DNA from: a virus
Reading direction: 5' to 3' (one strand)
Virus record (IMG/VR): IMGVR_UViG_3300023184_004167
Coordinates: 1-64,000 of that record
DNA length: 64,000 nucleotides
Shown: piece after piece, positions 1 to 64,000 of the stretch
Numbering within the stretch: position 1 is the first letter of the stretch
How the letters are laid out: each line of letters opens with the position of its first letter
Translations under genes and position numbers: made by a program
Notes under the pieces: model-generated
What the model saw: the letters and a program-made list of their open reading frames with translations, nothing else
Told to the model about the DNA's origin: nothing
The model's database searches: none

Positions 1-830
1 AAGGATTATTTTTATTCCCCTCATATCCAGTAACTTTTGATTACTAATTCTTAATACCGATTAGTTAGACTAATCACTCCTTGAGATATTGGTTACTCTC
101 TTACTACTCCACTCTCTTAAGCCTTGCGAGCTTACTCAGGATTCGACTCCTTAGAGGTTTTTGGTAAAAATACATATTGACTTGGGGTCTTTATGTGCCT
201 CTGACAGCCAGAGACTATGTAGGTACCTGTCACCAACATCTGACGGACACTTTTCCTTGATTGATTAATTTGATTAACTTATTCAAAGTTTTAGTGGTTA
301 GTGGATTGAAAAGGAAGCGGTCCGTCGCCAGCTCAGTTATCTTTTGAACAACCGAATACTAAACTCCCTTATGCAACATCCCTGTCGCCATATTTTTGCT
401 CATCTTCAAAACAAAACCCTTGGTAGAGTTAGGTTAAGGACAACAACAGCACCACCTGTACGATGTCATACCTTTCGGCTTTAAGACAACCTTAATATTG
501 GACTACGTAGTAATGAAGTTGGATAACAACATTTCCCACATAAGTCCTACGGATTATTCTTATTGATGTTCCCATCTCAACCTGACAACCCACATTGCCA
601 AGTAATTTAACCACATCTCCTACAGTGTTACCCTCGGGTACTGAGGTTAAATTATATTCCGCCTGTGTGCTTAAGATTATTACTAATCCGCAACTTACTT
701 AAACCAAGTAAGTCACTTTATCCCGATTTCTCGGTTTATTTGATGACTACACACCGCCAATTATCTTTTATCAGTAAACATCTCAAAATCAACCCGAAGG
801 TCTCATTATCAATATCCTGAATGGATAATA
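1..830 (-). ncRNA. Large structured ncRNA, GOLLD-like; 3' end probably just beyond window start
   Basis: No ORF of 60 aa or more in any frame and GC above the genome background. Dense hairpins on the - strand: ACC-UUCG-GGU (791-802), CCGA-GAAA-UCGG (723-734), ACUUACUU/AAGUAAGU (693-713), GAUUA-GUAA-UAAUC (675-688), GAUG-GGAA-CAUC (565-576), CC-GAAA-GG (471-478), UCGGUUGU/AUAACUGA (333-355), GAUUAG/CUAAUC (59-75), and a long-range GACGGAC/GUCCGUC helix (320-326 with 242-248). Size (~800 nt), phage context and an adjacent tRNA fit GOLLD; the family call is from recollection, not a covariance-model search. Confidence 0.7.
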
Positions 831-836
831 TTTTTA

Positions 837-847
837 TTCAAAGAACT
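837..847 (-). promoter_or_regulatory. boxA-like antitermination site before the large ncRNA
   Basis: AGTTCTTTGAA on the - strand just upstream of the structured RNA; resembles rrn boxA (TGCTCTTTAACA / AGTTCTTTGA). Confidence 0.55.
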
Positions 848-993
848 ATTAAATTTAAAGAAGATGCTGGAATATTTACAACCACCCATTCCCCCCACTT
901 GTAATCACCGATTTTATTTTTAATTTTAAAAATTACTTTCGGTAGGGAAAGAATAATGGAATCTTTACAACCCCATCTTCTTCATTTGTTTCA

Positions 994-1025
994 CAAAGTT
1001 AAGAAGAACTTTTCAATTAATCAAA
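994..1025 (-). promoter_or_regulatory. Bacteroidota sigma-70 promoter (P4)
   Basis: TTTG-N20-TAACTTTG on the - strand, matching the -33/-7 consensus. Confidence 0.85.
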
Positions 1026-1044
1026 TCTTTTTGAAACTTTTTTT

Positions 1045-1129
1045 TTTCGGTTTGATTCACCAGTAGCGACATCACCATACCGCTCTTCCAATCAATTCTT
1101 TTTAGGGAATCTGAAGAATTACCCCGAAA
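1045..1129 (-). ncRNA. Putative ~85 nt multi-stem small RNA downstream of P3
   Basis: Closing stem UUUCGG/CCGAAA with two inner hairpins, AAUUCUU/AAGAAUU and AGCGGUAU-GGUG-AUGUCGCU; starts right after the promoter. Confidence 0.45.
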
Positions 1130-1136
1130 TGTTTCA

Positions 1137-1168
1137 CAAAGTTAAGAAGAATTTTTCATTCAGTCAAA
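1137..1168 (-). promoter_or_regulatory. Bacteroidota sigma-70 promoter (P3)
   Basis: TTTG-N20-TAACTTTG; near-identical ~60 bp context to P4. Confidence 0.85.
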
Positions 1169-1189
1169 TCTTTTTGAAACTTTTTTTTG

Positions 1190-1261
1190 TTTCGGGAGTT
1201 GGATTTGCACCAACGACTAAAAGCTTATGAGACTTTTCTGCTACTACTGCATTATCCCGAA
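1190..1261 (-). tRNA. tRNA-Met (CAT; could be Ile2), no encoded CCA
   Basis: TTCGGGA/TCCCGAA acceptor stem, TGC-AGTAGTA-GCA D arm, AAAGT-CTCATAA-GCTTT anticodon arm, GTTGG-TGCAAAT-CCAAC T arm. Confidence 0.85.
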
Positions 1262-1271
1262 ATATAATATA

Positions 1272-1282
1272 TTTAAAGAACT
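1272..1282 (-). promoter_or_regulatory. boxA-like site before the tRNA
   Basis: AGTTCTTTAAA on the - strand, 10 nt before the tRNA; same motif as 837-847. Confidence 0.5.
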
Positions 1283-1365
1283 AATTTTAAAAGAAGTCCC
1301 ACAAACTTTTAGGTTTTCTCAAACCATTCGTGGGACTCGGTGAGACTCTCATCTCATTTGTTTCA

Positions 1366-1397
1366 CAAAACTAAGAAAAAATTCTCATTTAATCAAA
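1366..1397 (-). promoter_or_regulatory. Bacteroidota sigma-70 promoter (P2)
   Basis: TTTG-N20-TAGTTTTG; third copy of the ~60 bp promoter repeat. Confidence 0.8.
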
Positions 1398-1480
1398 TTT
1401 TTTATGAAACTTTTTGTTTGGGGGATGTTCGTCCTTTCAGACGTAGCTTTATAAATATCCCCATATTCCCCAAACGACTA

Positions 1481-1512
1481 CAAAGATATAAAATATTTTT
1501 TAAAAAGTCAAA
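1481..1512 (-). promoter_or_regulatory. Bacteroidota sigma-70 promoter (P1)
   Basis: TTTG-N20-TATCTTTG. Confidence 0.75.
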
Positions 1513-1547
1513 AAAAATCCTGATAATTTTCATATCAGGACTTTTTT
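1510..1547 (-). terminator. Intrinsic terminator after the T9SS cargo gene
   Basis: TCCTGATA/TATCAGGA inverted repeat flanked by A and T tracts. Confidence 0.6.
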
Positions 1548-1564
1548 CATATTATGTTTTTTAT

Positions 1565-3679
1565 TTATTTCTGAACTAACATTCTAATGGTTTTTCTTGT
1601 ATTACCTATAATATATGTCACAAAATAAATACCATTTTGTAAATTACTATTGGTTATGGTTTTACTAAACACACCCAAATAACTTTGTGTTGTATAATTT
1701 CCAACCAATCTACTATACATATCAAATATTTGAATTTCAACTATTGAATTTTTTTGTGATGATGATTCAACATTTAAACTAAATGTACCATTATTTGGAT
1801 TTGGATATAAATTAACTTGGTCAATGGTTAAGTATTCATTACTCGCACCTCTTTGACCCACAGCACAATTTAAGTGTGTTAATGTTTTAGATACCGCAGC
1901 TCCTAATGCTCCACAAGTTGTTGAACTTTGTACTTTAAGTGCTCCTCCTCTAAACCCCGCATTAAATTGTAATGTTATAACAGAACTATCCATATTTGCA
2001 GATATGATTGTTGTTGATGCCGGTATTGTCCACCTAAATACAGTTATTGGTAATATTACTGAAGCCGCTGGTGATATTACAATGAAATTAACTGAACTTC
2101 CAATACAAGCATTATAGAATCCTGTATTTGAAATAAATGTAATTACTTTTGCCGGTGAGAATGATATTCCCTTTGCGGCTCCAAAATTTCCACAAGCCGA
2201 TTCCCCTTTAGCCGATAATCCCCCACCATTATAACCAGCATCAAAACTTAAATTAATTGAACTACTATCAGCATTTGCAGATATTATTGTTGTAAATGCA
2301 GGTTTAGTCCATCTGAATTTAATTGCGGGTACTTGTGCTATTGTAGGAATAGGATTTGTTAATGTATAATTAACTATTGCCCCAACACAAGGTGTTATTG
2401 TTCCATTTATTGCTGTTGGTGTTGGTGGTGCCGCTCTTGCAAATGCTAATGATGTTGCAGGTATTGAACCTATAGAATTACTTAATGAAACCGTAGCACC
2501 CCCTGAAGATTTTACAATAGTACTTATTGTATTAGTTCCTTGTCCGTTTGTTATGATATTACCAGCCCCACCTAAAACCCAAGCATAATAAACACCACTT
2601 TGATTCGCAACAGTGAATGTTCTAATTGTATCACATGTTTGAGGTTGAATTGAGGTTGTAATAGTAACAGGTGTTGGTAATCCTGTCGGCATTACACAAG
2701 TTCTTGTTATACTATCTGATGGGGGTGTACCCGTACAATTTGCAGGACTTGTTGTATAAGTTCTTATTTGAGTACCATTACTACAACTTGTCCATATTCC
2801 ATAAGTAAATGTACAAGGTAATCTACAAGTTCTTGTTATACTATCTGTTGGTGGTGTACCCGTACAATTTGCTGGACTTGTTGTATATGTTCTTGTTTGA
2901 GTTGTTCCGTTACAAGTTGTCCAACTACCATAAGTAAATGTACAAGGTAAACTACAAGCTCTTGTTATACTATCTGTTGGTGGTGTTCCAGTACATCCTG
3001 CAGGACTTGTTGTATATGTTCTTGTTTGAGTTGTTCCGTTACAAGTTGTCCAACTACCATAAGTAAATGTACACGCTGGTGGTGCAACATATTGATTTGA
3101 TGTTAATGATGTTGTGTAAACAAAATCACCTGTTTCATCACCACTATTATTACCTGCAACCGCTGCAATATAGAATTTAACTCTTGATTGTACCGCAGTT
3201 GGTACAGCTGGTGCAACCCAAGTTAAATTAGAATAAGTGTATGTTGCAGATGCCGTTGATGTTGGAGCATTTGCATGACTTAATTCATAATTACCATTTG
3301 CAATTGTTGGTGTTCCTTTTATGGATGTGTTAGTATTTTGTGTCACCCAAGTTCCAATAACTGCGTGAGTTAAAGTATCTATCGCTTTAATTGATACTCC
3401 CCATATTAATCTGTTTGCCGCAGAGTGAGTGATTTTAATGCTAAAAGGATATGATTGTCCTGCAGTAAATGTTGTAGGTAATCCGATAGCGGTTACACTA
3501 CCACCAGCAGGATTAACAGTTCCACTATGACAACTTGTGCAATTTCTTACTGTTGTACCGTTTAATGATGGTGCCGTTGAATATCCTGTCGGACAATTTG
3601 GATTACTTAAAACGAAAGCCGAACACATAAAAATTAATGTGGTTACAGCAATTAAAATTCTTTTGTTTAGTTTTTTCAT
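1565..3679 (-). CDS. Secreted T9SS type A sorting-domain protein (Reeler/choice-of-anchor V-like N-terminus with CxxCH, 3 TSP1-like repeats, Ig/PKD-like domains)
   Basis: Signal peptide; NCTSCH motif; Reeler-like 'WVAP...VKFYIAAVAGN'; C-terminal 'VNLYPNPNNGTF...GIYFV...RMLVQK', typical of a T9SS CTD. Confidence 0.85.
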   Translation of the reverse strand: MKKLNKRILIAVTTLIFMCSAFVLSNPNCPTGYSTAPSLNGTTVRNCTSCHSGTVNPAGGSVTAIGLPTTFTAGQSYPFSIKITHSAANRLIWGVSIKAIDTLTHAVIGTWVTQNTNTSIKGTPTIANGNYELSHANAPTSTASATYTYSNLTWVAPAVPTAVQSRVKFYIAAVAGNNSGDETGDFVYTTSLTSNQYVAPPACTFTYGSWTTCNGTTQTRTYTTSPAGCTGTPPTDSITRACSLPCTFTYGSWTTCNGTTQTRTYTTSPANCTGTPPTDSITRTCRLPCTFTYGIWTSCSNGTQIRTYTTSPANCTGTPPSDSITRTCVMPTGLPTPVTITTSIQPQTCDTIRTFTVANQSGVYYAWVLGGAGNIITNGQGTNTISTIVKSSGGATVSLSNSIGSIPATSLAFARAAPPTPTAINGTITPCVGAIVNYTLTNPIPTIAQVPAIKFRWTKPAFTTIISANADSSSINLSFDAGYNGGGLSAKGESACGNFGAAKGISFSPAKVITFISNTGFYNACIGSSVNFIVISPAASVILPITVFRWTIPASTTIISANMDSSVITLQFNAGFRGGALKVQSSTTCGALGAAVSKTLTHLNCAVGQRGASNEYLTIDQVNLYPNPNNGTFSLNVESSSQKNSIVEIQIFDMYSRLVGNYTTQSYLGVFSKTITNSNLQNGIYFVTYIIGNTRKTIRMLVQK
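2696..3073 (-). repeat. Three tandem 129 bp (43 aa) Cys/Trp repeats, thrombospondin-like
   Basis: CTFTYGSWTTCNGTTQTRTYTTSPAxCTGTPPxDSITRxC three times, near-identical at DNA level. Confidence 0.9.
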
Positions 3680-3703
3680 TTTTGATTTTTGATTTTCATA
3701 GGT

Positions 3704-4255
3704 TTATTTTATTATATTATATTCACAAATTACTTTAACTTTTGCAATGTCTGATATTGCATCAACAACAACACCCGGAACATCAATATTATAATCTCTT
3801 AAAGCAACATTAAAGTTTGCATTTGCGGTTATAACACCATTAACAATTGTAAAGGTTCCATTTGTTTCTACATTTTTTTTAACACCATGTATTTCTAATA
3901 CACCTTTAACATTAACAGGATAATTACCATCTTTTTTGAAATTAACAGATGTAATATTTGTTATTGTCCCTGTAAATGTTGATTTAGTATATTTTTCGCT
4001 TTCCATATAATTTTCATTAAAGTGGTCTTCCATTAAGGATTGTCTAAAATGATATTCTTTTATGTTAGTTGAAAATTGAAACTGTCCTGTTGTTGCATCA
4101 AAGACACTTATAGTTGTTTTGTTGATACCTATAACATCAACTAATGTTGAACTAGCATCAAATGTTACATTACCAGTTTTTGTGTAATATCTTTGAGCAA
4201 TCAAACTATTAACTAAAAAAAATGCTACAATTATTAAAATTAATTTTTTATTCAT
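3704..4255 (-). CDS. YceI family lipid/polyisoprenoid-binding protein
   Basis: Signal peptide; 'LMEDHFNENYMESEKY..STFTG' and 'G.LEIHGVKK', as in Bacteroidota YceI proteins. Confidence 0.85.
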   Translation of the reverse strand: MNKKLILIIVAFFLVNSLIAQRYYTKTGNVTFDASSTLVDVIGINKTTISVFDATTGQFQFSTNIKEYHFRQSLMEDHFNENYMESEKYTKSTFTGTITNITSVNFKKDGNYPVNVKGVLEIHGVKKNVETNGTFTIVNGVITANANFNVALRDYNIDVPGVVVDAISDIAKVKVICEYNIIK

Positions 4256-4262
4256 ATTTTTT

Positions 4263-4751
4263 TTATTTTATATTATAACTTAATCTCAAGATAAATCCTG
4301 AGATACTATTATCGTGTTTTTGACTAAGAGCTGTGATATATTTACCTTCAACCCCCAATTTTCCAATATCAAAACGAATTGAAGTACAAAGAGTTTGTTT
4401 AAATCCATTATTTTCATTGAAAAAACTAACTCCAAACATTTGAGATAATGAAATAATTGAATCAATATGGGCTCTAACCCCTATTAATAATGGTGCTTGA
4501 AATAATGATTGGTTTTCATCTTTACCTAGAATGTAATCATACCCAGATACTAAAACATACCCCACGTTGTTATTAACTGGTAATACCTCCATCTCAACCA
4601 TTCCACCAATACCCGTGAAATGAGTATCCTTTAATGTTCCAATAGGTGTATAAAGTTCAGGGCCAATATTAAATTTAACATCTACCTTGTTCTGACTAAA
4701 AGAAGTCATAGTTGTAAGTAAAAAACCAAATAATATTAAAATTTTTTTCAT
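4263..4751 (-). CDS. Outer-membrane beta-barrel-like protein
   Basis: Signal peptide, amphipathic strands, 'APLLIGVR', C-terminal 'LRLSYNIK'. Confidence 0.6.
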   Translation of the reverse strand: MKKILILFGFLLTTMTSFSQNKVDVKFNIGPELYTPIGTLKDTHFTGIGGMVEMEVLPVNNNVGYVLVSGYDYILGKDENQSLFQAPLLIGVRAHIDSIISLSQMFGVSFFNENNGFKQTLCTSIRFDIGKLGVEGKYITALSQKHDNSISGFILRLSYNIK

Positions 4752-4838
4752 AATTATTTACTGATAAATATCACAATAGGGCAAAAAAAAACAACAAACA
4801 CTAATGTTTGCTGTTCTTTAATTTTGCCTTTTTTTTAA

Positions 4839-5348
4839 TTACAGGGTGTATGTAAAAACTATACCTAAGGTTTTTTGAACGTAATCTTTACGTGTGAAGT
4901 TCAAATATCTAAAATCTGCTGAGATTTTTTTAACTTGTAATCCAATGTAAGGTGAATAAATAAATTCAGTAGTTCCATACTCTTTTTTATTGTAGAATGA
5001 TGGCCCTGCACTTGCTCCAAAGTAGAAGGTTTCATTGATTGGATATCTAAGTCCCAACATAACGGGGATTTTAGCATAACCATTACCATCTGTCTTTGTA
5101 AATCTCAAGTAACCAGCGTCTGCGGTCAATGTAATTTTTTTGGAAATCTTTGTGTTCTTGTAAGTGACTTCACCCATTGTAGATGATGTCTTTAATCTAC
5201 TTTCTTCAACATTTACATCTACTGGAAGTCCTGTTGCAATTCCTACCCTGTAATTGAACTTAGATGTTGTTGGTGTTTTAACTGCCGGTGTTTGACCGAA
5301 TGTCGCGATAGAAGTAATAACCCCTAAGATAACGAATACTTTTTTCAT
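4839..5348 (-). CDS. Outer-membrane beta-barrel protein
   Basis: Signal peptide; 'IPVMLGLRY', 'FIYSPYIG', C-terminal beta-signal-like 'LGIVFTYTL'. Confidence 0.7.
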   Translation of the reverse strand: MKKVFVILGVITSIATFGQTPAVKTPTTSKFNYRVGIATGLPVDVNVEESRLKTSSTMGEVTYKNTKISKKITLTADAGYLRFTKTDGNGYAKIPVMLGLRYPINETFYFGASAGPSFYNKKEYGTTEFIYSPYIGLQVKKISADFRYLNFTRKDYVQKTLGIVFTYTL

Positions 5349-5400
5349 AATTGTTTTTTTTAATTTTTAAAAATATATAAAGTTTTATTTGTGTTGTCAA

Positions 5401-5823
5401 CTATTTCTCTAAAATAATTTCAATTAACCTATGAAGATAGGTACCAGAAGTCTCGGCAGTAATTTCACTAATAGGAAAATAACCACATTCAGTATGTTCT
5501 GTTCCATCAATAGCATTAATTAAATCAGGCATAATTTCTTCATCTGTATTTAATAAATAAACATACATTAACCCTTTAACTTTTTTCCCATCTCTGGTGT
5601 GTCTTGGTATTAACCCAATGAATGTCAATGTCTTATCATCTATGTCTATGGCCGTCTCTTCAAAGAATTCTCTCTTTGCTGCGTCCATAGTTGATTCCGC
5701 ATCTTCTAACTTACCCGCAGGGATGCTCCACATACCAGGTAATATTCCTTGACTATTTCTTTTACAAAGAAGAACTTTATCCTTACATTTAACCAGTACA
5801 CCGACGTATCTTTTATTATCCAT
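5401..5823 (-). CDS. NUDIX hydrolase
   Basis: Nudix box 'PAGKLEDAESTMDAAKREFFEETAI'; start taken at ATG 5823 to avoid overlap with the divergent gene. Confidence 0.9.
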   Translation of the reverse strand: MDNKRYVGVLVKCKDKVLLCKRNSQGILPGMWSIPAGKLEDAESTMDAAKREFFEETAIDIDDKTLTFIGLIPRHTRDGKKVKGLMYVYLLNTDEEIMPDLINAIDGTEHTECGYFPISEITAETSGTYLHRLIEIILEK

Positions 5824-5836
5824 TATATTTATTGTT

Positions 5837-6187
5837 ATGAAAGTTAAAATTAGTAAAAATATCTTTAAAGTCAAAACACTTACAGATAATTATTCTCAAT
5901 CAGTTGGAATGATGGGAAAGAAGTTTGACAAAGGATTCAATGGTCTTCTATTTTTAATGGGTGGCAAGAAGCAATGTTTTTGGATGAAGGATTGTTTAAT
6001 CCCTTTAGATATATTAATTATTAAAAATAATGTGGTTGTAAATATTCACGAAAACTGCCCTCCTTGTGAAGAAGATGATTGTCCGTCTTATTGTGGCAGA
6101 GGTAATATTGTATTAGAAATCGCCGGTGGTTCCTGTGAAGAATTAGGAATCCAATCCGGCGATTCAGTTGAGTATCTTTTTAATTAA
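5837..6187 (+). CDS. DUF192 domain protein
   Basis: 'GMM...GLLF...FWMKDCLIPLDILII...VLEIAGG...GIQSGD'. Confidence 0.85.
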   Translation: MKVKISKNIFKVKTLTDNYSQSVGMMGKKFDKGFNGLLFLMGGKKQCFWMKDCLIPLDILIIKNNVVVNIHENCPPCEEDDCPSYCGRGNIVLEIAGGSCEELGIQSGDSVEYLFN

Positions 6188-6594
6188 GGATTAAACACTA
6201 ACACTTTCATAGATGGTTCTAACTGCAATAGTTCACCATTCTTAAATTTAATGACTAATGTTCCCCCAATTGCTTGAATTTTTGTTTGTTGTTCAATCAC
6301 ATCAGAATGAGATTTAGGTCTCAAATCTATAACATATTTTTCATCCCCTTCACTACCTGAAGGTAAAATTGTTAATTTGTTACTTTTAATGGAAACCATC
6401 ATTCCTTCTTGTAATTCATTAAATCTTTTGCTGTTAATTATATCTTGCACCTTTTTTTTAGGGCCTAATTCGGAACCCATAGTATCAAAACCCATAGTCT
6501 TGTCCATACCCATATCTCCCATTTCATCTTCTTTGATAACTCTTTTAACTAAACGAACCAAATCTGATTCCGTTAATTTTATAATTTTTTTCAT
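6184..6594 (-). CDS. Hypothetical protein with N-terminal 'IKLTESDL..VIKE' leader
   Basis: ORF with upstream TATTTAT motif (6611-6617); leader shared with other ORFs in the window. Confidence 0.75.
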   Translation of the reverse strand: MKKIIKLTESDLVRLVKRVIKEDEMGDMGMDKTMGFDTMGSELGPKKKVQDIINSKRFNELQEGMMVSIKSNKLTILPSGSEGDEKYVIDLRPKSHSDVIEQQTKIQAIGGTLVIKFKNGELLQLEPSMKVLVFNP

Positions 6595-6648
6595 ATTTTA
6601 CTATTTTAATATAAATATACAGATAATAAAAAAAGAGGTGTAAACCTC

Positions 6649-7500
6649 TTAATTTAATTCTATCTCCAATTGTTTTTTCTTATCAATAAACGCCTGAACC
6701 CTATCTCTCGCAACTTTAGTATATGTTTCACTTAACTCAATTCCAATCCATTGTCTATCTAATATTTCTGCTGCCACACAACTTGTTCCACTACCAGCGA
6801 ATGGGTCAAGGACAATGTCATTCTTATATGTAAGAATCTTTATCGCCTTACTCGGAATGTCCATTGAGAATGTAGCCTTCGTCATTTGTTTGGTATCATT
6901 CAAATACTTCCATTGTCCAAATACCAACTCCATAAAGTCTTTCTTATCTTGCTCCTGATACACAACCTTTTTCTTGATTGTACCATCTTCCATTTCAATA
7001 TCCGTAGGAACACCCTCCCATTGTGGGACGCCCTTAACTTTCTTAATATGTTGTTTCTTGTAAGCAAGAATAACACATTCCTTCGGATTATAGATATATG
7101 GTGACGATGGACTCATCCAAGAACCCCAAGCAGTAGTCTTACTTCTGTGGGGACTATCTTCTTCTAAATCAACAACACCAAAAAATTTAAACCCAACCTT
7201 CTTCATAACCGCCCAAAACTCAGAAACAAAGAATACTCTACCCCCACGAGTTTGAACATTTGTCTCATACGGAATATTAATACTAACTCTACCATCATCT
7301 TTGATGACTCTATATACTTCAGTCAACCATTTCTCAGTAAAGTCCCAATACTCATCCATTATCAGTTCATCATTATGTGTATCATATTTAATACCCACAT
7401 TGTATGGGGGGCTGGTACAAACTAAGTCAATACTGCTCTCAGGAAATGTTCCCATAACATCAATACAATCTCCGTTTATAATTCTATTTGTTTCTATCAT
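6649..7500 (-). CDS. DNA methyltransferase (N4-C/N6-A, beta class)
   Basis: 'TSPPYN' motif IV before 'VLDPFAGSGT' motif I. Confidence 0.95.
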   Translation of the reverse strand: MIETNRIINGDCIDVMGTFPESSIDLVCTSPPYNVGIKYDTHNDELIMDEYWDFTEKWLTEVYRVIKDDGRVSINIPYETNVQTRGGRVFFVSEFWAVMKKVGFKFFGVVDLEEDSPHRSKTTAWGSWMSPSSPYIYNPKECVILAYKKQHIKKVKGVPQWEGVPTDIEMEDGTIKKKVVYQEQDKKDFMELVFGQWKYLNDTKQMTKATFSMDIPSKAIKILTYKNDIVLDPFAGSGTSCVAAEILDRQWIGIELSETYTKVARDRVQAFIDKKKQLEIELN

Positions 7501-7733
7501 GGGTTAAGATTTTCTAATAACTTTATTTTTCTGTCTAAATAAAAGGCTGCTTTTTTTAAATCCTCAATTTCTCTTGTTGGGTCTTTTTTGCCTGCCCTTG
7601 CAACATACTTAACAACATTAAAAAGATATGCGTCTTGATGAAGTTCCCAAGCTTCACATACCTTTATAACTTCATAAATATTTTCGTCTCCCCCATAATG
7701 GGAAGGATGATTAATCATTTCTTTGTTCTCCAT
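7497..7733 (-). CDS. DUF3310 domain protein
   Basis: 'INHPSHY...NVVKYVARAGKK...EDLKKAAFYL'. Confidence 0.9.
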   Translation of the reverse strand: MENKEMINHPSHYGGDENIYEVIKVCEAWELHQDAYLFNVVKYVARAGKKDPTREIEDLKKAAFYLDRKIKLLENLNP

Positions 7734-7851
7734 CAGTTTGCCATTTTTTTTTCATATATTCAAAATACCTGTCCAACTTTTTTTCATTATACATAAAATA
7801 TAGTATATAATAATCATAAATCCAGTCAAGTTTCTTAAGAATTTTTTTCAT
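7711..7851 (-). CDS. Small hypothetical protein
   Basis: Fits the operon, overlapping both neighbours; start moved to ATG 7851. Confidence 0.5.
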   Translation of the reverse strand: MKKILKKLDWIYDYYILYFMYNEKKLDRYFEYMKKKWQTDGEQRND

Positions 7852-8062
7852 TTTTAGTTTTTTTAGAATTTGATGGTTGGTTCTCGCGAGTTTTATCATC
7901 CACAGATTGTTTTACTTTTCCTGTGTATAATTTCCATTCTGATTTTGGAACATACTTCCAATAACCGCCCTTAACTTCTGACTCTGCTTCAGATTCTTTA
8001 ACTCTTTTAATTTCTCCTGCTTCAACATTCTTTGTTGATTTTACCAATTTAATACATTTCAT
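7835..8062 (-). CDS. Hypothetical protein
   Basis: ORF in a tightly packed operon. Confidence 0.65.
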   Translation of the reverse strand: MKCIKLVKSTKNVEAGEIKRVKESEAESEVKGGYWKYVPKSEWKLYTGKVKQSVDDKTRENQPSNSKKTKNEKNS

Positions 8063-8066
8063 AAGA

Positions 8067-8273
8067 TTAATCCTCCGTGTTTTTTAATTGTTTATTAATT
8101 ATTTGAATAATTTCATTATCAGACTTACCTTCACTAAACAAGTCATATGCATATGAGCTCTCTTTATCTTCAAAGATTAATGCCTCACATTTTGTGAATA
8201 GATTTTTTAATCCATTAGTTTTTGAACTTGTAAGTATTACTTGATAGTTCAAGTATCTTTTATGAAATCCCAT
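8067..8273 (-). CDS. Hypothetical protein
   Basis: ORF in a tightly packed operon. Confidence 0.65.
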   Translation of the reverse strand: MGFHKRYLNYQVILTSSKTNGLKNLFTKCEALIFEDKESSYAYDLFSEGKSDNEIIQIINKQLKNTED

Positions 8274-8290
8274 AAATAAATCTAAGAAAT

Positions 8291-9070
8291 TTAAGCGTCT
8301 TTGTCAAAGTTTTTTGCCTTTTCTGCTGAAGAAAGTTGGAAAATATATGAAAGAATTTTTCTTTTCATAATTGGAATTATAGTTTCATCCAATGGAAGTT
8401 TCTGTGAGCACTTAACCTCAAACACCGGTAGTTTTTTAACAAGTTCAATATCCTTCCAACTTGATTTGTTTTCTATTATTGAATTTAATGTTTCCTCTTC
8501 GTGAATACCCTCGTGAATTTTTTTCAAATAATTTTTGTAATTAAGGTTTTCTCCTTTGGGTTTCTTAACTTGGTATTCCCAAACAATAATCTTGTTCTCA
8601 TCCTTTACGTGATAAACAACAAACCCTGCACCAACAATAATACCTGACTTGTTCTTCTTTGGTGATATTGTTATGCTATCATATGCTATTGTCCATATTG
8701 ACTTGGCAACATTGAACGCATCTATTAATTTTGTGTTGGAATAATTTAAAGTTTTCTTTAGTTCTAATTTTTCTTCTTCTGATACAAGTCTTGGTTTCTT
8801 TGGATATAGTTCTTTTAATAAGATTTCATCATCACAGGATTCAAACTTCTTGTCCGTTAATAATAAAACATTCTCCTTTAATAAGGATTGCAAGTTTGCA
8901 ATATGTAATGATAACTCCACAAAATCTGGATAGATTTCAAGATTGTCAAAGTTTTTTCCGCATTTTTTCAGATAACCAAGTAATGTATATTTGTTATATT
9001 CAAAATCAATCGGTTCCTTAAACATCCACTCGGGACTTAATTTAAATGATATTTTTTTCTTCCTTCCCAT
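8291..9070 (-). CDS. Conserved hypothetical protein (Bacteroidota-like 'IDFEYxKY.LL.YL')
   Basis: ~260 aa ORF; motif recalled from Bacteroidota hypothetical proteins. Confidence 0.7.
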   Translation of the reverse strand: MGRKKKISFKLSPEWMFKEPIDFEYNKYTLLGYLKKCGKNFDNLEIYPDFVELSLHIANLQSLLKENVLLLTDKKFESCDDEILLKELYPKKPRLVSEEEKLELKKTLNYSNTKLIDAFNVAKSIWTIAYDSITISPKKNKSGIIVGAGFVVYHVKDENKIIVWEYQVKKPKGENLNYKNYLKKIHEGIHEEETLNSIIENKSSWKDIELVKKLPVFEVKCSQKLPLDETIIPIMKRKILSYIFQLSSAEKAKNFDKDA

Positions 9071-9106
9071 AACCAAATATAATAAATCATTTTAAATTAA
9101 TGTAGT

Positions 9107-10876
9107 CTAATTTAATCTAATCACCCAATAGGTTTCCCCTTCAACACTAACCTCATCCGCATTTCCATCATAACCGCTGATTGTATTTCCAAATCCGTCA
9201 GCATTTATCACCCCTTGAATAAAATCATCTTTATCAACAAATTCACTCCATTCTAATCCAAAATTATTCATATACTCTTCTGGGTCGCTTACCGCATCAT
9301 CAACCAAATCATTAATTTTAGAGTCAATCAGTTCTTCAGGAAAATCTCCTTCCGGGTCGTCCTTAATATCTTCAATCTCACTTTCCCATTCTTCAATCAT
9401 TTCAGTTGAATCATCAATCTTGTTCTGCAACTCATCAATTTCTTCTTCATCTTCTGTATTTTCTATCATTTCTTCAAATTGAGATTTTGTTGAGTTTTCT
9501 CTCTCAATTTTTGATTCTAAAATTTTAATCCATTCTTCTTGTGAATCTGACAATTCTCTTTCTGAATCCTGAAAATAAGAATCTCCACTCTCTCTGACAT
9601 CATTATCATATGTATCTCTTGCATGTTCTTCAATTGCATCTGTATCAATATAACTTTTGGCAAAATCATTATTAAATCCCTCATATCCAATATCATCAAT
9701 AAGAGCCTCAACATGTTCTTCGCAACTTATTTGCATTTCATTATCATCACCAACCGCATATTCTCTACCATCCAAATCAGCGCTATTTATTACAACAAAT
9801 GATTTTAACTGATAATGACCTCCTTCAGGTATAATATTATAAACATCAATCTTTCCCTCTAATTCAGTTAACTCATCTTCCATATCACTTATCTCATCTA
9901 ATAAACCTATGTTTGTTTCTTCTTCCGCATCATATTGTGTTTGTAATCTTTCAATCTCATCTTTTAATCTTTGAATTTCAACTCTATCTTCATTTGTTAA
10001 CGCACTAACATCACTGGTATCAACCAACCAATCTAATAACGCATGCGCCCTCAACCCTATTTCAGGACAATTTGGACCTAGTTCCCATTCACCATCCAAT
10101 CTTCTTTCTTCTGCGTCATTGAGTCTTTCTCTTAATACTTGTGCTTCTCTTAGTCTATATAATCTATCCCTTTCTTTCTTGGCCAGTTCTTTGTCGGTAT
10201 AAATTTTAATTTGCTCAGCATATTCAGACGCCATATACTCAACTATCTTAGTTTTAATTTTGTCAAATTCGTTTGTTCCAAGAATCCATCCGGTTTTGAA
10301 ATCATCATCTTTAGAATCCCAATAAGTCTCAGTCCCATCAAAATTTCTTAATATTGCAACCTTATAATAATAATCTGATGTTGGTTTTGTTTTATCTATT
10401 ATATAAAACAATTTACCCTCACTATTATATTTTTTGAAGTGTTCATCTCCGGTTGCCGCTGTACACCATTTCGTTCCCTTACCATAATAACAAGACGCCG
10501 CATGTGTTAATGGATTAACAACATAAAATTTTTCATCTTCATATACAAGATTACCACCCTCAACCTTCTTAACTTCCCTTCTTTCTTTTTCACTATATTT
10601 TAAAAGCTCACTAAACAATTGTCCCATCCCCTGATACTGATTTAAATCAGTTATAGGAAGATTGTGAGATATTTTTTCAAAAGTGTTTAATGCTCTAACA
10701 ATTTTATGAAAGTTATCTTCAAAATTTACAGCATCCATATGCCTCCCAGTCCAATCCAAAAATTTTGGCATTACATCAGCCGCAATCTTTTCTGTATTTT
10801 CCACACCAAACTTTTGTGAATACTTAGTCTTAAAATCATCCACCTTACTTTCAAGTAATATTTTTGAAAAATTCAT
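9107..10876 (-). CDS. Protein with 'CxYG..TxWCT' domain and highly acidic coiled-coil C-terminus
   Basis: 589 aa; ASCYYGKGTKWCT domain paralogous to 18183-19529; Asp/Glu-rich C-terminal half; upstream TATTTAT motif. Confidence 0.8.
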   Translation of the reverse strand: MNFSKILLESKVDDFKTKYSQKFGVENTEKIAADVMPKFLDWTGRHMDAVNFEDNFHKIVRALNTFEKISHNLPITDLNQYQGMGQLFSELLKYSEKERREVKKVEGGNLVYEDEKFYVVNPLTHAASCYYGKGTKWCTAATGDEHFKKYNSEGKLFYIIDKTKPTSDYYYKVAILRNFDGTETYWDSKDDDFKTGWILGTNEFDKIKTKIVEYMASEYAEQIKIYTDKELAKKERDRLYRLREAQVLRERLNDAEERRLDGEWELGPNCPEIGLRAHALLDWLVDTSDVSALTNEDRVEIQRLKDEIERLQTQYDAEEETNIGLLDEISDMEDELTELEGKIDVYNIIPEGGHYQLKSFVVINSADLDGREYAVGDDNEMQISCEEHVEALIDDIGYEGFNNDFAKSYIDTDAIEEHARDTYDNDVRESGDSYFQDSERELSDSQEEWIKILESKIERENSTKSQFEEMIENTEDEEEIDELQNKIDDSTEMIEEWESEIEDIKDDPEGDFPEELIDSKINDLVDDAVSDPEEYMNNFGLEWSEFVDKDDFIQGVINADGFGNTISGYDGNADEVSVEGETYWVIRLN

Positions 10877-10965
10877 ACTCTTTTTATTTATAAATATAAT
10901 TCTTATGGTTATAATTAAAGCAAATATACTATTTATAGTAAAATAAACTTTTTAAATTAATTCAC

Positions 10966-11121
10966 ATGGGCTGCGGATGTAAAGGTAATCAAAATCCACC
11001 TCCTCCTCCTCCACCAAATCCTGCTCCACCAAAACAGGATAAAGTGGTAAGTGAGAGCGTGCAAAGCTCTATAAAAAAGACTATTGAGAAGTATTATAAC
11101 GTTAGTAAAACTCAAAAGTAA
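10966..11121 (+). CDS. Small MGCGCK/poly-Pro protein (51 aa, not in ORF track)
   Basis: MGCGCKGNQNPPPPPPPNPAPPKQ...; upstream TATTTAT (10930-10936) and downstream terminator. Confidence 0.65.
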   Translation: MGCGCKGNQNPPPPPPPNPAPPKQDKVVSESVQSSIKKTIEKYYNVSKTQK

Positions 11122-11144
11122 TTTTTTTAGACTAAAATGGTAGA

Positions 11145-11172
11145 GGAGCGTATAAAAAACGCTCCTTTTTTT
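11145..11172 (+). terminator. Intrinsic terminator
   Basis: GGAGCGT-loop-ACGCTCC followed by a T tract. Confidence 0.75.
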
Positions 11173-11185
11173 ATATTTATATGTT

Positions 11186-11518
11186 ATGAAGATTTTAATA
11201 ACGGAGAATCAGTTAAGGAAAGTTCAGTTTAAGTATTTGGATTACTTATTTGAGGGAATACATGAAGTTAAATCAAAAAACCATCCTGATTCAAGATTTT
11301 GGAAAAAAGATGATGAAGTGGTGTTAGAATTGGAAAAATCAGGTGATTTGTTGGTTTTACATTCAATTTGGAGTAATATTTCCAATATGTTTTCTTTGGA
11401 AAATCGCGAAACTCAACAACTTATGAAGGAATGGGTGAAACAACGTTTAGGGTTGGTGAGAGTCACACCAATAATAACTGCATATGTTGTGCCGTTGGTT
11501 AGGTGGAACAACATTTAA
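11186..11518 (+). CDS. Hypothetical protein, tandem paralog A (MKILITENQL leader)
   Basis: First ~90 bp nearly identical to the 11530 gene. Confidence 0.8.
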   Translation: MKILITENQLRKVQFKYLDYLFEGIHEVKSKNHPDSRFWKKDDEVVLELEKSGDLLVLHSIWSNISNMFSLENRETQQLMKEWVKQRLGLVRVTPIITAYVVPLVRWNNI

Positions 11519-11529
11519 TATATAAAAAT

Positions 11530-11859
11530 ATGAAGATTTTAATTACAGAGAATCAGTTAAGGAATGTTCAGTTTAAGTATTTGGATTACTTATTTGAGGG
11601 AATACATGAAGTTAAATCAAAAGAATATCCGAACTCTAAATTTTGGAAGAAAAATGATAAAGTTGTGTTAGAATTGGAAGAAGATGGCAGATTATGGGTT
11701 TTACGCTCAATTTGGAATGATATTTCAAATATGTTTTCTTTGGAATACCCTGAAATTAATGAACTTATAGCAGAATGGGTAGAACAAAATATAGAATTGG
11801 AAAATACTATAATAAGGATACATCATATCACCCCATTTACTGAGTGGAAAAACGTTTAA
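11530..11859 (+). CDS. Hypothetical protein, tandem paralog B (MKILITENQL leader)
   Basis: Start set at ATG 11530 by homology to paralog A. Confidence 0.8.
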   Translation: MKILITENQLRNVQFKYLDYLFEGIHEVKSKEYPNSKFWKKNDKVVLELEEDGRLWVLRSIWNDISNMFSLEYPEINELIAEWVEQNIELENTIIRIHHITPFTEWKNV

Positions 11860-11871
11860 TATAAAAAAATT

Positions 11872-12858
11872 ATGAGAAACATTGATGATATAATTGAGGA
11901 TTTTAATGATGGTGAAACCGAATTAGTTTTAAAATATTTCGGAGATTTCCAAACATTCTTTAAAATTTTAGATAAGAGAAATAGGTTGGATGAATTAATC
12001 AAACCCTTCGCAATTGAATGGGAAAATGATATTCTCTTATATCTATATGAGACTGACTTACAACAATTCAAATATTGGTGCAATGAATTTTTAGATGATA
12101 TTGAAATTGTAGAAGATAAAGTATATTGCATTAGAGATGCCGGTGATTTTGGTGATTTATTTTGTGATAACAGAGATGTTAGCAGAAGCACAATTGTAAA
12201 TATATTAGAAGGTAATACCGACTTTGATTTTTACTATGAGTCAGATATTGATGTATATCAAGATGTAATAAATGAATTATATGTTGGAAATCTTCAAAAA
12301 TTAAAAACCGCAATTATTAAAATTTTAGAAGGAAAACAAATTTTACCTGAAACTGAAATACTTAAAAGCATTGCCGAAAGCCAAGGACATTCAGAATATG
12401 TAATCATTGACATCAACACCATAGAATGGGTTTTTCAAGATTACAAAACTATGACTTATTTACTTAATAATGATTTAGATGATTTAAAAGATGACTTAGT
12501 TCATGTCTATAATGACTCATGTCATTCAGTTCTTGAAAATAATTATTATAAATCTGTTTGGGATGAATTAACTAGTTCTCATTTTACAGGTAAACCAGAA
12601 TATATTACCATACACCAACCAAATTATAAAGTTAAATACATTGAAAAGATTAAACTGGAAGTCTCTGACTTTTATAGAACAATTAATAATTATCTTTCTG
12701 TAAATAAAGGTTATTCTAATGGCAATTTAGAATACATTGGTTCATATCTTTCAATATTAAAAGAAGAATCAGAATGTTTGAGAGCAGATTTTGATGAATA
12801 CCCAGACCATCGTGAGGTAGATAAAATAATTAATGAATTAATTACAGATTATATATAA
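11872..12858 (+). CDS. Acidic hypothetical protein
   Basis: 328 aa ORF continuing the + strand operon. Confidence 0.8.
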   Translation: MRNIDDIIEDFNDGETELVLKYFGDFQTFFKILDKRNRLDELIKPFAIEWENDILLYLYETDLQQFKYWCNEFLDDIEIVEDKVYCIRDAGDFGDLFCDNRDVSRSTIVNILEGNTDFDFYYESDIDVYQDVINELYVGNLQKLKTAIIKILEGKQILPETEILKSIAESQGHSEYVIIDINTIEWVFQDYKTMTYLLNNDLDDLKDDLVHVYNDSCHSVLENNYYKSVWDELTSSHFTGKPEYITIHQPNYKVKYIEKIKLEVSDFYRTINNYLSVNKGYSNGNLEYIGSYLSILKEESECLRADFDEYPDHREVDKIINELITDYI

Positions 12859-12860
12859 AA

Positions 12861-12886
12861 ATGGGGGTGATATTCTCACCCCCATT
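12861..12886. terminator. Hairpin between convergent genes
   Basis: GGGGTGA-TATTC-TCACCCC. Confidence 0.65.
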
Positions 12887-12902
12887 AATATTGTTCAGGA
12901 AT

Positions 12903-13499
12903 TTATATGTTCTCTTTAACAAATAAGTCTTCAACTTTTTTACTCATCTTACTATATCTCATTCTAAAGTTAGTCGGCATTGCATTATATATGTTCATAT
13001 TTCCGTAGGGTGAATTACTTGGCTTACTCCAACGTCTTGTCTTACCCAAATGATTATAGAACTGAATATAAGCATTAGCTTTTTTAATATAACAATCCAA
13101 GTCAACATTAAGTCCCCACTCTTTAATAAGGGCAACAGAACGTTTCTCATTATCTAATTCCAAATCACGGGCGACCGCCAAGTGTTTATCAATATTTCTA
13201 ACATTTTTCCCTGATAACCAATCATCAACCTTAACCAAGCTGACATCTGCCTTGTCCCAAAGTTCAATACCATCTACCCATTGTGTTAGATGACAATATT
13301 CATGAACCAATATCTCAATCCAATCAGCTCTATTCATTGAAACGGCTAACATTGGAGTATCTCCACCCTCAAAAAAACCTGAACATTTGATGTTACCAGA
13401 TAACCTCAAATATTTTACTTTACGAAGGCTACATTTAACCCCGTGTGGTTTACATTGCTCTTTAACCCACTGAACGAAATTCATTTCTTTTCTTGTCAT
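12903..13499 (-). CDS. Putative zinc metallopeptidase-like protein (HExxH)
   Basis: 'ILVHEYCHLTQW' with downstream 'ELDNE'; own host-type promoter. Confidence 0.6.
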   Translation of the reverse strand: MTRKEMNFVQWVKEQCKPHGVKCSLRKVKYLRLSGNIKCSGFFEGGDTPMLAVSMNRADWIEILVHEYCHLTQWVDGIELWDKADVSLVKVDDWLSGKNVRNIDKHLAVARDLELDNEKRSVALIKEWGLNVDLDCYIKKANAYIQFYNHLGKTRRWSKPSNSPYGNMNIYNAMPTNFRMRYSKMSKKVEDLFVKENI

Positions 13500-13521
13500 A
13501 GTTATTATGTTTTTGTGAATA

Positions 13522-13552
13522 CAAAGATACGCCTATTATTTGAGACGGCAAA
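13522..13552 (-). promoter_or_regulatory. Bacteroidota sigma-70 promoter
   Basis: TTTG-N19-TATCTTTG. Confidence 0.8.
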
Positions 13553-13694
13553 GTCTTTTTTAAGTGTAAAAACATATTAATTTGTTATATATAATAAATT
13601 ATTTATATGAATTTTCACATATATATTAAATAATAATTTAAGAAATCTATTCAATTTTACATATGATTTTAATATTATTTAAAAAATAAAATAA

Positions 13695-14438
13695 ATGATA
13701 TTAAAAAGTCCAAAAAGTAGATTATCCATATCTAACTTATTTGCGGATTATATTCTCAGCAAAATTCCAAAAGAAAATCAAAGCATAATACAAGTCATTG
13801 ATTGTATTAATTTTTATGTTATCAAAGGTAAGACAACTTATAACCAACCATTAAACATTGGTGAGATTATAACCGACTTTAAAACCGATTTAGATAAAAA
13901 CCACCAGTTCCTCATATCAACTAAAAAACTATCAAACACCATAGATTTAATTGAATATAATATTGATTTAACAGAACAGGAAGAACTTGTATTCACTTAC
14001 CATAACACAGAAAATTGTTCTTACCACCATAAACAAATAGATGAGTATAAACAAGATGAGAATTATTCCTATGATTATAACTTCAATATGAAAAAAATAT
14101 CTGACGATAACCTATTAAGTTATTGTTCAGAATTCCCACACGGATACTCATTAGGACAAGGAAGATTACTTTACTATTATGGTAAACACATATTTTATAA
14201 CCTACCAACAAATTATCCTATAACCACACTGACATTTACAATATCAAAGAAGTCTGAAGAAAAATTCTTGGTTCATAATGATGAAAGGATTACCTCAGCA
14301 ATTTTGGATATGTTTGATTTTGATATGAAATGGCTTGAGAAGGAAATTAAAAAAGTGGATTGGAGTATTGAACTCATCAACCCACTTGAAGATTATGATT
14401 TTTTAAAGAAAAGAATTAAAGACTTTATCTTTATATAA
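13695..14438 (+). CDS. Hypothetical protein, possible degenerate S-adenosylmethionine synthetase-fold protein
   Basis: The ORF is solid. Weak by-eye similarity to MetK N- and C-terminal segments; catalytic motifs absent. Confidence 0.4.
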   Translation: MILKSPKSRLSISNLFADYILSKIPKENQSIIQVIDCINFYVIKGKTTYNQPLNIGEIITDFKTDLDKNHQFLISTKKLSNTIDLIEYNIDLTEQEELVFTYHNTENCSYHHKQIDEYKQDENYSYDYNFNMKKISDDNLLSYCSEFPHGYSLGQGRLLYYYGKHIFYNLPTNYPITTLTFTISKKSEEKFLVHNDERITSAILDMFDFDMKWLEKEIKKVDWSIELINPLEDYDFLKKRIKDFIFI

Positions 14439-14730
14439 TTCCCAATTTCTTTCTGTGTTCCTGAATTATCTCAACCGCTTCTGTTAATTCATTATAGTTC
14501 CTTTCAGGAGCATATAAGAATGAGTTATGGTGTTCATCATTACCCTCCACAATCAATAAAGCCGGAACCATATCATTCTCTGTGATTTCAGAGAACAAAT
14601 CATATTCATCCTTATATTCATCTATATCCCTATCATAGAACTCAATATCTTCTTTTATAAGAATGTCTTTAAAATCTTGACAGAATGGGCAATTTTTCAT
14701 TGTGTAAACAACAACTGAAAGTTCTTTCAT
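14431..14730 (-). CDS. Glutaredoxin-like protein
   Basis: 'VVVYTMKNCPFC' and 'VP' cis-Pro motif. Confidence 0.85.
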   Translation of the reverse strand: MKELSVVVYTMKNCPFCQDFKDILIKEDIEFYDRDIDEYKDEYDLFSEITENDMVPALLIVEGNDEHHNSFLYAPERNYNELTEAVEIIQEHRKKLGII

Positions 14731-14731
14731 A

Positions 14732-15049
14732 TTATATTTTTTTTGCTACTTCCATTATTTGTTCTGTTCTAAGAACACCTGAGCTGTGATATACTTCACC
14801 CCCACCTGAATAACCTTTAATGGTGGGCACACTTCTGATTCCAATTTCATTAACAATGAATTCTTTATCTTTTTCAATATCAAAAGTATAAAGTTCTGTC
14901 GCAGATTTTGATTCGGTTAACATTTTTGATGCTGACTCATACATTGGTTTCATTGCGCGACATGGTCCGCACCACGGAGCCCAGAAGTCAACTAAAAACT
15001 TATCCCCTCTTTGTAATTTTTCTTTAAATTCCTGTGCCGTAATTTCCAT
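14732..15049 (-). CDS. trxA: Thioredoxin
   Basis: 'VDFWAPWCGPC', 'IRSVPT'. Confidence 0.95.
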   Translation of the reverse strand: MEITAQEFKEKLQRGDKFLVDFWAPWCGPCRAMKPMYESASKMLTESKSATELYTFDIEKDKEFIVNEIGIRSVPTIKGYSGGGEVYHSSGVLRTEQIMEVAKKI

Positions 15050-15050
15050 A

Positions 15051-15371
15051 TTATCTATTTTTTAAGTTTTTTAAAAATTGTTTTGTGAATATCATCAATT
15101 CATTCAATTGAGCAATATTGTAATATACCTTAATGTCTATTATAGTTTTATAAAGGACATTCCTTGTTATACATAAATAGAACCCATGTTTAGTTTTTAA
15201 TATTTTTTCTGACCACATATTTTTGCCATCAGAATACACTGAAACCATATAAACGGATTCATAGTTTGTCTCATCAAAAGTTTCACCAGACATTTTAACT
15301 TCCCCCAAATCCATTTTTGAGAATATGTCTTCTGACTTTTCTAATTTTTTAATATATAATGGCTTTATCAT
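15051..15371 (-). CDS. Hypothetical protein
   Basis: ORF in operon. Confidence 0.7.
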   Translation of the reverse strand: MIKPLYIKKLEKSEDIFSKMDLGEVKMSGETFDETNYESVYMVSVYSDGKNMWSEKILKTKHGFYLCITRNVLYKTIIDIKVYYNIAQLNELMIFTKQFLKNLKNR

Positions 15372-15372
15372 A

Positions 15373-17022
15373 TTAAAAATCTAAATTAAAATTATAACTT
15401 GTATAGCCATTTTCAATATTTTCACACGTCCATTTTAGCGCACCATTGTCATCCCACTTTGAATCTGAATGTAAAATAACCCCATTTGTACATTCTTTTT
15501 TCAACTTAACATTTTCATATTTTTTATCTATAACACACATATAAAGTTTGTTATCCAAATGATTTAATGCTTCATTCCATTCTTCACCTAACTTACCATT
15601 AAATCTTCCTAAATTCTGAACTCTAAGAGCAAATACTTTGTCATCCACTTTGTTTAAAACATATTGTACCGTTCCCCTATCATCAGATTCAATATCATTT
15701 TTTCTTAATGATACAATAATTGAACCCACTTTACCAATATAACCTTTAACGCAATTAGATTGTGAAACACTCTCTTGATTATAAACAGATGAATTAGTTA
15801 ATAAAACAGGATAGTATGTATCTTCTCCAACTTGTATTGGTTTATTAATGATGTCGTGTATGTATTCAGGATATACCCTAGTATATGTTCCTTGCTTATA
15901 GTGTTGTAATTTATCTGTCCAATCTAAATGCTCCTGTCTAAACTCTTCTTTATTATCACTGGAATGCCATCTCAAATCTTCTTCCCCATATGCCTTTAAT
16001 TCAATGTAAAACCTTATGTGGTCAAAAAAGGTTGAATACTCCAAGGTTTCTTTAACAAAAACTTGCTTAAAGATTTCAAATACCCTTTTTAATTCTTCAA
16101 GTGAAAAAACATCCCTTAAATTAGTTTCTGTTGAGAACCAAGGCTTATAGGGTGAATTTAGACACGCTAATAACACCTCTTCATTCTGATTAATCCAATC
16201 CTCACCAAAGAACTTTAAAGCGATTCTATATACCGACAAATTGACTACACTACATAAATGCAACGCTTTCCTGACTTTCTTTCCAGTAATCCCATTTATC
16301 GCCATAAATGTTTCCACATATTTGTTTTCATTCTTCCTAAAATCTTTTAGGATAGGTAATTTTTCTGTTGTTTTAAGAAACACCCCAAAATTATTTGGAT
16401 ATTTAATTCCCCTCTTATTCAAATAAAACCTATATAACCTCTCACTGAAATTCAAATCCCCGAAATCTTGTCTTTGGTCTAGCTCAAACATAAATGTAGA
16501 TAACGCCATTATAGCGGTTTCATACTCATCTGATTTTGGATTGAAATGTTTTATATAGTTTTTAACCATAAGTTTCATATTATTAATTGGGTCTCCCGCC
16601 CAAAAATTTCTTCTTAACCTTTTTTGACATTTCTTTTTTTGATAGTTAGTTAACGACCCATTATATACATCACCAGTTCTTATATTGGCTGTGACAAAAA
16701 AGAGATGTTTATTAACTTTAAACCAAGAACACCCAACACTTCTTTTTCTTATCCCGTAAAAACATTTAATTGAAACCTTATCATCATCTCTCTCCACAAC
16801 AATCATACAATGCTCCTTCTGTATTGAATACAAAGGATTACCATAATTTTTAGTATATGTTTCTTCTAATTCATCAAACCCCTTATTATTAAAAATTACT
16901 CTAATCTGTTTTTTCTTGTTGTACTCTAACTCACGCCCCTCATTATCACTAATAGAATTAGTGTCATAATACTCATCATTGTGATAACGTTCATAACTAA
17001 CCTTGAATAATTCTTTTTTCAT
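15373..17022 (-). CDS. PcfJ-like domain protein
   Basis: C-terminal 'ESVSQSNCVKGY...IIVSLR...Q.LGRFN'; TATATTTG -7 element at 17027-17034. Confidence 0.7.
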   Translation of the reverse strand: MKKELFKVSYERYHNDEYYDTNSISDNEGRELEYNKKKQIRVIFNNKGFDELEETYTKNYGNPLYSIQKEHCMIVVERDDDKVSIKCFYGIRKRSVGCSWFKVNKHLFFVTANIRTGDVYNGSLTNYQKKKCQKRLRRNFWAGDPINNMKLMVKNYIKHFNPKSDEYETAIMALSTFMFELDQRQDFGDLNFSERLYRFYLNKRGIKYPNNFGVFLKTTEKLPILKDFRKNENKYVETFMAINGITGKKVRKALHLCSVVNLSVYRIALKFFGEDWINQNEEVLLACLNSPYKPWFSTETNLRDVFSLEELKRVFEIFKQVFVKETLEYSTFFDHIRFYIELKAYGEEDLRWHSSDNKEEFRQEHLDWTDKLQHYKQGTYTRVYPEYIHDIINKPIQVGEDTYYPVLLTNSSVYNQESVSQSNCVKGYIGKVGSIIVSLRKNDIESDDRGTVQYVLNKVDDKVFALRVQNLGRFNGKLGEEWNEALNHLDNKLYMCVIDKKYENVKLKKECTNGVILHSDSKWDDNGALKWTCENIENGYTSYNFNLDF

Positions 17023-17076
17023 AATACAAATATAATGAATTAAAATGAAAAGGGGACAATATGTCCCCCTATTTTT

Positions 17077-17832
17077 TTAGCAATAAGTCTCGGCTAATTC
17101 CCAAAGTTGGGTGTTAACCTTTTGAAGTGATGAGATGTTTTTAAGTTCTCTCATAGTAGTAAACCTACCCTTAGGTGTTTGATAAGACATACCCCCACGA
17201 ACAAACTTCTCCTGAACTCGGTTAAATACATTCCACACGGATTGTTTAGCGTCCTCCGCTCTAACCGGTCTAACCAACTCTTCAATACTTAAAGAACTTG
17301 GAACTGAACCTGGAATCCAACGGATGATTTTTGCCTTGATTCCGAAATCATTAACCTGCTCATTAGACATAATAGTTGAATCCATTCTACCCATAGCATT
17401 TCCAATAATAGGTAAGTTCTCGGCAAACTCATCTGTAAGTCTACGAATATCCCCCATATCAACTTTCATATGACGAACTCTGATTGATGACGCGATTCCC
17501 GTTGGAACTGTAAGTCCATTGGAACATACTAATCTGTGAAGTCCGGCTCCGATTGATAGACTTGAAAGTCCGTTGTGTGAGTTTCTGATAATTGCTTCAA
17601 CAATTGAATCTCCGACTTGAGGTAATCCTCCGTTTCTTAAACGGACTTCGTGAATACCATAGGGATTATTACCCATTTGTTTTGCTGTTGAAATTTCCCA
17701 ACCTTCCCTTTGGAACCCTTCAAGGATTTCAATGGTTGGAGCCATATTGTATTTCTGTGTGAGCCTTGGCGAAGCCTCTGTGGTGAAAACTGCGGGAGCA
17801 TTTACCCTTACTTGTTCTAATGTTAATGACAT
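17077..17832 (-). CDS. DUF932/DUF945 family protein
   Basis: 'NSHNG.SS...AGLHRLVCSNGL', 'WNVFNRVQE', 'N..LWELA'. Confidence 0.85.
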   Translation of the reverse strand: MSLTLEQVRVNAPAVFTTEASPRLTQKYNMAPTIEILEGFQREGWEISTAKQMGNNPYGIHEVRLRNGGLPQVGDSIVEAIIRNSHNGLSSLSIGAGLHRLVCSNGLTVPTGIASSIRVRHMKVDMGDIRRLTDEFAENLPIIGNAMGRMDSTIMSNEQVNDFGIKAKIIRWIPGSVPSSLSIEELVRPVRAEDAKQSVWNVFNRVQEKFVRGGMSYQTPKGRFTTMRELKNISSLQKVNTQLWELAETYC

Positions 17833-17851
17833 ATGTTTTAGATTTAGAATA

Positions 17852-17883
17852 CAAAGGTAATGTATTCCATCCAGACCACCAAA
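17852..17883 (-). promoter_or_regulatory. Bacteroidota sigma-70 promoter
   Basis: TTTG-N20-TACCTTTG. Confidence 0.8.
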
Positions 17884-18165
17884 TTAATTTAAACAATATC
17901 CGCCAAAAATTGTGTCAACCATAACTTTTGAGGTATTTTCATAGTGAACTTTGGTTTCTCCATTAATATCCAAACAAACCTCAATAAGTTGTTTTCGTGT
18001 TAAACTTACCTCATCACCCTTGTCAATATTTAATATTGCCATTTGTCTAACTTTTTCAAAAAATTCATCCTTTTTTGAATTCGGTATTAAATTTAAGAGT
18101 TCATTAGGATTTTCCCTAAAAAATTTAAGGATATTACTCATATAAATTTCTACCTCTACATTCAT
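17884..18165 (-). CDS. Hypothetical protein
   Basis: ORF in operon. Confidence 0.7.
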   Translation of the reverse strand: MNVEVEIYMSNILKFFRENPNELLNLIPNSKKDEFFEKVRQMAILNIDKGDEVSLTRKQLIEVCLDINGETKVHYENTSKVMVDTIFGGYCLN

Positions 18166-18182
18166 TATGTTAAATTTTTAAA

Positions 18183-19529
18183 TTATATATCTTTTAAATC
18201 CCACATTCCACTTCCGTAATCATCTCCAATTGCCTTAATTGATTCAGGGACAATTGCGTTTGGACTACCTTTAACATTAAGAAAACATAAATTTGGTAAA
18301 CTACCAACACACTCAGGTATATTAGTAAGTTTAGGATTGTTAACAAGTGCTAAGAATCTTAATTTTGTTAACTTACAAATAGAATCAGGTATTTTTTCAA
18401 CACAATTATCCAAATAAACCATTTTTAGATTTTTGAAATTACCAATGTTTTCTGGAATATTAATAATGATACCATTATTCTCTCTATTAGTAATTTGAAA
18501 TTCTTCAAGTGTTGGTGGTAAATTTACAAACAAATCATCTAATCCATAAAGAGCAATGAATTTACCTATTGCACCTCCTGTGAAACTATCAATCTTAAAT
18601 GACTCTCCTCCTGTTGTTAATCCTTTTGCAAACTCAGGTTTAAAATAATCTCTAAGTTCGGCCATTGGTCCAGTTAATAATTGAACCAAATCTTGTTGGT
18701 GGTCATGAACATCCATAAACTGATTGGATTGGAAATGGAACTGATATCTTTCCGATGGTAATCCACTACTCTCACCTCTTTTCCCTGAATATTCATTAGG
18801 TATAACAACATATAATGGGCCATCTTTAATATATCTATCAAACCATTGCAACCCTGGTGATGACGTACACCATCTTGTTTCACCTTTACTTGGTTCAAGG
18901 TAATTACCTCCATAGAAACAAGCCGCATCTTTACCCAATTTCCCTTTATCTGAAATCTCTACAACAGTCCACTTAGCACCTCTGAAAACAACTTTACCAC
19001 CGGGGTGCTCATATGTTTCAGAAGCAATTTTCTTTTCCTCTTTAGACGCTTTAGTTTTTTCCAAACTAAAATCTTTAACCAACTCATATAATTGTTGAGT
19101 AGTAAGTTTATTAATATCTCTACTTTCTTGAGGTAATCTATTTTTAAACCTATCAAACTTCTTCAAGTCTTCAGTAACTTTATATAAATCCTCTAAAAAT
19201 GTTTTCTGATTTTGTTTGAACTCACGCTCATATGTTGGATGTCCGTATTCTACTTCAGTAGGAACACTTAAATAATTTTTAATTAACCATTGAACGTAAT
19301 TTCCCGCCTTAACCCTATCAAAATCTTTTTTATCCGCAGTATCTAAGTCAACATCATTTAATCTTGTTGTCGGGTCACCCTTAACTAATTCATTATAAAC
19401 TTGTAAGCTTAATTTCGCTTTTTGTTTTTTACCTTCCTTATTTACAGTAGGCTTAGTTAAGTTGTCAAGTAATATTTCATATTTAGACGCTTCTAATATG
19501 ATTTTCTTTAAAATTTGTGTAAATTTCAT
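18183..19529 (-). CDS. Protein with 'CxYG..TxWCT' domain and C-terminal leucine-rich repeats
   Basis: AACFYGG...TRWCTS; LRRs 'IPENIGNFKNLKMVYL', 'IPDSICKLTKLRFLAL', 'IPECVGSLPNLCFLNV'. Confidence 0.8.
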   Translation of the reverse strand: MKFTQILKKIILEASKYEILLDNLTKPTVNKEGKKQKAKLSLQVYNELVKGDPTTRLNDVDLDTADKKDFDRVKAGNYVQWLIKNYLSVPTEVEYGHPTYEREFKQNQKTFLEDLYKVTEDLKKFDRFKNRLPQESRDINKLTTQQLYELVKDFSLEKTKASKEEKKIASETYEHPGGKVVFRGAKWTVVEISDKGKLGKDAACFYGGNYLEPSKGETRWCTSSPGLQWFDRYIKDGPLYVVIPNEYSGKRGESSGLPSERYQFHFQSNQFMDVHDHQQDLVQLLTGPMAELRDYFKPEFAKGLTTGGESFKIDSFTGGAIGKFIALYGLDDLFVNLPPTLEEFQITNRENNGIIINIPENIGNFKNLKMVYLDNCVEKIPDSICKLTKLRFLALVNNPKLTNIPECVGSLPNLCFLNVKGSPNAIVPESIKAIGDDYGSGMWDLKDI

Positions 19530-19574
19530 CTATTGATAATTTATTAATAAATATATTGATAAAGCAAAAATACA

Positions 19575-20414
19575 CTAATAATTTGTAATTAACAATTCTT
19601 CCGCTAAATTTTGTTTTACACCTTTTTTCGCCGCGGCCGCTTTGGCAAATGATTTTTTATGCCAATTATACACATTTTCAGGAAACCAAGTATGTAATTC
19701 AGGAAAATCATAATATGACATAGAAAACTTACCCTGAACTTGTTGTAAGACATTTGCTAATCTTTCATGGTCTGCTCTTCCAAAATCATGATTAGAATAA
19801 TAATTTTCAGTTTTATAGTATGGGGGGTCTAGATAGATATATGTCTTTTCTGAATCATATTTCTTGATAACATCCTCAAAGTCCATATTCTCAACATCCG
19901 TAATCTTAAGAAAGTGTTCAACCCAATCAGGCTTACTTAACTTATCCCTAAATGACAAATACTTACAGCGATACTTACCCTTTAAATCAATAAAGGAAGA
20001 TGTCTCAGGCTTACTACCACTAAACACCTGAGTTAATACATAAACATATTTAGCGGCAACTTGATAATCAGGATAGTTAATTGTAAAACCACTACCAAAC
20101 ACTTCTGATTGATACTCTTTAAATGTTTCTCTATATGTGTCAGGAGTTTGTATTGTTCCTATTTGTTGAACCTGTATTCCATCCAATGCTCTTTGCAGTT
20201 CGGACGGATTCTGAACACATCTGAATAGATTGTAATTTAGTGGATTAAAGTCATTATAAACAACTTTCTTTAGGTTTGGGTACTTGGATAAGTCCATATT
20301 ATAAAAACACCAGAACATACCTCCAAATGTCTCTAAATACACCTCCATATCTTGTGGATATAAATCCACAATCCATTTACCAATTTTTGATTTTCCTCCT
20401 ATATAACTTAACAT
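19575..20414 (-). CDS. DNA adenine methyltransferase (D12/Dam class)
   Basis: 'YIGGKS', 'ETFGG', 'YLDPPY', 'ELLITNY'. Confidence 0.9.
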   Translation of the reverse strand: MLSYIGGKSKIGKWIVDLYPQDMEVYLETFGGMFWCFYNMDLSKYPNLKKVVYNDFNPLNYNLFRCVQNPSELQRALDGIQVQQIGTIQTPDTYRETFKEYQSEVFGSGFTINYPDYQVAAKYVYVLTQVFSGSKPETSSFIDLKGKYRCKYLSFRDKLSKPDWVEHFLKITDVENMDFEDVIKKYDSEKTYIYLDPPYYKTENYYSNHDFGRADHERLANVLQQVQGKFSMSYYDFPELHTWFPENVYNWHKKSFAKAAAAKKGVKQNLAEELLITNY

Positions 20415-20487
20415 ATCTAATTATAACAAAAAAAATTAAAAAGAAAAATTATTTACAAGAATATTAATAACATTTATATTTAATATT

Positions 20488-20628
20488 ATGACAGAAAAAA
20501 AAGATTGTAAAACCTGCAAAAAACAAAAATTAAATCTACAAGACTGGTTAATGGTTATTGTTGGATTCTATATGTTATCAACATCTATCTATGGAACAAT
20601 CCATTTGATTAGACATTTTATGAATTAA
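20488..20628 (+). CDS. Small membrane protein with CxxC (46 aa, not in ORF track)
   Basis: MTEKKDCKTCKK followed by a hydrophobic helix; fills the gap between genes. Confidence 0.55.
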   Translation: MTEKKDCKTCKKQKLNLQDWLMVIVGFYMLSTSIYGTIHLIRHFMN

Positions 20629-21542
20629 TTTCGTTCAAACTTTACATTAAGTTTGACATACATATCCCCACCATTGTACCCCTTACCTTTTAATCTCAAA
20701 GGTTTGGAACTATCAAATATTTTTGGTGCCTGAGTATTTAAATCCCCACTAGGATGTGGGATTCTAAAAGAATCACTTTTAACTTCATCCAGATTTAAAA
20801 ACAAATTATAAATCAAATCATTATTCATTTTTTCATACCCGTCTTTAGGTTCCACCTCAACTTGAATAACCAAATCCCCATAAACACCATTAACAAAATC
20901 ACCATAATTTTCAAGTTTCATATACTGCCCATTATCAATACCCACAGGTAATTTTATATTTATCTCTTGAGTCTCAGATTTTTTTCCACTACCAGAACAA
21001 AAATAACATTTATGTATCAATGTATATCCTCTACCACTACAAATATCACAAGCAGTTCTAATCTGTTGAACCATAAACCCAGTTCCAAATTGTTTAACAA
21101 TATATCCTGAACCGCCACATCCACCACACTTTTGTTGCTCACCACCAGAACCATTACACCCCTGACATTGACTTTCTTTAAAATAAGTTATTTTTTTCTC
21201 TGAACCCAAATAAGATTCAATTGGACTAATGTTAACTTTAACTATTTTTGCCGGTGCTGTTGGTTGTCTCCTTTGTTGAAAGGGATTCTGTCCCCCAAAC
21301 ATTTGTGAGAATATATCTTCAAACTGAGTACCACCATAAGGATTCTTTCTCTGTTTATCATATTGAGCCCTTTTGTTTGTGTCAGATAACACCTCAAACG
21401 CCTCAGCAATATCTTTAAATTTTTCCTCCCCATCAGGATTAACATCGGGGTGAAACTCCTTTGATAACTTCCTATATTGTTTTTTTATGTCCTCGGAGGT
21501 AGAAGACTCTTCAATTCCTAAAATATTGTAGTAATTTTTCAT
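20625..21542 (-). CDS. dnaJ: DnaJ chaperone
   Basis: J domain with HPD, four CxxCxGxG repeats, C-terminal domain. Confidence 0.95.
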   Translation of the reverse strand: MKNYYNILGIEESSTSEDIKKQYRKLSKEFHPDVNPDGEEKFKDIAEAFEVLSDTNKRAQYDKQRKNPYGGTQFEDIFSQMFGGQNPFQQRRQPTAPAKIVKVNISPIESYLGSEKKITYFKESQCQGCNGSGGEQQKCGGCGGSGYIVKQFGTGFMVQQIRTACDICSGRGYTLIHKCYFCSGSGKKSETQEINIKLPVGIDNGQYMKLENYGDFVNGVYGDLVIQVEVEPKDGYEKMNNDLIYNLFLNLDEVKSDSFRIPHPSGDLNTQAPKIFDSSKPLRLKGKGYNGGDMYVKLNVKFERN

Positions 21543-21543
21543 T

Positions 21544-22188
21544 ATGGAAAATTTTCTTGTTGTTTTGTTTAAAAATAAAAATAAAAAAAGAATAATAAAT
21601 AAATTTATTACTTATAAAAAAGCACATAGGTTTTTTATCAATTTAAAAAATAAAAGTGATAATGTCATCTTTAATAAAGAAATTCAAAATGGACGTGATT
21701 CAAATTTTGAACTTGGGTTAGTAGAATTAAGTTCAAAACAATTATTTCCGATTTATATGACAGATGAAATGGGGCGGAACATTAAGGTTAAACTTGATGA
21801 CGCCAATATGACATTAGTTGAAATTATCCCCTACAAGATAGAAGAAAAAATCTTTGATATTCAGAAAAACACCAGAATTGAAACCGAAACTTTAATAAAG
21901 AACTATCTTAAAGGTGATGGAGTTAAAATGATATCAACATTGAACAATAAAATTATTATTCAAATAAATGAAAATGTATTTTTATTCTCTTTGAAATCAG
22001 AAATGGAATCTGGAAGATTTATTGATTGCTTAACCAAGCATTTTTTTAGAAATAAAAGAAGTGATTGTATCTTTGTTAAAGATTATTCATCAGCACAAAG
22101 AAAATATTTATTTGAAATTCTTGAAGAAAAAGGTATTGATAAGAAAATGTTATATAGAAAATTTACAACATATCCTCGTTCAAAATAA
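21544..22188 (+). CDS. Hypothetical protein
   Basis: 214 aa ORF. Confidence 0.75.
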   Translation: MENFLVVLFKNKNKKRIINKFITYKKAHRFFINLKNKSDNVIFNKEIQNGRDSNFELGLVELSSKQLFPIYMTDEMGRNIKVKLDDANMTLVEIIPYKIEEKIFDIQKNTRIETETLIKNYLKGDGVKMISTLNNKIIIQINENVFLFSLKSEMESGRFIDCLTKHFFRNKRSDCIFVKDYSSAQRKYLFEILEEKGIDKKMLYRKFTTYPRSK

Positions 22189-22393
22189 ATAAGAAGTCAG
22201 TACCTGACATATCTATGGTGAATTGTTTGTGGTGTCTATCCACCTCTCTGAAGTTGTTTAAAATCTTAATATACTCTTCCCTATTCAATTCTAAAATAAC
22301 GGAAGACTTACCTCTAAACATAGTTTGAAGCGATTCAGTAATTAAAGCTAATTTCTCTAATTCCCCCAAATCAGTATTCTTATTCTCTGCCAT
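22163..22393 (-). CDS. Hypothetical protein
   Basis: ORF in operon. Confidence 0.65.
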   Translation of the reverse strand: MAENKNTDLGELEKLALITESLQTMFRGKSSVILELNREEYIKILNNFREVDRHHKQFTIDMSGTDFLFILNEDML

Positions 22394-22560
22394 AAACTTA
22401 TTTTTTCTATTACCTCTTCTTTTTTAAATAATTCTTCTTTCTTCAACCCTTTAATCTCTTTAAGAAATTTATTCTTAGCCGAAGTTATTTCCAAATTATC
22501 TTTAGTTCGCTCATTCTGAAACCAGTTCAGTATCTGCTGTTTCTTGTCTGTCTGTCCCAT
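22357..22560 (-). CDS. Hypothetical protein
   Basis: ORF in operon. Confidence 0.55.
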   Translation of the reverse strand: MGQTDKKQQILNWFQNERTKDNLEITSAKNKFLKEIKGLKKEELFKKEEVIEKISLWQRIRILIWGN

Positions 22561-22960
22561 TGCCTAATAAAGTTTCACTATACTCCGATTCAAAATCAAA
22601 ATATAATTTTTGAAGTTTATCCAAATCAGTTTTTTCAAAAGTTGTTTTTAACTTATCTACAGTATCTTTAAATAACCTCTCTTTTAATTCCCTCTCCTTA
22701 TTAAGGCTAATGATTTTTAATACCTTAGATAGAGTAAAATTGATATCAGGCTCATCCATCTTACTAACAAACGACAACCCTTTAAAATTCTCAACCCCAA
22801 CCTCATAAGGTATTATCTGACACTCATCCATCACACTTTTAGGTAAACTCCATTTCATTGGAAATTTCATATCAAAACTTAAATATGATTCAAGTTTTCT
22901 AACTGAATGGATATAATCCATAAAAGGTAATATTTCTTTATAAAAACTCATTTTTGACAA
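22511..22960 (-). CDS. Hypothetical protein
   Basis: ORF in operon. Confidence 0.7.
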   Translation of the reverse strand: MSKMSFYKEILPFMDYIHSVRKLESYLSFDMKFPMKWSLPKSVMDECQIIPYEVGVENFKGLSFVSKMDEPDINFTLSKVLKIISLNKERELKERLFKDTVDKLKTTFEKTDLDKLQKLYFDFESEYSETLLGNGTDRQETADTELVSE

Positions 22961-23136
22961 ATATAGGTTAAAATATAACTGATTGATGCTCCTAATAAAA
23001 TTAGCTCCCTGTTGCTAAATAACAACACTCTTGGTTCTTTTTGCAACAGGGCGCCTAAAAATTTAGTTAAACTTTTTAGAAAGATTAAACTTGTAAAAAC
23101 AAGTAGAAAGAAAAATAAACTTCCAATACTATTCAT
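22948..23136 (-). CDS. Small two-TM membrane protein
   Basis: Two hydrophobic segments. Confidence 0.6.
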   Translation of the reverse strand: MNSIGSLFFFLLVFTSLIFLKSLTKFLGALLQKEPRVLLFSNRELILLGASISYILTYICQK

Positions 23137-23311
23137 TTTCTGTTGTCTTTCTGTTTTCCAAGATTTCTCCCCTTAATTTTTGTAAAAGAGCTTTCAACTC
23201 CTGAGCAGATTTTCTTGCTCTTGTTCCAGCACTTTTATTACCCTGATAGAACTTAGTTGCGTCCGCAGAAAGGGTTTCTGTTAAAATTTTAATTTGTTCT
23301 AATGTTTCCAT
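23129..23311 (-). CDS. Histone H1-like (Hc1) protein
   Basis: 'DATKF..GNKSAGTRARK....LK..L..LR'. Confidence 0.8.
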   Translation of the reverse strand: METLEQIKILTETLSADATKFYQGNKSAGTRARKSAQELKALLQKLRGEILENRKTTENE

Positions 23312-23373
23312 TTTAATATGTTTTTTTTTAAATCTAATTTTTATTTTCTATTGTGTAAATAGAAATTATAATT

Positions 23374-23832
23374 TTATTCAATGTTTTTTTGTAATAAACT
23401 ATATAACTCAGTCAAGATATCCAAATCAGACTTACTGAATGGCTTATCCAAACCAAAAACATCCTCCAAAAAGGTGGGAATAGCAAGCTTAATGTTTTTT
23501 TCTAAAGGATTGTAAAATGTGTCTAAAAAAAATGATTTTAAATAATTCTTATGTTGCCCATCCTTGTTAATGATAATATTTTCTTTTCTGAAATGTTCTA
23601 TCAATTTATTCCAACACCAATCAAAATGAGATGCATTATCTTCTTCAGACAAAGAAATCCTAGTTTCAACATCATCACTACCCAAATATGTATCCACAAC
23701 TATCTGATACAATGACTTAAAAATATCACCGCACAACTCAATCATCTCATAATTCATATTATGAACATTGAACCAAACAATCACTTCGTCACTAGGTACA
23801 GGTTTTGACATCCAATTAAAAAAATTATCCAT
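23374..23832 (-). CDS. Hypothetical protein
   Basis: 152 aa ORF; a TATCCATAGA/TCTATGGATA hairpin covers its start codon. Confidence 0.75.
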   Translation of the reverse strand: MDNFFNWMSKPVPSDEVIVWFNVHNMNYEMIELCGDIFKSLYQIVVDTYLGSDDVETRISLSEEDNASHFDWCWNKLIEHFRKENIIINKDGQHKNYLKSFFLDTFYNPLEKNIKLAIPTFLEDVFGLDKPFSKSDLDILTELYSLLQKNIE

Positions 23833-23880
23833 AGAGTTTATCTATGGATAATATAACAAAAGGTTTTTAAATGTGAATTT

Positions 23881-25290
23881 TTATTGTGTCTTTCTATTGT
23901 ATGAAATTAAATTTTTCATTTTATTCATATCTTCAGAAATAATTTTTTCTTTTTTTATTTCGGATTCTTCAACTTTATCCATAACTTTTTGAGCTTTACT
24001 AGCCTTAGATTTTAAAGTACCTGAACCCTTTTTTTCTCCCGCCATATCAACAGGTTGTGGATATCTCTTATATGAAACTTCCATTTGTTCCGCACCATAT
24101 AAATTATCATCATAGTTCTTTTTAAACCTATCACCAACTTTACTCGGAACAACATTACCTAATGGTTTACCATCTTTATCAACAACAGCATTACCTGTCT
24201 TAGAATTACCCTTTAAATACATATCAATTTTATCATCCTCAGGTTTAATCTCATCATAAACTAAATTAGTCATACCAGGATATGCAAAAGCCTCAATATA
24301 TTCATCAACCGCATCTGATGCTTGATACGCCTTAATATCATCTTTTTTATTTTCCCCATTTCCTTGAGGAAATTTAGTAGGATTCGCATCATACGCCCCT
24401 TCTGAACCCCTTTTAAGATAATCTTTCATTTTTTTAGTTACAGATGAAATATAGTCATCATTTTCTTTTTTACTTTTAGCCAAAACTTTTTCAGTTTTTG
24501 CCAAACCTGATGTATATTTTTTACCGATAGTATCTTTAACTTTCCCAACTAATTTTGAAACTGTTATATTTTCTTCTTTTTTCTTTTTTTGTTCCATAAC
24601 AATACCTTCAATCATATCAACAAGTTCACTTTCAGTTAAACTTAAATTGTTACTTTCTTTAACATTATATTTCTCACCATCAACTTCAAAACTATCTTTA
24701 TGTTGTTTTCTCGCCTTATTTAATTCACCTGAGAATTTATTACCTTCTTCCATTTCTTCACCATGATGCATTTTACCATTTTTTTGATGATATTTTGGAT
24801 ATCCTTTTTCATTTGTTTTACTATTTTTCATCCATTTTTCAAATCTATTTTGCCAATCATTCATATATTCTTCATCATCAAATCTAGTATTGTCTAAAGG
24901 TTCCATTCCAAAATCAGTTTCTTTTCTTTTATTTTTTTTATTTTTTATATAATCAACTAACGGTCCTTTTGTAAAAAAATCATGCCATTTTTCACCTGGT
25001 TTACTTGGTTTATCATGGTGAACTAAATGAGAAAGAAAACTATCAGTCATATTATCATCTTTACGTGGTTCATCCATTTCTTCCGAAGATTCATCAACTT
25101 CTTTCTTAGATGATTTTTTTTGTCCTAATTTTTTAAAATCAGCCGCGGTTAATTTACCTTTAGGTTTTGCAACATCTAACTTACTTTGTCCACCCTTAAG
25201 TTGTTCCATAACAGAACTAACTTTTTTATTTATTTCCTCGTTCAATATTTTATCAACGAGACCATCTATTTTGTTTTGAAAATTATCCAT
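23881..25290 (-). CDS. Charged protein, putative prohead core/internal protein
   Basis: Low-complexity, many (I/L/V)xE sites, internal 'LTESELVDMIEGIVMEQ'; TATTTAT upstream. Confidence 0.55.
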   Translation of the reverse strand: MDNFQNKIDGLVDKILNEEINKKVSSVMEQLKGGQSKLDVAKPKGKLTAADFKKLGQKKSSKKEVDESSEEMDEPRKDDNMTDSFLSHLVHHDKPSKPGEKWHDFFTKGPLVDYIKNKKNKRKETDFGMEPLDNTRFDDEEYMNDWQNRFEKWMKNSKTNEKGYPKYHQKNGKMHHGEEMEEGNKFSGELNKARKQHKDSFEVDGEKYNVKESNNLSLTESELVDMIEGIVMEQKKKKEENITVSKLVGKVKDTIGKKYTSGLAKTEKVLAKSKKENDDYISSVTKKMKDYLKRGSEGAYDANPTKFPQGNGENKKDDIKAYQASDAVDEYIEAFAYPGMTNLVYDEIKPEDDKIDMYLKGNSKTGNAVVDKDGKPLGNVVPSKVGDRFKKNYDDNLYGAEQMEVSYKRYPQPVDMAGEKKGSGTLKSKASKAQKVMDKVEESEIKKEKIISEDMNKMKNLISYNRKTQ

Positions 25291-25301
25291 TTTGTTTTTT
25301 A

Positions 25302-25991
25302 TTATAAATATCTTAGTTTATTTGTTTTTTCATATTCATAATCTAAAATCGCTTTAATCATATTCTCATTAATATTAAGTTTTTTTGAAACTTCTAAGAT
25401 TGCTTCTTTAACACTCTCATTTTTAAAGATATTAAGAGCATTTATATCACCTTGATTACAATATGGGAATTTTTTACATTTCTTCTTAACCGAAACAAAT
25501 GACCCTCCAGGTATTTGAGTTTTTGATTTTCCTCTCCAATCTTTAGCCTTTGTTGTTTTTGCCCAAGCAGCAGGAGTTGAATATCCACCGACTGAGCCTG
25601 AGCCTGTCGCTTCTTTGGTTTCCATCTTCTTAGTTTCAGCATGACTTTTTCTAACGAAATCACTATCCGCAAACGCTACAGGAGCTTCAAAATTTTCTTC
25701 TTCACCAAATAAAGGAGCGTCATAAGCACCTACTCCACCACCTGAACCAGTTGCTTCACCAGCTTCAATTTTCTTTTTCTTTCCTTGACAATGAGCTTTC
25801 TGGCTGAACCCTTTTGGATTACTACAATTAATACTTTTTTTGTATTTTTCACTCCATTCTTCTTTCATCTCATCATCTTCAACCATATCCTGGTATTTCA
25901 TATTATCCATCATAGTATCAGTATTTAAACTTGATAATGAACTAAAAGATTTATTTAATGCCGTTTTCCAAATATCCTTAGATTTTTCCAT
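25302..25991 (-). CDS. Hypothetical protein with 'WSEKYKKSINCSNPKGFSQKAHC' phage motif
   Basis: Motif recalled from T4-like and other large phages; duplicated EATGSG. Confidence 0.7.
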   Translation of the reverse strand: MEKSKDIWKTALNKSFSSLSSLNTDTMMDNMKYQDMVEDDEMKEEWSEKYKKSINCSNPKGFSQKAHCQGKKKKIEAGEATGSGGGVGAYDAPLFGEEENFEAPVAFADSDFVRKSHAETKKMETKEATGSGSVGGYSTPAAWAKTTKAKDWRGKSKTQIPGGSFVSVKKKCKKFPYCNQGDINALNIFKNESVKEAILEVSKKLNINENMIKAILDYEYEKTNKLRYL

Positions 25992-25992
25992 A

Positions 25993-26238
25993 TTATGCGT
26001 TTTTTAATCTTGGTTCCCAATAACTTCGGTTCATCCACATAAATTGATAAAATTCACGAAACATTCTTAACGCTATTTCCTTAACCTCACCTTCTAACTT
26101 ACCACGCTTAACATCTCTAACAATTTTATCCATAAATTTATCTTCAAATTGTTTAATTGTGTTTGCATCCATAAAACTTTTTATTTCTTTACGAATAACA
26201 ACTTCTATTTCTTTTAACTCTGAATTTGTAAGTGCCAT
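25993..26238 (-). CDS. Hypothetical protein
   Basis: ORF in operon. Confidence 0.7.
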   Translation of the reverse strand: MALTNSELKEIEVVIRKEIKSFMDANTIKQFEDKFMDKIVRDVKRGKLEGEVKEIALRMFREFYQFMWMNRSYWEPRLKNA

Positions 26239-26648
26239 TATTTTATAATTAAAAAATAAGTTAATGTTATTATAACTATAAAAGAAAGAACTTTATTAAA
26301 AGAATTTTTCTTCTTTTCTTTTTTAAACATAGTTTCAACCTGTTTTGTATGTTCTTCTAATATACCATAAGCATACCTTTGATTGTCTATTACATTTAAA
26401 TAATTCTTCCCTTCTCCTGTAAGTTTACTAATTATACTATCTTTTATAGATATTTTATTTTCCACCTCATCTAATTGAGTTGTTGTTAATTTAAGTTCAA
26501 CCTTCGCTTGGTCACCACTAATTAAATCTTTCGCAATCAGTTTAAGAATTGGAACTGGAATACATTTAGTAGGTACTACCGTATCTTTTTGAGAAAAGGC
26601 TGTCAAGCTCAGCGTCGTTATAATTATTAACAGCATTAATTTTTTCAT
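26238..26648 (-). CDS. Membrane-anchored coiled-coil protein (spanin-like candidate)
   Basis: Signal peptide, coiled coil, C-terminal TM; overlaps the upstream gene. Confidence 0.5.
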   Translation of the reverse strand: MKKLMLLIIITTLSLTAFSQKDTVVPTKCIPVPILKLIAKDLISGDQAKVELKLTTTQLDEVENKISIKDSIISKLTGEGKNYLNVIDNQRYAYGILEEHTKQVETMFKKEKKKNSFNKVLSFIVIITLTYFLIIK

Positions 26649-26967
26649 GGTATATTTGTTTTATTGTTATTTTTTCTTGTTTGATATTTGAAATACGCAC
26701 ATCTATTTCTGCTAAAGCCTCATTTAAAGTTTTAACCTCTAAATAAAGAATTTCTTGTTTTTTCTCAATAGTCTCAATTACATTATTAAGTGAATCAATT
26801 TTTCTTTTTGATTCCATACTAATTGTTTGATTACCACGATTAGGTTTTAACACTTGCACAATAATATATAATAAAGCTCCCGCAATTATTAACTTAAAAA
26901 TAAGATTAAGAATACTTACTGTGTTACTTCCTTTGTTTTCTTTCGTGATGCTACTATCTTTGACCAT
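26566..26967 (-). CDS. N-terminal TM coiled-coil protein (i-spanin-like candidate)
   Basis: TM plus long coiled coil; true start uncertain. Confidence 0.5.
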   Translation of the reverse strand: MVKDSSITKENKGSNTVSILNLIFKLIIAGALLYIIVQVLKPNRGNQTISMESKRKIDSLNNVIETIEKKQEILYLEVKTLNEALAEIDVRISNIKQEKITIKQIYHEKINAVNNYNDAELDSLFSKRYGSTY

Positions 26968-27497
26968 TTTGATTTAAATTTTTCGTAGAATTTTTGTAAT
27001 TTATTAATCATATCCAAGAAATCCGGGTCTACTTTAACCGCATTTCCGTTGATGTAGATACCATTGTTCTCTCCAATTGTAAATATGAAATCCATATCTT
27101 GGTCAACAATTTTGCCAGACCATTCAACATTATTAGTATAAACATTTAATTCGTTAAAATCAACTAAGTCAGAAACTTCATCAATAAACTCATCCATTGT
27201 TTCTTGGAAAGCCAATTTATCATCCGTAGTGATTTGTAATTTATCTCTTTCTTTTCCGTGTAAAGCTAAAATACCACCAGATATTCTATATTTCTGAACT
27301 TTATCATCAGGTACTTCCTCTTCCTTTGATGCATCCCCGTTAGGATTATCTGCTGTCTGATATTCAGTATCTCTATCTATTCTATTTTCAATACTTTTAC
27401 CAATATTAATTCTATTGTCAGTTTGTTCATTTAGATATCTTGATTTATTAATCAAGGATTTTATTTCATCATATCTTTCGTCATTGTATCTGCTCAT
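26916..27497 (-). CDS. Hypothetical protein
   Basis: 193 aa ORF. Confidence 0.75.
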   Translation of the reverse strand: MSRYNDERYDEIKSLINKSRYLNEQTDNRINIGKSIENRIDRDTEYQTADNPNGDASKEEEVPDDKVQKYRISGGILALHGKERDKLQITTDDKLAFQETMDEFIDEVSDLVDFNELNVYTNNVEWSGKIVDQDMDFIFTIGENNGIYINGNAVKVDPDFLDMINKLQKFYEKFKSKWSKIVASRKKTKEVTQ

Positions 27498-28089
27498 ATT
27501 CTATTTTTTTTAAAAATTTTTCAAAATTAAATGATGGACTTAAGTCCGTGAACCTTGAGTCATAATTACTTCTTGAGACAATACCTTCAAACTTTTTTAT
27601 TCCATCCATTTTTGTGTTGTGTCCTGAACATTTTTTTTCAATTAAAAAATCATCACACAATTTATTACATAAATAAACTAAATTTTCAATCTGAATATCG
27701 GTATATGGTTCCCAAAAAAAATAATCTCTCCATTTTTTTTCGTAAGGTTCTTCATTATAAATATTACCTTTCCAGTTAATATATTGATTTGATAAAGGTT
27801 TCTTTTCTATCCAACCTAAATTCTCTAAAGATATTATAATAGAATTACGATTTATCCCATCATCATCAAAAAATTTAGTATATCCTGTATCTATAATTAA
27901 TTGTATAATATCCCCACCTCTTGTTATAACATAATTGGGAATCTTATCATACTTCTCATTATACCTAAATTTAAGGGATGTTAAGTATTCCTCAACATCC
28001 CTAGAAGTATGTGTCAATATTATTTGTTTCTTCCCTCTGTATCTACCAAAAGGTTTAAACTCACTATATTGTATTATATTAGCTATCAC
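27481..28089 (-). CDS. N-acetylmuramoyl-L-alanine amidase (Amidase_2) fold protein, zinc ligands altered
   Basis: 'IILTHT', 'YVITRGGDIIQ', 'NRNSIIISLE', 'YTDIQIENL..L...L', 'TDLSP.F'. Confidence 0.75.
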   Translation of the reverse strand: MIANIIQYSEFKPFGRYRGKKQIILTHTSRDVEEYLTSLKFRYNEKYDKIPNYVITRGGDIIQLIIDTGYTKFFDDDGINRNSIIISLENLGWIEKKPLSNQYINWKGNIYNEEPYEKKWRDYFFWEPYTDIQIENLVYLCNKLCDDFLIEKKCSGHNTKMDGIKKFEGIVSRSNYDSRFTDLSPSFNFEKFLKKIEYEQIQ

Positions 28090-28885
28090 GCTTTGTATAA
28101 GTTAATCTGTTTATTCTTGGTTCTTCTTCTGTTGGTTTTACCCATTCAAATTCTTCTTCTTCTTCTAAACCATCCATTAGTGTTGAATTCCAATCATTAA
28201 TATCATCTTCTTTTACCATATCATTCCATTCATTGGCATCTTTTGATGGTTCCTCTCCATCTCCCCCAAATTTTTCTTTCTTTTTTAAAAATTTTTCTAA
28301 TAATTGTAAGTCTTCTTCCGTTGGTGTATATTTTTCTTTCTCAATTTCCGCCTCTCTTTTACCAGCCGCAAGACTTAATTCATCTATATCAATAATAGGA
28401 GTACTTTCAAGTTCTTTTTTCTTCCCTTCCTCCTCAAACTTAACTAACATATGTAAAAATGATAATGATATAAGTGGTAACATTCCACCTGCAAATAAAG
28501 CCAAGAATCTTTTATGTCCAATTATATTTCCTGATTCAACACCTAAAAAAGAAACTAGTGGGTCAACCATATCAACCCAATCTTTAAATGACGTACTACT
28601 AACATCTATATACTGGTAAGCAAAAAAGATATTACCAATAAACTGAATTAATGTAACAATTGCAAATGGGAAATATACTTTCTTACCCATAGATGCTGAT
28701 ATTGCAGCAAGAGCTGACAACGCAGCGATTTCAATACCAACAGAAAGATATACCGCCCAACTAACCGGGTTTGATATTCCGTACCATTTTGTTACGTGTG
28801 ATATTGATACAACCGCAACAGTAAGTATTGGTACTAGGAAAGCTGTATATATTATTGTTTTAAAATTTTTTTGAAACCAATTCAT
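28079..28885 (-). CDS. Multi-pass membrane protein with acidic C-terminal tail (holin candidate)
   Basis: About four TM helices, next to the amidase-like gene. Confidence 0.55.
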   Translation of the reverse strand: MNWFQKNFKTIIYTAFLVPILTVAVVSISHVTKWYGISNPVSWAVYLSVGIEIAALSALAAISASMGKKVYFPFAIVTLIQFIGNIFFAYQYIDVSSTSFKDWVDMVDPLVSFLGVESGNIIGHKRFLALFAGGMLPLISLSFLHMLVKFEEEGKKKELESTPIIDIDELSLAAGKREAEIEKEKYTPTEEDLQLLEKFLKKKEKFGGDGEEPSKDANEWNDMVKEDDINDWNSTLMDGLEEEEEFEWVKPTEEEPRINRLTYTKRDS

Positions 28886-29169
28886 TATTTACCTAATTTT
28901 AATTGTTTAATTTCCTCATCAATTTGAGTTTGTCTTTGCACATCAAGCATTTTTCTATCTGTAGCTTGAATCATTCTTTTTTCAGACTCAAGTCCTGAAA
29001 TTTTTAATTCTCTATTTAACTCTGTCTTAGTGTATGTAGAATCTTTAATTGCTTTAATTTCTTTTTTGATATTTGTTAACTCTCTTGAGTCCCCACAACT
29101 TTTAAAAAGTGTTAATACTGAAATAACCAACACTATAATAGTAAAGTTATTTTTGATAAAATTTTTCAT
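28885..29169 (-). CDS. Membrane-anchored or lipoprotein-like small protein
   Basis: N-terminal hydrophobic segment ending FKSC; TATTTAT upstream (29209-29215). Confidence 0.6.
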   Translation of the reverse strand: MKNFIKNNFTIIVLVISVLTLFKSCGDSRELTNIKKEIKAIKDSTYTKTELNRELKISGLESEKRMIQATDRKMLDVQRQTQIDEEIKQLKLGK

Positions 29170-29194
29170 AATAATTATTTTTTGTTTTAAACAT

Positions 29195-29226
29195 AAAGGG
29201 TGTATCTAATAAATACACCCTTTTTT
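29195..29226. terminator. Hairpin terminator after the sigma gene, overlapping the TATTTAT motif
   Basis: AAAGGGTGTAT/ATACACCCTTT inverted repeat. Confidence 0.65.
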
Positions 29227-29231
29227 CAAAA

Positions 29232-30032
29232 TTATAGATAGTCAAACAGAACACTTGACTCGTTCCTTAACTTTCTCAATGCTTTTTCTTTAATCTGACG
29301 AACTCTTTCCTTTGTTAAATCAAAATCATTTCCGATATCTTCAAGAGTTCTTTGTCCACCTGATAACCCAAAATAATCCTCAATTATAACTTTCTCCCTT
29401 TCATCCAAAACATCAAGGATTGATATTAATTTTTCTCTTAATGTCTCTTCTGTTGAGAATCCTGCTTCAGGTTTATCAGCATTTTTATTCTCTAAAACAT
29501 CCAATAGTGTATCACCATCTTCATTCAATGGGTTATCCAAATTTACGGTATAAGGTAATGTTACAAATTTGTCAGGCATATCTAACCCTGTAATATCTTG
29601 GGATTTTTTTGCCTTCTGAAGTTCCTGAACAACATTAACAGGAAATCTAATGGTACGAGAATTCTCATTCAAAGATTGTAAAATTGCTTGTCTAACCCAC
29701 CAAACAGCATAAGATATAAATCTTAAGTTCTTAGTCCAATCAAACGTCTCAATAGCCCTTAATAACCCGTAATTCCCTTCAGCAATTAAATCAGATAAAT
29801 CTAACCCCTGATTTTGATATTGTTTACTTACAGTAATCACAAACCTTAAATTACCTTCAAGAATTTCTTTTTTAATTTCCGCCCTTTGTTTTTCATCCAT
29901 CCTACCTGATAACATTTGTACTGCCAACTCCTTTTCTCTTGCCGGAGTCATAACTTTAAGTTTCCTGATGTCTTTCAAGTAAGAAGAAATCTCTTCTTGA
30001 TTAATTGCAATTGTCTGATTTTTATCTTTCAT
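29232..30032 (-). CDS. RNA polymerase sigma-70 factor (Bacteroidota RpoD-like)
   Basis: 'NLRFVITVSKQYQNQGL.LSDLI.EGN.GL', 'FISYAVWWVRQAILQ', region 4 'TLEDIG..F.LTKERVRQIKEKALRKLR'. Confidence 0.95.
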   Translation of the reverse strand: MKDKNQTIAINQEEISSYLKDIRKLKVMTPAREKELAVQMLSGRMDEKQRAEIKKEILEGNLRFVITVSKQYQNQGLDLSDLIAEGNYGLLRAIETFDWTKNLRFISYAVWWVRQAILQSLNENSRTIRFPVNVVQELQKAKKSQDITGLDMPDKFVTLPYTVNLDNPLNEDGDTLLDVLENKNADKPEAGFSTEETLREKLISILDVLDEREKVIIEDYFGLSGGQRTLEDIGNDFDLTKERVRQIKEKALRKLRNESSVLFDYL

Positions 30033-30042
30033 ATGTTAATTT

Positions 30043-30555
30043 TTAGTTTTTACTATATTCATCCAATATTTCTTTTTCAAACCCTGAAAGCGAAGATATT
30101 CCTTTTTCATTGATTTTATCAAGAATTTCATTTAAAGTCGGGATTTTTATCTCATCTTTCATTTCATCTAAAAGATATTCAACAAAATTCTCCGCCATTT
30201 CACTATATTCCTCATTTTTATCCATTCTAGTCATATCTATCTTTATATCAACATCATCACCATCATTTTCTAAATCCAATAAATGTGCCTTAACTTCTTC
30301 TGACATAGCAACTGATACATTGTCAGTCATTTCTGTTAAAATGAATGTATCTGTAAACCCATAAAACAAACCTGTAAGATAATCGTGTATTTCCTCCTGT
30401 ATTACTGTAGAACCAAAGTGAAATATCATCGCCCCTTTTGTGTGCTGGAACTTAAGATGTGCACTATCTACAATAGGAACCATACCCTTCCCAAAATTTT
30501 CAATAATTTTTTTGGTTTTAAAATCACCAAACGCCACTAATAAGTATTTTTTCAT
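30043..30555 (-). CDS. Hypothetical protein with DUF6576-like C-terminus
   Basis: 'LNEILDKINEKGISSLS..EK..L'; promoter TTTG-N19-TACCTTTG at 30573-30603. Confidence 0.6.
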   Translation of the reverse strand: MKKYLLVAFGDFKTKKIIENFGKGMVPIVDSAHLKFQHTKGAMIFHFGSTVIQEEIHDYLTGLFYGFTDTFILTEMTDNVSVAMSEEVKAHLLDLENDGDDVDIKIDMTRMDKNEEYSEMAENFVEYLLDEMKDEIKIPTLNEILDKINEKGISSLSGFEKEILDEYSKN

Positions 30556-30591
30556 AATTTTTTTTATTTAAACAAAGGTAATTAAACTATT

Positions 30592-31080
30592 TTAGAATGC
30601 AAAATCATTTAAATATGTCCTATCTTTTTCTCCTGTTTGTTGTTTATACCACTTTCCTTCTTTATCCATCCATATATATGGGTCTTGTGGGTTTTCAGTC
30701 CACCCAAACTTAGAATAAAACTCAGGTTCTTTTTTTAATAGGTTTGCCCTGTGTGAAGAGTGAAATTTATTATTTCCAAACCATTTTGGGGATATAACAC
30801 TTTCATTGATTTCTTCTTTAATCATTGTGTTTTTATACCCACGACTAACCCATTCATCAATACATAAGTTATAATATGTTTTTAACATTGGAACATAATC
30901 TTTCCACATAATAGAACAGGGGTGGCTTGTCCAACCTTTATATGGTGTTCCGTCTTTTTTGGGTCTTCCTGTTATCGCAGATATAATCTGATAAGCCTCA
31001 ACCCTTTGTTTTCCTAATCTTTTCATATCAAGAACCTTTAATGATTCTTTAATATCCGAGTATGGTAAGAATGTTTGCAT
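30592..31080 (-). CDS. Pyrimidine-dimer DNA glycosylase (DenV-like / MSMEG_6728 family)
   Basis: 'MQTFLPY...LD.KRLGKQRVEA.QI...HP...MW...SHRANLLKK'; TATATTTG at 31085-31092 supports this start. Confidence 0.85.
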   Translation of the reverse strand: MQTFLPYSDIKESLKVLDMKRLGKQRVEAYQIISAITGRPKKDGTPYKGWTSHPCSIMWKDYVPMLKTYYNLCIDEWVSRGYKNTMIKEEINESVISPKWFGNNKFHSSHRANLLKKEPEFYSKFGWTENPQDPYIWMDKEGKWYKQQTGEKDRTYLNDFAF

Positions 31081-31116
31081 AATGCAAATATACATTAAAA
31101 AAGTTAAATTAATAAA

Positions 31117-32013
31117 TTATTCTTTAGTTCTTTTTATTATTAAAATTTCGTGAGAGTCTTTTGAATTACCTATACCCATTTCTTTTCTATTTTTTCCTAT
31201 CCTTTTTTCCCCGTTCCCCATTGAATAATTCCATTTAGGGAAAAATTGTTCAAACTCAGAATAATAATTTCTAATGGTTTCACAATTATTATAAGACAAA
31301 ACAAAATCTCCATTATGTTCCCTTAGTAAGTCTCTAAGTTTTTCGTGATTAAAAGAATTATGATGTACTGGTATGTTTCTCATCGGATATATCCCAGTAA
31401 ACATTTTATTATCTTCATCTTTTTCTAAATAATATGGAGGGTCAAGATATAAAAATTCGTCAGGATTTTTTGTGATTACATTTTCAAAATCAGATTCAAA
31501 AACACTAAGTGTAGGACAATTAAAATTTCTAATAATTTCAACCATTTTTGACCATTTTTTGTCATTTAAATAAACGGATGACGCCCAACCCAAATATCCA
31601 GGTCCATAAGATGTGTTATGATTAAAATAATAATAGGATGCCGCTGTTATTTTATCTAGTTCAACAGAATTATCTCTTTTATAATGGTTAGTTTTCCAAT
31701 TTGATAGCATCACTTGGGTTTTATCCCAAGTCATTAATACTTCTTTAACTCTATCATATTCTTCGGTTGTTGGTTCAATTGTTTTTAATTTATCCGCTAA
31801 TTCATTTGGATTATCTAATAACACGTTCCAAAAATTAACAAGTGCGTCAAATATGTCGTACCCAATTACTATTTTACCTAATGACGCCAAGTGAACCTCT
31901 AAAGAACCTCCACCAATAAATGGTGATATAATTTTATCATAATCTTTAATAAACGGCATTATTTGTTTTATCGCTCTTGTCTTACCTCCAGCATATCTAA
32001 TGGGTGTTTTCAT
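31117..32013 (-). CDS. DNA adenine methyltransferase (D12 class), putative cognate MTase of the adjacent nuclease
   Basis: 'RYAGGK', 'SPFIGGGS', 'YLDPPY'; ATGA overlap with the upstream gene. Confidence 0.9.
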   Translation of the reverse strand: MKTPIRYAGGKTRAIKQIMPFIKDYDKIISPFIGGGSLEVHLASLGKIVIGYDIFDALVNFWNVLLDNPNELADKLKTIEPTTEEYDRVKEVLMTWDKTQVMLSNWKTNHYKRDNSVELDKITAASYYYFNHNTSYGPGYLGWASSVYLNDKKWSKMVEIIRNFNCPTLSVFESDFENVITKNPDEFLYLDPPYYLEKDEDNKMFTGIYPMRNIPVHHNSFNHEKLRDLLREHNGDFVLSYNNCETIRNYYSEFEQFFPKWNYSMGNGEKRIGKNRKEMGIGNSKDSHEILIIKRTKE

Positions 32014-32567
32014 ATTATTTTTTTAGATTTTTCTGTTGTTCTTTTATTTAACTCATTACAGCCTTCTTGTATATATATCGGCCATGCCATATTTTGCTCT
32101 TGAAAATTCCAAGGTGGGTATTTTCCGGCAATTAATGTATAATCTTCTTTGCATTTTTTTTCCATTTCTTTAAAGTCATACCCAATCTCCCTTGAATCAT
32201 ACCCAAATAATCCTTTAACTTTTGCTTCTACTTTTTCTGATAATATTAGATATAATTCAACACTTTTATTTACTAATAAACATTCTGATATTAGTGTATG
32301 TATTCCATAAGTTCTTACTGATGGTGAACCTGTGAGTCCAGAACAATATGCCGACCAAGTACCCTTTATTCCATTTTTTGCAATTGAACCTCCGATTTTT
32401 TTTATCTCTTTATCAACAACAATTAAATAAACTCTACCTGACTCATCTCTTAATATTTTATTTGAAACATCTAACGACCAATTAACTTTAATTTTATTAT
32501 TACTATCATCATCCCTAAGAACAATATTTCCAACTTTTGTTGCGGTTTTAACTAAATCAATATTCAT
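32010..32567 (-). CDS. GIY-YIG-like endonuclease, putative type II restriction enzyme
   Basis: 'GRVYLIV..KEIKKIGGS', conserved R and E, 'PPWN.QE'. Confidence 0.6.
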   Translation of the reverse strand: MNIDLVKTATKVGNIVLRDDDSNNKIKVNWSLDVSNKILRDESGRVYLIVVDKEIKKIGGSIAKNGIKGTWSAYCSGLTGSPSVRTYGIHTLISECLLVNKSVELYLILSEKVEAKVKGLFGYDSREIGYDFKEMEKKCKEDYTLIAGKYPPWNFQEQNMAWPIYIQEGCNELNKRTTEKSKKII

Positions 32568-32605
32568 CTTATTTTTTTATAATTTTAATCAAATATTTTT
32601 ACCAA

Positions 32606-33355
32606 TCAAACTAATTCCAATCTATCTTTGCAGTATTCAACTTGAGCCGAACTTAATTCACTACCAATAAAATCCATCTTTAAATTTTTACATCCAAGAG
32701 CTGTTGTTCCAGTCCCCATAAATGGGTCATACACCACATACCCTTCCTTCCCATAAACATTCAATAGTTTCTCACAAAACTCTGTTGAGTATGTTGCTTT
32801 ATTTAAATCCGTACTACCATCATTATTCTTTGCAGTTATAAAATTATCAATAATCTCATAATAATTTTGTCCTTTTGGTGATGTCTTAACAATCTTCTTA
32901 TTACAACTAAATGTCTTTAATTCGCTCTTCCTACAAATCACAAATACAAACTCAACAATTCTATTTAACCTATTGTATGATGCTGGATGAGGAATACTAT
33001 TACTTTTTTTCCATATGATTGTATCTGCAACCATAAACTCGGTATTGGATATTAGAGACGCCATAAGAGTATAGGGTAGAGATGGTGTTTCAATTGAATA
33101 TGAAAAATTATATAAAACAACCCCATTAGGTTTTAACACCCTATCAATGTTATTAAAAATATTGATTGTCCAATTAATATATTCTTCTTCCGTTTTCCAA
33201 TCAGAGTATTCATCATACCTGGTTATCTTATCTGCATATCCACCCTTTCTTTTAGTCATATTATAGGGTGGTGATGTCAATACTATATCAATGAAATCAT
33301 TATCCATTTTTGACATAGTAATTAAGCAATCTTCATTATGAAATTCATTTACCAT
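32606..33355 (-). CDS. DNA methyltransferase (N4-C/N6-A, beta class)
   Basis: 'TSPPYN' and 'YDPFMGTGTT'. Confidence 0.92.
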   Translation of the reverse strand: MVNEFHNEDCLITMSKMDNDFIDIVLTSPPYNMTKRKGGYADKITRYDEYSDWKTEEEYINWTINIFNNIDRVLKPNGVVLYNFSYSIETPSLPYTLMASLISNTEFMVADTIIWKKSNSIPHPASYNRLNRIVEFVFVICRKSELKTFSCNKKIVKTSPKGQNYYEIIDNFITAKNNDGSTDLNKATYSTEFCEKLLNVYGKEGYVVYDPFMGTGTTALGCKNLKMDFIGSELSSAQVEYCKDRLELV

Positions 33356-33356
33356 A

Positions 33357-35774
33357 TTATTGTATTACCCTGCTAACATTATCTACTTTGGTTATTCTAA
33401 CTACGCTATCTGCCCAATTACTTATTAAAGGATTATGACTGATTACAAATATCTTTTCAAAGTAATTTTTTATTTTTAAGAAAAACTCTCCAACTAATTC
33501 TAAATTATCATTAGATATTTTACCAAAAACCTCATCCATTACTAATATGTTTGGTTTTGGTAATGAACTCACTTTGGCCAATACCGCCCTTAATGCCATA
33601 CTTGCGATTGTTTTTTCATATCCCGACCCAGAAGACATTAACTTCTCAACACCTGTTGAATTATCAATCATCATAAACTCAACTTCATTCTTATCATTGA
33701 TTCTTATTTCCAAGTTGAAATAACAGGAATCAATTAACAATCTTTGTAGTTCTTGATTAATCAATGGCATCATTGTTTTCATTATAATCTTGGTAATCCC
33801 ATTCTTTCCAAACACATCAAGATAAATTTTATAAATTTTCTCTCTCTCAAACTCTTCAGCAATTCTTCCAATTATCTCATTATTTTTTTCAATCATTTCA
33901 TTGAACTTTTCAATGTTGAGTTGATTTGAAACTTTAATTCTATCATATCCCCTCTTTTCATCAATGAGTTCATTAATCCTCATATTTGCTTTCACAAGTT
34001 GGGATTCAACTTCATTATTCTTTTTAATTTTCTCTTGGACATTTTGATATCTCTTCAACTTATCTTCAAGTTGAAGTTTCTTATCCTTCGCACTTTCAAG
34101 ACTAATCTCATACTTTTCCTTAATGAGTTTATTTTTCTCATACTTGTCAAAATCATTTTTGAGTTCAACAAAAGATTTCTCTTTAAGTTCAAGTTTTAAT
34201 ACATCATCGGTTAAACCATTAAGTTTCTCTTTCCATTCACCAAGTTCTGCAATTTTCTTTTTTGTAAGTTCTGCCTCCATTAGTTTAATACCACAATGTT
34301 GACATTGCATCCCATCACCATATTTGTCAACCATATCGGATATGTCCTCAACTTTATCCCAAGCCCTGTTTTTATCAAGTTTGGTGTTAAAAAGTTTCTC
34401 CTTAACTTCATCATGCTTGTCTTCGTGGTAAAACTCCTTTGGTTCAATAACTTCAACGGATTCAATGTTTCTTTCAAGTTCTTTTATTCCATTATCCGCA
34501 CCAGAGATTTGAGTTTTAAGGGTATCTGGGTTAAGAATAACCAACTCTTGGTCTAGGTCGGTATACTTGGACTTCAATAAATTATCCTTATACTCCTGTC
34601 CTTTCTTTAACCTTAAATCAACATCTTCCGTTTGCACAATTGATACCTCAATCTCACCTTTTAATTTATTAATATCAGATTTTGACACCTCATTACTTTG
34701 TCTTAAAGACTCCGTATTATAGATGTTTGACATCATCCCCTTTGAGAACTCCGAATAGATTTCCTTTGCGGTTTCTTCCTTCTTCTTAATGAACTCCAAT
34801 CCCAAAAATCTTGACAATACCTGTCCTCTTGCCGTAGGTTTGGCATCAATTAAGTCCTCCAAGTTAGATGCTGTTGTTAAGATTGTCATAAGGAAGTCAT
34901 CCTCCTCACCAATAGATTTTTTAATGAAGTTCTCTGTTTCCCTTCTTTGTTCTCCAGTAAAGTTCAATAATTGTCCGTCAGCCAGTTTCTTAAAGAATTC
35001 CAACTCACTCTTAACATTCCATTCACCCGCCTTATTCTTCTTCCTCTCAATAGTTCTCGCAATGATGTAATCTTCCCCATCAATAGTAATCTCACCACTA
35101 ACACTTACTTTATTCTTGTCGGTAAACCTATTAAAGATTTCTTCCGCCTTCTGTGTCTTGGTGGTTGTATTGAAGAATAAGAACATCAGCAAATCTACTG
35201 TCAGGACTGTCTTACCACCGAAATTAGGGGGGTCTGACTCAACAACAGTAATTCCGTGGCACTTATCAAAATCAATCACCTGATTCTCACCATAAGATAA
35301 GAAATTACTAAACTCAATCTTTCTGATATACCACTTCTTAAATGGGGTAATTTCAACTTCATTGGTTAACATTCTCTGTTCAACAGCCAAGTCAATATTC
35401 ATAACACTATCAAATAATTGTCCGTGTCCCTTGGCATCAACCAATGACTTAACCAACTCCTTCTGATAATTCTTGTCCATTATGTTCATTGAAACATCTA
35501 TGGTTTGTTGATTCTCATCACTTGTTTTTACTTTCGTAACAACATTGATATTGTTTGAATTATACTTCTTTTGGAAATATTGTTTAACCGACCTGATTCT
35601 TTCTTGTGTGAAATTTTCAGGTATATCCTCCCAAATAACTTGGATATAAGGATTCTCTAATGTTTGAACATCTAATTTGTGAGCCATAGTTTTGTAATTA
35701 AATTCAGGTATTGGGTTAAATAAGTCCCATTTCATTTGTATCTGTGTTTTCAGTTTTTCCTGATTCGGATTCAA
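33357..35774 (-). CDS. SbcC/Rad50/gp46-like recombination ATPase
   Basis: 'NFLSYG', Walker A 'NFGGKT', Zn hook CQHC, coiled coils, 'SGYEK', 'LVMDE', 'ISH'. Confidence 0.93.
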   Translation of the reverse strand: MNPNQEKLKTQIQMKWDLFNPIPEFNYKTMAHKLDVQTLENPYIQVIWEDIPENFTQERIRSVKQYFQKKYNSNNINVVTKVKTSDENQQTIDVSMNIMDKNYQKELVKSLVDAKGHGQLFDSVMNIDLAVEQRMLTNEVEITPFKKWYIRKIEFSNFLSYGENQVIDFDKCHGITVVESDPPNFGGKTVLTVDLLMFLFFNTTTKTQKAEEIFNRFTDKNKVSVSGEITIDGEDYIIARTIERKKNKAGEWNVKSELEFFKKLADGQLLNFTGEQRRETENFIKKSIGEEDDFLMTILTTASNLEDLIDAKPTARGQVLSRFLGLEFIKKKEETAKEIYSEFSKGMMSNIYNTESLRQSNEVSKSDINKLKGEIEVSIVQTEDVDLRLKKGQEYKDNLLKSKYTDLDQELVILNPDTLKTQISGADNGIKELERNIESVEVIEPKEFYHEDKHDEVKEKLFNTKLDKNRAWDKVEDISDMVDKYGDGMQCQHCGIKLMEAELTKKKIAELGEWKEKLNGLTDDVLKLELKEKSFVELKNDFDKYEKNKLIKEKYEISLESAKDKKLQLEDKLKRYQNVQEKIKKNNEVESQLVKANMRINELIDEKRGYDRIKVSNQLNIEKFNEMIEKNNEIIGRIAEEFEREKIYKIYLDVFGKNGITKIIMKTMMPLINQELQRLLIDSCYFNLEIRINDKNEVEFMMIDNSTGVEKLMSSGSGYEKTIASMALRAVLAKVSSLPKPNILVMDEVFGKISNDNLELVGEFFLKIKNYFEKIFVISHNPLISNWADSVVRITKVDNVSRVIQ

Positions 35775-35901
35775 ACTTCTTTTTTAATTCCTCAATATGT
35801 TTTAACATTGATTCTTGAAACATTTTTTGTTCCCTGATAACTTGTTTGTTCCTTGCGAGGATTTTTTGGTTATGCCCTTTTCTTTGATTTGATTTTGCCA
35901 T
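35716..35901 (-). CDS. Small basic hypothetical protein
   Basis: ORF in operon. Confidence 0.55.
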   Translation of the reverse strand: MAKSNQRKGHNQKILARNKQVIREQKMFQESMLKHIEELKKKFESESGKTENTDTNEMGLI

Positions 35902-35912
35902 TTTTATAATAT

Positions 35913-36296
35913 TTAATTGTTATTGTTACTAGGTCTATTTTGTTCAAACCATTCTATAATTGAATTTATTGCCCATACCGCTCCTGATGATAACATTCCG
36001 TCAAAAAACCAAGAACCATAAGTACTAACTCCCAACATTTCGTGTACTGGTGAATATAAGAAAATTCCGAAGAAAAATCCAATCCATACGCTTACACACA
36101 TCATACAGGATGTCATTCCTTTTAAGAACTTTCCTATTGGTTGAAATAGCGGTAATGGCATTTCCGCCCAAACTCTAATGAACTCTCTTGGCCCACTAAA
36201 AATACTTCCGTAAACAATGATGTTGCTTAATCCGTAAGCCATAATCATCCATAATACTAATTGTGTCATATTTGTTTTATTTATATAATTTATCAT
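35913..36296 (-). CDS. Membrane protein, DUF1360-like
   Basis: 'SIFSGPR...SCMMCVSVWIG' with TM helices. Confidence 0.6.
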   Translation of the reverse strand: MINYINKTNMTQLVLWMIMAYGLSNIIVYGSIFSGPREFIRVWAEMPLPLFQPIGKFLKGMTSCMMCVSVWIGFFFGIFLYSPVHEMLGVSTYGSWFFDGMLSSGAVWAINSIIEWFEQNRPSNNNN

Positions 36297-36846
36297 CCAA
36301 GTTTGACCCTTTAAGGTAGACTGCTTGTCTCCCCGTTTGGCTTAACTGAATATTTTCAATTGTTTTTTCTAACTCTTTTATTTTCTTGTCCTTCTCAATG
36401 TTATCCATCTTCAATTTTTGAAGTGTTGACTCTAATGCTTTAAGTTTTGTATTGTCCTGTTCTTTTTCCACAATAACCTCAACAATCTTTTCAACTTCCT
36501 TTATAATTTCCACAACCTCACCTTGATTATAAATGATTTTCTCAACCTCTTTAACTACCTCCACCGGAACCTCAACAATCTTCTCTACCTCCTTAATAAC
36601 CTCTACATACTCTATCTTAATAACTTCTTTGATAACCTCAACAGGTATTTCCACCCTCTTTTCCACAATCTTTTCAACTTCCTTTTCCACCACCTGAGCC
36701 CCTTCTGTTAACAATCCGTATCTCTCTATACGGAACCCTTGAAGATAACAATTCTTTATAATATCATCATCCTTTAGATTATTCAACTTACAATATGATT
36801 GCAAGTCCTTATATTCACTTGAAGATAATGATATTGTTTTTTCCAT
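36277..36846 (-). CDS. Protein with VEK(I/V)VEVPV repeats and coiled coil
   Basis: Val/Glu/Lys repeat tract. Confidence 0.75.
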   Translation of the reverse strand: MEKTISLSSSEYKDLQSYCKLNNLKDDDIIKNCYLQGFRIERYGLLTEGAQVVEKEVEKIVEKRVEIPVEVIKEVIKIEYVEVIKEVEKIVEVPVEVVKEVEKIIYNQGEVVEIIKEVEKIVEVIVEKEQDNTKLKALESTLQKLKMDNIEKDKKIKELEKTIENIQLSQTGRQAVYLKGSNLDDKLYK

Positions 36847-37628
36847 TAGTAGTTAATGAGTTTTTCATTTCCATCCACCAATGAATCAATTGAATCTATA
36901 TAGAATTTTAAAAATGGTTTTGGGTTAGGTAAGTCAACAAACTGGTAGTCATCATTTTCTACATCATATACCCCATATCCGTGTTTAGTTATATTTTCTC
37001 CGAAGTTCTGTTGCAAAAAGCTTCCGACCATCACCCCTCTTTTACCATTTGGTATGTTAAATACCGCCATTTTATGTATATCTCCACATAAAACAATATC
37101 TAACCCCTTAAACTTGTCAGTATCATATGCCTCTTCACCAAAATCATAACCTAAATCACTTTTGAGTCCATTAATTGCTCCGTGAAATAAACCTATTTTA
37201 TACCCTTTAGCCTCAATAATATCCGGTGGAATATTTCCTTGGAATTGTGAATAAACACACCAACTGACGTTTTCATCCTCATAAATTCCTCTGTCTTTAT
37301 AATACACAATATTTGGATTATCTAATGAATTTACAATTGGACTGATTGAATCCAACCTCTCCGAATTATTGATAAGGGCGTCGTGGTTTCCAGGTATTAG
37401 TATTGTTTTTGCAATCTTGGAACACTCGGTTAATAACCAAGATGAGAACTCAATAACTTCAGGAGTCAATTGATTTTTTGAATGTAGGAGGTCTCCGGTA
37501 AACAAAATTCTATCCGGAGCGATTGATTTCCACTCCGACAAGGCTTGTTTTAATATTTTTCTGTAAAGTTCGTGGTCTTTATATAACCTCAAATGCAAAT
37601 CGCTGAAATGAACTAATTTTTTAATCAT
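36846..37628 (-). CDS. SbcD/Mre11/gp47-like metallophosphoesterase nuclease
   Basis: 'SDLH', 'GDLLH', 'GNHD', 'FHG', 'GDIH', 'GS..QQNFGE'. Confidence 0.92.
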   Translation of the reverse strand: MIKKLVHFSDLHLRLYKDHELYRKILKQALSEWKSIAPDRILFTGDLLHSKNQLTPEVIEFSSWLLTECSKIAKTILIPGNHDALINNSERLDSISPIVNSLDNPNIVYYKDRGIYEDENVSWCVYSQFQGNIPPDIIEAKGYKIGLFHGAINGLKSDLGYDFGEEAYDTDKFKGLDIVLCGDIHKMAVFNIPNGKRGVMVGSFLQQNFGENITKHGYGVYDVENDDYQFVDLPNPKPFLKFYIDSIDSLVDGNEKLINY

Positions 37629-37870
37629 AATATATTATTTTCTTCTGTTGTTTTTTCACCATTAAATAAATCAAAATCCTTATTCATATGTCCGCAACTA
37701 TCACATTTATAAGATGGAAAGGGCACGAGAGTGTCTTCTGGTGCTCCGGTTAATAATCTTGATACTTTTTTTATCAACACAATCTCTTTAAAATGTGTTC
37801 CTTCACATTTTTCACAAGTTACTGTAGGTTGTTCCCTTAAGTTAATTTGGGGTTTTTCTAATTCGCTCAT
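37625..37870 (-). CDS. Zinc-ribbon protein
   Basis: CEKC...CDSC. Confidence 0.75.
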   Translation of the reverse strand: MSELEKPQINLREQPTVTCEKCEGTHFKEIVLIKKVSRLLTGAPEDTLVPFPSYKCDSCGHMNKDFDLFNGEKTTEENNIL

Positions 37871-37915
37871 AAAGTAATATTTTATCTTTAAATATAGTTA
37901 ATTTTATTGTGATTG

Positions 37916-38770
37916 TCAAACAAAATATTGCTTAACATTCATTCCCATCACCTCAGAAATAACTTCTTTTGGTATTCTATATTCAACAAAATCTGAATCA
38001 TCTTTGAGTAATACAACAACCCCTCCATACAAACTAATCTTCTCATATTTGGAACCTTCCAACATCTTAATAAGTAATTTACAATACAAAGGTAATTGAA
38101 CATAATAATGTCCGAGAGCATAATCATAGACATTATGAAAGGGGGGTTTCATTTTCTTGGTATATCTGGTTGTTTGGAAATTCTTAATTTTATTTGTCTT
38201 CCAATCGCTAATTACCAAACCATACCCTGTTTTATCTTTATTCTCCATTAACCAAAACTTGTCAGGTTGTCCTGTATATCCCAAGTCAGGATGCCCAAGA
38301 ACCATCTCCGTATCAAGTAATACAGCACCTCTCTCCTCCATTAATTTAAGGTATTTTTCGCCTGCTATAACCATACTATCACTCTTAACTATCTGCTCAA
38401 TATCACACTCAAAGAGGGGTTGTCTAACTTCTTTATATGAACCAAACATCTCAATGCTTTTTTTCTCCAATAAATAATGGACTCTTGAACCCATATTTGT
38501 TGCATACTCACCTAATGCCGCCCACTCTTTAATCAACCTCTCCTGTTCATCTGGGTCTCCACCCGCTTTGTTATATGCCGCCTGTTCTGTCGGAAATTCA
38601 TCATAAAAACATTTTAACACCTTTGAAACGGATGGGAAATTGCTCTTTATATTCCCATCCGCATCCTTCATAAAATATTTATGGTTATCCTCAATAAAAG
38701 TTAACCCCAACTCTAATTGTTTCTGTGAAATAACATCCCTTATTTCTTGGGCTATATCTTTTAGGTTCAT
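37916..38770 (-). CDS. PD-(D/E)XK exonuclease (RecB/Cas4-like fold)
   Basis: 'GSRVH..LE', 'GQPD', 'DWKT', 'QLPLY'. Confidence 0.85.
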   Translation of the reverse strand: MNLKDIAQEIRDVISQKQLELGLTFIEDNHKYFMKDADGNIKSNFPSVSKVLKCFYDEFPTEQAAYNKAGGDPDEQERLIKEWAALGEYATNMGSRVHYLLEKKSIEMFGSYKEVRQPLFECDIEQIVKSDSMVIAGEKYLKLMEERGAVLLDTEMVLGHPDLGYTGQPDKFWLMENKDKTGYGLVISDWKTNKIKNFQTTRYTKKMKPPFHNVYDYALGHYYVQLPLYCKLLIKMLEGSKYEKISLYGGVVVLLKDDSDFVEYRIPKEVISEVMGMNVKQYFV

Positions 38771-38771
38771 A

Positions 38772-39071
38772 TTAATTATTTAATAATTGTTTTATCTCGT
38801 TTGCCGCAACCTCTGTACCAGTTTTTCCATTGCCACCAATATGCCACTCATATATTGTATCCATTTCTAATGGGTGGTAATATTTCCAATCGTATACGGT
38901 TGCAACTTCACCTTTTTCGGTTTCGATGGTCCAATCGAAATTGGTTTTATCTTCTCCGTCATTAGACATACAATATGGCTTACCTAAAACTTTAATAAGT
39001 TGGTTTGGTGTAGCTTTTATTGTGGTTCCGTAAAATGATGTTCCAGATGAAGTTTTAGTAGTTTGTCTCAT
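38772..39071 (-). CDS. Conserved phage hypothetical protein
   Basis: 'ATVYDWK...WHIGG'; promoter TTTG-N20-TATCTTTG at 39091-39122. Confidence 0.75.
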   Translation of the reverse strand: MRQTTKTSSGTSFYGTTIKATPNQLIKVLGKPYCMSNDGEDKTNFDWTIETEKGEVATVYDWKYYHPLEMDTIYEWHIGGNGKTGTEVAANEIKQLLNN

Positions 39072-39130
39072 ACTATAATTGTTTAGTCCACAAAGATATG
39101 AAATAATAAATTACCAGCCAAATATTTTAG

Positions 39131-39157
39131 AAAAAAACCCCATCCTAAGATGAGGTT
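39131..39157 (-). terminator. Intrinsic terminator
   Basis: AACCTCATC-TTAG-GATGGGGTT then a T tract on the - strand. Confidence 0.7.
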
Positions 39158-39183
39158 CTTGCCGTGGCTCCACCCTTACGGGA

Positions 39184-39453
39184 TTATTTATTATGTATTG
39201 GATTTTTACAATTTCCCTTATGAGTTAGGACTGTCGCATTACCCCAAGGAGCATAAAGATATTCACAACTATCAATAACAACCATTTTAATTGGGTTGAG
39301 TTCATTGTCAATTTGATAGGTTGTTTTTGTTTTGGGGACATTTGGTTCAGGTGATTTACAACTTACAAGTCCCGACAACACAGCGAGGAATACGATTGTG
39401 AATAATGCAATTGCAATTACTCTTTCTGTTGGTGTTAATTTATCTTTACTCAT
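39184..39453 (-). CDS. Putative lipoprotein
   Basis: Hydrophobic leader plus LVSC; 'IDSCEY...LTHKGNCKN'. Confidence 0.7.
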   Translation of the reverse strand: MSKDKLTPTERVIAIALFTIVFLAVLSGLVSCKSPEPNVPKTKTTYQIDNELNPIKMVVIDSCEYLYAPWGNATVLTHKGNCKNPIHNK

Positions 39454-39457
39454 AATT

Positions 39458-39652
39458 TTATATTATTTCTTTAAGTTGAGATTTGTGAGTTATCCAAGTA
39501 TTAGGTGATATTTCTTCATCAGTAGTAACGACTAAATATCCATTACCTTTATCACCAATACATTTTACTATTTTACCATTAGGTTGCAAATCAGGTCTGT
39601 GACTTTCAGATAATCTTGTGTAAAACTTTTTGTCTATATTATTCATTTTCAT
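39458..39652 (-). CDS. Hypothetical protein
   Basis: ORF in operon. Confidence 0.55.
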   Translation of the reverse strand: MKMNNIDKKFYTRLSESHRPDLQPNGKIVKCIGDKGNGYLVVTTDEEISPNTWITHKSQLKEII

Positions 39653-39848
39653 ACATTAATTTTATAAGTTGATTTTCTAAATCCTCTCTTTCATTTTGGA
39701 ATTTCATTGCCTCTTCAAATCTTTCATTTGTTAATTCATCCAAATTAACTATGTTAAAGTGTTGGGTTGGTATGGTGAATATTCTATATCCATATTTTGT
39801 TTTGTCAATGGAAATACCATTAATAATGTATTTGTTGTCTATATTCAT
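39639..39848 (-). CDS. Hypothetical protein
   Basis: ORF in operon. Confidence 0.55.
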   Translation of the reverse strand: MNIDNKYIINGISIDKTKYGYRIFTIPTQHFNIVNLDELTNERFEEAMKFQNEREDLENQLIKLMYENE

Positions 39849-39854
39849 AACTTT

Positions 39855-40004
39855 CTATTTTTTTATCTGATTAACTACGCTTACTATACTCTTCATCCAA
39901 GCACCCATAATATCTCTTCTTCCGAACAATACATTCCATATCGACATATCAGCATCCCATATTTCTTTTGGCACTTCTACTTTAATAACTTGTCTATTCT
40001 TCAT
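39855..40004 (-). CDS. Small hypothetical protein (49 aa, not in ORF track)
   Basis: MKNRQVIKVEVPKEIWDAD...; fills the gap in the operon. Confidence 0.45.
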   Translation of the reverse strand: MKNRQVIKVEVPKEIWDADMSIWNVLFGRRDIMGAWMKSIVSVVNQIKK

Positions 40005-40024
40005 ATTATTTATTTTTATAGATA

Positions 40025-40320
40025 AAAAAGACCCATTTTCAAGGACACCAACGATAGATTTTGGAGTATGTCGCCATCCACCTTATTTGGTTTTAAACGG
40101 GCAAACCCTTGAGGTGAGAAGTCCTCTGTGTTGTGTAGTTACAAAAGTATCGCTTGTGTACCATAGGTAGCTCTACCTACCTCAATTCCTTTCTCAAGGG
40201 AACAACACCACAACTTTAACTCCCCAGTGTAAGTTGACACCACCGCTAACTAACAATTTAGACAGAGCATTGTAAACAGAGGCTTCTGTGAGGTTTCGTT
40301 CCCGTGGCCTGCGGGCTAGT
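40025..40320 (-). ncRNA. Candidate structured ncRNA or cis-regulatory RNA cluster with a kissing-loop module
   Basis: 300 nt GC-enriched gap in an otherwise packed operon; several helices and loop-loop complementarity UGAGAA/UUCUCA. Confidence 0.55.
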
Positions 40321-40322
40321 TT

Positions 40323-40778
40323 TTAATTTATTAAATTGGTAATTAATCTACTCTTTTCAACCATTGTCAGTTCCTTGTTTTCAAATAACTTCAGGGTCTG
40401 ATACACCTTAAACTCGTTTTCCTTGAATTCAGTTGAACCCGTTTGTTCCATCCATTCAATTTTGATACCAATTTCTTTCATCTCATTTTCCTTTTCTGTA
40501 TACTCATCACGAAGTTCTTCAAGAGTTGCACCTTTGTAGTTAGCCATTTCCCATTCATATACCCATCCGGCTCCGGTGCCATTATCATAATTAATAAGCC
40601 AAGCTTTAGGTGCTCCGTTATGAATACCTATAATAGTGAATATGCCAGAACTTGTAAGATGTGGGTTGCCCGACACTTGTTTACCCTTAGGCGTTGGTTG
40701 TAATTTTACTTTTTTTCCTATCATAGTTTTTGTTTTTTGTTTTTTACAATTAAAGATTTTATATAGAAGTTTTTTCAT
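40323..40778 (-). CDS. Hypothetical protein
   Basis: ORF in operon. Confidence 0.7.
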   Translation of the reverse strand: MKKLLYKIFNCKKQKTKTMIGKKVKLQPTPKGKQVSGNPHLTSSGIFTIIGIHNGAPKAWLINYDNGTGAGWVYEWEMANYKGATLEELRDEYTEKENEMKEIGIKIEWMEQTGSTEFKENEFKVYQTLKLFENKELTMVEKSRLITNLIN

Positions 40779-40784
40779 AAGTTT

Positions 40785-41261
40785 TTAGTTTTGGACGAAC
40801 GCCTTGTCCGCCCAAGTTTTAGCCCCCATTCTACCCCACAATTCCATATCACACATATCAGGGAATGATTGTCTCATATCACCCACAGTCAACACATCCA
40901 AAAACCCTTTATCAATTGAATACCACTTACCACCTTTGGTTGTAAATACGTTCACCCAAATTTCACGTCCATCCTCATAAACAAGTTTAACTTGAATGTT
41001 AACCAAAGAATTTTTCTTGAACCCTGAAATCATTTCTTTCGGTGTTGTAGTCCAATCAGAAATATTTACAAATCCTGCTTGACATTTGTTAGCAATACGG
41101 AACTCATACTCCTTGTTTTCTTTAATGTGATTTGAAACCATAATACTACAAGGTTTTCCTTTAACCATAGTCTTATATGTTCCGTAGAATACGTCACCGG
41201 ACATTGTCCCGGTTGTAAGGTTAATTACTGATGTTGTTGGGGTGGTGGTAGTTGTTGTCAT
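40785..41261 (-). CDS. Hypothetical protein (early gene)
   Basis: 158 aa ORF; promoter TTTG-N19-TATCTTTG at 41284-41314. Confidence 0.75.
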   Translation of the reverse strand: MTTTTTTPTTSVINLTTGTMSGDVFYGTYKTMVKGKPCSIMVSNHIKENKEYEFRIANKCQAGFVNISDWTTTPKEMISGFKKNSLVNIQVKLVYEDGREIWVNVFTTKGGKWYSIDKGFLDVLTVGDMRQSFPDMCDMELWGRMGAKTWADKAFVQN

Positions 41262-41360
41262 ATATTTGATTGTTTTGTGAATACAAAGATAAGGATAATT
41301 TCATTACCACCAAAACTTTTTTTGAAAGTTTAAAGAATTAGAAAATATCTAAAAAAAGGA

Positions 41361-41717
41361 CTAATAATCAACAATTCTTACAAGAATACCCAATTTTACA
41401 CACAAATCAATAGAACTCTTACTGCCTTTCGAGACTCCATCCCAAAATGCGACAACCATATCACAATTTTTTACAATATCTTGGTTTCTTCTGAACCCGG
41501 CGGACTTACCATACTTATCCCACTCAGGTTTAAATATTAAGGTTGGGATGTTATTTTCTTTAGCCCATTGTTCTCCAAGTGTATCGGCACCCTTAGCACC
41601 ACCACTAACAACAAGTTCGCAATTAAGTTCGTTATCCCTATTGAGATAATCACCCATCACTTCTTTAACTAACTCATAGTTATTAAATCCCCTACTTCCT
41701 ATTATTCCTACTTTCAT
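41361..41717 (-). CDS. SLOG family (DUF2493/YspA-like) protein
   Basis: 'IIGSR', 'VSGGAKGAD', 'YGKSAGFRRN', 'AFWDG.SKG'. Confidence 0.9.
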   Translation of the reverse strand: MKVGIIGSRGFNNYELVKEVMGDYLNRDNELNCELVVSGGAKGADTLGEQWAKENNIPTLIFKPEWDKYGKSAGFRRNQDIVKNCDMVVAFWDGVSKGSKSSIDLCVKLGILVRIVDY

Positions 41718-41729
41718 AATTAATTAATT

Positions 41730-41927
41730 TTAAATGTGCCATCCACCATCACTTCCTATATCAATAAGAGATACTAACATAAAGAGCAGATACATTACTA
41801 CCATCCCTATATTAAGATTACCTTCTCTCGCCATTGTGTTATTATAGATTACCGCAATAAACATCAACGTTATAAGGATAAAGAAAATAAATTTATACAT
41901 AAGTTTCATTATAATATACCTCCCCAC
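41730..41927 (-). CDS. Small two-TM membrane protein
   Basis: Two hydrophobic segments. Confidence 0.5.
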   Translation of the reverse strand: MGRYIIMKLMYKFIFFILITLMFIAVIYNNTMAREGNLNIGMVVMYLLFMLVSLIDIGSDGGWHI

Positions 41928-42093
41928 TTGAAATTAACACATCATTATCCCAATATGCGTCATAGTTTTTGGGGTCATTTTTTGCATCTATTATCTCTTG
42001 CTTGTGCAACTTATTAGCATACATAATCATTGCTTCTGTGGGGTGGTAGTTAACTTTCTCTAATTCAGAGAGAAACCATTCTATGCTATTCAT
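41893..42093 (-). CDS. Hypothetical protein, 'SIEW...HKxEIIDA' family
   Basis: Paralog of 42106-42447. Confidence 0.65.
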   Translation of the reverse strand: MNSIEWFLSELEKVNYHPTEAMIMYANKLHKQEIIDAKNDPKNYDAYWDNDVLISSGEVYYNETYV

Positions 42094-42105
42094 AATTAAT
42101 CTTTT

Positions 42106-42447
42106 TTAGGGTTTATGTAAAAATTTATCTCTACCACAATGTTTACAAATGGTAGCACTACTTGTGTTGGTTGTTGGTTCAAACTGACATTCATCACTTC
42201 CCTTACTACCAAATGTTTCTTGATAGTATTCTTTTCCCGCATCGTCATCACCTAACTTTAGATTTAGATACCCTTTTTCATAAGCATCTATAATTTCAAC
42301 CTTGTGCATTTCTTTGGCTTTATCAAAGTCAATAATAGTTAAACTACAATTTTGGCTTATATATTTTTCTTTTAACCATTCTATTGATGTTTGTTTCATT
42401 GTGCGATTATTTAATGCGACCCATTCCTCTTCTGTGTATTTGCTCAT
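42106..42447 (-). CDS. Hypothetical protein, 'SIEW...HKxEIIDA' family with C-terminal Zn motif
   Basis: Paralog of 41893-42093; C...CKHC...H tail. Confidence 0.7.
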   Translation of the reverse strand: MSKYTEEEWVALNNRTMKQTSIEWLKEKYISQNCSLTIIDFDKAKEMHKVEIIDAYEKGYLNLKLGDDDAGKEYYQETFGSKGSDECQFEPTTNTSSATICKHCGRDKFLHKP

Positions 42448-42449
42448 AA

Positions 42450-42836
42450 CTATATTTTTTCAGGTGATTTAAATTTATTCTTTAACCAGTTCTTAACCCT
42501 AATGGGCATTTCCGAATGCAATGAACCTTCAATCTCAGCAAATATGTCATCCCAAGTTTTATCATTACACAGAGCCAATGTGCCTTCTATTTCAGGATAT
42601 TCTGGTCTAATCAGTTTTGCAACTTTAATCACCTCTTCCATACCCTGCTGATAAAAATCCTCTATCTCAAACTCCACTTCTTTACCTTCAAATTCAGATA
42701 CAGGAGTATTAAGAACCATCACCATTTTTAATTCATCTTGATATGGATGTATGTGATAGTATGTATGTTGGAAGTTGGTACTCACAGGATGTCTTACCAC
42801 CCAACCTTGTTCTGTTTTATATAATTTTCCTTTCAT
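42450..42836 (-). CDS. Hypothetical protein, tandem paralog
   Basis: Shares 'MKG.L.K...W.V', 'GKEVEF' and 'AKLI.PEYPE.EGTL.LCNDK.WD' with the 42840 gene. Confidence 0.75.
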   Translation of the reverse strand: MKGKLYKTEQGWVVRHPVSTNFQHTYYHIHPYQDELKMVMVLNTPVSEFEGKEVEFEIEDFYQQGMEEVIKVAKLIRPEYPEIEGTLALCNDKTWDDIFAEIEGSLHSEMPIRVKNWLKNKFKSPEKI

Positions 42837-42839
42837 AAT

Positions 42840-43220
42840 TTATTTTTTTTCGGGGACTTTATAGTATAATTTTAACCAATCTATAAAAGATATTGAGTCC
42901 GTAAATGGCCCACCAAATGCTGGATATTGTTCGGTTGAGTATTCTTCATATATTTCATCCCACACCTTATCATTACATAACTCCAATGTCCCTTCAAGTT
43001 CAGGATATTCCGGGTTTATTAATTTAGCATACTCTTTACCCTTACCTGTATAGTGGTCTACTATAACACACCAATCAAACTCAACTTCTTTGCCATTCAA
43101 ATCTAAATCTAATGGTAAAATAGTTTGGTATTCAGGATGTAATGGGCATTCTTTGACTTGAAGCCCTACCCAATGTTCTACTATCCATTGGTTATTTTCT
43201 TTTAATAATGTCCCTTTCAT
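42840..43220 (-). CDS. Hypothetical protein, tandem paralog
   Basis: Start at ATG 43220 by homology to the 42450 gene. Confidence 0.75.
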   Translation of the reverse strand: MKGTLLKENNQWIVEHWVGLQVKECPLHPEYQTILPLDLDLNGKEVEFDWCVIVDHYTGKGKEYAKLINPEYPELEGTLELCNDKVWDEIYEEYSTEQYPAFGGPFTDSISFIDWLKLYYKVPEKK

Positions 43221-43221
43221 A

Positions 43222-43386
43222 TTATTCAAATTTAGATTTTAAATACTCAATCAAATACTTGGCATATTCAGTCAATAACTCATGTCCCTCAAACACAAAT
43301 ACCTTAACATTATTATCAACAGAGCGTTGATATTCCTTTTTTAATCTCTGATAAGTTACTTTGTCAAAAGATAATGTTCCCGCCAT
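43222..43386 (-). CDS. Small hypothetical protein (54 aa, not in ORF track)
   Basis: MAGTLSFDK...FVFEGHELLTEYAKYLIEYL. Confidence 0.6.
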   Translation of the reverse strand: MAGTLSFDKVTYQRLKKEYQRSVDNNVKVFVFEGHELLTEYAKYLIEYLKSKFE

Positions 43387-43388
43387 AG

Positions 43389-43547
43389 TTATTTGTTTAC
43401 TGGTTGATTAATTGATTTCGTTGACCAACGAGGGTTTGTTTCTGCTTCGTGTCTAATAGCCCAAGCTAAAAGTCCGAATCCTGTGAATAGCAATATAAGC
43501 ATTATGGTTGCTTCTACTGGTTTACTGCGTTCTGCTGAGTTTGGCAT
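43389..43547 (-). CDS. Small membrane protein (52 aa, not in ORF track)
   Basis: Single TM; abuts the downstream gene. Confidence 0.5.
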   Translation of the reverse strand: MPNSAERSKPVEATIMLILLFTGFGLLAWAIRHEAETNPRWSTKSINQPVNK

Positions 43548-43600
43548 ATGTTATTTGTTTTAGAATGTAAAAATAGTAATAACTTTTGAAACAAAAAAAT

Positions 43601-44491
43601 TTATTTTATCTCAACATAAAATTCTTGTTTAATTTCTCCCCTCAAATCAGCAATATCACTCTCCACCGGCAATTTAATTAATTTTATTTTATTATATAAT
43701 ACGCCACCATTTATCATATGATATACCTTCAACGCATCCTTATACGCATCCCCATCCAAACATATTGTTATATTACCCTTAGCCTTCTCATATATTGTGG
43801 TAAACAATAAGTCCGACATAAACTTACCCAACATAGGAATACTATTTGGTAAAAATATGGAATCAAAAGCACCCTCACATAAGAATATATCCTTATCCCA
43901 ATCTATTAAGTTTTCATTGAAAATAATCAAATCTTTCTCACAAGGTGGATTTTTGTACTTCATCTTCGCCCTCAAATTCCAAGACCTGGCAATGAAATAA
44001 TTTAATGTCCCTGTGGCGTCATAAGAGGGTATTATAATCCTACCAGAATATTCACCCTTCATAGTGTACCCAATCTGATATTTCTCAATAATACCCTCCG
44101 TAATACCCCTTGATAAGAGATAATTAAGGGATTCCCTATGTGGGGGATAAATGGGGTTGGAATCTTTGAATTGGGTATATCCCTCCGGTAATCTTAACTT
44201 ATTCTTTTTCTTCTCCTGAACTTTTAATTCTTCAGGGCGTATCAACAGATACATCTTCTTCAGTTTCTTATTACCATAATCATCAAACAACTTACCCAAA
44301 GGCCCAGATATCCCGCAACTCCAACAATGGAACACATGCTTCTCTAAACTAACCTCCAAATTACTTTTATTCCTACCTTCATCACATTCAATGCAATTAT
44401 ATCCATACTGCAATTTGCTGTCATATACCTTTTTTGGTTCCCCAAGGACTTCCTCAATAAGTTCTAACACTACTTCTATTTCATCTGACAT
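43601..44491 (-). CDS. DNA primase (Zn finger + TOPRIM)
   Basis: CIEC...HCWSC, 'YLLSRGI', 'RIIIP', 'CEGAFD', 'CLDGDA'. Confidence 0.9.
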   Translation of the reverse strand: MSDEIEVVLELIEEVLGEPKKVYDSKLQYGYNCIECDEGRNKSNLEVSLEKHVFHCWSCGISGPLGKLFDDYGNKKLKKMYLLIRPEELKVQEKKKNKLRLPEGYTQFKDSNPIYPPHRESLNYLLSRGITEGIIEKYQIGYTMKGEYSGRIIIPSYDATGTLNYFIARSWNLRAKMKYKNPPCEKDLIIFNENLIDWDKDIFLCEGAFDSIFLPNSIPMLGKFMSDLLFTTIYEKAKGNITICLDGDAYKDALKVYHMINGGVLYNKIKLIKLPVESDIADLRGEIKQEFYVEIK

Positions 44492-44500
44492 AATACAATA

Positions 44501-44962
44501 TTAACAAATTTCAAACGCTTCGTGAACAATCTTTTTAATTGATTTTGAATCTTCCGTGTTTCCAATCACCGCACCATCCTTCAAAGTAAATGCGTGTCTC
44601 TTAACAATCAAGATATAACTACCTGTTGGATACTTTTTGATGAACTGATTAAGAGTTGTTCTTTTCATTTTATTATTCACACTATCGTAACTTCTCAACT
44701 TCTCAACCCCTTTTATTTCTTTGTTATTAAATTTTTCTCCCACGGATTGCATAGTTGCCATTTTACAAGCAACCGACATTGTCCCCTTTCTATTTTTTCT
44801 ACCAAATTTTTCCTTAACCCAAGAATGGGCGGTATCATACGGAGTTTCATAAGCGGATGCAACGGCTCTAACAAAGCAGTCATTACATTCACTTTTAGCG
44901 ATTACAGATTCTGAATAACCAATGATGGCGGTTGATGTTTGTATGTATGGTAATTGTTTCAT
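44501..44962 (-). CDS. Conserved phage protein with 'NDCxVRA...HA' (possible Cys/His hydrolase)
   Basis: Conserved-looking Cys, His and Asp positions; function is inference. Confidence 0.6.
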   Translation of the reverse strand: MKQLPYIQTSTAIIGYSESVIAKSECNDCFVRAVASAYETPYDTAHSWVKEKFGRKNRKGTMSVACKMATMQSVGEKFNNKEIKGVEKLRSYDSVNNKMKRTTLNQFIKKYPTGSYILIVKRHAFTLKDGAVIGNTEDSKSIKKIVHEAFEIC

Positions 44963-45004
44963 AATGTAAAAGTATAAAATAGTTCTGAAACTGCCAAATT
45001 TATT

Positions 45005-45346
45005 TTATAAAGTTCTTGCCATCCAATTACATATTGCGTTTGACATAGATACGTTCTTCTTTGACATATTAACCATTTCTTCCTCTGTCATCACATTAAC
45101 ATCCCCATATGATTCAATTTTGTGATTTGGGTTATTGGTATAGACATCCACAATCCCGTTGTCCCCATAAAACTCATTACAGAGGTCTTTAACGGAAAAC
45201 TCATTATTGTGGTGTTGCCAACTTAGGGAGCCATAACACCTTAAACAAGTCACATATAAAAACCCATCAGACGTATCTAATATCTCCTGATAAAGTTTGT
45301 TAGCTTTATTTCTTGCCCTCTCATATTTTTTAATTAACTCTTCCAT
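45005..45346 (-). CDS. Hypothetical protein
   Basis: 113 aa ORF. Confidence 0.7.
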   Translation of the reverse strand: MEELIKKYERARNKANKLYQEILDTSDGFLYVTCLRCYGSLSWQHHNNEFSVKDLCNEFYGDNGIVDVYTNNPNHKIESYGDVNVMTEEEMVNMSKKNVSMSNAICNWMARTL

Positions 45347-45354
45347 AATTCAAT

Positions 45355-45528
45355 TTATTTTTTAATTTTCTCGTCATCAATTAAATAAACCGCAATAAAA
45401 AATGCGATATACATCAAAGTCATCAATAACATATTAGTTAATGATATGATATTAATGTCATTATAACAACAAGACATTAAAGTTAAGTAAAGTACTGTAA
45501 TGAAGATAAAAATAAGATTCCGTTTCAT
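45355..45528 (-). CDS. Small membrane protein (57 aa, not in ORF track)
   Basis: Two hydrophobic segments; promoter TTTG-N20-TAGTTTTG at 45548-45579. Confidence 0.5.
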   Translation of the reverse strand: MKRNLIFIFITVLYLTLMSCCYNDINIISLTNMLLMTLMYIAFFIAVYLIDDEKIKK

Positions 45529-45571
45529 AATATATTTTTTTATGAAACAAAACTAAACAAAGTTATTTAGA

Positions 45572-46168
45572 TTACCAAATATTTTTGGATTTTAAATACC
45601 CGAGAGCACAAGTATAAGCGTCAGATGAGTCAAAATTCTCTTTTTTAAGAGTATTATTTTTTGTGTATAACCAAGTGATTTGAGGTTCCCTTTTGGCAAC
45701 TTGTTCCCAAATTAAAACCTTTTTGTCTATATCTTTTGGATACCCACCAAATAAAACAAACTTACCCTTGTCATTCTCTTTGACAAAATGGGGGAATGCA
45801 GACTTGCGAGAATTATATGTAGTGATAAATTCGGGAACAACTCCCAAGATGTCATAAACCTCTTTACATACTAATGTATTAAATCTCATTAACACACCGA
45901 CAGTAAATATATTATTTGAATTAAGTAATGGTTCTTCAATTACCACAGTAGTGATACCCATACCAACATAAGTTTTGATTTTTTCTCTGAAGACTTCAGA
46001 CTTTAACATCAACTCCTCAATCTTACTTTCCGTCTTTACCTTTGGGGAAATATGGGTTAGCTCTAATAATTCTTTTGATTCAATATCAAATAAAGCAATA
46101 CCAATACATTTGGTAGAAACATCTAATCCTAATATTTTTTTTGAATCTTTATTTAAAAATTTGTCCAT
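45572..46168 (-). CDS. RuvC-like Holliday junction resolvase
   Basis: 'ILGLDVST..IG', 'VVIEE', 'D.SDAY'. Confidence 0.85.
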   Translation of the reverse strand: MDKFLNKDSKKILGLDVSTKCIGIALFDIESKELLELTHISPKVKTESKIEELMLKSEVFREKIKTYVGMGITTVVIEEPLLNSNNIFTVGVLMRFNTLVCKEVYDILGVVPEFITTYNSRKSAFPHFVKENDKGKFVLFGGYPKDIDKKVLIWEQVAKREPQITWLYTKNNTLKKENFDSSDAYTCALGYLKSKNIW

Positions 46169-46171
46169 ACT

Positions 46172-48355
46172 TTAGAAGTCAATCTTAACCACAAATTGTT
46201 GAATTCCTTGTCTTAATTCAGGTGATTGTAATTTTGATATTACCATCAACTCTTTATTATCATTCAATAAACCTATTTCTGTAACATAAGATGTTGTTCC
46301 TGATGTCCACGTTGGATTTGATGTATTTGTGAATTGGGCTCTCCCAAGAGTAACCAAATATCTCATTTCGTAAATAGTTGCACTTATGTCAGTCTCAATA
46401 TTTCCGTAGAACATAAATTCATCCCCATAATTTAATACATTAGGAGAACCAACTGGTACAACATCCATAAAATTCTCTAAATGGTATGGAACTGCAGAAT
46501 TATAATTACTATCAGAGATTTCAAATGTTGTTCCTGTTATACCACTCATAGTTAAATAATTATTGATTGTAGTGGCACTTAAACTATCCGTAACATCAAT
46601 AATTCTCCACTGAGTTGGGTCTGGTCTTAACGTATCATATCTTTTTTGACAGATGATTTGCATTTTATTTGCAGAGAACCCAGAAAAACTTCCTTGAGTT
46701 AAGTAGGGAAATTCCGCACCAAATCTTATTGCAACATTTTGTGAACTTGTTGTACAACCTGTATCTGGCCCTAGAATTGAACTATAATAATTACAATGTA
46801 ATGAGTTTGTGAATCCTGTTGAATCAAATCTATAAGTCACCCACATTGTTTCAGCAGTTGATGTCATTACGCCCACCGCCAATTGATTATTTGAAAAACA
46901 AGTGTTTGGTGTTAATAAAGATATTTTAGGTGCTGGTAATGTCCAGTTTCTATTTGATTTATAACACATTGAAGCAACAACCTCTTCATCATCAATAATA
47001 ATAATCTGTTGGTCTGGAAACACTTTTCCTATCCTATTCAACATTTTATTGTCGTCAGGATTTGAATCCCACAAATGATAATATCTAATTCCCGGGTCAT
47101 TCATATCACTATTAACATTTGATTTAATATAATAAGGTTTACACAAATCATAATTTACTGGGTCAATATAAAAATCAGCACCTATGGTGGTACCAGTTGA
47201 TTTATGCCACATTAATGTTGGTATACTTAATTTGAAATGACTTGCCAATCCTGTACTTGTTGTCGGATTTTGTGGGTCAAATGGTTGTGTTGCAAATTTC
47301 TCGCCATAAACAAAATCAATATCATTATTTGTGTAATGAATGATTGCAATCGCCTTTTGATTACTTGGTGTTACAACTATTTTTTCATCAAATGAATTAT
47401 AATAAAAAACTTCACTTGTGTCTGTTTGTCCTGTAGGCTCATTATACCCCAATAACTCTTTTGTTCCAACATATGTCTCAGAACCAAAATTAGTATAATC
47501 CTCATAACTCACACTAAATAAACCAGCAGGACTTTCAGTCCAAGGTATATTCATATTCCAAATTAAAGTATTTTCTCTATTAATAACATCACAAGGTGAT
47601 TCAAAATTCAAAGTATCTGTCTGCCAATAAGAATAAGGTGTAATTGTATCATATAATTGTGTCATCCCTGATGGATAAACGTGAACCCTACCATATTGTC
47701 CACTTGATGCCCTATTACTATAGTTAGGTACCGTTCTATCAAGTTCAACAATATATCCACCTGTATAGGCAGTAAGTGATTGTATTTTATATGTCAAAAT
47801 TGGTACAGTATTTATATCATCACATCCACCTATTGTATCATAATAAATCACCACATAATCATTAACCTCAGGACTACCTGTTGTTAAAACACAAAAATTA
47901 TAATCAATATTAATAGTTGTCTGTCCTGACAAGGTACTCATATCAACAAAGTAATTAGAACTAATTGTATATCCTGTTGCGGTATTTACAACCCAACTCG
48001 CCGTTAATCCAGTGGTGAAAAACCCTTTTGAACCCGCCGCATTATACACAGATTCTATCTGACTATCCTCATAAGGAATACCATATGTATTACCATCCCC
48101 ACCATTTACATAATATGGATATTTTACATTTTCTTTGTTTGATTGTGGTGTTCCAGAATCATTTTGAGCGTTAAACCCTGGCATTAAAATGTTATTATTA
48201 ACTTGGTTATAATTGGGAATTGCGGTATAACTAACTTCACTATCCCCTATTTGAAAATAAGCGATATTAAAATTACCTTGTGATATTTTTCTCCTACCAA
48301 CATCCGTAACTCTTGTATTAACTAACCCTGAAGTATTTTTAATTATGTAAGACAT
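46172..48355 (-). CDS. Virion baseplate/tail-fibre attachment protein (DUF3751-like termini)
   Basis: N-terminal 'VTDVGRRKI....F.IGD' and C-terminal 'VTEIGLLND..EL..ISK'; start ATG 48355 sits just after TATTTAT (48361-48367). Confidence 0.6.
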   Translation of the reverse strand: MSYIIKNTSGLVNTRVTDVGRRKISQGNFNIAYFQIGDSEVSYTAIPNYNQVNNNILMPGFNAQNDSGTPQSNKENVKYPYYVNGGDGNTYGIPYEDSQIESVYNAAGSKGFFTTGLTASWVVNTATGYTISSNYFVDMSTLSGQTTINIDYNFCVLTTGSPEVNDYVVIYYDTIGGCDDINTVPILTYKIQSLTAYTGGYIVELDRTVPNYSNRASSGQYGRVHVYPSGMTQLYDTITPYSYWQTDTLNFESPCDVINRENTLIWNMNIPWTESPAGLFSVSYEDYTNFGSETYVGTKELLGYNEPTGQTDTSEVFYYNSFDEKIVVTPSNQKAIAIIHYTNNDIDFVYGEKFATQPFDPQNPTTSTGLASHFKLSIPTLMWHKSTGTTIGADFYIDPVNYDLCKPYYIKSNVNSDMNDPGIRYYHLWDSNPDDNKMLNRIGKVFPDQQIIIIDDEEVVASMCYKSNRNWTLPAPKISLLTPNTCFSNNQLAVGVMTSTAETMWVTYRFDSTGFTNSLHCNYYSSILGPDTGCTTSSQNVAIRFGAEFPYLTQGSFSGFSANKMQIICQKRYDTLRPDPTQWRIIDVTDSLSATTINNYLTMSGITGTTFEISDSNYNSAVPYHLENFMDVVPVGSPNVLNYGDEFMFYGNIETDISATIYEMRYLVTLGRAQFTNTSNPTWTSGTTSYVTEIGLLNDNKELMVISKLQSPELRQGIQQFVVKIDF

Positions 48356-48404
48356 CTTTAATAAATATAATTTTATTGATTTTTTATTTTTGTTTAATGT
48401 AATA

Positions 48405-49289
48405 TTATTTATTCCAATATCCACTCATTCCACCTGATTGTATATACTCCCAATCTGTTGTAAATAAATACAATTTCTTTTCATCAGTATCGTAAACAAT
48501 CATCCCCTCAGTTGTTGTCATTCCAGTTCTTTGTATTGTTGTCATTCTTGGAAATAAAACCCCCTTTGTTGTTGATGAAATGTCTAAAATTGCATTACTA
48601 TCCGGACTATTTGTTCCAATCCCAACATTACCCCCACTTATTGTTAAGGTATCTGGTTGAGTTTGTGATGAAAAGGTAAGTGTGTTTGTACTTAAATCAA
48701 CAATTCTATTCCCTAATAATGTTCCGTCTCCGGTATATAAGGTTGTTGATGATGTTCCACCTGAGGAAGCAAATAACCTCCACCTAGCATTTATTTTGGT
48801 AATACCACTAACACCCTCAATTGTTGATGCCGTCCAAGCATTAACAAATAATGTTCCTTCAGGTGTGTCATTTAAACATTGATACCCATTACCCAAATCA
48901 ATTAATGAACCAGCGCTAACCGCATCATCAAATAAAGTCCTATAATTATCAATCTCATACTGATATGTTAATTGTGTTTCTTGAACATATACTAACATAC
49001 CCAATCTTCTTCTACCACTTGAAATTCCGTCCGATTCTAATCCAACAACATTTGGTGCAGATAAAGTACTATTATTACTATAATTTATTGGTATTGTATT
49101 TCCTGAGAATAAGATGGTACCTGTACTTCCTGATGGTATATAAAAAATTAAATCACTTAAATTAAATACCTCCATATACCCCCCAATATTATACATACTG
49201 AAGTTGGTACCCGTGTTGTTATCTAAATTAACACCTGATGGGCCATAAACAATGACTGATGATATTGGATTTTTATATGAATAACTCAT
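48405..49289 (-). CDS. Putative virion fibre protein
   Basis: 'RRRLGMLVYV' domain and the Bacteroidota-type 'GNVGIGT.SP..AILDISSTTKGVLFPRMTT' repeat. Confidence 0.6.
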   Translation of the reverse strand: MSYSYKNPISSVIVYGPSGVNLDNNTGTNFSMYNIGGYMEVFNLSDLIFYIPSGSTGTILFSGNTIPINYSNNSTLSAPNVVGLESDGISSGRRRLGMLVYVQETQLTYQYEIDNYRTLFDDAVSAGSLIDLGNGYQCLNDTPEGTLFVNAWTASTIEGVSGITKINARWRLFASSGGTSSTTLYTGDGTLLGNRIVDLSTNTLTFSSQTQPDTLTISGGNVGIGTNSPDSNAILDISSTTKGVLFPRMTTIQRTGMTTTEGMIVYDTDEKKLYLFTTDWEYIQSGGMSGYWNK

Positions 49290-49290
49290 T

Positions 49291-50379
49291 TTATATTAAA
49301 CTTCCCCCTTTAAAATAAATATTGTTTATGTTCTCTAACCTTGATTGAGGTGCGATAAATGTTGAGTAAACTCTGTATATTCCATTAGGTATTCCTGTTC
49401 CTCCTGTGTATTCAAAAGTTAAATCATAGTATGTTGAATTCATATTGGTATTTGTTAATGCATTCGGATTACCAGCACTATTAATACCTATTTGTGACAT
49501 TTTTTGTCCGTTGGTTGCTCCCGTTGAAACTATCCAAGTATACCAACCAAACCCTATTTCTGTGTTCGCAGGAACTTCGTGAGTTTGGAACAAGTATTCA
49601 CTAATCACATTTCCATAACTATCAACACCGCCACTTGTTCTTGATATTGGTGCAATTCTAATTGATGGTACATCAACACTCCATCCTGAATATTGAATAT
49701 ATCTATTAAATTGTTGTTCAAATGTTACCTGACTTGTTGATGGCGCAATACCATTACTATATCCTCTGAAACTACTTCCACCTGACAACATCCAATTATT
49801 AATTTGAGTACTTGCGGTAACCGGTTCAATCAACAAATAAGCCATAAGTGCCGGTAATGTCGGTGTCGGAGTTTGTGTATGTGTCGGAGTTGGTGTCGGA
49901 GTATTTGTTCTTGTTGGTGTATGTGTTGGTGTGTTTGTTGGCGTTTCCGTATTTGTTGGCGTTTGACTTGGTGTTTCATTTGGAGTACCTGTGTTTGTCG
50001 GAGTATTTGTCGGTGTTTCCGTATTTGTTGGCGTTTGACTTGGTGTTTCTGTGTTAGTTGGTGTAATTGACGGAGTGTTGGTTGGTGTTGCAGTGTTTGA
50101 TGGTGTTGGTGTTGGCGTCATAGAACTAGGTGTGTTTGATGGTGTTGGTATTGGGCCACAAACCTCAATATTAGTTGTAATGCACCCGTCGGCATCAACT
50201 ATCTTAACCATAACAATAGGAACACTAGTAAAACCACTAGGTAATAATAAATTTACAGAAGGGGGTACGGTACCAGAAATTGAAGTAATAAATTGACAAT
50301 TATTACCATAGAAATCACAAACATAGATTTGGTAAGGTGATGCTCCACTTATACTTGATATTTGAATTATAGATGCGAT
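49291..50379 (-). CDS. Putative virion fibre protein: N-terminal small Cys domain, PT linker, C-terminal domain; apparent ATC start
   Basis: Frame is open 56 codons upstream of the track's ATG and encodes the domain shared with the 55343, 55125 and 60286 genes. Confidence 0.7.
49860..50150 (-). repeat. Pro-Thr linker repeats ([10 protein letters not shown]-type)
   Basis: Imperfect 12-30 bp tandem repeats inside the CDS. Confidence 0.85.
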
Positions 50380-50423
50380 ACGTTTTTATATATAAATATA
50401 AATGTTTGATATTTAAAAAATAA

Positions 50424-52091
50424 TTAAGGTACGTTGACAACACTTAAATTATAAGTATTCCCAGCAATCGCAGTAAAAGTGAACACAAAATAATCACTTG
50501 ATAACCCGGTAAATATTTGACTAAAATCAATTGTTGACATTGTTGAGTTAAATACCTCAACATAAGTGCCTGAAGGATTTAAATTAGTATATCCCGAAAG
50601 AGTTATACTAGTTCTATTATTAACAAGGAATGAACCACTATTGTTAGTGTTATTATTGTCAGAAATAGCGTTTCCACCATTTAAATATATGTTATTATCT
50701 CCAACCGCAGAATCTATAGTATTCCAAGCATATTTTATTACTGCCCCACTGCCCACTTGTTGTACTTGATAGGTGTCAGATAATATTGTTTGTCCTCTTG
50801 GTGTCAAAACTGAACAACAAGAACACCCTAACATAACTGCATTAGTCAATAAATAACTAACACTTTTACTTAATGTTGTTATACAACCATTTGTACTTAC
50901 CGAACCATAACCATTCGGAATATTTAAATCAGAATCACAAGTCCCATTAACAACATCATTATACCCCATTGTTATATTACAAGACTCATCTATTGTTGTT
51001 ACATTATCATAATACGGGGAACAATTTGGTCTAGGATTACTATATGTATTTATTATTGGATTTATTAATGAAACAGGATTACCATTTAGATAAACATAAT
51101 TATCACCCGTTATTATACCACTACCAGGTCCTGAAATTGTATCTATTCTATTGAATTCTAAATCAAAATTAATTGTTGTTCCAATTGGTAATGGGGGTGA
51201 TACATTTAAACTCCAAGTTGTTTGTTTTACCGAATCTGTATTACTAACTGAAACAACATATGTGTTATAAGTTAAAGATAAAGTATATGTTGTTGCAACA
51301 CCCGCATATCCAACATTAACCGAATTAGATGATATTGTTCCAATAGAATCTTTTGTTAATATTATATAATTTCCCTGACAAAGACTTTGAATTACCGGTG
51401 AAAGTTGATAGGTAGAACCATTTATTGAATATGTGTATGGTGAAACTCCTCCCGTTGTTTGCATAACAACCGAACCATTGCAAGGTACAGTATTATAACA
51501 ATTTGTGTTGGTAACACTGGTATTTGAGCCCAATGGTGTTGTTGTTCCGCAAGTTCCTTGCGTAACTAGTATGTTTTGTACCATTGGGAATCTTGCACCT
51601 GAAGCTCTCCAAATACCCGAAGGTATTGAAACATTAAGTGGATAAATCAATGTAATACTACTATTATATATCATTTCCCATTGAAGTGCAATATAATTCC
51701 AAATTATATTATATGTATCAATACCATTAGTGTATGTCCAAACATCTCTACCATTTTGAGTTCCGTTTGGTATAAATTGAAGAATATAGTTTTGAGGTTC
51801 AATATTATAAGTCATACATAAATCCGGTGGTTCAACCGGAGATATCGCAGGTTTAATCGGAAAAATTATTGAATTTTTACAAGTACCTAAATTCACAACC
51901 ATAATTTCATCAGAAGAGTCATCAATAACAATATTAATACCAACCAATAATTGTGACAGAGTAATCCCTGTCGCCAAATTTCCATTAGATAATAAAGTTG
52001 CGGTATTATATGTAGAACCTGTATGGTAATACAGATTATATGTTCCGTTAGAATCTCCTGTTGTTAATTGTACTGTATAATTTACTAACAT
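50424..52091 (-). CDS. Putative virion structural protein with SprB-like repeat
   Basis: 'GSV....TGGVSPYTYSING...L..G.Y....KDS'. Confidence 0.65.
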   Translation of the reverse strand: MLVNYTVQLTTGDSNGTYNLYYHTGSTYNTATLLSNGNLATGITLSQLLVGINIVIDDSSDEIMVVNLGTCKNSIIFPIKPAISPVEPPDLCMTYNIEPQNYILQFIPNGTQNGRDVWTYTNGIDTYNIIWNYIALQWEMIYNSSITLIYPLNVSIPSGIWRASGARFPMVQNILVTQGTCGTTTPLGSNTSVTNTNCYNTVPCNGSVVMQTTGGVSPYTYSINGSTYQLSPVIQSLCQGNYIILTKDSIGTISSNSVNVGYAGVATTYTLSLTYNTYVVSVSNTDSVKQTTWSLNVSPPLPIGTTINFDLEFNRIDTISGPGSGIITGDNYVYLNGNPVSLINPIINTYSNPRPNCSPYYDNVTTIDESCNITMGYNDVVNGTCDSDLNIPNGYGSVSTNGCITTLSKSVSYLLTNAVMLGCSCCSVLTPRGQTILSDTYQVQQVGSGAVIKYAWNTIDSAVGDNNIYLNGGNAISDNNNTNNSGSFLVNNRTSITLSGYTNLNPSGTYVEVFNSTMSTIDFSQIFTGLSSDYFVFTFTAIAGNTYNLSVVNVP

Positions 52092-52101
52092 AATTTTTAT
52101 T

Positions 52102-54459
52102 TTATGGTGTTATTGTTATTGTTACACCTCTACTTGTTAAGTCTGTTACAGCATCTGTTGCTGTTGCACTTGATAGACCCCTTAATTTAATAATTTTTGC
52201 ACCATTCCATGTAGAACCAGTTAAGTCAATTAAAATATTATCTATATAAGTTGAGTTATTTGAAACAGAACCAACAAGACTAACTTGACTCATTATTGTT
52301 GCCCAAACATGTGGATAAGTATACGCACTTAATGTGTTATTACCTTCAATTTGGATGTATTGAGCAGTTGTTGGTATTGTTGCAGTATCTCCCGATATTA
52401 TATTATTACTAAAAATACTAACACTTACAATACTTGGTGGTAAGTTAGAAATATCACCTGATATGATTTCACTAAATGATGTTCCACTACCTTTTAAATA
52501 TAAAGTTGTTAATGTTAATGGTAAATTTGCAACATCTCCACCCACTTTATTATTTCCTCCTAAATCAAAATATATTAATCCTGATGGTAAATCAAAAGTG
52601 TCTCCACTTATTGTGTTATTACCTGTTATTGTTGCGGTTTTTAATGTTCTTGGTAAACCAAAAGTGTCTCCACCTAAAGTAGTTGAGCCAAGAATTTGAC
52701 AATATGTCATTCCTGTTGGTAAATCTGAAGTATTTCCGCTAAGAGTATTATTAAATTGAGCATCAAATATTTTTAATGTTCTTGGTAATCCTGAAACATC
52801 CCCACTCATAGTATTATTACTGTATATATGAACTTCAGTTAAACCCGTTGGTAATCCTGAAACATCCCCACTTATTGAATTACTAGGTCCAATTAATAAA
52901 TAAGTTAAATTTCTTGGTAAATCATAAGTTGACCCAGATAATAAATTAGTTTGAGTTAATAAATAATCAAGATTTCTTGGTAAGTCGGACGCAATCCCTT
53001 TTAATAAAACATTACTCCCAAAAGTAATACGGGTTAAACCATCAAGTTTAGTTAACTCCGATGTATCTATACTAACTGAAAGTGTTGGAGAAACCGTTGA
53101 TAACTCTAATTTACCTATTGTCGTTAAATCCAAAGACTCAATAAAAATATCTCCTGTATATGGTGATAAATAAGTATATGTTGGCGTATTATTTCCCGCC
53201 GAATATGTTGTTGATGTTGTTCCTTCCCAAATAATTCTAAATGATGTTGATGCGGATATTGAACCAAAAGTAATTGAATTTAATCCAATTGCACTCATTT
53301 TCATTTTTTGTAGTTCCACATTTGTTGGTGTCGGAGTCGGAGTTGTTGTTGGAGTTGTTGTTTGAGTCATTGTTGGCGTTGGGCTTGGTAAACCAATTAT
53401 TTGACTAACACTTCCAGCCAAATTACAATTAAGTTTTGGGTCAGTTAAATAACAAATAGTATTTGCTGTATAATCACCATAATAATCCACCACTTGAACA
53501 GGATACGCACCCGCAGGTAAATTACTTATAGTTTGAGTTCTATTTCCGTTCGCCCAACTGATTGTATATGGACTTGTCCCTCCTGTTATTATAACTTGTA
53601 ACGCCCCATTAGTCCCACCATAAGTAGTTATACTTGAAACTACACTACAATTAATTCCCATAGGAAATGACACAAAAGTATCACAATTATTTTCAGGTTT
53701 GGTTACCGGTTTATTACTCGGAGTTTGTGTCGGAGTTGTTGTTGGAGTTGTTGTTGGGGTATGAGAAGGTGTAATAGATGGTGTTGGTGTATTAGTTGCC
53801 GTAATAGTAGGTGTAGGTGTCGGAGTTGGGGTTACACAAGATTGTATTCCTGATGTTGCTATTTGTAATATTGAGTTAGAATATGGTAAAGTTGGATTAA
53901 AAGAAACTATCAAATTTGTTGTTGCAAACCCATATGTGTCTATTCCACAACAATCAATATAATAATAATTATACCCAGCCTTTATATTACCTTGTATACA
54001 AGTTAATTGTGTAATACAATCCGCACAATCACGTCTAGCTCCATTACTAATTAAAACTTTAGCCGTTCCTGATGGAATCCCTCCTATATATTTTACACAT
54101 CCCTTATAACCATCTGTTGCCTCAATATAATAAGTATTAACCCCTGAAATAGTCCCTATAAAACTTTTCACAGGAAATATTGCTCCCGTAACGCAATCTT
54201 GAACCATGTATTCAATGGAAATTGACGAACAAGTACCTGTTAATACAATCGTTCCTCCACCGCCATTTACTTGAGCCCAAATTGTTCCATCACTATAAAA
54301 ACCATCTGAAGCACTTGTACCAGTAAAATTAGAACCAACGAGAATTGTTCCATTAACACCAAATATTGTTGCCGAATAATTAGTTAAAACACCTGAAACA
54401 CAAGAATCATATGCCGTTAATCCGGATGATAATGATATGTTTATATAAGGAACCGCCAT
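52102..54459 (-). CDS. Putative virion adhesin: Cys-rich domains, PT linkers, SprB-like repeat, ~22 aa LRR-like solenoid
   Basis: Repeats of 'N.ISGD...LP.GLT' about 10 times. Confidence 0.7.
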   Translation of the reverse strand: MAVPYINISLSSGLTAYDSCVSGVLTNYSATIFGVNGTILVGSNFTGTSASDGFYSDGTIWAQVNGGGGTIVLTGTCSSISIEYMVQDCVTGAIFPVKSFIGTISGVNTYYIEATDGYKGCVKYIGGIPSGTAKVLISNGARRDCADCITQLTCIQGNIKAGYNYYYIDCCGIDTYGFATTNLIVSFNPTLPYSNSILQIATSGIQSCVTPTPTPTPTITATNTPTPSITPSHTPTTTPTTTPTQTPSNKPVTKPENNCDTFVSFPMGINCSVVSSITTYGGTNGALQVIITGGTSPYTISWANGNRTQTISNLPAGAYPVQVVDYYGDYTANTICYLTDPKLNCNLAGSVSQIIGLPSPTPTMTQTTTPTTTPTPTPTNVELQKMKMSAIGLNSITFGSISASTSFRIIWEGTTSTTYSAGNNTPTYTYLSPYTGDIFIESLDLTTIGKLELSTVSPTLSVSIDTSELTKLDGLTRITFGSNVLLKGIASDLPRNLDYLLTQTNLLSGSTYDLPRNLTYLLIGPSNSISGDVSGLPTGLTEVHIYSNNTMSGDVSGLPRTLKIFDAQFNNTLSGNTSDLPTGMTYCQILGSTTLGGDTFGLPRTLKTATITGNNTISGDTFDLPSGLIYFDLGGNNKVGGDVANLPLTLTTLYLKGSGTSFSEIISGDISNLPPSIVSVSIFSNNIISGDTATIPTTAQYIQIEGNNTLSAYTYPHVWATIMSQVSLVGSVSNNSTYIDNILIDLTGSTWNGAKIIKLRGLSSATATDAVTDLTSRGVTITITP

Positions 54460-54477
54460 ATTTTAATTTACATTTTT

Positions 54478-55125
54478 TTAAATACAAATAGCAAAATCAA
54501 TTATTTGTCCAAAAGAATTTACTTGAACAACATAATAATCATTACCAAATTTCATTTTTATATAATTACTACCCCCATTATACTGACTATACAAAACACC
54601 TCCAACATTTATTGTATAAACCACCGCATTTATTACAGGTGTTAAATAAGATTCACTTATATATGTATAATAGTTAGTAGGACTTACAGTATCACTACAA
54701 GTATCAGCACTACTACTAAATATTGATTTTCCAATCAAATGACTTGATATCACAGGTGTTGTTGTGGGTGTAGGTGTTGTTGTTGGCGTATATGTTGGTG
54801 TTTGGCTGTTTGTCGGTGTTAATGTCTGTGTTGGTGTGTTTGTGGGTGTTTCAGTCATTGTCTGTGTTGGAGTTAATGTTGGTGTTGGTGTGACGCTACT
54901 TGTTGGTGTGGGTGTTATATAAACAAAGTCTCCTGCCTCACAAGAAAGACTATCAATTACCTTTATTAAAAAGTCCGTTTCATCATATGGTGAAGGAACT
55001 TCAAAAGTATATGGAAATGTATCTGCCGATGAGACAAAAACACAAGAAGCACTCAAAGCGTCACAATAATATATGTCCACCGGAGTGTTTGCTGTTATGC
55101 TTGTTATAGTTATACTTTGACTCAT
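54478..55125 (-). CDS. Putative virion protein: small Cys domain, PT linker, C-terminal domain
   Basis: Start at ATG 55125 (ATGA overlap); paralogous N-domain. Confidence 0.7.
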   Translation of the reverse strand: MSQSITITSITANTPVDIYYCDALSASCVFVSSADTFPYTFEVPSPYDETDFLIKVIDSLSCEAGDFVYITPTPTSSVTPTPTLTPTQTMTETPTNTPTQTLTPTNSQTPTYTPTTTPTPTTTPVISSHLIGKSIFSSSADTCSDTVSPTNYYTYISESYLTPVINAVVYTINVGGVLYSQYNGGSNYIKMKFGNDYYVVQVNSFGQIIDFAICI

Positions 55126-55343
55126 CCTGTTACTGTTGTTTCTCCTGTTATTATCCAACCATTTCCATCAACTATCTTTAACATATATGATGGTGATGTA
55201 TCATATGGTACTGGTATATCAAATTCATATGTTGTTGTCGTTATTGTATCCATAAAAAAACAACCCGTCCCATCACTCTGACAGATGTAAATATTGTAAG
55301 GACTTTGTCCCGTTATTCCATTTATGTTAACTTGTGTTGCCAT
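55122..55343 (-). CDS. Stand-alone small Cys domain protein
   Basis: 'PYNIYICQ..G..C.F' paralog; TATTTAT at 55348-55354. Confidence 0.7.
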   Translation of the reverse strand: MATQVNINGITGQSPYNIYICQSDGTGCFFMDTITTTTYEFDIPVPYDTSPSYMLKIVDGNGWIITGETTVTG

Positions 55344-55356
55344 ATTAATAAATAGA

Positions 55357-56136
55357 TTATTGTGTGTTATAATAATCAATTAAACAATTATTACAATTTA
55401 AAAAAGTTTGCCAAACTGTCGGTGTTACACCAGACTCATAATTATACTCAACTTCAATCCCTTCATAAGAAGTTATTACATAACAAGTATTATTAGTAAC
55501 AAGACTAACACTTGTTGTTGCACTTAATGTTGTTGATGTTGCTGGTGCATAAATTTTTAACCCAATTACCGAACCATCACAAGAATCTCCAATATATGTT
55601 TTATATATTGGACAAGTATCACAATCATATGTTTCCCAAGCCGGAGTTGCAATCTCATAATCTGTATCAACCGCAGATATAACCGAATTAAGAGTCACAC
55701 AAAAATCATCCCCACTTGGGTTTCTTATTCCAACAACTTGTTGGACTGTAGGTAATAACTTTGTTGGCCCAGATATCGGCCCGACATTACAAACCTTAAC
55801 ATATTCAGTTGTTCCACTATCACATCTTGTCGCACTAAAATATGTTATCACACAAGGACTTGTTCTTGTTAATAAACAAGAATTACAATCAGGGTAAACA
55901 ATATCAACAACATTTGTAAAATAATTTCCACTATAATTAATGGGAAACACATTGTCTGGTGATATATAACCATTGTTAGATTCTCCAAGATAATTCCAAC
56001 AATTACCATCACTATCCTTAAAAATAGTATTAGGTAAATTTGTAAATTCAACCTTTTCACTCTGTATTACCTGACTATTCTTACTCGCAAATGTTGCAAG
56101 TGGTGAACAACTTTCGTATATATAAACTTTACTCAT
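55357..56136 (-). CDS. Cys-rich repeat protein (three C...C...CxxC domains)
   Basis: Domains end 'YPDCNSCL', 'YDCDTCP', 'FLNCNNCL'. Confidence 0.7.
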   Translation of the reverse strand: MSKVYIYESCSPLATFASKNSQVIQSEKVEFTNLPNTIFKDSDGNCWNYLGESNNGYISPDNVFPINYSGNYFTNVVDIVYPDCNSCLLTRTSPCVITYFSATRCDSGTTEYVKVCNVGPISGPTKLLPTVQQVVGIRNPSGDDFCVTLNSVISAVDTDYEIATPAWETYDCDTCPIYKTYIGDSCDGSVIGLKIYAPATSTTLSATTSVSLVTNNTCYVITSYEGIEVEYNYESGVTPTVWQTFLNCNNCLIDYYNTQ

Positions 56137-56148
56137 TTTATCTTAATT

Positions 56149-59100
56149 TTATGGTGCCACCCCACCATCTATTATTGTCCAATTATATGTTACACCCGTT
56201 AAAGTGTCTTTACCCGCTTGTGCGGTTGCTCCGCTATATTTTAGTCCACCAAAATTAACATTTGTTAAATTTGTTTGTAATGGTTTGGTTGACCAAGAAA
56301 TTAATATGTTGTTGTAATTATCAACCGAATAATTACTTGAGGTTTTACCTGTCATAAAGTTTTGGAAATTGCTCACATTATTTGGACTCCAATTACTAAT
56401 ATCTTGATTAAACGCTGTATTATTAAAGAACATAGATGACATATTAGTAACAGCAGTTACAGTCCATCCAGAAATATCAGGATTTCCATCATTATTAAAT
56501 ACGGAATTTTTAAACATATCTGACATATTTAGAACATTTGAAACATTCCAAGAACTAATGTTTTGATTAAATATTCCGTTTCCGTTAAACATTCCTGTCA
56601 TATCTGTAACCGCACTTAAAGAATTACCCCAATTACCTATTGGTTGGTTAAATGCGTCGGAATTACTAAACATTCTTGCGGTTGTAAAACAACTATTTAA
56701 TGTCCAAGCAGAAATTGATGGGTCTCCTCCATTATTAAAATATAAATTGGAACTAAACATATCATCAATCCTTTTAACATTTGACATATTCCAATTTCCA
56801 ATATTTTTATTAAACACTCCTCCGGCAAACATATTTCTCATACCGCTCAAAGTACTCAGTGATGTAACATTAGAAACATCCCAACTTCCAATTGGTTGGT
56901 TAAATGTATTGTTCAAATAGAACATATGTCCCATATCAGTACAAGCAGAAGTTGTCCATCCACTAATTCCTGGGTCTCCACCATTATTGAAAGTTGTAGA
57001 TGAACCACCACCAGCAAACATATAATTCATCTGATTTGCCCTAATATAAGATTTGTACCCATAATCATTAGGAAAATTTCTTTCCCAATTCGTAATATTT
57101 CTATTAAATGCATATGCCAAATGGAACACATATCCCATTGACCCCCCTCCTGTTGCCGCCGATGTTGTCCAACCACTAATACTATTACTCCCCGCATTGT
57201 CAAAAACAAATGCACTATCAAACATTGTATAAAATGAAGTTACTTTGTGTGTATCCCAATTACCAATATCTTTATTGAATTTTCTAGCATTAGCGAACAT
57301 ATATGACATATCTGTGACCGCAGAAACAGTCCATCCACTCAAATCATCATTAAAATTAAGAGCGGAGTTGAAAGTACTATTCATACTAACTACTTTAGAT
57401 GTATCCCAATTATTAACATTGTTAATTGTAGTTAAAGAACTACATCCATTGAATAAAGATGCTAAATTTGTTGTCCCACTTAAATTCAACACATCTGTAA
57501 CACCTGTCAACACCAAATTGGAACACCCATAGAAGTGTCCTGTTGATGTTGTACCACTGCCCAATTGAAGTGGGCCCCATTTCAATACTTCAACAAGTTT
57601 TAATTTATCACCCGAATTATTAAATGCCCATCCTTTTAGATTGCCCGGGTCGGCATAAATGTTAATTGTGTAAGTTCCAGGTGATGAATATGTATGAGTT
57701 AATGCAGAGTCATTCCAAGTACTAACATAATCATTGGTTGAGCTATCTCCCCAATTAATAATACAATTATAATTTGTTCCCGTACCACTAATAAATGGTA
57801 ATTTAACTTGGTCAGAATTACTTGAACCAACACTTGTATTTGTTGTTGTAAATCTTCCTGTAAAATTAATTAATGGTCTAGTAGGCGTTTGAGTCATTGT
57901 TGGGGTTTGCGTCGGAGTTTCGGTATTTGTAGGTGTGTTTGTTGGGGTTTGCGTCGGAGTTTCGGTATTTGTAGGTGTATTTGTTGGTGTGGGTGTATTT
58001 GTTGGAGTTTCAGTATTTGTTGGGGTTTGCGTCGGAGTTTCGGTATTTGTAGGTGTGTTTGTTGGCGTTTGAGTCGGAGTTTCAGTATTTGTTGGCGTTT
58101 GACTTTGTGTTGATGTATTTGTTGGCGTTTGAGTCGGAGTTTCAGTATTTGTTGGCGTTTGTGTATTTGTTGGCGTATTTGTTGGTGTAGGTGTAGGCGT
58201 GGGTACGTGTAAACAAGTACTACAATCAGGATAAACTTGGTATACCTGATTAACATTAGAATTAGAAGATAAATTAGCATCATCCCTATCATATTTCACA
58301 CAAAAACTACTAGTTGTACTACCGCTAGATATTTGAGCATACATATATGTTCCAACACTTACAAAAGTATTACCATACGCTAAATTATTATTAACATAAT
58401 ATTGATTATATGGTGGTTCACAACTAATCAACACTTTAATACCAGGACAATTAAATGGTGGGTCTAAAACAACAAAAGTTGCTTTACCCGAAATTTGAGT
58501 CTTATTTGGTGTCATTGTTGGTGTTGCTGTAACTGATGGTGTCGGCGTTGAAGATGTTTTTGCAATACTAAAATCAACCCCCACAATATAAACAGGACTA
58601 TTTGATGGTGTTGGTGTAACCCCAAAATTTGTAATGTTAAACTCAACATCACCACAATCTATTGCCGGTGTTGGAGTTACTGGGGGAACATATTCACAAT
58701 CAAAATAAGCATAAAAATCTAATAAATCACAATTAACCGGGGGTGTTGGTGCTGGTGGACAATCTCCAACAGCAAATGTATTTGATGCCAAATCAGGACA
58801 ATCCGAATAACAAGGACTTTTTCCTTCTAAAACACAAGGATTACCTAACCCATCACTTAAACACCACTTATTTGAAACATCAAAAAATAAATAACCAACT
58901 AAATCAGTTCCTCCTGTATAATATATCTTTGAATTATAACTTAATGTTGTTGAACTATATGTTCCATTATATCCTGATAATGAGGAAAAGGTTGTTGAAA
59001 AACAATATGATGGATTTGGACAAGGTAATGGTGTTGGTGAAGGTGTTGGTGTATTTGTTGGTGTTGGATTTGGAGTTCTTGTAGGGGTTGGTGTTGGTAC

Positions 59101-59757
59101 ACAATATTTACAATTATCAAATAATGGTGAACCTAAATTAGTACCACCAGGTCCTGAGAACTCAACAAACGCATAACATTCGCTATTATATATATAAGCG
59201 GCACCAATAAATGCCGTGTCTAAATCAACATTAAAATAATAAAGAGTACCATCAGAACATTTTGATAAAGTTGCCGCCGCACTACTTGTTCTTGGACAAA
59301 TAACATTTCCACAATCATCAACTAATGTAAATGTAACTGAATTGGCGTCATATAATGGCCCAGAACCATCATTTGCAATAATTGTTGCACAACCTGTATA
59401 TTCTCCAAATCCATCTACATAGTAGATATTTCCAACTATTGTTGGTATTATATTACCATAAAATCTGAAAACATTTTCACCATTTTCACAATCTCTGAAT
59501 TGTACCGTAGTTGCAGAACAAGTACCACTAAATTTAATAATCCCACTAACAACTTCAAAACAACTTGTGCCTCCATTAGGTATATCGGAATAAAATCCTG
59601 TTGGTGCGATAATAGAACAACCACTATCGGTATATAAATCACCATTTATAGTTAATGCGGTGTCGGTAGAATAATAATCACTACCTGAAGGTATTGAACA
59701 CGCATCATTACAATTAGTTCCAGTATATGATAATTTACCAATAAAGTTACACGCCAT
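56149..59757 (-). CDS. Large putative virion adhesin: Cys-rich domains, PT linkers, PKD-like domain, BspA/DUF285 repeats
   Basis: 'WGD...HTY..PGTYTI'; repeats 'FNQPIG.WDVSNVT.M..MF'. Confidence 0.85.
57886..58203 (-). repeat. Near-perfect Pro-Thr tandem repeat ([10 protein letters not shown] units)
   Basis: Repeated GCGTCGGAGTTTCGGTATTTGT / GAGTCGGAGTTTCAGTATTTGT blocks. Confidence 0.9.
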
Positions 59758-59868
59758 AGTTATATTCTTATTACTTTATAAATAACCCGAAATTTATTTT
59801 TTACACTCTTATTAATAATAGATTCTTAATATTTTTAATAAACAACACTTTTTGAAATATTTATATAT

Positions 59869-60042
59869 ATGAAACTTATAAAAACAATAAAGAAAGTTAT
59901 ACAAGAAGCCGAAGAGCAGTATAATTTTGCTTGCGAAAAATCTGTACCAGTACAAGAGTTAGATAGATTAGAAAAAAATTACAAAGACTCCTTAAAGTTA
60001 TTAAAATTTTATCCCAGAAAAGAAGAGAAAAAGAAAAAGTAA
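59869..60042 (+). CDS. Small protein with 'IKKVIQE' leader (57 aa, not in ORF track)
   Basis: MKLIKTIKKVIQEAEEQY...; TATTTAT at 59858-59864. Confidence 0.6.
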   Translation: MKLIKTIKKVIQEAEEQYNFACEKSVPVQELDRLEKNYKDSLKLLKFYPRKEEKKKK

Positions 60043-60043
60043 A

Positions 60044-60286
60044 TTAAGGTGTATTACAACCTATTATCTTAAATGTCTCACATCCATTAGACGCACTCAA
60101 AATTAACATTATTGATTCAATTGTATTGAACAATGGTGGAGGATATTGATATACTGTCGGAGGAACGGGTGTTGATGTTGCGCCCGTTATTGTACCAATA
60201 AAATATCTGTTCTCACCACGATAATCCGCAACATACACATCAATTGGTGTGTTCCCCGAAACTTCTGTGAATTCTATTTGTGTCAT
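60044..60286 (-). CDS. Stand-alone small domain protein (paralog of 55122-55343)
   Basis: 'SGNTPIDVYV.D..G....FI.TI...VPP...SNGCE'; ATGA overlap. Confidence 0.7.
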   Translation of the reverse strand: MTQIEFTEVSGNTPIDVYVADYRGENRYFIGTITGATSTPVPPTVYQYPPPLFNTIESIMLILSASNGCETFKIIGCNTP

Positions 60287-62415
60287 AAGGTACAATTAAT
60301 ATCATATTCAATAACCAAACTAACCTTTATATCCAATACTGTTATATCAACATTTCTATCATTGATAATGGTTATTTGATTGTTAGTTTCATCAATGATA
60401 ACATCCCCAATTCCAATAATACTCATCAGTAATGTTTTTATTGAATCATACCATAGATTATCATCAGGAGATACAAGAAGAGATGTTGTAGTAAAGAATG
60501 TGTCAGTAATTTCAATACCATAGGGGTTTGCATTTACTTTTGTTGTAAAGGTTGCTGATATTAACCCACAATCAGTATGTCCAGAAGTTATATCAAAATA
60601 GCCCTCATTTAACATCTTTGATAAACTATATTTAGAACTTGATTCTATTTGGAAGGTTTGTTCTCCCATTATAAATGTCTGATAAGAAACAATGTTCTTA
60701 CTTCCTTCTATTGTTGTTGTTCTATTTAATGATGATTTATTACCATCAATAATTGTTAAACTATATGTTCCCGCAGTTAACCCATCAACAAAAATTGTTT
60801 GGGGATTACCATCAACATTATTTGACCAATTAAAAGTAAACGGAGGTGTTCCCGAAGATATCAATGCCGTTATTGTTCCATCACTACCAATACCCGCAGA
60901 TGTTGGATATAATAAAAAATCAACGGGTGCATTATATTCAACATAAACCTGAGATGTTTGAACACAACCATTAGCATCAGAAACTGATATTCCGTGTTGT
61001 CCTGACGACACTTTATAAAAAGTGGTTGCACTTAAAGTTGTTCCAACAATACCGATATCACCATCTAAAAAATAATTATATGGTGGAGTCCCACCACTTG
61101 TTTTAATAACTTCAATAACACCATTAGCCTGTCCAAATGTTGTTCCAGTGGTTTGTGTTGATATGGTAAACTTATTTTCAGTTATCAATGTATAATCATT
61201 CATAAAAGTACAACCTGACGCATCTTCAACAACAAGAGTATATGTTCCTGAACTTAAATAAGAAAATAAATTAAATTGTAATGAACTTACAACATTTTTT
61301 GAACTACTATCAGGATAAATAAGTGTATAATTATATGGATTGTTTCCCCCAACTAAACTCACAGCTATTGAACCCCCTTCATCAGAACAATTAGAGTTTT
61401 CTGATACAACATTAACAGATGTCATTCCGCTAGGTGTACTTAAAGTTGTACCAACAGACACAGAACAAAATGCTGCGTCTGTAACTAAAAATGAATATGC
61501 CCCCGCCCCAACATCACTTAATGTAAAAATCCTTGAATAAGAAATTTCAACATATCCTGTTGATGCTGAATAATAAAAAGGTGCAGTACCTCCAGTTAAT
61601 GTCAAAGTTAATGAACCATCATTACTTAAACAAGATGGTGGGTTTGCGGTAAATAACACAACAGATAATGGTGCGACATCTGTAATTGTTGCGGTTCTAA
61701 TTTGAGTACAATTTAAAGAATCTGTAACTCTAACAGCATATTCACCAGCGGTTAAACCTGTAATAGAACTTGTTGTCTCACCATTGTTCCATATGTATGT
61801 ATATGGTGAAACTCCAGTCTGCCCTGTAACATATATCTTACCTAATGGTGTATATCCGCAAGCCGCATTTGGAACCACATATAAACCAAAATCAAGTGGT
61901 GAAGATTCTTCAATAATAAATGTTTCACTTCTACCTGTACAACCGCCAGCATCTAACGCAACCATATAATATGTTCCCGCACTTAAATTTTGAAAAAGCC
62001 CTATATTAACAAGTGTATCAGTATAATTAACATAAGTCCCACCCGAATCATATAAATAAAATTGAGTGTATGAATATTCTGATGATGAAGTACCTGTTAC
62101 AATTCCATTATTCTCCCCACAAGTTGTTGCTTGAACTCCATAAACATAACAACAAACACCATTAGAAATAGGGGCATTTACATAAATTTCATTGTTAAGG
62201 GGTAGTGAGCTATCATTTATTCTTATTGCGTATGTACCTGCGTAGAGTCCACTTCTTGTTGAGGCGGTAACCTCAATATCTGTACCTAAATCCGGTGTAA
62301 CCCATTGAATGTTATATGGTGCTGTCCCCCCATACGCCACAATATTGATTTCTCCAGACCCTGTCTGTGAACAATCACCACTTATTACTACTATTTGATA
62401 CCCTAAGTCTGCCAT
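60283..62415 (-). CDS. SprB-repeat-containing putative virion protein
   Basis: About seven repeats of 'G.I.....GGT.PY.Y.W...L.AG.Y...V.D..GC'. Confidence 0.8.
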   Translation of the reverse strand: MADLGYQIVVISGDCSQTGSGEINIVAYGGTAPYNIQWVTPDLGTDIEVTASTRSGLYAGTYAIRINDSSLPLNNEIYVNAPISNGVCCYVYGVQATTCGENNGIVTGTSSSEYSYTQFYLYDSGGTYVNYTDTLVNIGLFQNLSAGTYYMVALDAGGCTGRSETFIIEESSPLDFGLYVVPNAACGYTPLGKIYVTGQTGVSPYTYIWNNGETTSSITGLTAGEYAVRVTDSLNCTQIRTATITDVAPLSVVLFTANPPSCLSNDGSLTLTLTGGTAPFYYSASTGYVEISYSRIFTLSDVGAGAYSFLVTDAAFCSVSVGTTLSTPSGMTSVNVVSENSNCSDEGGSIAVSLVGGNNPYNYTLIYPDSSSKNVVSSLQFNLFSYLSSGTYTLVVEDASGCTFMNDYTLITENKFTISTQTTGTTFGQANGVIEVIKTSGGTPPYNYFLDGDIGIVGTTLSATTFYKVSSGQHGISVSDANGCVQTSQVYVEYNAPVDFLLYPTSAGIGSDGTITALISSGTPPFTFNWSNNVDGNPQTIFVDGLTAGTYSLTIIDGNKSSLNRTTTIEGSKNIVSYQTFIMGEQTFQIESSSKYSLSKMLNEGYFDITSGHTDCGLISATFTTKVNANPYGIEITDTFFTTTSLLVSPDDNLWYDSIKTLLMSIIGIGDVIIDETNNQITIINDRNVDITVLDIKVSLVIEYDINCTL

Positions 62416-62418
62416 ATT

Positions 62419-64000
62419 TTAACAAGTTACATTTATATTTATACCAACACTTAAGCTTAAATTTTGATTTAGATATAGTGTTTGAGTACCTAAATTTGTT
62501 ATAGTTAATTGATTACCATTTATAAAATAAGTTAAATTAAATGGTATTATATTTTGTAAACTATTACTTAACGCTGTTATCCAATCCTGATTTGTAGGAA
62601 CTGAATTATTTCCGTATCCTGTATAAAATAGTTGATGGATAAGTACCGTACTTCCAATTTTTAAATCAACATACCAACTAGAAGAAAGTGAACTAACCCC
62701 AGCACAAGTTGCTTGTGTTTGCCCATTGGCGGATAACAAACTATTCAATGTATTAGATAATATTCCACTAAAATTAGTCACACCAATATTACCATTTAAC
62801 CAAGGGAATACATTTATTTTAACTTTTTCATTATTTAAATTATAACTTGTAAGATTTGAAATAATATTACACTTATTAACAGCAACCGGAGCAAATTGAC
62901 ATCCCCTAGTTCTTCTATACATAAATTTTTGTTTATGTAATATTGAATTTTCAAATTTAACCCCACCTTGCCATATTGTTGTTGCCGGAATCATTTGTTC
63001 CACTAATTTCAACCAAAAAGGCCCCATTCCATTCACATAATCAATTAATTTTTGATAAGTGTAATTGTTATTCGGTACACCAATTGTTTGATATTGTTCT
63101 ATATATTTCCACCAAAGAGATTGCAATGTTGGATAACCCCCCGTCTTACCATCCGTAATAAACTGGCGATTTCTAACATTAATCATATTTTGCCAAAATG
63201 TTTGAGAGAATTCAAAGAATGTTTTTTTCTTTGGTTCAGGATTGATAAAGGTTGAATCCACCCCACCAGGAACAGGATAATTAATACTTAACCCTGACTC
63301 AGGTATCGGATAATTATTTATTCTTGATTGTTCCCAAATTTCATATGCTAACCCCTGACCTGGATTTAAGAAAATATCAACATTCTTAACATTCAAAACC
63401 AATTTCTCATTATCAACATAATAATATGCATTATAATTTCCTTGACTTGATGTTCTTAACTTATCATCTGTTGATAACCAAGACTTATTATTATCAATAA
63501 CTTTTAATAACTTAAATCCGTCATTAATGTACGGAAAACTTCTATAAACATCTAAATATTCTTGTCCATAACTAAACGGAGTTAACTGAGTTTGTATATT
63601 AGTATTTTGTCCCTTATAAACATCTCCATTAATTACAAGTTGTTGTGGACTTCTATGTGATGGCGTTTGCTCATACCAACCAGCACCTTTTTGAAAGAAA
63701 TTTGATTCAGTATTCGGTGGTGATTGGGGATAACCTTGATTATCAATCGGATAATCAGATTCACTCACATTAACATAAGTATATGTCGGATTTGTTGTAA
63801 ATCCTGTAAATGTAATCCCTCTAAGTTTAAATGTATTCCCTGGCTGATACGCCGGAACTTCATCAACATATGTTCCACCTGAAATTTTTCCAAATTGTTT
63901 TTTAAAATTTTCAATACTTACAACTTGGTCAGCCAAATAAATATGTTCATTATATTCAACAAGAGATTCAGGGGCGCCTATTAAATTCAATAAAAATTCA
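62419..64000 (-). CDS. Putative baseplate/structural protein, 5'-partial
   Basis: Frame stays open to the window edge (..EFLLNLIGAP..); 'LVEQMIPATT' resembles baseplate-wedge motifs. Confidence 0.6.
   Translation of the reverse strand, partial: EFLLNLIGAPESLVEYNEHIYLADQVVSIENFKKQFGKISGGTYVDEVPAYQPGNTFKLRGITFTGFTTNPTYTYVNVSESDYPIDNQGYPQSPPNTESNFFQKGAGWYEQTPSHRSPQQLVINGDVYKGQNTNIQTQLTPFSYGQEYLDVYRSFPYINDGFKLLKVIDNNKSWLSTDDKLRTSSQGNYNAYYYVDNEKLVLNVKNVDIFLNPGQGLAYEIWEQSRINNYPIPESGLSINYPVPGGVDSTFINPEPKKKTFFEFSQTFWQNMINVRNRQFITDGKTGGYPTLQSLWWKYIEQYQTIGVPNNNYTYQKLIDYVNGMGPFWLKLVEQMIPATTIWQGGVKFENSILHKQKFMYRRTRGCQFAPVAVNKCNIISNLTSYNLNNEKVKINVFPWLNGNIGVTNFSGILSNTLNSLLSANGQTQATCAGVSSLSSSWYVDLKIGSTVLIHQLFYTGYGNNSVPTNQDWITALSNSLQNIIPFNLTYFINGNQLTITNLGTQTLYLNQNLSLSVGININVTC

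Follow-up and report, generated by a model that had tools for sequence, protein, structure and literature searches.

What RNA, if any, is encoded in the first 850 bases of a large environmental phage contig, and how might the phage arrange for it to be made? The locus lies at one end of the 64,000-nucleotide stretch analyzed here (the window), which corresponds to positions 1 to 64,000 of a 138,365-base IMG/VR virus record (IMGVR_UViG_3300023184_004167; CheckV completeness 46%). A reading of the bare sequence, referred to below as the original prediction, had seen in it an ORF-free, GC-enriched and highly structured RNA of ~830 nt, either of the GOLLD type or a novel giant RNA, in a Bacteroidota jumbo phage and built for very high expression. 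The GOLLD family dates from 2009, when it was reportedly described by Weinberg et al., and its cage structure has been known since 2025.

A GOLLD RNA cut by the end of the contig

The window RNA belongs to the GOLLD family. A covariance-model search of the whole window places Rfam GOLLD (RF02032) at positions 371 to 1 of the minus strand, the strand on which all features given below by window coordinates lie, with 251.8 bits (E 1.9e-70) against a gathering score of 150 bits in Rfam; in a search of the whole record GOLLD scores 215.7 bits. The match covers model positions 1-381 of 416 and is flagged as 3′-truncated, since the window begins at base 1 of the record. Relatives extend ~45 nt beyond that base and close with a hairpin and a T-run; the window RNA runs from ~846 to 1, with its 3′ end beyond the contig and ~45 nt absent, and a search for the 3′ tail of the closest complete relative (L250) elsewhere in the window's record gave no match. 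L250, which has the same layout and is 79% identical to the window over 1,554 nt, scores 324.9 bits over model positions 1-416, and two other relatives (L048 and L101) reach 324.1 and 287.3 bits with the full model. Since GOLLD passes Rfam's own threshold despite the truncation, this is not a new RNA class: of the two identities originally offered, the GOLLD type stands and the new giant RNA is excluded.

The simpler features claimed for the stretch also hold up. Homology to relatives starts at ~856-846 and continues to position 1 at ~70% identity, in agreement with a length of ~830 nt and a 5′ limit near 850; just three ORFs (40-51 aa) overlap positions 1-850; and GC content there is 37.6%, versus 31.7% in the whole window and 30.1% in 851-1600. 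The copy shares with other GOLLDs i) a 3′ domain recognized by the covariance model, ii) a length above 800 nt, iii) two domains, iv) a variable, unstructured linker, v) a phage-borne gene adjoining tRNA-Met, and vi) a self-complementary kissing-loop dinucleotide. No family-defining feature differs; particular to this copy are its truncation by the contig edge and a ~130-nt hairpin leader before the boxA described below, and particular to this phage group are Bacteroidota-type promoters and a boxA-like leader. ROOL RNA (RF03087; Weinberg et al. 2017, PMC5737381), another large and ornate RNA, is encoded near tRNAs in phages and prophages and forms a cage as GOLLD does, but is unrelated in sequence and fold and has no match in the window.

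The phage and its relatives

The record carries genes for a T9SS C-terminal sorting domain, SprB repeats and a sigma factor, and also encodes phage replication and nuclease families. The Bacteroidota promoter consensus is TTTG at -33 and TAnnTTTG at -7; scored with this consensus, Bacteroidota-type promoter motifs number 17 versus 5.9 expected, and a generic sigma-70 promoter scan stays at chance (9 found versus 8.0 expected). Relatives of the RNA lie on contigs of 200-635 kb. The T9SS domain, SprB, the promoter excess and the size of these contigs together bear out the assignment to a Bacteroidota jumbo phage. The minus strand from ~846 to 1 is very probably the GOLLD gene of a large, probably jumbo, freshwater Bacteroidota phage, of which ~45 nt and the terminator were lost at the contig end.

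In IMG/VR, at least 99 loci share a GOLLD motif, and all 99 can be aligned with the window, mostly from ~856 to 1. Among GenBank phages we obtained a single weak match, LR745206.1, which proved to carry a full GOLLD; the motif has 0 loci in the prokaryote genome collection. The GOLLD model found none in 5 and none in 151 sampled Bacteroidota genomes, a result that says little because 14 control genomes likewise gave none. As a finder of relatives, a 14-base leader word was discarded: it recovered more than 119 loci, mostly unrelated, with L250 as the sole relative. Our literature search found no paper joining GOLLD with Bacteroidetes or Bacteroidota, and none giving Bacteroidota-type promoters or a boxA-like leader for GOLLD.

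A two-domain fold preserved by compensatory changes

Covariation was scored in 53 sequences: the window together with 52 relatives, the ones exceeding 1,200 nt among 74 distinct sequences (22 shorter ones were excluded). In their consensus structure 133 of 185 pairs have changes on both sides, so that the covariation among homologs named in the original prediction as its check is indeed present; 97.7% of cells are paired, versus 39.5-44.1% for slid partners; the covariation score is 0.491, versus at most 0.116, and none of 500 shuffles attains it. The window conserves 173 of 180 consensus pairs as standard pairs. Compensatory changes among relatives preserve a two-domain fold in both the 5′ and the 3′ half, the support extending to the 5′ half which has no Rfam model.

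The 5′ domain (372..830; helices 2-23 of the consensus) lies outside the Rfam model, is ~70% identical to relatives, and includes a variable insertion with a UUCG hairpin (~825-770); no Rfam family matched positions 372-846 at E values up to 1. Hatchet (E 0.55) and RAGATH-25 (E 0.54), chance-level rows in a loose Rfam search of 372-1600, were rejected. The 3′ domain (1..371; helices 24-38), whose terminator hairpin lies beyond the contig start, has a conserved structure that is kept through compensatory changes, including a long-range helix labeled as a pseudoknot. Long-range helices, as originally predicted, are present, for example helix 28, in which 241-233 pairs with 92-84 and 8 of 10 pairs have changed on both sides; and where at least 12 hairpins had been seen, mapping of the consensus structure yields 19 terminal hairpins within 847..1.

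The RNA is encoded by the minus strand. That strand folds at -227.7 kcal/mol (z -4.07, 0 of 20 shuffles equally good), versus -173.4 kcal/mol (z -1.56, 2 of 20 shuffles equally good) for the plus strand, and many invariant G-U pairs would be A-C mismatches if the plus strand were the RNA (A1 columns 156/264, 194/219, 221/260, and 272/389). Five GNRA loops (GAAA at 731-726 and 477-472, GGAA at 573-568, GGGA at 383-378, and GCAA at 128-123) and the UUCG loop (798-795) read correctly on the minus strand, as had been noticed.

Two parts of the RNA can be compared with a solved structure. According to Kretsch et al. 2025 (PMC12286853), env-38 GOLLD is a 14-mer closed cage by cryo-EM, its disordered linker faces the cage interior, nucleotides 656-657 switch between GC and CG, and the less conserved 5′ regions, with their divergent 5′ domain, are a property of the family. 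The A/U-rich, poorly conserved segment at 251..312, which is unpaired in the Rfam consensus and both unpaired and variable in our relatives (A1 columns 663-746), corresponds to the disordered linker of the solved GOLLD. Likewise, the hairpin at 139..151 has a loop, AGUCGAA, with a self-complementary CG at 145-144; this central dinucleotide is CG in 15, GC in 36, and AU in 2 sequences, and so self-complementary in 53 of 53. From its Rfam model positions (238-239), the hairpin likely corresponds to L21a, the symmetric kissing loop that joins subunits (bridge B8). By homology with env-38, the window GOLLD would be expected to self-assemble into a cage.

RNA libraries and other identities for the stretch

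Metatranscriptome contigs from three runs (X7, X20, and X1) in three studies contain 516-612 nt of GOLLD at ~97-98% identity and extend 32-40 nt past window base 1. They cover window positions ~1-660, although they reveal neither strand nor level, and DNA may occur in RNA libraries; the lack of cover at 865-972 and 1189-1600 is uninterpretable because the contigs stem from diverging relatives. The very high, rRNA-like expression that had been proposed may be suggested by the leader elements described below.

Could the stretch be something other than an intact GOLLD gene? A new giant RNA class merely resembling GOLLD might be argued from the 5′ half (372-846), which matches no Rfam model, but a divergent 5′ domain is a stated habit of the family in the structural paper, the truncated 3′ domain alone scores 100 bits above the gathering score, and complete relatives reach 287-325 bits with the full model; such a class is so improbable that we give it no further weight. 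An intron, a piece of rRNA, or a hidden protein-coding sequence is hardly more credible as an identity for the stretch: its high degree of structure, taken alone, would suit an intron or rRNA, but GOLLD and one tRNA are all that pass Rfam gathering thresholds in the whole window, as the database search proposed with the original prediction now shows, just three short ORFs overlap the stretch, and substitutions among relatives preserve base pairs rather than a reading frame. Nor does the copy look like a decaying, non-functional remnant without a 3′ end. The Rfam match does stop at model position 381 of 416, but the break falls at base 1 of the contig, the contigs of three RNA runs continue past it, and all but seven of the 180 consensus pairs are intact, so that decay strikes us as very improbable.

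Putative promoters, leaders, and a tRNA upstream of GOLLD

Upstream of GOLLD lies a compact cluster of elements in the same orientation, bounded by a terminator-like hairpin with a T-run (1509..1549) that closes the upstream protein gene (ORF 1565-3679); between this hairpin and base 1 no terminator-like site was found on the minus strand. Within the cluster, four promoter-like motifs are arranged in tandem: P1 (994..1025; TTTG-N20-TAACTTTG), nearest to GOLLD and part of copy 1 of a 69-nt repeat; P2 (1137..1168) and P3 (1366..1397), in copies 2 and 3 of the repeat, P3 being upstream of the tRNA-Met unit; and P4 (1481..1512), the furthest upstream. The tRNA-Met (anticodon CAT, 57.3 bits) occupies 1189..1261, co-oriented with GOLLD and 333 nt upstream of it, and is preceded by a strong leader hairpin (1294..1338) ahead of a second boxA-like element; the leader from 1362 to 1262 folds at -28.7 kcal/mol (z -4.68, 0 of 200 shuffles equally good).

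The GOLLD neighborhood is the same as that of the solved GOLLD, with tRNA-Met just upstream: env-38 likewise lies downstream of a Met-tRNA, according to Kretsch et al. 2025 (PMC12286853). Among the 52 relatives, 19 have a same-strand tRNA no more than 500 nt upstream or 300 nt downstream, which in 17 of the 19 is tRNA-Met(CAT).

Between P1 and the boxA of GOLLD, the window has an extra leader of ~130 nt (848..990) that forms one long hairpin (975-966 with 869-860) and folds at -36.2 kcal/mol (z -2.99, 0 of 200 shuffles equally good). This leader is confined to a sub-lineage comprising the window, L250 (93.8% identity), L048, and L034 (74.9% each); elsewhere the promoter part alone matches. A further unit of ~90 nt between P2 and P1 (1040..1132), with paired ends UUUCGG...CCGAAA, has neither a tRNA call nor an Rfam match, and neither it (-19.6 kcal/mol, z -0.98) nor the segment 1418-1478 (z -0.44) folds better than shuffles.

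A boxA-like element at the 5′ edge of the RNA

The predicted boxA-like site at the 5′ end is there: GTTCTTTGAA (837..846) marks the 5′ edge of the conserved RNA, is found at the 5′ end of GOLLD in 50 of the 53 loci, and is identical to an element of Bacteroidota rRNA leaders. A second boxA-like element, GTTCTTTAAA (1272..1281), lies 10 nt upstream of the tRNA-Met; L250 has the same second element 20 nt before its tRNA, and copies also precede tRNAs in the 634,780-base phage LR745206.1. The two occurrences of GTTCTTTRAA are the only ones in 64 kb and both are on the minus strand, but the count itself is unremarkable (2 seen versus 0.96 expected; 23 of 100 shuffles reach 2).

The argument for the element rests instead on position. 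A -7-type box ends 26-28 nt upstream of boxA in 35 of those 50 loci; the window, at ~147 nt past its -7 box, and L250, L048, and L034, at 145 nt, do not share this spacing. Between the -7 box and boxA, a 5-bp hairpin is 83% paired, versus 13-48% for slid partners, with changes on both sides in 5 of 5 pairs, although the hairpin was drawn from the very sequences used to score its pairing. Outside GOLLD there are 9 further sense copies of boxA, 27-28 nt past a promoter motif, and of the 15 antisense copies at least 10 are part of convergent promoter units.

The boxA of rRNA operon leaders serves NusB/NusE-dependent processive antitermination, as in E. coli rrn and lambda nut. We take the Bacteroidota 16S-leader element to be a boxA from its position and from the boxA sequences of other phyla. 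Of 71 loci, mostly Bacteroidota, 20 have the word GTTCTTTGA in the 300 nt ahead of 16S; 21 of its 25 occurrences on both strands of 192,714 bases are leader matches, and 18 of these 21 fall at -91 to -136. The 16S leaders of 5 further loci contain GTTCTTTAA. Exact GTTCTTTGA is absent from 51 of the 71 leaders, among them nearly all Flavobacteriaceae, and the match of phage boxA to host leader would fail if the host belonged to one of these groups. An extended word (boxA plus ATTGA) was dropped as an argument, as it occurs in 8 of 53 GOLLD 5′ ends versus 12 of 20 rRNA leaders.

A role of the boxA-like element in antitermination is suggested by this likeness, but there is another way to read it. 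The invariant GUUCUUUGAA could be part of the RNA itself, for example by pairing with the 3′ tail in a closing helix or by making a tertiary contact, or it could be a processing site for leader cleavage, in which case the resemblance to rRNA leaders would be a coincidence or would reflect a shared RNase site. Because the core is invariant, covariation cannot decide whether the element binds a protein or has a structural or processing role. In favor of a structural role, a RIBOSUM-scored fold pairs boxA columns 4-10 with a downstream segment (the default fold leaves these columns unpaired); boxA UCUUU could form 5 pairs with an invariant AAAGA just beyond window base 1 in relatives; and the boxA of the window stands far from its promoter, unlike a typical promoter-proximal boxA. 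The word nevertheless recurs at promoter-proximal spacing in GOLLD-free units and before tRNAs, where a place in the GOLLD fold could hardly account for it, and it agrees with the 16S-leader element in both word and position. A processing site would be compatible with the GOLLD-free copies and with the 16S match. On balance we think a structural or processing role somewhat improbable, and we give it appreciable weight.

A possible mimic of an rRNA operon

Returning to antitermination, the arrangement as a whole resembles an rRNA operon in that i) a promoter-proximal hairpin is followed by a U-rich boxA whose word is found 91-136 nt before 16S in many Bacteroidota; ii) the promoters are in tandem; iii) a tRNA forms part of the unit; and iv) the product is long, untranslated, and structured. 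It differs in that the product is not an rRNA and in that the window boxA is far from the promoter. A further difference is that no Nus factor gene was found: S10, NusB, and NusG were sought in the 138-kb record, which is so fragmentary that their lack is no evidence of absence, and host factors would be needed if the phage indeed has none.

We lean slightly toward the view that the GOLLD gene is part of a transcription unit modeled on rRNA operons. Its four promoter motifs, of host type and in tandem, point in one direction with the tRNA co-oriented and no terminator between; each stable RNA is preceded by a hairpin and the boxA word of host rRNA leaders, GUUCUUUGAA ahead of GOLLD and GUUCUUUAAA ahead of the tRNA. 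In this view, NusB/NusE of the host and their partners would bind this word, and RNA polymerase would thereby become fast and termination-resistant across 0.9-1.4 kb of untranslated, highly folded RNA. The GOLLD RNA may then assemble with copies of itself into a closed cage, as the env-38 14-mer does. Published proposals have the cage hold tRNAs, ribosomes, or other cargo during infection.

Extended to the group, the idea is that large Bacteroidota phages make GOLLD and tRNA-Met from miniature mimics of rRNA operons, recruiting the antitermination and RNA-chaperone complex of host rRNA synthesis to make and fold a 0.9-kb RNA; the chances of this we would put just short of even.

Implications

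We wish to stress that as an RNA class nothing here is new, and that just the rRNA-like leader module adds anything. The freshwater "lake" lineage of GOLLD is now tied to large Bacteroidota phages, and the IMG/VR loci, at least 99 of them, can be aligned in depth over the 5′ domain, for which there is no Rfam model. If the proposal is true, it would provide a first mechanistic handle on GOLLD production and a new phage use of boxA outside the lambdoid N/Q systems; and the conserved promoter-hairpin-boxA module offers a testable idea for how such a long untranslated RNA may be transcribed.

Identity and extent of the RNA

The RNA encoded on the - strand of the first 850 nt is GOLLD, an already known RNA class, because a scan with Rfam 15 at the curators' thresholds matched the GOLLD model (RF02032) at 371..1 (- strand) with 251.8 bits (E 1.9e-70), which clears the family's own gathering score of 150; the leading guess of the original prediction, a GOLLD-type RNA, is therefore upheld. 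The scan covered the whole 64,000-base window and returned just two matches, GOLLD and one tRNA. The GOLLD match spans model positions 1-381 of 416 and is flagged as cut at its 3′ end, and the Rfam model represents the conserved 3′ part only. The source record is a linear IMG/VR virus of 138,365 bases (CheckV completeness 46%), and the GOLLD copy is incomplete solely because the contig start falls inside the RNA. In an alignment of relatives, 3′ conservation extends about 45 columns past the contig end, closing with a hairpin and then a T-run; contigs from three sequencing runs extend 32-40 nt beyond window base 1; and the missing tail has no second location anywhere in the 138,365-base record. 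The full RNA is therefore about 890 nt long from the boxA-like word at its 5′ edge, or about 1,030 nt from the nearest promoter. The defining features of GOLLD that can be read from sequence, structure, and genomic context are all found in the window RNA, and cage formation is predicted by homology.

The stretch had been described as ORF-free, GC-enriched, and rich in hairpins on the - strand, and each of these observations stands. Just three ORFs overlap 1-850, all of 40-51 aa; G+C is 37.6% compared with 31.7% window-wide; and the - strand folds at -227.7 kcal/mol (z -4.07, equaled by 0 of 20 shuffles) as against -173.4 kcal/mol (z -1.56) for the + strand. The consensus structure mapped on the window, where 173 of 180 consensus pairs are standard, has 19 terminal hairpins (at least 12 had been proposed), and the expected GNRA and UUCG tetraloops are present as GAAA, GGAA, GGGA, and GCAA loops and a UUCG loop at 798-795; long-range helices are also seen, for example 241-233 with 92-84.

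Relatives and covariation

Searching IMG/VR with a degenerate 25-base GOLLD motif gave 99 loci. The reverse complement of window 1-1000 could be aligned with every one of them, in most cases over window ~856 to 1 and at about 68-72% identity; for two of them (L048 and L034) the alignment begins further out, at window ~998. These loci reduce to 74 distinct sequences, of which 52 (>1,200 nt) were aligned with the window and 22 shorter ones omitted. Conservation is high across window ~770 to 1. The closest relative, L250, is 79% identical over 1,554 nt, has a complete GOLLD (324.9 bits, model positions 1-416), and keeps the order found in the window: tRNA, promoter repeats, leader, GOLLD, terminator.

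RNAalifold drew 185 pairs on the resulting 53-sequence alignment, and the covariation among homologs on which the original prediction had staked itself is evident: 133 pairs have pair-keeping changes on both sides, compared with 36-56 in controls whose 3′ partners were slid by 1-3 columns; 97.7% of cells are paired, compared with 39.5-44.1%; the covariation score is 0.491, compared with at most 0.116; and for four of five covariation measures the observed value was reached in 0 of 500 shuffles. The 5′ half, for which there is no Rfam model, is supported equally well because helices 2-23 are located within it, at window ~770-380. Many invariant G-U pairs in the structure fix the strand of the RNA.

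Six RNA runs contain part of the stretch, and three of these, from three studies, were examined as contigs; they cover ~1-660, show 9-18 differences across 516-612 nt, and come from close relatives. Such contigs are evidence of presence in RNA libraries, and do not convey strand, ends, or level.

The proposed cage assembly

GOLLD env-38, as described by Kretsch et al. 2025 (PMC12286853), is an 833-nt RNA downstream of a Met-tRNA that forms a closed 14-mer cage with D7 symmetry, in which the 5′ domains make the caps, the 3′ domains make the ring, and a disordered linker points inward; in one symmetric kissing loop, GC and CG replace each other by covariation. By analogy with this solved relative, the window RNA would undergo a cage-type assembly. 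To judge by position in the Rfam model, hairpin 151-139 is the probable counterpart of the env-38 symmetric kissing loop; among the 53 sequences the dinucleotide at its center reads CG (15), GC (36), or AU (2), and is self-complementary in all, which fits a retained subunit contact. Excerpts of PMC12286853, PMC12990946, and PMC5737381 establish no role for the GOLLD cage.

Two adjacent 3′-domain hairpins in alignment columns 843-878 (window ~152-117) change jointly between two versions: in one, seen in 15 sequences including the window, GGAGUCGAAUCC occurs together with a CGCAAG loop, and in the other CCCGCAAGG accompanies GGGGAGGCAUCCUC. The joint switch points to two loops that change in concert and may touch each other.

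Phage, host, and habitat

The claim that the RNA belongs to a Bacteroidota jumbo phage is well supported by a type IX secretion sorting domain, SprB repeats, a promoter motif, and the contig sizes of relatives. Domain searches placed the sorting domain at the C terminus of a 704-aa ORF (1565-3679, - strand) and SprB repeats in a 710-aa protein (60283-62415, - strand). The motif TTTG-N17-22-TAnnTTTG, which we take to be the Bacteroidota promoter consensus, occurs 17 times in the window where 5.9 would be expected, a total that none of 100 shuffles reaches. IMG/VR contigs of relatives reach 308 kb, and LR745206.1, an unannotated GenBank phage with a GOLLD relative, has 634,780 bases.

An 85-nt direct repeat occurs three times in the 704-aa ORF at 129 nt spacing (2653-2995) and would translate into 43-aa protein repeats. 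Adjoining the SprB-repeat gene is one for a 1,202-aa protein with four DUF285 stretches (56149-59757, - strand, by domain search), and both look like surface-protein genes of host type within the phage. Also on the - strand are a sigma-70 family factor with regions 2 and 4 (29232-30032; phrog_351), a full DnaJ (20625-21542), and three DNA methyltransferases (6649-7500, 19575-20414, and 31117-32013), of which one is of the N6/N4 kind and the others are Dam-like; PHROG families in the window include primase, SbcC-like nuclease, exonuclease, and phage sigma factor.

The sequence turned up in sequencing runs of lake and freshwater metagenomes. GOLLD was found in 0 of 5 and 0 of 151 sampled Bacteroidota genomes, negatives of little weight because the searches had no positive control; nor did the GOLLD motif match any of the prokaryote contigs searched. 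Within the collections searched, the GOLLD lineage was seen only in viral contigs. Full-text searches of main articles gave no mention of GOLLD together with Bacteroidetes or Bacteroidota.

Promoter-like motifs, leader, and the boxA-like word

Motif search found four tandem promoter-like motifs on the - strand (1512-1481, 1397-1366, 1168-1137, and 1025-994), three of which fall within a 69-nt direct repeat whose copies are 80-83% identical; all four are preceded by a terminator-like site (1549-1509, - strand), the only one on that strand here. The window has a single tRNA, matched by Rfam 15 at 1261..1190 (- strand) and identified by ARAGORN as tRNA-Met(CAT). The region 982-1512 (- strand) packs the four promoter-like units into 530 nt, with an A-run ahead of each repeat unit; in related phages the number of such motifs on the GOLLD strand ranges from 0 to 5 per 3-kb locus. 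Also promoter-driven on the - strand are two short units with paired ends, UUUCGG...CCGAAA at 1040-1132 and UUGGGG...CCCCAA at 1418-1478, which gave no tRNA call, no Rfam match, and folding no better than shuffles. Between promoter and boxA lies a leader of about 130 nt with one hairpin (848-990, - strand), shared only with L250 (1243-1417), L048, and L034; within it a 16-nt segment is repeated (957-972 and 868-883).

The word GTTCTTTRAA has two copies in the 64 kb, both on the - strand, at the GOLLD 5′ edge (846-837, reading GTTCTTTGAA) and 10 nt before tRNA-Met (1281-1272); with 0.96 expected, the count alone is not significant. Each copy is preceded by a stable hairpin (z -2.99 and -4.68, respectively). 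At the GOLLD 5′ end the word is present in 50 of 53 loci, two of the three exceptions being GTTCTTAGAA, and for 35 of these 50 loci the end of a -7-type box falls 26-28 nt upstream. The 5-bp tetraloop hairpin between box and word is 83% paired (13-48% when slid) with double changes in all five pairs, support that is modest because the structure was drawn on the same sequences. The promoter-hairpin-word module is not restricted to GOLLD: relatives have nine more sense copies of the word, each 27-28 nt past a promoter motif; convergent promoter units account for at least 10 of the 15 antisense copies; and in LR745206.1 (419066-422688) a hairpin and GTTCTTTGAA stand ahead of both a tRNA and GOLLD. 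The GOLLD of that locus is full (287.3 bits) and lies behind two tRNAs.

For comparison with rRNA leaders, 80 prokaryote loci surrounding a 16S probe site were sampled, most of them Bacteroidota according to their titles, and the count covers the 71 that extend 150 nt or more beyond the 16S start on its upstream side. GTTCTTTGA lies within 300 nt upstream of 16S in 20 of the 71, and 18 of 21 matches fall between -91 and -136. Both strands of all 192,714 bases hold just 25 occurrences, the 21 included. GTTCTTTAA is found in five further 16S leaders. Taxa with the word span many orders of Bacteroidota and include Bacteroidales, Marinilabiliales-like genera, Lentimicrobiaceae, Chryseobacterium, and Crocinitomicaceae; GTTCTTTGA is absent from the sampled Flavobacteriaceae 16S loci, and rRNA leaders of that family must have a different word or a different layout. 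Given its presence in 50 of 53 loci and the placement of GTTCTTTGA before 16S, the predicted boxA-like site is genuine and conserved, and it is identical to an element found in rRNA leaders of the presumed host phylum.

Binding of the word by Nus factors is slightly more likely than not. Genes for S10, NusB, and NusG were not found in the record (46% complete). In excerpts of PMC12990946, a paper that also mentions GOLLD, "antitermination" appears solely in a T-box reference. The RNA class itself is of low interest, and only its rRNA-like leader module might merit experiment.

Follow-up and report, generated by a model that had tools for sequence, protein, structure and literature searches.

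The rRNA operons of Escherichia coli (rrn) are headed by tandem promoters with UP elements, and their boxB-boxA(-boxC) leader assembles the Nus antitermination complex. Partial parallels are found in phages. The A1-A3 promoters of coliphage T7 form a tandem set of strong host-type early promoters, and the lambda nut site (boxA-boxB, acting with the N protein) and the HK022 put RNAs are cis-acting signals just downstream of phage promoters that make polymerase termination-resistant. The tRNA gene cluster of phage T4 includes two stable tRNA-like RNAs whose function is unknown. The accessible portion of a report on GOLLD RNA (PMC12286853) describes it as a 14-mer RNA-only cage without known function, found close to tRNA islands in phages and prophages, with one example, env-38, located downstream of a Met-tRNA. 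That portion contains nothing on GOLLD transcription, the sole 'promoter' in it being the T7 promoter of the methods, and in the literature searched, as far as its text was accessible, we found no description of the GOLLD promoter and boxA arrangement presented here.

We believe, with a probability of roughly 70%, that the stretch examined here is the non-coding operon control region of a large lake phage, and that it imitates the rRNA operons of the likely Bacteroidota host. The parts of this region lie on the minus strand of the window, which is the whole 64,000-nt stretch that was analysed. The initial annotation had proposed four promoters, three of them within a conserved repeat, as well as two boxA sites, a tRNA-Met and a giant RNA, and each of these was recovered. 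The giant RNA is GOLLD (1..829), with a 5' variable domain and a 3' conserved domain (371-1). It matches Rfam RF02032 at 371..1 with 251.8 bits (gathering score 150; model positions 1-381 of 416), its 3' end is cut off by the contig start, and its 5' boundary is placed where conservation begins among relatives. The tRNA-Met (1261-1189; anticodon CAT, no encoded CCA) was identified by ARAGORN and scores 57.3 bits as an Rfam tRNA. A boxA-like GTTCTTTAAA (1281-1272) stands 10 nt ahead of this tRNA, a placement repeated in relatives, and a second, GTTCTTTGAA (846-837), stands ~8 nt ahead of the conserved ATTATCC that opens GOLLD. As in a boxA leader, boxA is located between a promoter and a long untranslated RNA, with a hairpin ahead of it in the boxB position. 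These two sites are the only GTTCTTTRAA matches in 64 kb, a number not above chance (at least two in 23 of 100 shuffles), and therefore the case for boxA rests on placement and comparison. The locus resembles published GOLLD in that its RNA exceeds the gathering score, is encoded in a phage and lies beside a tRNA-Met; the promoter array, the boxA sites and the modules between promoters are additions to the picture given in the accessible portion of PMC12286853.

The Bacteroidota sigma-A consensus, in the available part of its description, has a -7 box, TAnnTTTG, at -12 to -5 (PMC9723704). A motif scan of the window identified four exact TAnnTTTG boxes, each with a -33 TTTG at a spacing of N20 (19-21 being allowed), at 1512-1481 (P1), 1397-1366 (P2), 1168-1137 (P3) and 1025-994 (P4). 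P1 reads TTTG-N20-TATCTTTG, and its predicted start at ~1476 would place the -7 box at -12 to -5; at this site, relatives have a -7 box 9-10 nt further downstream. The -33 TTTG of P1 is part of the T-run of an intrinsic terminator (1549-1509; 17-pair stem plus T-run) that belongs to an upstream gene for a T9SS-tail protein (1565-3679). P2 (TTTG-N20-TAGTTTTG), P3 and P4 (both TTTG-N20-TAACTTTG) lie within a repeat of 69 nt, present at 1354-1422 (80%), 1125-1193 (83%) and 982-1050, and an upstream A-tract and a downstream TGAAACA occur in all three copies. The window holds eight TTTG-N20-TAnnTTTG motifs, whereas 100 dinucleotide shuffles of the window averaged 0.86 and never exceeded 3 (at least eight in 0/100). 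The whole 138,365-nt record has eight such motifs with N20 and 18 with N19-21, and four of them are packed into one 532-nt stretch. Among phage array promoters more broadly, the spacer is N20 in 138/170 and N19 in 31/170.

It seems appropriate to ask which sigma factor would read these promoters. The phage encodes Por_Secre_tail and SprB-repeat proteins, which suggests a Bacteroidota host. It also encodes an RpoD/RpoS-like sigma factor of 266 aa with regions 2 and 4 (29232-30032), and so 'host-type' need not mean 'host-read'. If this sigma-70-family factor, and not host sigma-A, were to read the promoters, then the array would be a phage-timed unit, for example a middle or late one. In favour of this alternative, there are only 18 strict host-type motifs in 138 kb, so that the majority of phage genes must depend on other signals. 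However, the array motifs are those of the host sigma-A consensus as given in the accessible part of PMC9723704, the upstream elements are those of host rrn promoters, and nothing ties the phage factor to the motif. We therefore consider it improbable that the phage factor is the reader.

Tandem promoters followed by a hairpin-boxA leader recur before GOLLD in many phage contigs, as expected if the array is rrn-like. Within 800 nt upstream of GOLLD in 36 non-redundant phage loci, strict promoter motifs number 53 on the GOLLD strand and 2 on the opposite strand, with 0 inside GOLLD. One to four motifs are present in 23 of these loci (one in 7, two in 7, three in 4 and four in 5). The other 13 of the 36 carry no strict motif, an observation that counts against the model. 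The word GTTCTTT[GA]A adjoins the GOLLD 5' end in 33/36 loci (46 sense matches and 1 antisense) and is invariant in 29 canonical leaders, where the preceding hairpin is 99.2% paired and has four of its five pairs changed on both sides. Nothing that obviously resembles boxC is apparent in these leaders. The window carries a small hairpin, TGAGA-TGAGAG-TCTCA (1356-1341), in the same place as the hairpin of the canonical GOLLD leader, and its apparent conservation is biased because the hairpin was part of the search pattern for relatives. There are 82 distinct inter-promoter segments that fall into 30 families, several of which are present in many loci, are stem-closed and show compensatory changes by eye; relatives also have boxA-led payloads of ~190 nt and ~150 nt. 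An initial scan with the UP/-33 word of the repeat was unspecific, giving at least 118 loci that were mostly single chance matches, 13 of which held the first-unit element S1 described below. A search of annotated phages matched one unannotated 634-kb record, and only in its GOLLD part, and GOLLD was not found in four named-locus genomes or in 101 sampled Bacteroidia genomes, so that no host could be assigned through a prophage; these misses are not evidence that GOLLD is absent.

These comparisons also bear on whether the repeats might be inert debris of tandem duplication and recombination, carrying motif matches that have no function. Array copy number differs between close relatives, and one copy in the window has decayed, both of which would fit such debris. 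Yet the four boxes are exact and all have the N20 spacer, arrays recur at loci with ~70% identity, the motifs favour one strand by 53 to 2, and the design is shared with host rrn operons. Given these facts, we regard the debris explanation as highly improbable.

The match with the host was assessed using a set of 61 Bacteroidota-probe rRNA leader loci, and the claim that the array is rrn-like held up motif for motif. The word GTTC[TA]TTGA occurs in 30/61 host leaders, with 34 sense and 0 antisense matches, 28 of the 34 located at -91 to -136; the other 31 leaders lack the exact boxA 9-mer, and variants occur. Strict promoters in host leaders number 66 sense versus 1 antisense (shuffles 0.46), with at least two in 16/61 leaders and three to five in 5/61, at a median spacing of 125 nt, compared with 138.5 nt in phages. 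The upstream consensus, an A-tract, is alike at host and phage promoters, and the UP/-33 segment of the window agrees with those of host rrn operons in 17/17, 21/23 and 20/22 positions. In both settings, co-directional tandem promoters 90-200 nt apart, with A-tract upstream elements, are followed by a hairpin and then by the same boxA word, GTTC(T/A)TTGA, and the products are a long untranslated structured RNA and tRNA with no internal terminators.

The array also differs from an rRNA operon. The payload there is rRNA, whereas here it is GOLLD, and boxA precedes the payload by ~8-25 nt in place of the ~90-135 nt before 16S in the host. The -7 box is followed by TGAAACA in the phage and by GCACCCGC in host rrn. 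A short hairpin and then a boxA-like GTTCTT follow each promoter in the host leaders inspected. In the window, boxA stands ahead of the payloads and not after every promoter. Conserved modules (S1 and S3) between promoters further set the phage array apart. Like T7 A1-A3, the array opens a phage transcription unit with several consecutive host-type promoters, but the phylum, the promoter type and the RNA are all different. Likewise, the order of hairpin then boxA is that of rrn and not that of lambda nut, and no N-like protein was identified in this phage.

A simple terminator scan identified no terminator on the sense strand within the array, and in the closest relative (L364) the sole sense-strand terminator lies directly behind GOLLD. 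With no terminator between units, polymerases from all promoters should reach tRNA-Met and GOLLD. Metatranscriptome contigs on 1-1700 (X16, X19, X20 and X21) come without starts, ends or strand. These four lake runs cover 1-666 in part, and two of them also cover 780-816; most of 856-1700 has no such cover, which proves nothing. One 222-nt contig from run X16 (depth 2.8) spans 980-1188 and thus P3, S3 and P4. This contig is thin and possibly carried-over DNA, but if it is RNA, then read-through is shown.

The second unit includes a hairpin before the tRNA that folds at -28.7 kcal/mol (z -4.7, with 0/200 shuffles as good; 200 shuffles were used for each segment tested). Judging from its sequence, the hairpin is a decayed promoter that is still flanked by its inverted repeat, GAGTCCCAC / GTGGGACTTC. 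In this relic of a fifth promoter (1338-1293), the -33 TTTG is kept inside the inverted repeat, the spacer is shortened and the -7 box is broken. Its place holds a full TTTG-N20-TAnnTTTG in 21 of 29 distinct relatives, and the same stem halves also enclose an intact promoter in the loci of the relatives inspected. The closest relative keeps the stem of the relic through two compensatory changes (ACCCCAC/GTGGGGT). Inverted repeats (GTTTCA/TGAAAC, GTCCCA/TGGGAC, GTTTA/TAAAC and others) flank promoters more generally, with helices of at least 6 bp at 38% of 82 internal promoter contexts versus 9% of mismatched partners, and they fold weakly (z -1.2 to -2.7). An importance of these repeats in read-through RNA only is unsupported, as they are equally common at 'first' promoters (37% of 78).

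The relic itself is a strong hairpin (-22.7 kcal/mol, z -5.6) with TTTT after the stem, and it could stop part of the P1 and P2 transcripts before boxA, an observation that counts against the model. It might even be argued that the hairpin and U-tract form an attenuator or terminator, such that P1 and P2 constitute a short separate unit and that P3 and P4, together with regulated read-through, are the main source of tRNA-Met and GOLLD. The strength of the fold, the TTCTTTT that follows it, and the TTTTTT or TTTATTTT after the stem in relatives that lack the inner promoter all point in this direction. However, only four U residues follow the stem in the window, loci with an intact inner promoter have a tail poorer in T, and tRNA-Met would be left without a promoter of its own. 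Furthermore, the hairpin has a loop too long for the limit of the simple terminator scan and was for this reason not flagged by it. On balance, an attenuator at this position seems quite unlikely to us, and we continue to favour read-through from all four promoters.

The initial annotation also held that each promoter is followed by a different folded RNA, and that the array might produce several separate small RNAs. The first statement stands for the segments behind P1 and P4 (S1 and S4), which are conserved with compensatory changes, and does not stand for the second unit, where the hairpin is a dead promoter. It was also foreseen that the hairpins might prove unconserved among relatives, and the compensatory changes in S1 and in the S4 leader speak against this. 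S1 (1476-1415), defined from a 28-sequence alignment, carries the word ATATTTAT at 1458-1451, which is invariant, then a GAAA-capped hairpin of 5 bp at 1443-1430, and ACATCCCCC at 1428-1420. The helix is 94.4% paired across 28 distinct sequences, with four of five pairs changed on both sides, compared with 21-40% for slid controls, and the segment folds at -18.4 kcal/mol (z -2.2, 7/200 shuffles as good). A hand-drawn outer stem is unsupported (48.5% paired), and RNAalifold gave no consensus structure for 21 S1 sequences. In the 13 loci from the initial scan, S1 was located by BLAST coordinates, a regular expression for it having given no matches there. S4 (983-857) occupies the boxB position as a leader hairpin that is long and irregular, and it contains two copies of GGTTGTAAA(G/T)ATTCC. 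It folds at -36.2 kcal/mol (z -3.0, 0/200), and its consensus fold from three sequences has 42 pairs, seven of them changed on both sides.

S3 (1129-1045) is an 85-nt module closed by TTTCGG/CCGAAA, and its fold (-19.6 kcal/mol, z -0.9, 35/200 shuffles as good) is no better than chance. Other phages have a 112-nt tRNA-like gene that carries an insert of 44-47 nt and itself scores 39-45.7 bits, and the core of S3 (1109-1063) is identical to this insert at 46 of 48 positions. The core therefore appears to be derived from, or common to, that insert. S3 is 86/86 identical to its counterpart in the closest relative, whereas GOLLD is 72-75% identical, and with two variants only, S3 has no covariation on offer. 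No tRNA was found at 1136-1045 by Rfam (E up to 10) or by ARAGORN, and the acceptor, D and T arms are absent; S3 has no other Rfam match at E up to 10, and the array as a whole gives only noise at that threshold (Hatchet, HACA snoRNA, Thr leader). A coding role for S3 was rejected, as the tail of its 21-codon frame changes with A-run length in the closest relative.

The proposal that the units make their own stable small RNAs with functions of their own (S1, the P2 hairpin RNA and S3), processed or terminated apart from GOLLD, thus survives only in part. It overlaps with the explanation that we prefer and is compatible with it. P1 lies ahead of S1 and P3 ahead of S3 as motif matches, so that each would have its own promoter, and 28 distinct sequences have S1 as their first unit, with its covarying GNRA hairpin and invariant unpaired motifs. 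Widespread, stem-closed families among the 82 segments, the perfect identity of S3 between two phages and the presence of its core inside a tRNA-like gene argue in the same direction, and in promoter-less lineages the T-run after the unit-2 hairpin resembles the end of a small RNA. But no terminator-like site follows S1 or S3, there being A-runs only, and the origin of the unit-2 hairpin as a decayed promoter, the weak fold of S3 with its two variants, and the unsupported outer stem and missing consensus structure of S1 all weigh against separate products. Moreover, comparable spacers in host rrn arrays are treated by nobody as genes. Separate small RNAs are thus possible, if doubtful.

A more speculative idea is that the array is a recombining island of RNA cassettes, in which the stable small RNA of each unit works with GOLLD as cage cargo, assembly cofactor or anti-defence decoy. 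Candidate modules would be the S1 family (GNRA hairpin and ATATTTAT), the 47-nt S3 core and the ~190-nt and ~150-nt boxA-led payloads. We consider this idea unlikely. The T4 cluster offers a parallel, since there too phage tRNAs share a transcript with small structured RNAs whose role is unknown, and S3 is also related to a tRNA-like gene, but the T4 units do not have a promoter each, and S3 lacks the arms of a tRNA. By analogy with nut and put, which lie just downstream of promoters as S1 lies behind P1, S1 might act in cis to modify polymerase at the first promoter, in the manner of put.

Under the rRNA-operon reading that we prefer, the four co-directional sigma-A-type promoters, each with an A-tract/GTTTCAAAAAG upstream element as at host rrn promoters, would all feed one read-through transcript and would sum to an rRNA-like output. 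A hairpin and a host-type boxA, GTTCTTT(G/A)AA, would serve each real payload, first tRNA-Met and then GOLLD, and the boxA RNA would recruit the host Nus complex as it does on rrn leaders. Polymerase loaded in this manner would be expected to resist Rho and pausing while it transcribes GOLLD, ~0.85 kb of highly structured RNA that is not translated, and tRNA-processing enzymes would cut out tRNA-Met. The segments between promoters would be modules of a shuffling cassette array, with S1 as a conserved 5' leader element, the unit-2 hairpin as a dead promoter, S3 as a fragment or free copy of the insert of the tRNA-like gene, and S4 as an expanded leader hairpin.

If phages do copy the rRNA expression machinery of their hosts, then there is probably a need for GOLLD at very high levels and for its protection from Rho, and this constraint would narrow ideas about its role. 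The same design would provide a concrete route to express GOLLD in Bacteroidota, whose own rRNA genes can be headed by arrays of up to five promoters with a boxA-like element after each. The conservation of S1, and the free-standing occurrence as S3 of the insert core of a tRNA-like gene, open further questions about phage RNA islands. Most broadly, phage hijacking of boxA and Nus would no longer be confined to the lambda-type model, but would include another phylum and a payload that is non-coding.

The stretch upstream of the giant RNA is best explained as an rrn-like operon with stacked promoters and boxA, a reading put forward in the initial annotation, now backed by recurrence among phages and by host rRNA leaders, and to which we assign a probability of roughly 0.7. 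The source record is linear and 138,365 nt long (31.6% G+C, CheckV completeness 46%), and the window is its first 64 kb. Read on the minus strand, positions 1-3000 run from the end of a gene for a 704-aa protein with a T9SS sorting tail (Por_Secre_tail; 1565-3679), at the upstream end of the array, through the terminator of that gene (1549-1509) to four promoter motifs, P1 to P4 (1512-1481, 1397-1366, 1168-1137 and 1025-994). All four are exact matches to TTTG-N20-TAnnTTTG, as had been listed, and the window holds eight strict matches against 0.86 expected, a count of at least eight arising in none of 100 shuffles. The whole record has 18 motifs at N19-21 spacing, four of them inside the array's 532 nt. 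The repeat reported around three motifs is likewise real, measuring 69 nt with copies 80-83% identical. Given a -7 box spanning -12 to -5 (PMC9723704), starts are predicted near 1476, 1361, 1132 and 989. ARAGORN and Rfam both call a tRNA-Met (CAT) at 1261-1189 on the minus strand, and the giant RNA (829-1, minus strand) is GOLLD (RF02032; 251.8 bits versus a gathering score of 150), whose 3′ end is missing because the contig begins there. In PMC12286853, GOLLD is described as a phage and prophage RNA near tRNA islands that forms a 14-mer cage and whose function is not known. Elsewhere in the window, a phage-encoded sigma-70-family protein of 266 aa with regions 2 and 4 (29232-30032, minus strand) has RpoS/RpoD as its top models at ~180 bits, under their cut-offs.

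Scanning viral contigs with a GOLLD word recovered at least 119 stretches, 80 of them with 2-kb flanks; among the matches listed, 75 loci including the window had at least 1500 nt upstream, and these comprised 54 different sequences in 36 clusters at ≥90% identity. Among the matches listed, the 36 representatives carry 53 strict motifs on the GOLLD strand versus 2 on the opposite strand in the 800 nt upstream of GOLLD, and none inside GOLLD itself; 13 loci have no motif, seven have one, seven two, four three and five four. Motif number varies even between members of one cluster, though these are 90% identical over 1 kb, and thus copy number changes quickly. Of 73 listed loci, 9 have a tRNA-Met within the array and 15 have one directly 3′ of GOLLD, both counts not being de-duplicated. 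Two phage loci have tmRNA genes (RF00023) ~1-1.5 kb or less from GOLLD (L150:3046-3438, minus strand, 98.6 bits; L197:383-769, plus strand, 65.3 bits). In addition, a short inverted repeat brackets each promoter, both in the window (1354-1422, 1125-1193 and 982-1050) and in relatives, and its arms change in step between lineages (GTTTCA/TGAAAC, ATGTCCCA/TGGGACAT, ATGTCTCA/TGAGACAT, GTTTA/TAAAC, GTTTAA/TTAAAC). Bracketing helices of at least 6 bp occur in 38% of promoter contexts versus 9% with mismatched partners.

The boxA word GTTCTTT[GA]A stands directly 5′ of GOLLD's opening ATTATCC in 33 of the 36 representatives and occurs at these loci 46 times in sense versus once in antisense, among the matches listed. 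The canonical order, seen in 29 leaders, is -7 box, TAAAACAAA, a 5-bp hairpin, GTTCTTTGA, ~10 nt and GOLLD; GTTCTTTGA is invariant, and the hairpin is 99.2% paired with two-sided changes at four of five pairs (slid controls, 18-64%). The window has a 127-nt irregular hairpin, S4 (983-857, downstream of P4), in place of this small one, and its consensus fold with two relatives comprises 42 pairs, seven with compensatory changes. Both annotated boxA sites are present as GTTCTTTRAA, one before GOLLD (846-837) and one 10 nt upstream of tRNA-Met (1281-1272), and these are the only two occurrences within the window.

Each promoter had also been thought to precede its own structured RNA. It is doubtful that the array yields several separate sRNAs, the strongest case being S1 (1476-1415, downstream of P1). 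Searching next with the P2 leader word recovered 46 loci, of which 29, counting the window, are distinct; by Rfam, all checked loci have a tRNA and 9/10 have GOLLD, L360 ending before it, and no other known Rfam family was found in the array of the checked loci. S1 is common to 21 of 23 distinct upstream regions. With more copies from the first scan, its alignment reached 28 distinct sequences, in which ATATTTAT is invariant and a helix of 5 bp, its loop mostly GAAA, shows 94.4% pairing, with both-side changes at four of five pairs (slid controls, 21-40%). The outer stem of S1 was not supported, and RNAalifold gave no consensus structure.

The unit-2 hairpin (1338-1293) folds strongly (z -5.6) and is followed by TTTT. 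At this position 21 of 29 relatives carry a full promoter, flanked in the printed loci by the stem halves GTCCCAC and GTGGGAC. The window and L364, the nearest relative whose GOLLD is complete, keep the stem, with two compensatory changes in L364, and have lost the -7 box together with ~10 nt of the spacer. This combination identifies the supposed RNA of unit 2 as a dead fifth promoter.

The 82 distinct segments between promoters, pooled over all loci, form 30 families. Where the window has S3 (1129-1045, downstream of P3), other lineages carry stem-closed modules of other kinds, and in one module family the same closing pair is, by eye, G-U, A-U or G-C. Eight loci (L074, L072, L024, L040, L013, L098, L111 and L044) carry a ~190-nt payload ~170-385 nt past S1, between S1/P2 and the next promoter, after a hairpin, a T-run and a boxA-like word. 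It starts with ATTACACCCGCTGG, and up to E = 0.01 Rfam matched nothing in the copies of L074, L024, L040 and L013; downstream lie GOLLD in the first three and a tRNA in all four. A ~150-nt RNA-like segment closed by GGTTAC/GTAACC occurs in L197 (-1000 to -830 relative to the GOLLD word) and four variants; it lies inside the array and has a promoter, small hairpin and GTTCTTTGAA leader of its own, as do tRNA-Met and GOLLD.

S3 had been described as a multi-stem RNA; it folds no more stably than shuffled sequence. Between the window and L364, S3 is identical at 86/86 positions versus 72-75% for GOLLD, 66% for tRNA-Met and 69% for S1, and the array is therefore a mosaic. The P3-S3-P4-S4 block (826-1188) is 92-100% identical to L364, with GOLLD, tRNA and upstream parts at 54-81%, a pattern that points to recent exchange or very strong constraint. 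The 47-nt core of S3 (1109-1063) matches, at 46/48 positions, the insert of a 112-113-nt tRNA-like gene found in three viral and five metagenome loci from lake phage contigs (L418:1450-1561, plus strand; L416:1465-1577, minus strand; also L417, L420 and L422-L425). This gene occurs nearly unchanged with at least four different flanks, in one case directly after tRNA-Leu(TAA). Under the Rfam tRNA model it reaches 45.7 and 39 bits, with 44 nt inserted in the anticodon loop, and ARAGORN made no call. Pairing of the insert with the anticodon region (CUUCC/GGAAG) resembles that of intron-bearing pre-tRNAs. S3 has none of the gene's acceptor, D and T arms.

Two hallmarks of initiator tRNAs, a C1xA72 mismatch and an anticodon stem with GGG/CCC, are present in the tRNA-Met of several relatives. 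That of the window (1189-1261) is A+U-rich with its first base paired (compared with L365, L360 and L384), and that of L364 is a third type. Three types among such close relatives argue that the tRNA cassette has been swapped between them.

A terminator scan found no terminator-like site on the sense strand inside the array, and in L364 the only terminator lies directly behind GOLLD (3410-3429 plus T8). Four lake metatranscriptome runs, each from a different study, yielded contigs covering parts of GOLLD positions 1-666, and in two of the runs also 780-816, with summed depth over GOLLD of ~10-730 per bin. One L364-like contig of run X16 (222 nt, depth 2.8) extends from the tRNA 3′ end through P3, S3 and P4 as far as 980. 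It may be DNA; should it be RNA, transcription continues across the inner promoters. In RNA contigs of X16 and X21, position 635 is joined to 780, leaving out 144 nt of GOLLD's 5′ domain, which presumably reflects a relative with a shorter variable region.

A published Bacteroidota 16S probe, run against bacterial genomes, gave 61 loci whose sequence reached 300 nt or more beyond the 27F site on the upstream side, a few of which are labelled non-Bacteroidota (L252 'Eubacteriales', L304 'Sulfurimonas') and may be mis-binned. GTTC[TA]TTGA occurs in 30 of the 61 leaders (34 sense versus 0 antisense), at -91 to -136 for 28 of the 34, and is often prolonged to GTTCTTTGAAAATATTGAA. Strict promoter motifs number 66 in sense versus 1 in antisense (shuffles, 0.46); 16 leaders have at least two and five have 3-5, and median spacing is 125 nt versus 138.5 nt in phage loci. 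The printed leaders show an upstream element of the A-tract/CTTCAAAAAAG type at every promoter and, downstream of each, a short hairpin and a GTTCTT word resembling boxA. Five leaders (L284, L264, L252, L289 and L291) show 3-5 tandem sigma-A promoters ~90-130 nt apart. The literature searched yielded no description of tandem host rrn promoter arrays with their own hairpin and boxA-like word, nor, with subscription Bacteroides rRNA-promoter papers outside the search, of a promoter array and boxA before GOLLD.

The upstream consensus is alike in host and phage promoters, and AAAAAAGTTTCAAAAAGATTTG from the window agrees with host rrn promoters at 17/17, 21/23 and 20/22 positions. The Bacteroidota rRNA control region and the phage unit thus share promoters, upstream element, hairpin and boxA word, and these matches argue that the phage unit copies that region, element for element. 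In studied bacteria boxA works through Nus factors, and by analogy Nus factors would act at the phage boxA, which is plausible here because a ~0.85-kb untranslated RNA is a natural Rho target.
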